Counted from the stretch's first letter, positions 1 to 13,745 are shown. The stretch: 13,745 nucleotides of DNA from an uncultured bacterium (GCA_964619725.1 CAZUFC010000181.1:1-13745), one strand, 5' to 3'. The notes: generated from the letters alone by a model not told the origin. A program made the numbers and translations.

Positions 1-274
1 CTAAAAACTTCACAATTATTATGCCGAGTTACAATGCAAGAAAATCACATTTTTTGAATAGATTGTGACATTCTTGTCAGGAGTTCAGAATTTAAATGCA
101 ATTTTTCCCCAGCTTCTACGTCCAATTTAACTGACTATTCCGGATGCCTGGCGGCAATCAAACATTGATAATGCTTAATGGATTTTCTGTTGCCTTCAGG
201 GCAACTTTTTTAACGAACTCTGAACTTTTTACATCGCTCTTTGTTTTTTCAGCATGGAAGCATATTTTTACATA

Positions 275-476
275 CCGGTTATCCTGGCGGACATAGCGGA
301 CGTGGCGGACTTTGCGGACACGATTCGATTTACTCGACGGGCTTAACAAAGGAGAACTGCCAGTCACACTAATCGGACTGACAAGCGCTTGTCCATGAAC
401 TCAATTCACGATTCAAATTTTGATGCTGGACAAGCGCTTCGGTTTCTTACACGGGGATCAATATTGATTTAAATCA
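275..476 (+). repeat. Copy A of a duplicated non-coding module (CCGGTT, 4x NNNGCGGAC, AGGAGAAC, 57-bp hairpin, TGATTTAAATCA)
   Basis: 9-mer units ctggcggac/atagcggac/gtggcggac/tttgcggac at 284-319. The same elements recur in the same order at 1208-1360. Confidence 0.85.
383..439. repeat. 57-bp hairpin element (13-bp perfect stem, 31-nt loop), copy A
   Basis: AAGCGCTTGTCCA (383-395) pairs with TGGACAAGCGCTT (427-439). The loop is homologous to that of 1276-1332. Confidence 0.85.
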
Positions 477-649
477 TATGTCGGCCGGGTTTTCTATAGA
501 ACGTACATCCGTTAAAGAGTTCATCAACGTTGAAGCCGCCGGCGCTGACCCGGAAACCACACTATGTCGCTGACGCCAAATAATTTTTTATGATTGCCTG
601 TCAAATACGACAGCGTTATTTGTCTCCGTCAGAGACCCTCCGACGTCCC

Positions 650-772
650 CTCTTTTTCGCGTGAATTCGTGAAGTTTCGCGGATAAGAAAATACACTCCG
701 GTATCTATAAATGATTAAAGCATTTTTAAAGAATTATTATCCGCGAAATTACGCTAATCTTCGCGAAAAGAG
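650..772. repeat. Imperfect inverted repeat built from three 10-bp-spaced CGCGAA-like units per arm
   Basis: TTTCGCGGATAA (675-686) and TTATCCGCGAAA (737-748) form a perfect 12-bp core. Outer arms are CTCTTTTTCGCG (650-661) and CGCGAAAAGAG (762-772), around a 50-bp AT-rich spacer. Confidence 0.8.
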
Positions 773-808
773 AAGAGAATAATGATTAATTTTTTCGTCT
801 GATGAAGC

Positions 809-1004
809 GGAACTGATCAAGTAGGGGTTACAATTCTTTCAAAACTTTTGACAATTTGTGTCGGTATCGCAATCGGTATCGGGGTCGGGGTCGGTATCGC
901 AATCGGTATCGGCATCGGTATCGCAATCGTGATCGAAATCGAAACAAAATGATAGACGATTCTGTCGAATTGTAACCTCAAAAGACGCTTTTTTGATCAA
1001 TGCC
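809..1004 (-). mobile_element. MITE copy 1 (196 bp), IS1/IS1595-like ends, 14 internal CGATNN-type hexamers
   Basis: TIRs GGAACTGATCAA (809-820) and TTGATCAATGCC (993-1004), with a perfect 8-bp direct repeat GATGAAGC at 801-808 and 1005-1012. The reverse complement aligns to 5692-5852 and 10793-10952. Confidence 0.92.
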
Positions 1005-1086
1005 GATGAAGCCATTATTAACCACACGTTTAATGCTTACCTATTGAAAGGCTTTTTTTTGCTGAAAGCTCCTGGAAATTACTGGG

Positions 1087-1173
1087 TTCGATTGCGATTC
1101 CGACACCGATCCGGATTGCAAAAACACACTGTTAAACTTTTCAAAAAAGTGTAATCCCGGGTTGATCAGTCCT
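1087..1173 (+). mobile_element. Degenerate 3' half of the same MITE
   Basis: ttcgattgcgattccgacaccgat...ctgttaaacttttcaaaaaagtgtaatcccgggttgatcagtcct aligns with the right half of copies 2 and 3 (ctgtcaaacgttttgaaagaagtgtaaccacggattgatcagtccc). No clear left end or TSD. Confidence 0.75.
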
Positions 1174-1207
1174 GATTTTTTTCAGTTAATGTCAGGAGAT
1201 GTGAAGT

Positions 1208-1360
1208 CCGGTTTTCATAGCGGACGAAGCGGACCTGGCGGACTTTGCGGACTCAATGTAGGAGAACCGTTATGCTAGTGTCTGTCCAAAAACTCGAATC
1301 TCGATTTAAAATTTAATGCTGGACAGACACTAATTAAATATTTATGGCTGATTTAAATTA
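1208..1360 (+). repeat. Copy B of the duplicated non-coding module
   Basis: atagcggac/gaagcggac/ctggcggac/tttgcggac at 1217-1252, AGGAGAAC at 1260-1267, hairpin at 1276-1332, TGATTTAAATTA at 1349-1360. Confidence 0.85.
1276..1332. repeat. 57-bp hairpin element (13-bp perfect stem, 31-nt loop), copy B
   Basis: TAGTGTCTGTCCA (1276-1288) pairs with TGGACAGACACTA (1320-1332). Confidence 0.85.
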
Positions 1361-1363
1361 TGA

Positions 1364-1399
1364 ATGGCAGACCTTGCGGGCACAGCAGACTTGGCATAA
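1364..1399 (+). repeat. Degenerate third NNNGCGGAC 9-mer array
   Basis: atggcagac/cttgcgggc/acagcagac/ttggcataa keep the 9-bp period. Confidence 0.55.
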
Positions 1400-1444
1400 A
1401 GAAGAAAGGGAATCCTAAAGAGGAAGCGTCCCTGTTTTCATTGC

Positions 1445-1496
1445 AAAGGAGGCAGAACCTTTCGGTCATTTAAGTCTGCAGGATTCCGCCCCCTTT
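1445..1496 (-). terminator. Possible intrinsic terminator hairpin downstream of the 1264-aa gene
   Basis: On the minus strand AAAGGGGGCGGAATCCT pairs with AGGTTCTGCCTCCTTT, and the mismatches become G-U pairs only on that strand. It lies about 90 bp past the stop codon. The long loop and short U-tract lower confidence. Confidence 0.5.
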
Positions 1497-1583
1497 TTCT
1501 TATCGTGATTGTCGGTTTACTTCAGCGCCTCGCCATGCTTTGATTTGTTATCCGGGTCAATGTTGCTTTTTCTCGGGTTTTCG

Positions 1584-4500
1584 TTACTTTTGGACGGCCA
1601 GCCAGGAAATCGTTTCCGTTGTGTGGGGTCCGTCGCATCCGGGAGTTTCTTCTACTCTAACCATGAAACTATTATTCGTCAGATTTTTGATGTCGACGAC
1701 ACAGGGATCTCCGCCATTTTCAGTGGTAATGGCGGCGTGGAGAACGGGGGTTTCTTTAAACGGCGCGTTGAAGTTCACACGCTTCCAGTTATGACGTACC
1801 GTCGTATTACCCATCTGTGAACCGTTCGGCGGGGAATCCAAGGCTAACCATGAAATAGTTTCGACGCCGTGGACGCCATCGCATTCCGGGGATTCTTCCA
1901 CCCGGACATCGAATCCCAGCGAGGACAAGTTACATATATCAATATGGCATGGTTCATCGTCGTTATTTGTGATGATGGAAGCCTGAAGATTCGGTATACC
2001 GTCTGCCGGAAAGGCAAAATTGACCGTCGTCCAGCGATTATCGGTCTCAACCGTTCCCATCTGCGCACGATCATAAGGAAGGTTAAGCGCTGTCCAGTTG
2101 ATTTCTTCAATCGCATGATAACCGTCAAGACCGCAAGGTTCATCTACTCTCATTTCGAAACCGTCGTATCTTAGATTACGAACGTCGGGAACGCATGTTT
2201 GCCCTCCAGCTTCGGTGATGATGCTCACCAGCAGGTTGGGGATGATCGGGAAAGGCTTCTGAAATTCGATTCTAATCCACCTGTTGTTCGTCGAATCCGA
2301 TCCAAGCCATTCGACTTGTTTTCTTGCCGTATAGAGCTCATAGATTTCTTCAGGCATCAGCGCGCGATCATAGACTCTGACGTCATCAATTATTCCGTTG
2401 AAATAAATTTCATGAGGATTCGTGTGGTCTCTGCCTACCCACAAACTTTGCGTCGGCGGTGTGTAATCTGCGGTTTTGACGCCCACCGAAATTCCGTCCC
2501 TAAAAGCCTGTAATTCAGCGCCGTCGTAAGTCATCGCAACCTGTGTCCATCTGTCGCAGGGGATACTCGCCGTTATAGACTTTGCTCCGCTTTCGCTTCC
2601 CAGGATGTACTTAAAAATGTGATTGGATTGCCAGAACCTCATCACATAACCTTCTGTAAAGTGTCCGTCCCAGCGTGAAGCGCCCATTACGGCATCGCCG
2701 GATTCAGTAGTCGGATGGTGATAAATCCAGGCAACAGCGGTGAACGTTTCCGATTGCAGGCCGGCATCGGCGCCGCAATCGACATAATCGTCGAAACCGT
2801 TGAAACTCAAGCTGCAACCCGCTTCTCGTTCGACCCACCTGCATCCGTAAATTTGACCATTGTTCCAGTGGGAAGCCGCGTCAAAAATCGTATCGCCTTC
2901 GCACTCGTCCATGGGCCAAAAAGCGGTCAGAGATTGCCGTTCGAAGGGGATTCGGGATTGAGCACAAAGCGGTATGTCTCCGCCTGTTCCGAAATACAGG
3001 CGGACTTGATTGCAATCATGCAGGGAAGATCGAGTATAAGCCCAGAGTCCGGTTGAGGGTCTGAAGACAGCAACGTCCGCTTTTGCATCTCCATCGTAGT
3101 CTGCGGGAACAGGAACATCGCCGCCGGCGCCGAAGTATCTTCTTCCATTGGGCAGACAATCCGTGTCTACGTCTTTAGCGGCCCACAGTCCGACCGTCGG
3201 CCTGAAAACGGCTATATCCGTTCTTCCGTTTCCGTCGTAATCCGCCGGGATGGGAATGTCTCCGGCGCGTCCGAAATAATGTCTGATCGTTTCGCATTCG
3301 GCCGATGAAGACTTCATGTAAGCCCAAAGACCGACGTCTGGTCTGAATACGGCCAGGTCCGTCAAGCCGTCCCCGTCATAATCCGCGGGCACGGGTATAT
3401 CGCCGATTTGTCCGAAGTAACGGCTTCCGTCCGGCAAACATTGCGTTTCAAAATTTTTAACAGCCCAAAGCCCGTTCGAGGGGCGAAAAACGGCAATGTC
3501 GGTTATTCCGTCGCCGTTGTAATCTGCGGGGACAGGGATATCGCCGGCGGCCCCGAAGTAGAAGGTATTCTGAAGGCAGCCCGTAGTCGAAGACTGCAAA
3601 TATGACCACATTCCTGATGATGGCCGGAAAACCGCGATATCCGTAACATCATCGCCGTCATAATCTCCAGGTACGGGCATATCGCCCGGAGAGCCGAAGT
3701 ACCGGGAACCGTCCGGCAGGCATTCCGTATCCACATTTTGAACTGCCCACTTCGCTTGAGAGGGACGATATATGACCAAATCGGAATAGCCGTCGCCGTC
3801 GTAATCACCCGAATCTTTGATGATGGACGGCATTGAAAAGGCATCCGATGGATCAGCGCTGTAAAAATATTCGATAAGATTGGAATAGCCGTCGCCGTCC
3901 TGGTCTGCAGCGGAATCGTCGAGCAACGGATTCAATCCGTAACGGACTTCCCAACCGTCCGGCATCAAATCATCGTCCGTGTCAGGGTCCTGGGGATCGG
4001 TGCCGTAAACCCTTTGCTCACGATAATCGCTCAATTCATCGCCGTCCTGATCATACTGCATCCCTACCGTGAGCGTCGGATCGCCCAGCAACGCTTCCTC
4101 GTAAAATGCCCATCGCCTGCCGAAATCAAGATATCCCCCGATCGCGTGATATTCCACCCAGTCGAGAAAAGCTTCTCCCCAGTTCAGTCCCGTTCCCAAT
4201 TTCTGGAACATGTGCTCCGGACTGTAACCTCCTCCGTGACCTGTAATTCCCGACACCAGCAAACCATCGCCCGTGAAAAGATAGGCGCAAGCAATATTAA
4301 CGTTTGTTTCGTTGAAATACTGGCAGTTGCTGCAAGCAAAAAGGCGAAAGAAACGGCAATTATGGTCGCAGGAAAGAACATCTTCCGAATCGAAAATAGT
4401 TGCAGGAAATTTGAAGGAATCGCCTGTATCGCAACGACTGAAAGAGTAGCAATCAAACGCGTTTCCGTCTACACCGCCGTGACATTTCAAATACACGAAT

Positions 4501-5378
4501 TCGTATCCGCTAATCAATTCATCCAGATAATCGTTATCCGTCGGAGATTTCGCTCCATATGTAAGATGAACAAGCCCCTGTTTATGCTCCGCCCTCAAAT
4601 TCACGTTCTCCGGACTGTACATATGTTCCAGTCCCTCATAACTGTCGTCGCAATTCGGCCAATCCCAGTATGAAAGCGCCTGGGGAGGTTCCGGATCGCT
4701 GCCGGTACGATAAGCATGATTTTTCGCGAAATAGTCCGCCAGCAAATCAGCCTGCTCCTGAATATCATCTCCCGCTATATTCCGAGGATATAACCGGCCG
4801 ATCCATATCTCCGGCATAGAACCCTCCTGCCCGGTTCCCTGCTCCTTAAACGAATCATAATAATACAACCCCATTTCCGTCTCCCGGGTCTCACCTGCGT
4901 AATAGTCCCTGAGAAAACCCTGCATATCCGGGTCCTGACACTGATAATTTTGATCATAAGTTTTAAGGTCCTCCCAGTCGCCGTTCAAGTCCATGTAATA
5001 GTAATCCGAACCCGAACGTTTACACCAGTGTCCGCAAGCGCCCTGCATCTGATAAAAAGCCACAGGATAATCGCCTATCAAAAGACAACCGCTAATCGCT
5101 TCCTCCTGCCACATTTCCTGAAGTTCCGCCTTGAGCGCCGGCGGTGATTCAAACTCATTCTCATAAGACAAATACAAAATAACTTCGTAACCCTCATCCT
5201 CCAAATCCTGACAATAACGATCCAATGACTGGGGAACAAGATTGTAGAGAGCATTTTCCGCCATTACCAGGACCGTTTCAGCCGAACAGACAGAAGATGA
5301 AATAAAAATGACGATACATCCCAGAAGTAAACAGAAGAATCTCCTATTTGAAAATTCAGATATTTCGTTGGTTTTCAT
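1584..5378 (-). CDS. Secreted multidomain protein: C25 gingipain-like cysteine peptidase, Ca-binding DxDxDG repeats, 6 FG-GAP/VCBS-like repeats, LamG domain, 3 H-type lectin-like repeats
   Basis: 1264-aa ORF with a signal peptide (RRFFCLLLGCIVIFISSSVCSA). C25-like motifs PEIWIGRL, YLKCHGG (His), LFACSN (Cys), LLGDPTL. DQDGDELSD/DTDDDLMPDGWE/DQDGDGYSN repeats; six repeats of consensus DYDGDGxxDIAVFRPxxGLW; LamG motif FNGIIDDVRVYDRAL; three repeats ending ETISWLA-like. Purine-rich RBS GGAAGGGAAAG. Confidence 0.93.
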   Translation of the reverse strand: MKTNEISEFSNRRFFCLLLGCIVIFISSSVCSAETVLVMAENALYNLVPQSLDRYCQDLEDEGYEVILYLSYENEFESPPALKAELQEMWQEEAISGCLLIGDYPVAFYQMQGACGHWCKRSGSDYYYMDLNGDWEDLKTYDQNYQCQDPDMQGFLRDYYAGETRETEMGLYYYDSFKEQGTGQEGSMPEIWIGRLYPRNIAGDDIQEQADLLADYFAKNHAYRTGSDPEPPQALSYWDWPNCDDSYEGLEHMYSPENVNLRAEHKQGLVHLTYGAKSPTDNDYLDELISGYEFVYLKCHGGVDGNAFDCYSFSRCDTGDSFKFPATIFDSEDVLSCDHNCRFFRLFACSNCQYFNETNVNIACAYLFTGDGLLVSGITGHGGGYSPEHMFQKLGTGLNWGEAFLDWVEYHAIGGYLDFGRRWAFYEEALLGDPTLTVGMQYDQDGDELSDYREQRVYGTDPQDPDTDDDLMPDGWEVRYGLNPLLDDSAADQDGDGYSNLIEYFYSADPSDAFSMPSIIKDSGDYDGDGYSDLVIYRPSQAKWAVQNVDTECLPDGSRYFGSPGDMPVPGDYDGDDVTDIAVFRPSSGMWSYLQSSTTGCLQNTFYFGAAGDIPVPADYNGDGITDIAVFRPSNGLWAVKNFETQCLPDGSRYFGQIGDIPVPADYDGDGLTDLAVFRPDVGLWAYMKSSSAECETIRHYFGRAGDIPIPADYDGNGRTDIAVFRPTVGLWAAKDVDTDCLPNGRRYFGAGGDVPVPADYDGDAKADVAVFRPSTGLWAYTRSSLHDCNQVRLYFGTGGDIPLCAQSRIPFERQSLTAFWPMDECEGDTIFDAASHWNNGQIYGCRWVEREAGCSLSFNGFDDYVDCGADAGLQSETFTAVAWIYHHPTTESGDAVMGASRWDGHFTEGYVMRFWQSNHIFKYILGSESGAKSITASIPCDRWTQVAMTYDGAELQAFRDGISVGVKTADYTPPTQSLWVGRDHTNPHEIYFNGIIDDVRVYDRALMPEEIYELYTARKQVEWLGSDSTNNRWIRIEFQKPFPIIPNLLVSIITEAGGQTCVPDVRNLRYDGFEMRVDEPCGLDGYHAIEEINWTALNLPYDRAQMGTVETDNRWTTVNFAFPADGIPNLQASIITNNDDEPCHIDICNLSSLGFDVRVEESPECDGVHGVETISWLALDSPPNGSQMGNTTVRHNWKRVNFNAPFKETPVLHAAITTENGGDPCVVDIKNLTNNSFMVRVEETPGCDGPHTTETISWLAVQK

Positions 5379-5691
5379 TTCTTTCCCTTCCCGTTGAAAA
5401 CATTTTTTACTTATTTTGCGAACAAGGCGAATGATAAAAACTGGTTTTGAATGCCCCCCTTCCCTCTTACTTTTTAAATCTTACCTTCCCATCATAAAGT
5501 ATTATTGCCAGAAAAACAGAAGCTGAAAAAAATATTCATGTTTCTAATTTCGCTCCTGCATCAAATTACATAAATGCAGGATAATCGCTGACGCAATCCG
5601 CTCCGTCGATTTTAAACATGATGTTAACAGTTCAGTCGAAGTCGAAATGATGGGATGTTCGGAAGAATTTTAACCTTAAAAGATGCTTTTT

Positions 5692-5852
5692 GGCATTGAT
5701 CAAAAAAGCCTCTTTTGAGGTTACAATTCGACAGAATCGTCTGTCATTTTGTTTCGATTTCGATCACGATTGCGATACCGATGCCGATACCGATTACTGA
5801 AAAAAACTGTCAAACGTTTTGAAAGAAGTGTAACCACGGATTGATCAGTCCC
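5692..5852 (+). mobile_element. MITE copy 2 (161 bp), 7 internal hexamers
   Basis: TIRs GGCATTGATCAA and TTGATCAGTCCC. Flanks TGCTTTTT (5684-5691) and TGCATTTT (5853-5860) form an 8-bp TSD with one mismatch. Confidence 0.92.
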
Positions 5853-5868
5853 TGCATTTTTGATCGAT

Positions 5869-5893
5869 TCATTGTTGAATTATTCAATAATGA
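5869..5893. promoter_or_regulatory. 25-bp palindrome (possible operator) abutting an RBS
   Basis: TCATTGTTGAAT-T-ATTCAATAATGA, 11/12 arm match, followed directly by GGAGAG and ATG at 5907. Confidence 0.4.
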
Positions 5894-5906
5894 GGAGAGA
5901 TTACGA

Positions 5907-6080
5907 ATGAACTGGCTTGAGAAATTAAGAGAACTTCCAACAAACCGCAGAGGGATTCACCATCAACCTGAAACGCCAAGATATGCGAGAGCGCGGCAAA
6001 AATAAATGGTTTTAAAGGGGAAAATCATGGAAACAACTCAGGAACCTTCTGAACCTCATCAATTACAATGCCGCTTTTAA
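5907..6080 (+). pseudogene. Short RBS-preceded ORFs (32 aa at 5907-6005, 17 aa at 6027-6080), possibly a decayed gene-cassette ORF upstream of the attC-like site
   Basis: AGGAGAG before ATG5907 (MNWLEKLRELP...) and AAGGGG before ATG6027. No family recognised. Confidence 0.25.
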
Positions 6081-6186
6081 CATGGCTTCGAAGAATACGA
6101 AGAGGGTCCTCCTCCATAGCTGATCTGTCGTTAAAATTCTCCATGTTGAAATAATCATACTCGGAAAAAGCAGCCAGTAGTAGCGT

Positions 6187-6241
6187 GGGAGTGATCACGA
6201 TAAATGATGTAACCCTGACATGGCCATTTTTGATCAGTGTC
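6187..6241 (-). mobile_element. Possible internally deleted MITE remnant (55 bp)
   Basis: GGGAGTGATCAC and TTGATCAGTGTC each match a MITE TIR at 10/12. The TGTAACC-N16-TGATCA spacing is identical to copy 1. No TSD. Confidence 0.45.
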
Positions 6242-6297
6242 GAATTTTGTTTGAAATTGTAATCTCATAAACCTGGTGCAATGTTCAGATGAAAAAG

Positions 6298-6386
6298 GTT
6301 GAACCAATGGATGAACGGGACGGCGAAAACGCTAAACCAGAAGCCGACGTGACTTCGTCGACGCCTGTTATCCTAAGCCGTTAGGC
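6298..6386 (+). mobile_element. Solo integron attC-like recombination site (89 bp)
   Basis: R'' GTTGAAC (6298-6304), 5-nt spacer, L'' GATGAACG (6310-6317), L' TGTTATC (6366-6372), 7-nt spacer, R' GTTAGGC (6380-6386). GGATGAACGGGACG pairs with CGCCTGTTATCC leaving two unpaired bases at the usual extrahelical positions. GGAG and ATG (6405) follow immediately, as in a cassette start. Confidence 0.7.
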
Positions 6387-6506
6387 TGAGCGGAGAACAG
6401 TACAATGGAATTACAACCAAGGCGCATAATATAAACGACATGTTCTTCGTTTTTGAGGCAGTAGGAATATTCTCCGTTTTGAAGTGAAGTAAGATGATTT
6501 TCAAAA

Positions 6507-7739
6507 CTAAGCGGAGAATATGGTCAGAAGGAGTTCGGCATCATCAATGAGCCGGTAAACCGGTTTCCTGTTGGAAAGCTTTTCGCTTTCTTTTAAGATG
6601 ATCGGAACGCCGTCTCCTCTTTTTTCCATATAAAATTTTCGTAAGACGACTCCTGAATATTCCGGAAGTGGCGTTTCAGCCAGCAGGCTTGTAATCAGTT
6701 CATTTCTTGTGGCTTGTCGGAGGGCTATATTATCCACAGTTACGGTATTGGGGAGAGAACCGGGCGAATACAATTCAAGGCGATCGTCAAAGATGAAGAA
6801 GCGTATTTTGGAGGCGTAAATGGAATAATCGCGGTGGGCGACGGCATTGACGATAGCCTCAAAGACGGCTCTTTCGCTGAACTGCCTGGATTCAACACGA
6901 TGAGGAGCTTTGACTGCTTTCACGGTCTGGTTTCTTTTAAGAAAAGAGATGGCCTGGTCTATCTGTCGATTCAGCGGACCCCGTATTTTTTGAGCGTCTG
7001 TCTGATAATTAGAATCCTGTCTTATTCCACGATATCGTACCGCCTCGATATAGGCGTTGGGCATAAAATCTTCCGGCTGCTCGCAGCACAGAAGTATTCC
7101 GGCGACTGAAGCCCTGATGGTTCCGTTTTGTTCTTTCGCCAGTAGGTTGCGTTTAAGAAGTACAGTTTTTTCCGGTTCGTCAGATCGAGTCGTATAGTTA
7201 GTCCATAGTTGCTCGGACAGATCGTTAATGCCGGATTCCGGGACCGTTTGTTCATCAAACCTGATGAGTCGGGCCTGACTTTTCTGCTGTCCGAGTCTGA
7301 GGAGATAATCCGTCTGCATTTCTCTTTTCGAGCTGCCCTGCCGATAAAAATATCCTCCAGGACTTTTGTGGACGAAAAGACTGCGTGGAATTTCTATAAC
7401 CATCACCGGCCTTAATAAGCCTTCAGCATCAGGCAACTCCATCCTGAAAGACCTGAAGCGGACCGGGGGTTTTATGCTGTCGTTGCATATTTCAAAAATA
7501 AATTTTTCAACAATGTCCAGACGGTCGACAGGAATACCTGTTATATCCCCTGTTTTATCATCTACACCAAGAACGAGGGCGCCGTCGTAAGTATTCGCTA
7601 TGGCAGCTATTTCATCCGCCAACTTATCGCGATGCGGTCCATAAACTTTATTTCCCCTGAATTGGATATTTTTGAGTTCAATTTGAGTATCCTCACCGAG
7701 CCTTATCTTTTTTAGCAATTCTTGAGAACTGTCAAACAT
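6507..7739 (-). CDS. Schlafen/AlbA_2-domain protein with HATPase_c_4 (RecG-C-like) domain
   Basis: 410 aa. GEDTQIELK (ExxxxExK) and AIANTYDGALVLGVDD are AlbA_2/Schlafen motifs; EAIVNAVAHRDY, DDRLELYSPG, RNELI and EKRGDGV are HATPase_c_4-type motifs. RBS GGAGGGG lies inside the upstream gene, with an 8-bp overlap. Confidence 0.93.
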   Translation of the reverse strand: MFDSSQELLKKIRLGEDTQIELKNIQFRGNKVYGPHRDKLADEIAAIANTYDGALVLGVDDKTGDITGIPVDRLDIVEKFIFEICNDSIKPPVRFRSFRMELPDAEGLLRPVMVIEIPRSLFVHKSPGGYFYRQGSSKREMQTDYLLRLGQQKSQARLIRFDEQTVPESGINDLSEQLWTNYTTRSDEPEKTVLLKRNLLAKEQNGTIRASVAGILLCCEQPEDFMPNAYIEAVRYRGIRQDSNYQTDAQKIRGPLNRQIDQAISFLKRNQTVKAVKAPHRVESRQFSERAVFEAIVNAVAHRDYSIYASKIRFFIFDDRLELYSPGSLPNTVTVDNIALRQATRNELITSLLAETPLPEYSGVVLRKFYMEKRGDGVPIILKESEKLSNRKPVYRLIDDAELLLTIFSA

Positions 7740-10518
7740 TTATCCCCTCCAACGCAATTCTCCGATAGCGCTCTTCAAAAGCTTTACGCCCTCCTTCCAT
7801 AACGGCACAGATGACCTCTCTGACACTTTTTTCCTGCAGGCTTCCTTCACATTCTTTATGAGTTTCTCCGCCGCCTGGTTTAAGGCCGATTACGAATTCA
7901 GCATCTCCGTTAACAACTATATTCGCGTTGTGCGTCACGACTATAACCTGACGGCGCCGTTTAATGTCTCGTAATTGCGTCACGATTAGATCATAGATCA
8001 AATGATTGTCCAGATCATCTTCCGGTTGATCAAGAATCAATGGTTCTTCTCCATAGGAAAGCAAAAAAGCGAGCAATGCAGCAGTCTTTTGTCCCGGTGA
8101 ACCTTCCTGGATCGAGCGGAATTTTTTCCCATCGGCGGTTGTGCTGTACCGAATTTCAAGAGAATCTTCGGGGAACCAGAGTTCAATGCGATCCAGAGTT
8201 TCAGGAGTCAATTTTTTTAAATGGGCGACAAAACGCTTATCGGATAAAAACTCATTATCATCGTTTGAATCCATTGTGATTTTTTTTACCCTGTTTTTTA
8301 TTTTCTTTACGTTTCTTTCAATAGCCTGATCGTTACCCTCAGCGTTTTTTTTATCAACACCTCTGTATAGTTCACCGAGAAGCCCATGCCCCTCAATTGA
8401 TCCAATGTCTTTTTCAAATGCGCCGTCTTCCCGATTAATTAACCGGCTGAATTCATTTTCAGATGATTCCCTTGCACCGTAAGGAACGATTGTTATACTG
8501 ACATAGTGGTTATCGCGCAGTACTTCATTCAAGAATTTCCGGCGTTTTATTGTAATATCCCGGCGTAGAGCCGTCAGTCGTTCAATATGTTCATCTGCTT
8601 GTCCGCTTAATTCCTCGACCTGCTTTTTTCGTTCCTTCAGTTCGATCATCTTTTGCTCTATGTTCTGCCGCCTTTGAACAAGCTCTCCATATACCGCCGG
8701 GTCTCCAACGCCTGCTTCCGATAATTTCTCCACCAGTTTTTGATATGCCTTTTCCGCATCTACAACACTTTTTTTCCATTTTGACTCATTCCTCGTTTTC
8801 TTCCATTCTTCATTTATTGCATCAATTTCGGCAGCTAAATTCAAAACCTTTTTACTGATTTCTTCTATTTTTTTTGCTGTCTTTTCGGCGTTGCCCAGCA
8901 TCTTTGTTTCTTCTTCAGAGTTTAAATCAAAATCATTTTCTTCAAGGTTGTCAGGAACAATTTCGGAAGCAATGTTCCGTAACTGCTCTCCAATATCGCT
9001 CCAACTTTCTTCCCACAATTCTACTTTCCGATTTTGGCGTTTTCTCTTCTGGTAATTTTTAAGTATTTCAGCGTGACCGTCTTTTTCAAAGACTTCCATT
9101 TTTCTTTTGATATCGTCGAGTTCTCCTTGCAAGCGCTGTTTATTGGGCAGTGCACTTTCTATTTCTCTGGCTTTGGCGCGTAGTGAAAGGAACCGGGCTT
9201 TTTCGGCATTCCATTTTTCTTCCCAGGAACGTCGATCAACTTCCGGAGCGTCATCAACGACTTTGAGTAAAGCCAACGGAGCTTTAGCGAGCTGGAATAT
9301 TTGTTTCTGACTATAGATTCTTAAAGGGAAACGCTGTTTTATATCCCCTTCTGCTTTGGTCCATCGGTTATTCTTCATCTGTTCTATCGGTTCCATTGTG
9401 CCGGCTGGATTCCATTGAATTCTGAAGCGCGCTCCATTCTTACGATAGATTACTCGAATAGCCGTATTCCTCCTCATGAGTCCACTGTCATTTCGATTCG
9501 TATAGATGTTTTCGTATTTTTCGAAATCTTCCTTCAGTTCGTCAGGCAATTCATTTCTTCGTCGAAGCGCTATACGAAGGAATTCAACAACAGTGGATTT
9601 CCCCGTTCCTCTACCCCCAATAATAGCGTTCAGCCAGGGATTAAATTTTATTGAAAAGGTTTCTGAGCGGCCAATATATTGTGCTTCAGAAATATCGATA
9701 GATTCTATAACTTCAGGACCATGAGCATTAGGATCGTCTTCGGTCTCATCAGAGCGTCGGATGGATAGAGGACCGTCAAGGAGAGCCAGCCGAAGACCTT
9801 CTATACATGGCTTACTCATCTTGATCCATGTAAAATGACTGCCTGGAAAGCGTTGACCGACAGAACCGGAAGGATGATGAGAATCCGATCCTAAAATTTG
9901 AGTCCAATGCTTTTTTTTATCAACGTACAATTGCGGCATTTGGAAATTTTTATCCATAAGTTCCATAGCGAATATGTTGTCGCAATCTAATGCCTGCTGC
10001 AAGGTTCCTCCTTTTAAGGACAACAGTCCATTATTCTCATCAACATGCGCAGGAATCACTATGCCGCCGACTGATACGACGGCTTCAACGACTTCTGCAA
10101 ATGCTTTACAGGTAACGGTATCGCTATTACCCTTCTTTCCTTCGTATTCTACTTTGCCGAGCAGTTGATCTATGTCTGAAGAGCTTTTTGAAGGATCGAA
10201 AATAGCCAGGACATGGATGCCTCCGTTAACCGTGATCTCTGTTCCCGGAAAGAGATACAGCTCCCGATATTCTTCCGGTTTTTCTGTTGTTAAATCTGAA
10301 AGCGCTTCCTTCAGTATATCTATCCAGGCTCCGCTGTTGTGGTCGGTGATCGACACGCAATCAATACCCGCTTTCATATAATCAAGCAGCCACTCTTTTG
10401 GCGAACGCGTTTTCAGTATTTCACGATTCTGTCCTTTTCCATAATCATCCGATGCGGGAGCATGAGCGTGCAGGTCGAATTTCCACCAGCGCGCTCCTTT
10501 CCAATTCCAATTCGTCAT
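7732..10518 (-). CDS. ppl: PHP phosphoesterase fused to an SMC-like ABC ATPase (TrlF family / Ppl-type anti-phage protein), 928 aa
   Basis: PHP motifs DLHAH, ITDHN, GTEIT, IPAHVD, GSDSH; Walker A GGRGTGKST; Q-loop IYSQ; long coiled coil; signature GSPGQK; Walker B/D-loop LILDQPEDDLD; H-loop VVTHN. Start moved from 10638 to ATG 10518 (MTNWNWKGARWWK), which is preceded by AAGGGGAG. Confidence 0.9.
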   Translation of the reverse strand: MTNWNWKGARWWKFDLHAHAPASDDYGKGQNREILKTRSPKEWLLDYMKAGIDCVSITDHNSGAWIDILKEALSDLTTEKPEEYRELYLFPGTEITVNGGIHVLAIFDPSKSSSDIDQLLGKVEYEGKKGNSDTVTCKAFAEVVEAVVSVGGIVIPAHVDENNGLLSLKGGTLQQALDCDNIFAMELMDKNFQMPQLYVDKKKHWTQILGSDSHHPSGSVGQRFPGSHFTWIKMSKPCIEGLRLALLDGPLSIRRSDETEDDPNAHGPEVIESIDISEAQYIGRSETFSIKFNPWLNAIIGGRGTGKSTVVEFLRIALRRRNELPDELKEDFEKYENIYTNRNDSGLMRRNTAIRVIYRKNGARFRIQWNPAGTMEPIEQMKNNRWTKAEGDIKQRFPLRIYSQKQIFQLAKAPLALLKVVDDAPEVDRRSWEEKWNAEKARFLSLRAKAREIESALPNKQRLQGELDDIKRKMEVFEKDGHAEILKNYQKRKRQNRKVELWEESWSDIGEQLRNIASEIVPDNLEENDFDLNSEEETKMLGNAEKTAKKIEEISKKVLNLAAEIDAINEEWKKTRNESKWKKSVVDAEKAYQKLVEKLSEAGVGDPAVYGELVQRRQNIEQKMIELKERKKQVEELSGQADEHIERLTALRRDITIKRRKFLNEVLRDNHYVSITIVPYGARESSENEFSRLINREDGAFEKDIGSIEGHGLLGELYRGVDKKNAEGNDQAIERNVKKIKNRVKKITMDSNDDNEFLSDKRFVAHLKKLTPETLDRIELWFPEDSLEIRYSTTADGKKFRSIQEGSPGQKTAALLAFLLSYGEEPLILDQPEDDLDNHLIYDLIVTQLRDIKRRRQVIVVTHNANIVVNGDAEFVIGLKPGGGETHKECEGSLQEKSVREVICAVMEGGRKAFEERYRRIALEGINV

Positions 10519-10719
10519 AATTCTTCTCCCCTTAAGCCCGGCATTTGTAAAAAAATCGAATAACTTTTGGATTTTTCCCGATGATCTTTCTGAGATATGC
10601 AAATGTTTTTTTTCCGATCCGATCATTTCCATGTTCAAAAATCTGAAAATGCATTTTAACCTTCATCGTGCTGATAACATCTTGACGCTTCTATCCGCGA
10701 GAACAGAATAACCGCTTAT

Positions 10720-10748
10720 TTTATAAAGGTTAAAAGAGAATTTGTCAA
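10720..10748 (-). promoter_or_regulatory. Sigma70-type promoter for the ppl-Schlafen operon
   Basis: Minus strand reads TTGACA (10748-10743), 17 nt, TATAAA (10725-10720), about 200 bp upstream of ATG 10518. Confidence 0.7.
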
Positions 10749-10792
10749 TCAAAGATACCGGCAACGCTTTTCTGATCCTAATGAAAAAAATC

Positions 10793-10952
10793 GGCATTGA
10801 TCAAACGTGCGTCTTTTGAGGTAACAATTCGACAGAATATCTCATCATTACGTTTCGATTTCGATCCCGACTGCAATACCGACCCCGATACCGATTACTG
10901 AAAAAACTGTCAAACGTTTTGAAAGAAGTGTAACCACGGTTTGATCAGTCCC
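10793..10952 (+). mobile_element. MITE copy 3 (160 bp), 7 internal hexamers
   Basis: TIRs GGCATTGATCAA and TTGATCAGTCCC, with a perfect 8-bp TSD AAAAAATC at 10785-10792 and 10953-10960. Confidence 0.93.
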
Positions 10953-11264
10953 AAAAAATCGATAAATATTCCGATTCTCTGTTTCTCCCCCACGATCTTA
11001 ATTACAATAAATTATTCTACGTCCCGAAGATACTCACCGTCCGTTCTTTTCCGGGGTCATTAGCGACCTTTCGAGGATAGAAACCTCCCAAAAAGCCGTT
11101 TAATTTTTCATCACCCTTCCGAACCGTCATTGCATTTCAAGAGGCATCGTACACGTTTTCGGGTGTAAAATGGCATTTTTTTGATTTCCTTTTTCCGTTC
11201 ATACTGATGCTTTCCTGGTTCCGTATTACCTTCTTTTATGATTTGACGATGATACCGGCAGCTC

Positions 11265-11305
11265 TTCCGAGACGGTATGGAAATTGCTATCATTATATCG
11301 GAGGT
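11265..11305 (+). promoter_or_regulatory. Possible extended -10 promoter and strong Shine-Dalgarno for the propeller gene
   Basis: TGcTATCAT at 11285-11293, weak -35 TTCCGA 17 nt upstream, GGAGGT at 11300-11305, 6 nt before ATG 11312. Confidence 0.35.
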
Positions 11306-11311
11306 GTTTTT

Positions 11312-13588
11312 ATGGGTAGAACACTGGCGATGAATTATTGTCGGAGATGGAAAGGGATTTTTTATCGATACCGGCATTTCAGCGTTTTGAGAATGGATGT
11401 ACGGATTTTAATAATCCTTTATTTTTCATTTCTGTTTACTTTTTCCATTGCCGAATGCAGCGATTACAGCATAACCAACTGGACTAACGGCAATGCCCTG
11501 GTTGATTTCGTAGAAGCTGATGACGGTTTCTGGGCGGTTACTACCGGCGGGCTTGTTCGTTGGACTTTGCCGGAATTGAGTTATGTCAAATATACAACGG
11601 CGGACGGATTGGGTGACAACTGGTTCAAGAATGGTACGGCGGATTCTTCCGGGAATTTCTGGTTCGGTTCTGTATTCGGGGGTTTGATGAAGTATGACGG
11701 GACTGAGTGGGAGGTCATCACTGAGGAGGACGGCATTCCTTATAATGAGATAACGGCATTGGCCGTAGACTCTTCTGATCGTTTATGGGCGGGATTCGGA
11801 GCGGCATTCGGGAACGGTCTGGGCATACTGGAAAACGGCGAATGGTTCTATATCACCCGGAATGAGGGGTTGACTCATAATTATATTACGTGCATCGCCA
11901 TGGACTCAGCAGGCGCCTGGGTCGGGACACGCGGAGGCATCAACCGTATCGAAAATGACATCGTGGTTTCAGGATTCACCGAAGATAACGGTCTGCCGCC
12001 GGCGCGGGTCAGCTCTATTGCAGCGGACGATGCGGGTAATGTCTGGATAGGGACTGAATGCGGACTCAGTTTTTTCAACGGATGGTATTTTACCAATTAT
12101 TACATGGAGGACGGACTTCCCTCGGACAGGATCAACGATCTTTTGATTCGTGATGACGGGGCTTTGTTGATCGGCACATCCAACGGACTGGCCATATGGA
12201 ACCAGGATGAACGGTGCATTCTTGGACCTGCCGAGGGAATAAGCGGCAGGAACGTCAAGGCGCTTTATGCACTTGATTCTGACCTTATCTTGTGCGGGGT
12301 ATATAATCGGGGGATCGACCTGCTTGAGGACAGTTCAATCACCGGTCACATCAGGACGAATGACTGGCTGCCGGGGAATGAGATTCGGGGGCTTGCGTTT
12401 GAAGGCGATAAACTGTGGTACGCTACTTTTGAAGGCGGCGTCGGTTGGTACGACCGGCGGGCTCATACGCATGCCGCTTACTTTTCAGAACCGGGACTGG
12501 AAGGGACCCAGGTGCGGTGCCTGGCGATCGATCACGGCGGATTGAAATGGTTCGGGACTTTCGGCGACGGCGTTTACAGTTTCAATGATTCCGCGTGGCG
12601 TCATTATACCGTGGAAAACAGCGGCTTACCGGACGATAAAGTGCTGGGTATTTTCATCGATGACGACGGCAGCCGGTGGTTTGCTACGTTCGGCGGCGGG
12701 ATATGCCGTTATGACGGGTCTGACTGGGACATTATCGATGAATCGGACGGTTTGCCGATTAACCTGACTTACAACGTCACGAAAGACCTGGAAGGCTGTT
12801 ACTGGTTCTGCACCGACCTGGGCGTCACCCGTTACGACGGTGAAAACCTGGTGTCCTATTATGAAGAAGATGGCCTTATTTTTCACCGGGTCTATGAGGC
12901 TTCCGTTGATGCCGGCGACATCAAATGGTTCGGGGCTTGCAAAGGACTTTCGCTTTTTGACGGCGAAACTTTCACCAATTACACCGTCGATGACGGACTG
13001 GTTCATTACAGGGTGCGGGACATTATCTTTGATGAGGACGATAAAGCGTGGCTGGCGACGGGCGGCGGCGCGAACGTTTTTGATGGGGTAAATTTTGAGT
13101 CTATCACCACCGAAGACGGACTGGCAGGGTTTGAAACTTATGCCGTCGTTCACGGTACGGATGGGGCTCGCTGGTTCGGCTCACGCGGCGGCATATCAGT
13201 CGTCAGACCTGCCGGCGATCCCTGTCCCGCGACCGGAGTCACTCTTTCCATGCCTTCCCTGATATATCGTCCCGGCGATACCTGCTCCTGTTCGGTCGCC
13301 CTCTGCAATGCCGAAGGAACCTATCTTGAAGGGTATCCCCTGTTCGTGCTGCTGGAGATTTACGGGGATTATTATTTCGGACCCGATTTTACCTCTGAAT
13401 TTGATACTTACCTCGACCTTTATGCCGGTTTTACCGAAGGGGAAACGCCGGTTACCGTTATTGACCCCTTCGCCTGGCCTTATGATGCCGGGGCAGGCTC
13501 CGCTTCCTGGTTCGCCGGCCTGGCCGATCCTTCCATGTCGGTGGTTTTGGGGGATATTGACGTTTTCAGCTTTGTTTGGCTGGAGTGA
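11312..13588 (+). CDS. Exported beta-propeller repeat protein (two-component regulator propeller, Reg_prop-like) with a distinct ~120-aa C-terminal domain
   Basis: Many repeats of the type T..DGL..N.I..I..D..G..WFGT..G. Hydrophobic segment VRILIILYFSFLFTFSIAEC; no Y_Y_Y, TM or histidine-kinase module. Start chosen at ATG 11312 (GGAGGT RBS); ATG 11393 is an alternative and 11207 is the longest-ORF start. Confidence 0.88.
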   Translation: MGRTLAMNYCRRWKGIFYRYRHFSVLRMDVRILIILYFSFLFTFSIAECSDYSITNWTNGNALVDFVEADDGFWAVTTGGLVRWTLPELSYVKYTTADGLGDNWFKNGTADSSGNFWFGSVFGGLMKYDGTEWEVITEEDGIPYNEITALAVDSSDRLWAGFGAAFGNGLGILENGEWFYITRNEGLTHNYITCIAMDSAGAWVGTRGGINRIENDIVVSGFTEDNGLPPARVSSIAADDAGNVWIGTECGLSFFNGWYFTNYYMEDGLPSDRINDLLIRDDGALLIGTSNGLAIWNQDERCILGPAEGISGRNVKALYALDSDLILCGVYNRGIDLLEDSSITGHIRTNDWLPGNEIRGLAFEGDKLWYATFEGGVGWYDRRAHTHAAYFSEPGLEGTQVRCLAIDHGGLKWFGTFGDGVYSFNDSAWRHYTVENSGLPDDKVLGIFIDDDGSRWFATFGGGICRYDGSDWDIIDESDGLPINLTYNVTKDLEGCYWFCTDLGVTRYDGENLVSYYEEDGLIFHRVYEASVDAGDIKWFGACKGLSLFDGETFTNYTVDDGLVHYRVRDIIFDEDDKAWLATGGGANVFDGVNFESITTEDGLAGFETYAVVHGTDGARWFGSRGGISVVRPAGDPCPATGVTLSMPSLIYRPGDTCSCSVALCNAEGTYLEGYPLFVLLEIYGDYYFGPDFTSEFDTYLDLYAGFTEGETPVTVIDPFAWPYDAGAGSASWFAGLADPSMSVVLGDIDVFSFVWLE

Positions 13589-13695
13589 TTTGTCTGGGTT
13601 GGTTTTTTTCTGGTTTTTGGTTGTTGGTTTTTGGTTTTTGGTTTTTTTTATGTTTGAGTTGGTTTTTTTTCCGCTTTTTTTTGGGGTTTATTGTG
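13589..13695. repeat. Low-complexity T/G-rich tract (TTGGTTTTT-like units)
   Basis: Almost only T and G immediately after the stop codon, close to the window end. Confidence 0.6.
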
Positions 13696-13745
13696 TCCTT
13701 CCGGTAAGCATGCACAGGGCAAATTTTTTTCCACGGCAAGGCATG

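Follow-up and report, generated by a model that had tools for sequence, protein, structure and literature searches.

PrrC, which occurs with EcoprrI, and RloC are anticodon nucleases linked to ABC-type ATPases within type I restriction loci; in both, a single polypeptide combines the ATPase with an anticodon nuclease of a type other than Schlafen. Ppl is a single-gene anti-phage protein of E. coli, reportedly named by Gao et al. in 2020, and its mechanism is said to have been studied by Xu et al. in Mol Cell in 2026. According to two papers, Ppl is a single-stranded DNA 3′-5′ exonuclease that is inhibited by NTPs and triggered by 3′-OH ends (PMC12904381), and it is toxic without RecBCD (PMC13648713). 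For prokaryotic Schlafen proteins, PMC13056530 describes a pattern of a Schlafen effector plus a variable sensor; in the E. coli tests in its section 6, two Schlafen-histidine-kinase fusions were not among the two protective systems, and one of the eight chosen constructs, which one being unstated, failed synthesis. A preprint (10.64898/2026.05.29.728809) reports that ATP-driven tetramerisation of an SLFN-GHKL protein builds the active tRNase, reports tRNA cleavage and ATP-dependent oligomerisation for RzAgo, and describes Schlafen-GHKL proteins as mostly small and stand-alone. Schlafen-minimal histidine kinase RNases are termed "backup suicidal effectors" of BREX in PMC12839542.

The closest described system is the temperature restriction locus (TRL), the operon trlR-trlF-trlG of Photorhabdus laumondii (Hapeshi et al. 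2020, PMC7554251), for which conservation across genera was reported. In Photorhabdus, transcription of the operon is temperature-induced, trlG is required for the growth arrest seen at 36 °C, and all lesions of heat-tolerant mutants are found in trlG and none in trlF, which is more than twice as long as trlG (PMC7554251). From Table 1 and the text of that paper, we counted 16 distinct lesions in trlG and 0 in trlF. Phage defence is not considered in that study.

We analysed a 13,745-nt stretch of DNA from an uncultured bacterium (the window), in which two minus-strand genes, at 7732-10518 and 6507-7739, overlap by 8 nt. The locus is a copy of the widespread, already named two-gene trlF–trlG operon of the TRL family; the operon family itself is known, and what is new is the window locus as a further member. 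As judged from its sequence, the pair is a Ppl-like DNA nuclease/ATPase joined to a Schlafen-type RNase. Its genes and domains are as follows.

7732..10518, minus strand: trlF, a 928-aa TrlF/Ppl-family protein (NCBIfam, PADLOC, motifs, AF2, Foldseek)
9724-10518, minus strand: TrlF PHP nuclease domain, residues 1-265
9244-9717, minus strand: TrlF ABC ATPase N-lobe, residues 268-425
8518-9234, minus strand: TrlF helical coiled-coil insert, residues 429-667
7759-8511, minus strand: TrlF ATPase C-lobe, residues 670-920
6507..7739, minus strand: trlG, a 410-aa Schlafen(AlbA_2)-GHKL protein ("Schlatpase"; Pfam, motifs, AF2, Foldseek)
7317-7694, minus strand: TrlG Pfam SLFN_AlbA_2, residues 16-141
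6546-6812, minus strand: TrlG Pfam HATPase_c_4, residues 310-398

The window and the TRL operon hold the same pair in the same order with the same domains, a "histidinol phosphatase"/PHP-ATPase (TrlF) followed by TrlG with AlbA_2 and HATPase_c_4. The window TrlF scores 644 bits against the NCBIfam model TrlF_fam_ATP (NF045780), above the family cut-off of 350 bits and over profile positions 1-943 of 944, and the AlbA_2 + HATPase_c_4 gene lies directly downstream with the 8-nt overlap. The pairing, which the sequence-only reading did not know as a named system, is therefore trlF-trlG of TRL (PMC7554251). The window differs in that no small ORF resembling the regulator gene trlR (79 aa in Photorhabdus) was found upstream: the search of 10519-11206 returned only unconvincing ORFs of 25-44 aa and an 88-aa ORF overlapping the neighbouring gene. 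The window TrlG is approximately 28-30% identical to TrlG-like genes of enterobacterial and Pseudomonas plasmids, the reference being these plasmid genes and not Photorhabdus TrlG, and it falls in a different TrlG clade from the plasmid row compared (IncC plasmid).

The catalytic motifs of both proteins are intact. The best homologues of TrlF, 920-922 aa in length, align over 100% of its 928 residues, and Pfam matches to AAA_23 and AAA_21 were obtained. Among 33 aligned TrlF-family members, the PHP ligands H17, H19, D59, H60, E94, H102, H158, D212, and H214 are invariant, as are Walker A (G301-S308), Q404, signature S807, Walker B (D830-E833), and H863, which bears out the earlier claim of a PHP + SMC-like ABC-ATPase with complete motifs. 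The AF2 model (pLDDT 87.3) retrieved JetC, SMC, RecN, and Rad50 heads together with EndoQ and PHP phosphoesterases in Foldseek. With Ppl, TrlF shares the architecture of PHP plus Rad50-like ABC ATPase, all PHP and ATPase motifs, and a full-length match to the PADLOC Ppl model (PDLC02208; E 1.6e-156, with residues 8-921 aligned to positions 4-892 of the 894-position profile). It differs in that records annotated as "anti-phage protein Ppl" are only ~29% identical to it, that its 620 bits lie below the NCBIfam Ppl_antiphage equivalog cut-off of 1000, a score reached by 0 of the 28 other family members tested, and that a trlG-like neighbour is missing beside a Ppl annotated on an E. coli plasmid, whereas the window trlF is coupled to trlG. 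The label "Ppl-type" given to the gene earlier thus holds for the full-length PADLOC match but not for the equivalog cut-off, the identity, or the solitary state of Ppl.

TrlG shares with prokaryotic Schlafens and Schlatpases the Ex4(E/D)xK motif (E16, E21, K23) and a Schlafen C-lobe-like fold followed by a GHKL domain (PF13749) with the E/N Mg-ATP ligands. Both the Ex4ExK residues and the N-box residues E294/N298 are invariant among 30 aligned TrlG proteins. The AF2 model (pLDDT 85) matched 3lmm over its full length, the nuclease domains of SLFN14/13/11/5/12, and GHKL kinases (PDK/HK853), and TrlG matched the N-terminal part of the PADLOC Schlafen-pAgo model. Instead of a fused sensor (pAgo core, Ig-like, or DUF262), TrlG has a separate, coupled gene, trlF; the words Ppl, PHP, and TrlG are absent from the main text of PMC13056530. 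As in PrrC and RloC systems, an RNA-cutting suicide effector would be combined here with an ABC-type NTPase, and relatives of the pair lie inside hsd operons, but the window has two separate genes, its nuclease domain is of the Schlafen type, and its ATPase protein bears a DNA nuclease of its own; no sequence relation of trlFG to PrrC/RloC was found. A PARIS (AriA/AriB) or OLD-type assignment was rejected: the matches to the AriA, GajA, PtuA, and LmuB HMMs are partial, spanning the P-loop or the C-lobe with E values of 4e-8 at best, and the locus has no TOPRIM protein that could correspond to the AriB effector. Schlafen-minimal histidine kinase RNases are also closely linked to BREX, and trlFG follows PglX, PglXI, or HmaB in 5 related loci; the Schlafens of PMC12839542 are described with a wHTH while none was found by Pfam in the window TrlG, and PHP, Ppl, and TrlF are absent from the main text of that paper.

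The two genes share a tight junction, listed here with the predicted signals and repeats around them.

10790..10952, unstranded: copy of a dispersed repeat, ~160 nt, directly upstream of the predicted promoter
10720..10748, minus strand: predicted sigma-70-like promoter TTGACA-17-TATAAA, ~200 nt ahead of the trlF start
10526..10533, minus strand: trlF ribosome-binding site AAGGGGAG (sequence reading), 7 nt before the ATG at 10518
7744-7750, minus strand: trlG ribosome-binding site GGAGGGG, within trlF and just upstream of the overlap
7732..7739, minus strand: 8-nt trlF/trlG overlap ATGTTTGA, with the trlG start codon inside the trlF stop region
6343..6362, minus strand: weak terminator-like hairpin, ~145 nt past the trlG stop (consensus scan alone)
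5692..5852, unstranded: second copy of the dispersed repeat in direct orientation, ~650 nt downstream of trlG

The longest trlF ORF spans 7732-10638 from a TTG; the start is likely the ATG at 10518-10516, which gives 928 aa. Both the near-consensus promoter and the 8-bp overlap with the second ribosome-binding site inside the first gene, as claimed in the sequence-only reading, can be read in the sequence. The window has one copy of the exact promoter string, where shuffled sequence would give 0.01; the pattern was picked post hoc. The general promoter scan, which demands T as the final base of the second hexamer, omits this site; it gave 9 promoter-like sites in the window against 11.0 ± 3.6 expected, and thus no excess, and the consensus scan for terminator-like sites likewise showed no excess (9 against 6.5 ± 2.6). 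The ~160-nt repeat occurs genome-wide and does not mark this cassette in particular.

Among 25 related full pairs, the junction is an 8-nt overlap in 11, a gap of 1-2 nt in 13, and a gap of 18 nt in one, so that 24 of the 25 are tight, and this tightness is maintained across 36-64% TrlF identity. We sampled 66 metagenome loci retrieved through the TrlF-family alignment: trlG lies directly downstream on the same strand in 29, is absent within at least 1250 nt in 19, and was not assessable in 18. The TrlF clade of the window (SH-aLRT 99) has nine rows, seven paired and two not assessable. The identities of TrlF and TrlG co-vary (Mantel r 0.897, 24 pairs; none of 2000 permutations reached this value), and rare TrlF-TrlG fusion ORFs occur (P0396 and P0398). 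These data indicate that trlF and trlG are a conserved unit, translationally coupled by the look of its junctions, and not chance neighbours, as had been claimed: 29 paired against 19 unpaired loci, a conserved junction, and a Mantel r of 0.90 all speak for it.

Of the 48 assessable loci, 19 have TrlF but no TrlG, the tree requires at least 8-10 changes between the two states, and among plasmids 484 records have a TrlF-like gene versus 52 with a TrlG-like gene. Because so many TrlF lineages and plasmid records lack TrlG, TrlG is dispensable for TrlF. The short-form TrlG, which lacks a built-in sensor domain, forms a clade of 33 rows, of which 32 are paired and one is a truncated copy 319 nt from trlF; the 19 rows of the sister clade have no TrlF and carry a C-terminal extension of ~175 aa instead. 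Paired rows were mostly retrieved via TrlF, so the constant presence of this TrlG beside TrlF rests on few unbiased cases. When we searched from TrlG (24 places, E ≤ 1e-80), 3 of 22 assessable close relatives were paired and the other 19 were of the long form.

Related pairs often stand among defence genes. On an IncC plasmid, the gene order is hsdR-trlF-trlG-hsdS-AAA-hsdM; in five loci (L042, L047, L013, L002, and L044), a PglX, PglXI, or HmaB methylase ends no more than 20 nt from trlF; and further genes of restriction-modification or known defence type lie beside L016, L023, L031, L058, L065, and L069. The placement of related pairs directly behind BREX, Hma, or restriction-modification methylases supports a probable role in defence. 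In the literature searched, no experiment ties any trlFG pair to phage resistance, and Pfam annotation of the neighbours within the window gave no defence genes flanking it.

On balance, we think it probable that trlF–trlG here is a two-layer anti-phage module. TrlF, a PHP nuclease joined in one protein to an SMC/Rad50-like ABC ATPase that bears a coiled-coil insert, would sense DNA 3′-OH ends and nucleotide state and degrade invading DNA, by homology to E. coli Ppl. TrlG would be an ATP-dependent, oligomerising tRNase that halts growth, by homology to SLFN-pAgo and other prokaryotic Schlafens. With both genes presumably on a single transcript and their translation coupled, TrlF would be the first line, acting on DNA, and TrlG a latent back-up acting on RNA under TrlF control, restrained by TrlF until TrlF is engaged or blocked; we prefer such restraint to a requirement of TrlF for the activation of TrlG. 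A shared single cue is unlikely because the activation of SLFN-GHKL needs ATP while Ppl is released by loss of NTP. Family membership, intact motifs, folds, conservation of adjacency and junction, co-variation, and defence neighbourhoods were observed here; the Ppl mechanism, the tRNase activity of Schlafen-GHKL proteins, and the trlG-dependent growth arrest come from the literature. The role of the pair in defence, a physical contact between TrlF and TrlG, and the direction of control are inferred.

A positive form of control, in which the ATPase and coiled coil of TrlF sense DNA ends or a phage cue and then bind and activate an otherwise inert TrlG, would parallel the division into sensor and effector in PARIS, Lamassu, PrrC, or RloC. 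It would account for a sensor-less short-form TrlG whose sister clades without TrlF have C-terminal extensions in cis, and for the conserved adjacency and co-variation; paired lineages also conserve TrlF slightly better than solo ones do, chiefly in the coiled coil, which is a weak signal. The effector-plus-variable-sensor pattern of PMC13056530 fits as well. This reading is nevertheless rather unlikely in view of the 16 heat-tolerance lesions in Photorhabdus trlG and 0 in the longer trlF (PMC7554251): heat-tolerant mutants have no trlF lesions, and therefore TrlF is unnecessary for TrlG-dependent arrest, at least when heat-induced. The sequence-only reading had the ATPase control the Schlafen RNase; taken as a switching-on of the RNase, this is unsupported as stated, and the Photorhabdus lesions argue against TrlF as an obligatory activator. 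What survives of its interpretation as a whole is the coupled unit and the defence contexts of related pairs, but not the unnamed pairing.

The same genetics (PMC7554251) would be compatible with two independent defence genes in one operon that make no contact and are linked for co-transfer and co-expression only, TrlF acting on DNA like solo Ppl and TrlG working by itself as a Schlafen-GHKL tRNase that answers to a separate trigger. TrlF family members do function or persist alone in many lineages, and Schlafen-GHKL proteins are mostly stand-alone according to the preprint (10.64898/2026.05.29.728809). We regard such independence as quite improbable, given a junction that stays tight over 36-64% TrlF identity, the short-form TrlG adjoining TrlF in 33 of 33 rows (mostly retrieved via TrlF), the extra domains gained by TrlG sister clades without TrlF, and the existence of fusion ORFs. 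Very improbable is a role outside defence, with the operon a brake on growth that responds to stress or temperature (the proposal made for Photorhabdus) or TrlG chiefly a DNA-binding regulator. For it speak the sole phenotype from experiment, in which both the growth arrest and the induction of transcription depend on temperature (PMC7554251), the frequent annotation of homologues as "predicted HTH transcriptional regulator" or "putative DNA binding domain-containing protein", and the lack of defence genes beside the pair in the window. Against it, Pfam finds no HTH in the 410-aa TrlG, its nuclease motif is invariant, related pairs lie inside BREX, Hma, or restriction-modification operons and are carried by conjugative plasmids, and the distribution of the pair over phyla, archaea included, is patchy and at high identity, as in mobile defence genes; arrest is also the expected outcome of a misfiring abortive-infection effector.

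A more tentative proposal for the family may or may not hold: TRL would be a widespread two-nuclease anti-phage system, often located in BREX or restriction-modification loci. TrlF, a Ppl-like exonuclease that senses DNA ends and NTPs, would be connected in trans to TrlG, a Schlafen-GHKL tRNase lacking a sensor, and TrlG would fire as an abortive back-up when TrlF is engaged or disabled. If this is true, the temperature restriction that stops some Photorhabdus from growing at 36-37 °C would be a case of phage-defence autoimmunity.

The two overlapping genes on the minus strand of the window, trlF (a PHP protein with an SMC/Rad50-like ABC ATPase) and trlG (a Schlafen AlbA_2 protein with a GHKL domain), are a further member of a known trlF-trlG operon family. 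The sequence-only reading knew of no name for the pairing, but it already bears one as the TRL operon trlR-trlF-trlG, the 'temperature restriction locus' of Photorhabdus laumondii (Hapeshi et al. 2020, PMC7554251). According to that paper, TrlG consists of AlbA_2 and HATPase_c_4, TrlF is termed a 'histidinol phosphatase', and the lesions of mutants that grow at 36 °C map to trlG. From the same text, we count 16 different trlG lesions and none in the larger trlF. Deletion of the operon leads to equal heat tolerance, transcription rises upon a temperature up-shift, and the authors describe the operon as conserved across genera; they do not take up phage defence. The Photorhabdus TRL includes trlR, whereas no convincing trlR-like ORF was found upstream of trlF in the window. 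In our literature searches, the 2020 study was the only relevant match for TrlF or TrlG, and nothing was found for Schlafen and phage combined with Ppl, the single-gene anti-phage PHP-ATPase. The trlF-trlG pair and its conservation have been in print since 2020, and the mechanisms of the parts are known (2026).

The two genes and their junction lie as follows.

7732–10638, minus strand: longest ORF of trlF, with a TTG start
10518, minus strand: ATG, the likely start of trlF, with AAGGGGAG seven bases upstream; product of 928 aa
6507–7739, minus strand: trlG, 410 aa, with its ATG inside the 3' end of trlF
7732–7739, minus strand: trlF/trlG overlap, eight common bases ATGTTTGA, with GGAGGGG just upstream
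10720–10748, minus strand: promoter-like TTGACA-17-TATAAA

The best TrlF homologues are 920–922 aa long, and 100% of the 928-aa query is covered. The overlap with an internal ribosome-binding site and the promoter, both claimed in the sequence-only reading, can be read in the sequence at these positions. The exact promoter pattern occurs once in the window versus 0.01 expected, an expectation that is post hoc because the pattern was picked after being seen, and a general scan of the window gave no excess of promoter-like sites.

The label 'Ppl-type' given to TrlF is only partly borne out. The PADLOC Ppl model matches the protein end to end (E 1.6e-156), but the NCBIfam equivalog 'anti-phage protein Ppl' is failed with 620 bits against a cut-off of 1000, and plasmid records annotated as such are ~29% identical to it. 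The window protein passes the NCBIfam 'TrlF family AAA-like ATPase' (644 bits, cut-off 350), shares 38–49% identity with 'TrlF family' plasmid records, and one of its homologues carries the annotation 'TrlF family'. All 28 family members tested score above the TrlF cut-off and none above the Ppl cut-off, from which we conclude that validated Ppl is a narrow branch of a broad TrlF family. An annotated ppl gene of an E. coli IncF plasmid lies beside no Schlafen gene, whereas the window trlF overlaps trlG; among plasmid TrlF-family genes, some stand alone and some with trlG. According to a review (PMC12904381), E. coli Ppl degrades ssDNA as a 3'-5' exonuclease; NTPs keep it inactive, and NTP depletion together with 3'-OH ends from phage homing endonucleases triggers it. 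Loss of RecBCD makes it toxic (PMC13648713).

The PHP metal-ligand and ATPase motifs claimed for TrlF are all in place. Across 33 aligned and diverse members of the family, the PHP ligands H17, H19, D59, H60, E94, H102, H158, D212, and H214 are invariant, as are the Walker A, Q-loop, signature serine, Walker B, and H-loop. Pfam AAA_23 and AAA_21 match the protein, and its AlphaFold model (pLDDT 87.3) falls into four parts.

Residues 1–265: PHP domain
Residues 268–425: ATPase N-lobe
Residues 429–667: long helical insert
Residues 670–920: ATPase C-lobe

In Foldseek searches, the ATPase resembles JetC and the heads of SMC, RecN, MukB, and Rad50, and the N-terminus resembles EndoQ and PHP phosphoesterases; a sequence search of the PDB found no Ppl structure.

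TrlG comprises SLFN_AlbA_2 (residues 16–141) and HATPase_c_4 (residues 310–398), with no HTH detected by Pfam. An alignment of 30 relatives shows no variation at E16, E21, and K23, which form the Ex4ExK motif given as catalytic in PMC13056530, or at E294/N298 and H302–Y305 of the GHKL N-box. The structure model (pLDDT 85) matches 3lmm, an uncharacterised structure, along its entire length. It also matches the nuclease domains of SLFN14, 13, 11, 5, and 12, the tRNase domain of SAMD9, and GHKL kinases. TrlG-like genes in the phage collection, from Gordonia and Mycobacterium phages and faecal contigs, are distant (at most 29% identical).

The homologue lists gave a first hint of linkage, as many ATPase and Schlafen matches agree in the length of their longest contig, in records from Acidobacteria, Gemmatimonadota, Latescibacteria, and, in one case, even Methanosarcinaceae. 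A single-protein scan of genome contigs had given only one locus. We fetched loci from metagenome contigs by using an alignment restricted to the ATPase family and then looked for the Schlafen gene, which yielded 591 matched stretches encoding relatives and 66 distinct loci. The frequency of adjacency, which the sequence-only reading had proposed to measure, is as follows: trlG lies directly downstream on the same strand in 29 of the 66, including two cut by the contig end and one truncated copy at a distance of 319 nt. Another 19 lack trlG over a downstream stretch of at least 1250 nt, and 18 are not judgeable.

Paired loci (trlG directly downstream) and solo loci (no trlG) by identity to the window TrlF
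50% or more: 9 paired, 2 solo
40–50%: 5 paired, 5 solo
Under 40%: 15 paired, 12 solo

The junction is tight, with an 8-nt overlap in 11 of the 25 complete pairs, a gap of 1–2 nt in 13, and a gap of 18 nt in one. On a 53-row TrlF tree, the paired state changed at least 10 times, 8 of these changes being forced by well-supported branches; the 9-row clade of the window contains 7 paired rows and 2 of unknown state. Pairwise identities of TrlF and TrlG co-vary (r = 0.897 over 24 pairs; none of 2000 permutations as high), and thus the pair has travelled as a unit. Downstream of 20 solo trlF loci, no trlG remnant was found at E < 0.1; the sole match in this search, at locus L041, is another HATPase_c_4 gene lying upstream. 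Neighbours of solo trlF encode a type I S subunit, SNF2 helicases, methylases, a Fic protein, and mobilisation functions. Comparison of paired with solo TrlF gave a weak excess of conservation in the coiled coil, which we do not count as interface evidence. One genome carries two different trlF-trlG pairs (L081 and L082), with TrlGs 72% and 30% identical to the window TrlG, and at another locus, trlG is followed ~360 nt downstream by a second Schlafen + HATPase_c_4 gene (L039:2574-3923), which is divergent.

When 401 genomes of another phylum were searched from the TrlG side, 24 places reached E ≤ 1e-80. Three hold short forms with trlF upstream, 19 hold a long form of 576–607 aa, whose C-terminal extension is unannotated and which has no trlF within 1.5 kb of it, and two are not judgeable (one at a contig end, one without a returned locus). 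On a 64-row TrlG tree, all 33 rows of the short-form clade lie beside trlF, an association whose strictness is partly built in because most paired rows were fetched through TrlF. The 19-row long-form clade is its sister, and another clade of 6 rows, which is divergent and contains the gene of an IncC plasmid, is entirely paired. The long forms (L085–L103, 19 genomes; e.g., L086:1492-3237) are 45–49% identical to the window TrlG; their extra ~175 C-terminal residues showed no likeness to TrlF by BLASTP. Among 17 longer TrlG relatives, two are ORFs fusing TrlF parts to TrlG, and others carry unrelated C-terminal domains of ~500 aa. The first fusion, P0396 (985 aa, in a cluster of 32 sequences), joins TrlF residues ~386–911 to a complete TrlG-like sequence; the second, P0398 (1181 aa), does so with TrlF residues ~5–681. 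They may be natural fusions, deletions, or artefacts of assembly or gene calling. Short TrlG is accompanied by TrlF in trans, and relatives lacking TrlF bear additional domains in cis; this pattern suggests that TrlG requires a function provided by TrlF.

The surroundings of the pair were examined at 30 paired loci with 79 flanking ORFs, of which 20 picked proteins were compared with PADLOC. RM-type or known defence-type genes flank 11 of the 30, many flanks being short. The upstream gene ends within 20 nt of trlF on the same strand at five loci, encoding BREX PglX (L042, L047), PglXI (L013, L002), or HmaB (L044), and at L016 HmaB lies 144 nt upstream. Other flanks carry DUF499 and DUF3780 (L065), a type III methylase directly after trlG (L023), a type I R subunit (L031), a GmrSD-type nuclease (L058), or PD-Lambda-3_B (L069). 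At L042, L047, L013, L002, L044, L016, and L065, trlFG directly follows the BREX PglX or PglXI, Hma HmaB, or DUF499/DUF3780 genes on the same strand, and stop and start often overlap. In these loci, the pair resembles an accessory to defence operons based on methylation. On the IncC plasmid pNDM102337, the order is hsdR-trlF-trlG-hsdS-AAA-hsdM. A BREX survey (PMC12839542) terms Schlafen-minimal-kinase RNases 'backup suicidal effectors' of BREX loci; the words PHP, Ppl, and TrlF are absent from its main text. In the literature searched, which included the main texts of PMC13056530 and PMC12839542, no paper presents trlF-trlG, or Ppl with Schlafen, as one anti-phage system.

The window pair stands alone with its own promoter-like sequence. 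The other features of the window are listed below.

1584–5378, minus strand: gene of 1264 aa with FG-GAP repeats, Laminin_G_3, and a weak H-type lectin match below the Pfam cut-off
11207–13588, plus strand: gene of 793 aa with Reg_prop repeats
6025–6198, minus strand: 57-aa ORF ending '...GIVIDEVQKVPELFP', within the 650 nt that follow trlG and are otherwise non-coding
809–1007 (inverted), 5692–5852 and 10790–10952 (direct): three copies of a dispersed repeat of ~160 nt, bracketing trlFG
275–324 and 1208–1257: two 50-nt copies of a GCGGAC-rich repeat, 84% alike and 933 nt apart, around the first dispersed-repeat copy
13577–13693: T/G-rich imperfect overlapping repeats, TGGTTTTTGG-like, at the end of the 793-aa gene and beyond

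No PADLOC model matched the 1264-aa or 793-aa neighbour. The 57-aa ORF could be the beginning of a gene for an AAA-type ATPase, possibly a remnant. The window is an entire 13.7-kb contig of a 9.17-Mb bin in 344 contigs, from a small phylum with 14 genomes in the collection. The sequencing runs listed comprise four DNA runs of one microbial-mat study, one of which may be its source, and no RNA run. The dispersed repeat, which combines a TTGACAG box with runs of ATCGGT/ATCGCA-like hexamers, gives 627 BLASTN HSPs (388 of at least 100 nt) on 180 of the 344 contigs. Because it is genome-wide, we rejected the flanking direct copies as specific evidence for mobility of the cassette. The repeat may be MITE-like, REP-like, or regulatory; no Rfam family reached its gathering score anywhere in the window, the repeat included.

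How the two proteins might work together is suggested by published mechanisms combined with the linkage data and the Photorhabdus phenotype. According to a preprint (10.64898/2026.05.29.728809), the SLFN-GHKL module needs ATP for activity and assembles into an active tRNase, its defence needs both nuclease and ATPase residues, and most 'Schlatpases' are small proteins without a sensor. We propose that TrlF would be the DNA-level arm and the controller, and TrlG a latent, growth-arresting tRNase; TrlF would restrain TrlG, with back-up firing once TrlF is engaged or blocked. We lean towards this restraint over two alternatives. If TrlF had no effect on TrlG, trlF lesions would likewise be missing among the Photorhabdus mutants, a pattern that restraint fits too. 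If TrlF were instead a sensor needed to switch TrlG on, the dependence of short-form TrlG on the presence of TrlF would be explained, as it would be by restraint; however, because 16 trlG lesions stand against none in trlF, the mutants argue that TrlF is not an obligatory activator. A shared cue of NTP depletion for both proteins was set aside, since SLFN-GHKL needs ATP and Ppl is released by NTP loss.

The defence role of trlFG and temperature restriction as autoimmunity are testable hypotheses. If the two genes form a defence pair, PADLOC would call 'Ppl' only and leave the Schlafen gene unmarked, so that labelling would be incomplete. If true, the pair would represent a natural case in which an SMC-like DNA-end sensor controls a Schlafen tRNase in trans, joining DNA-level and tRNA-level immunity in one operon, and the temperature restriction of Photorhabdus, a published host-range trait, would be misfiring immunity. 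Schlafen-GHKL is the commonest prokaryotic Schlafen architecture and has no known trigger; with a genetically defined partner, the way it is triggered could be tested.
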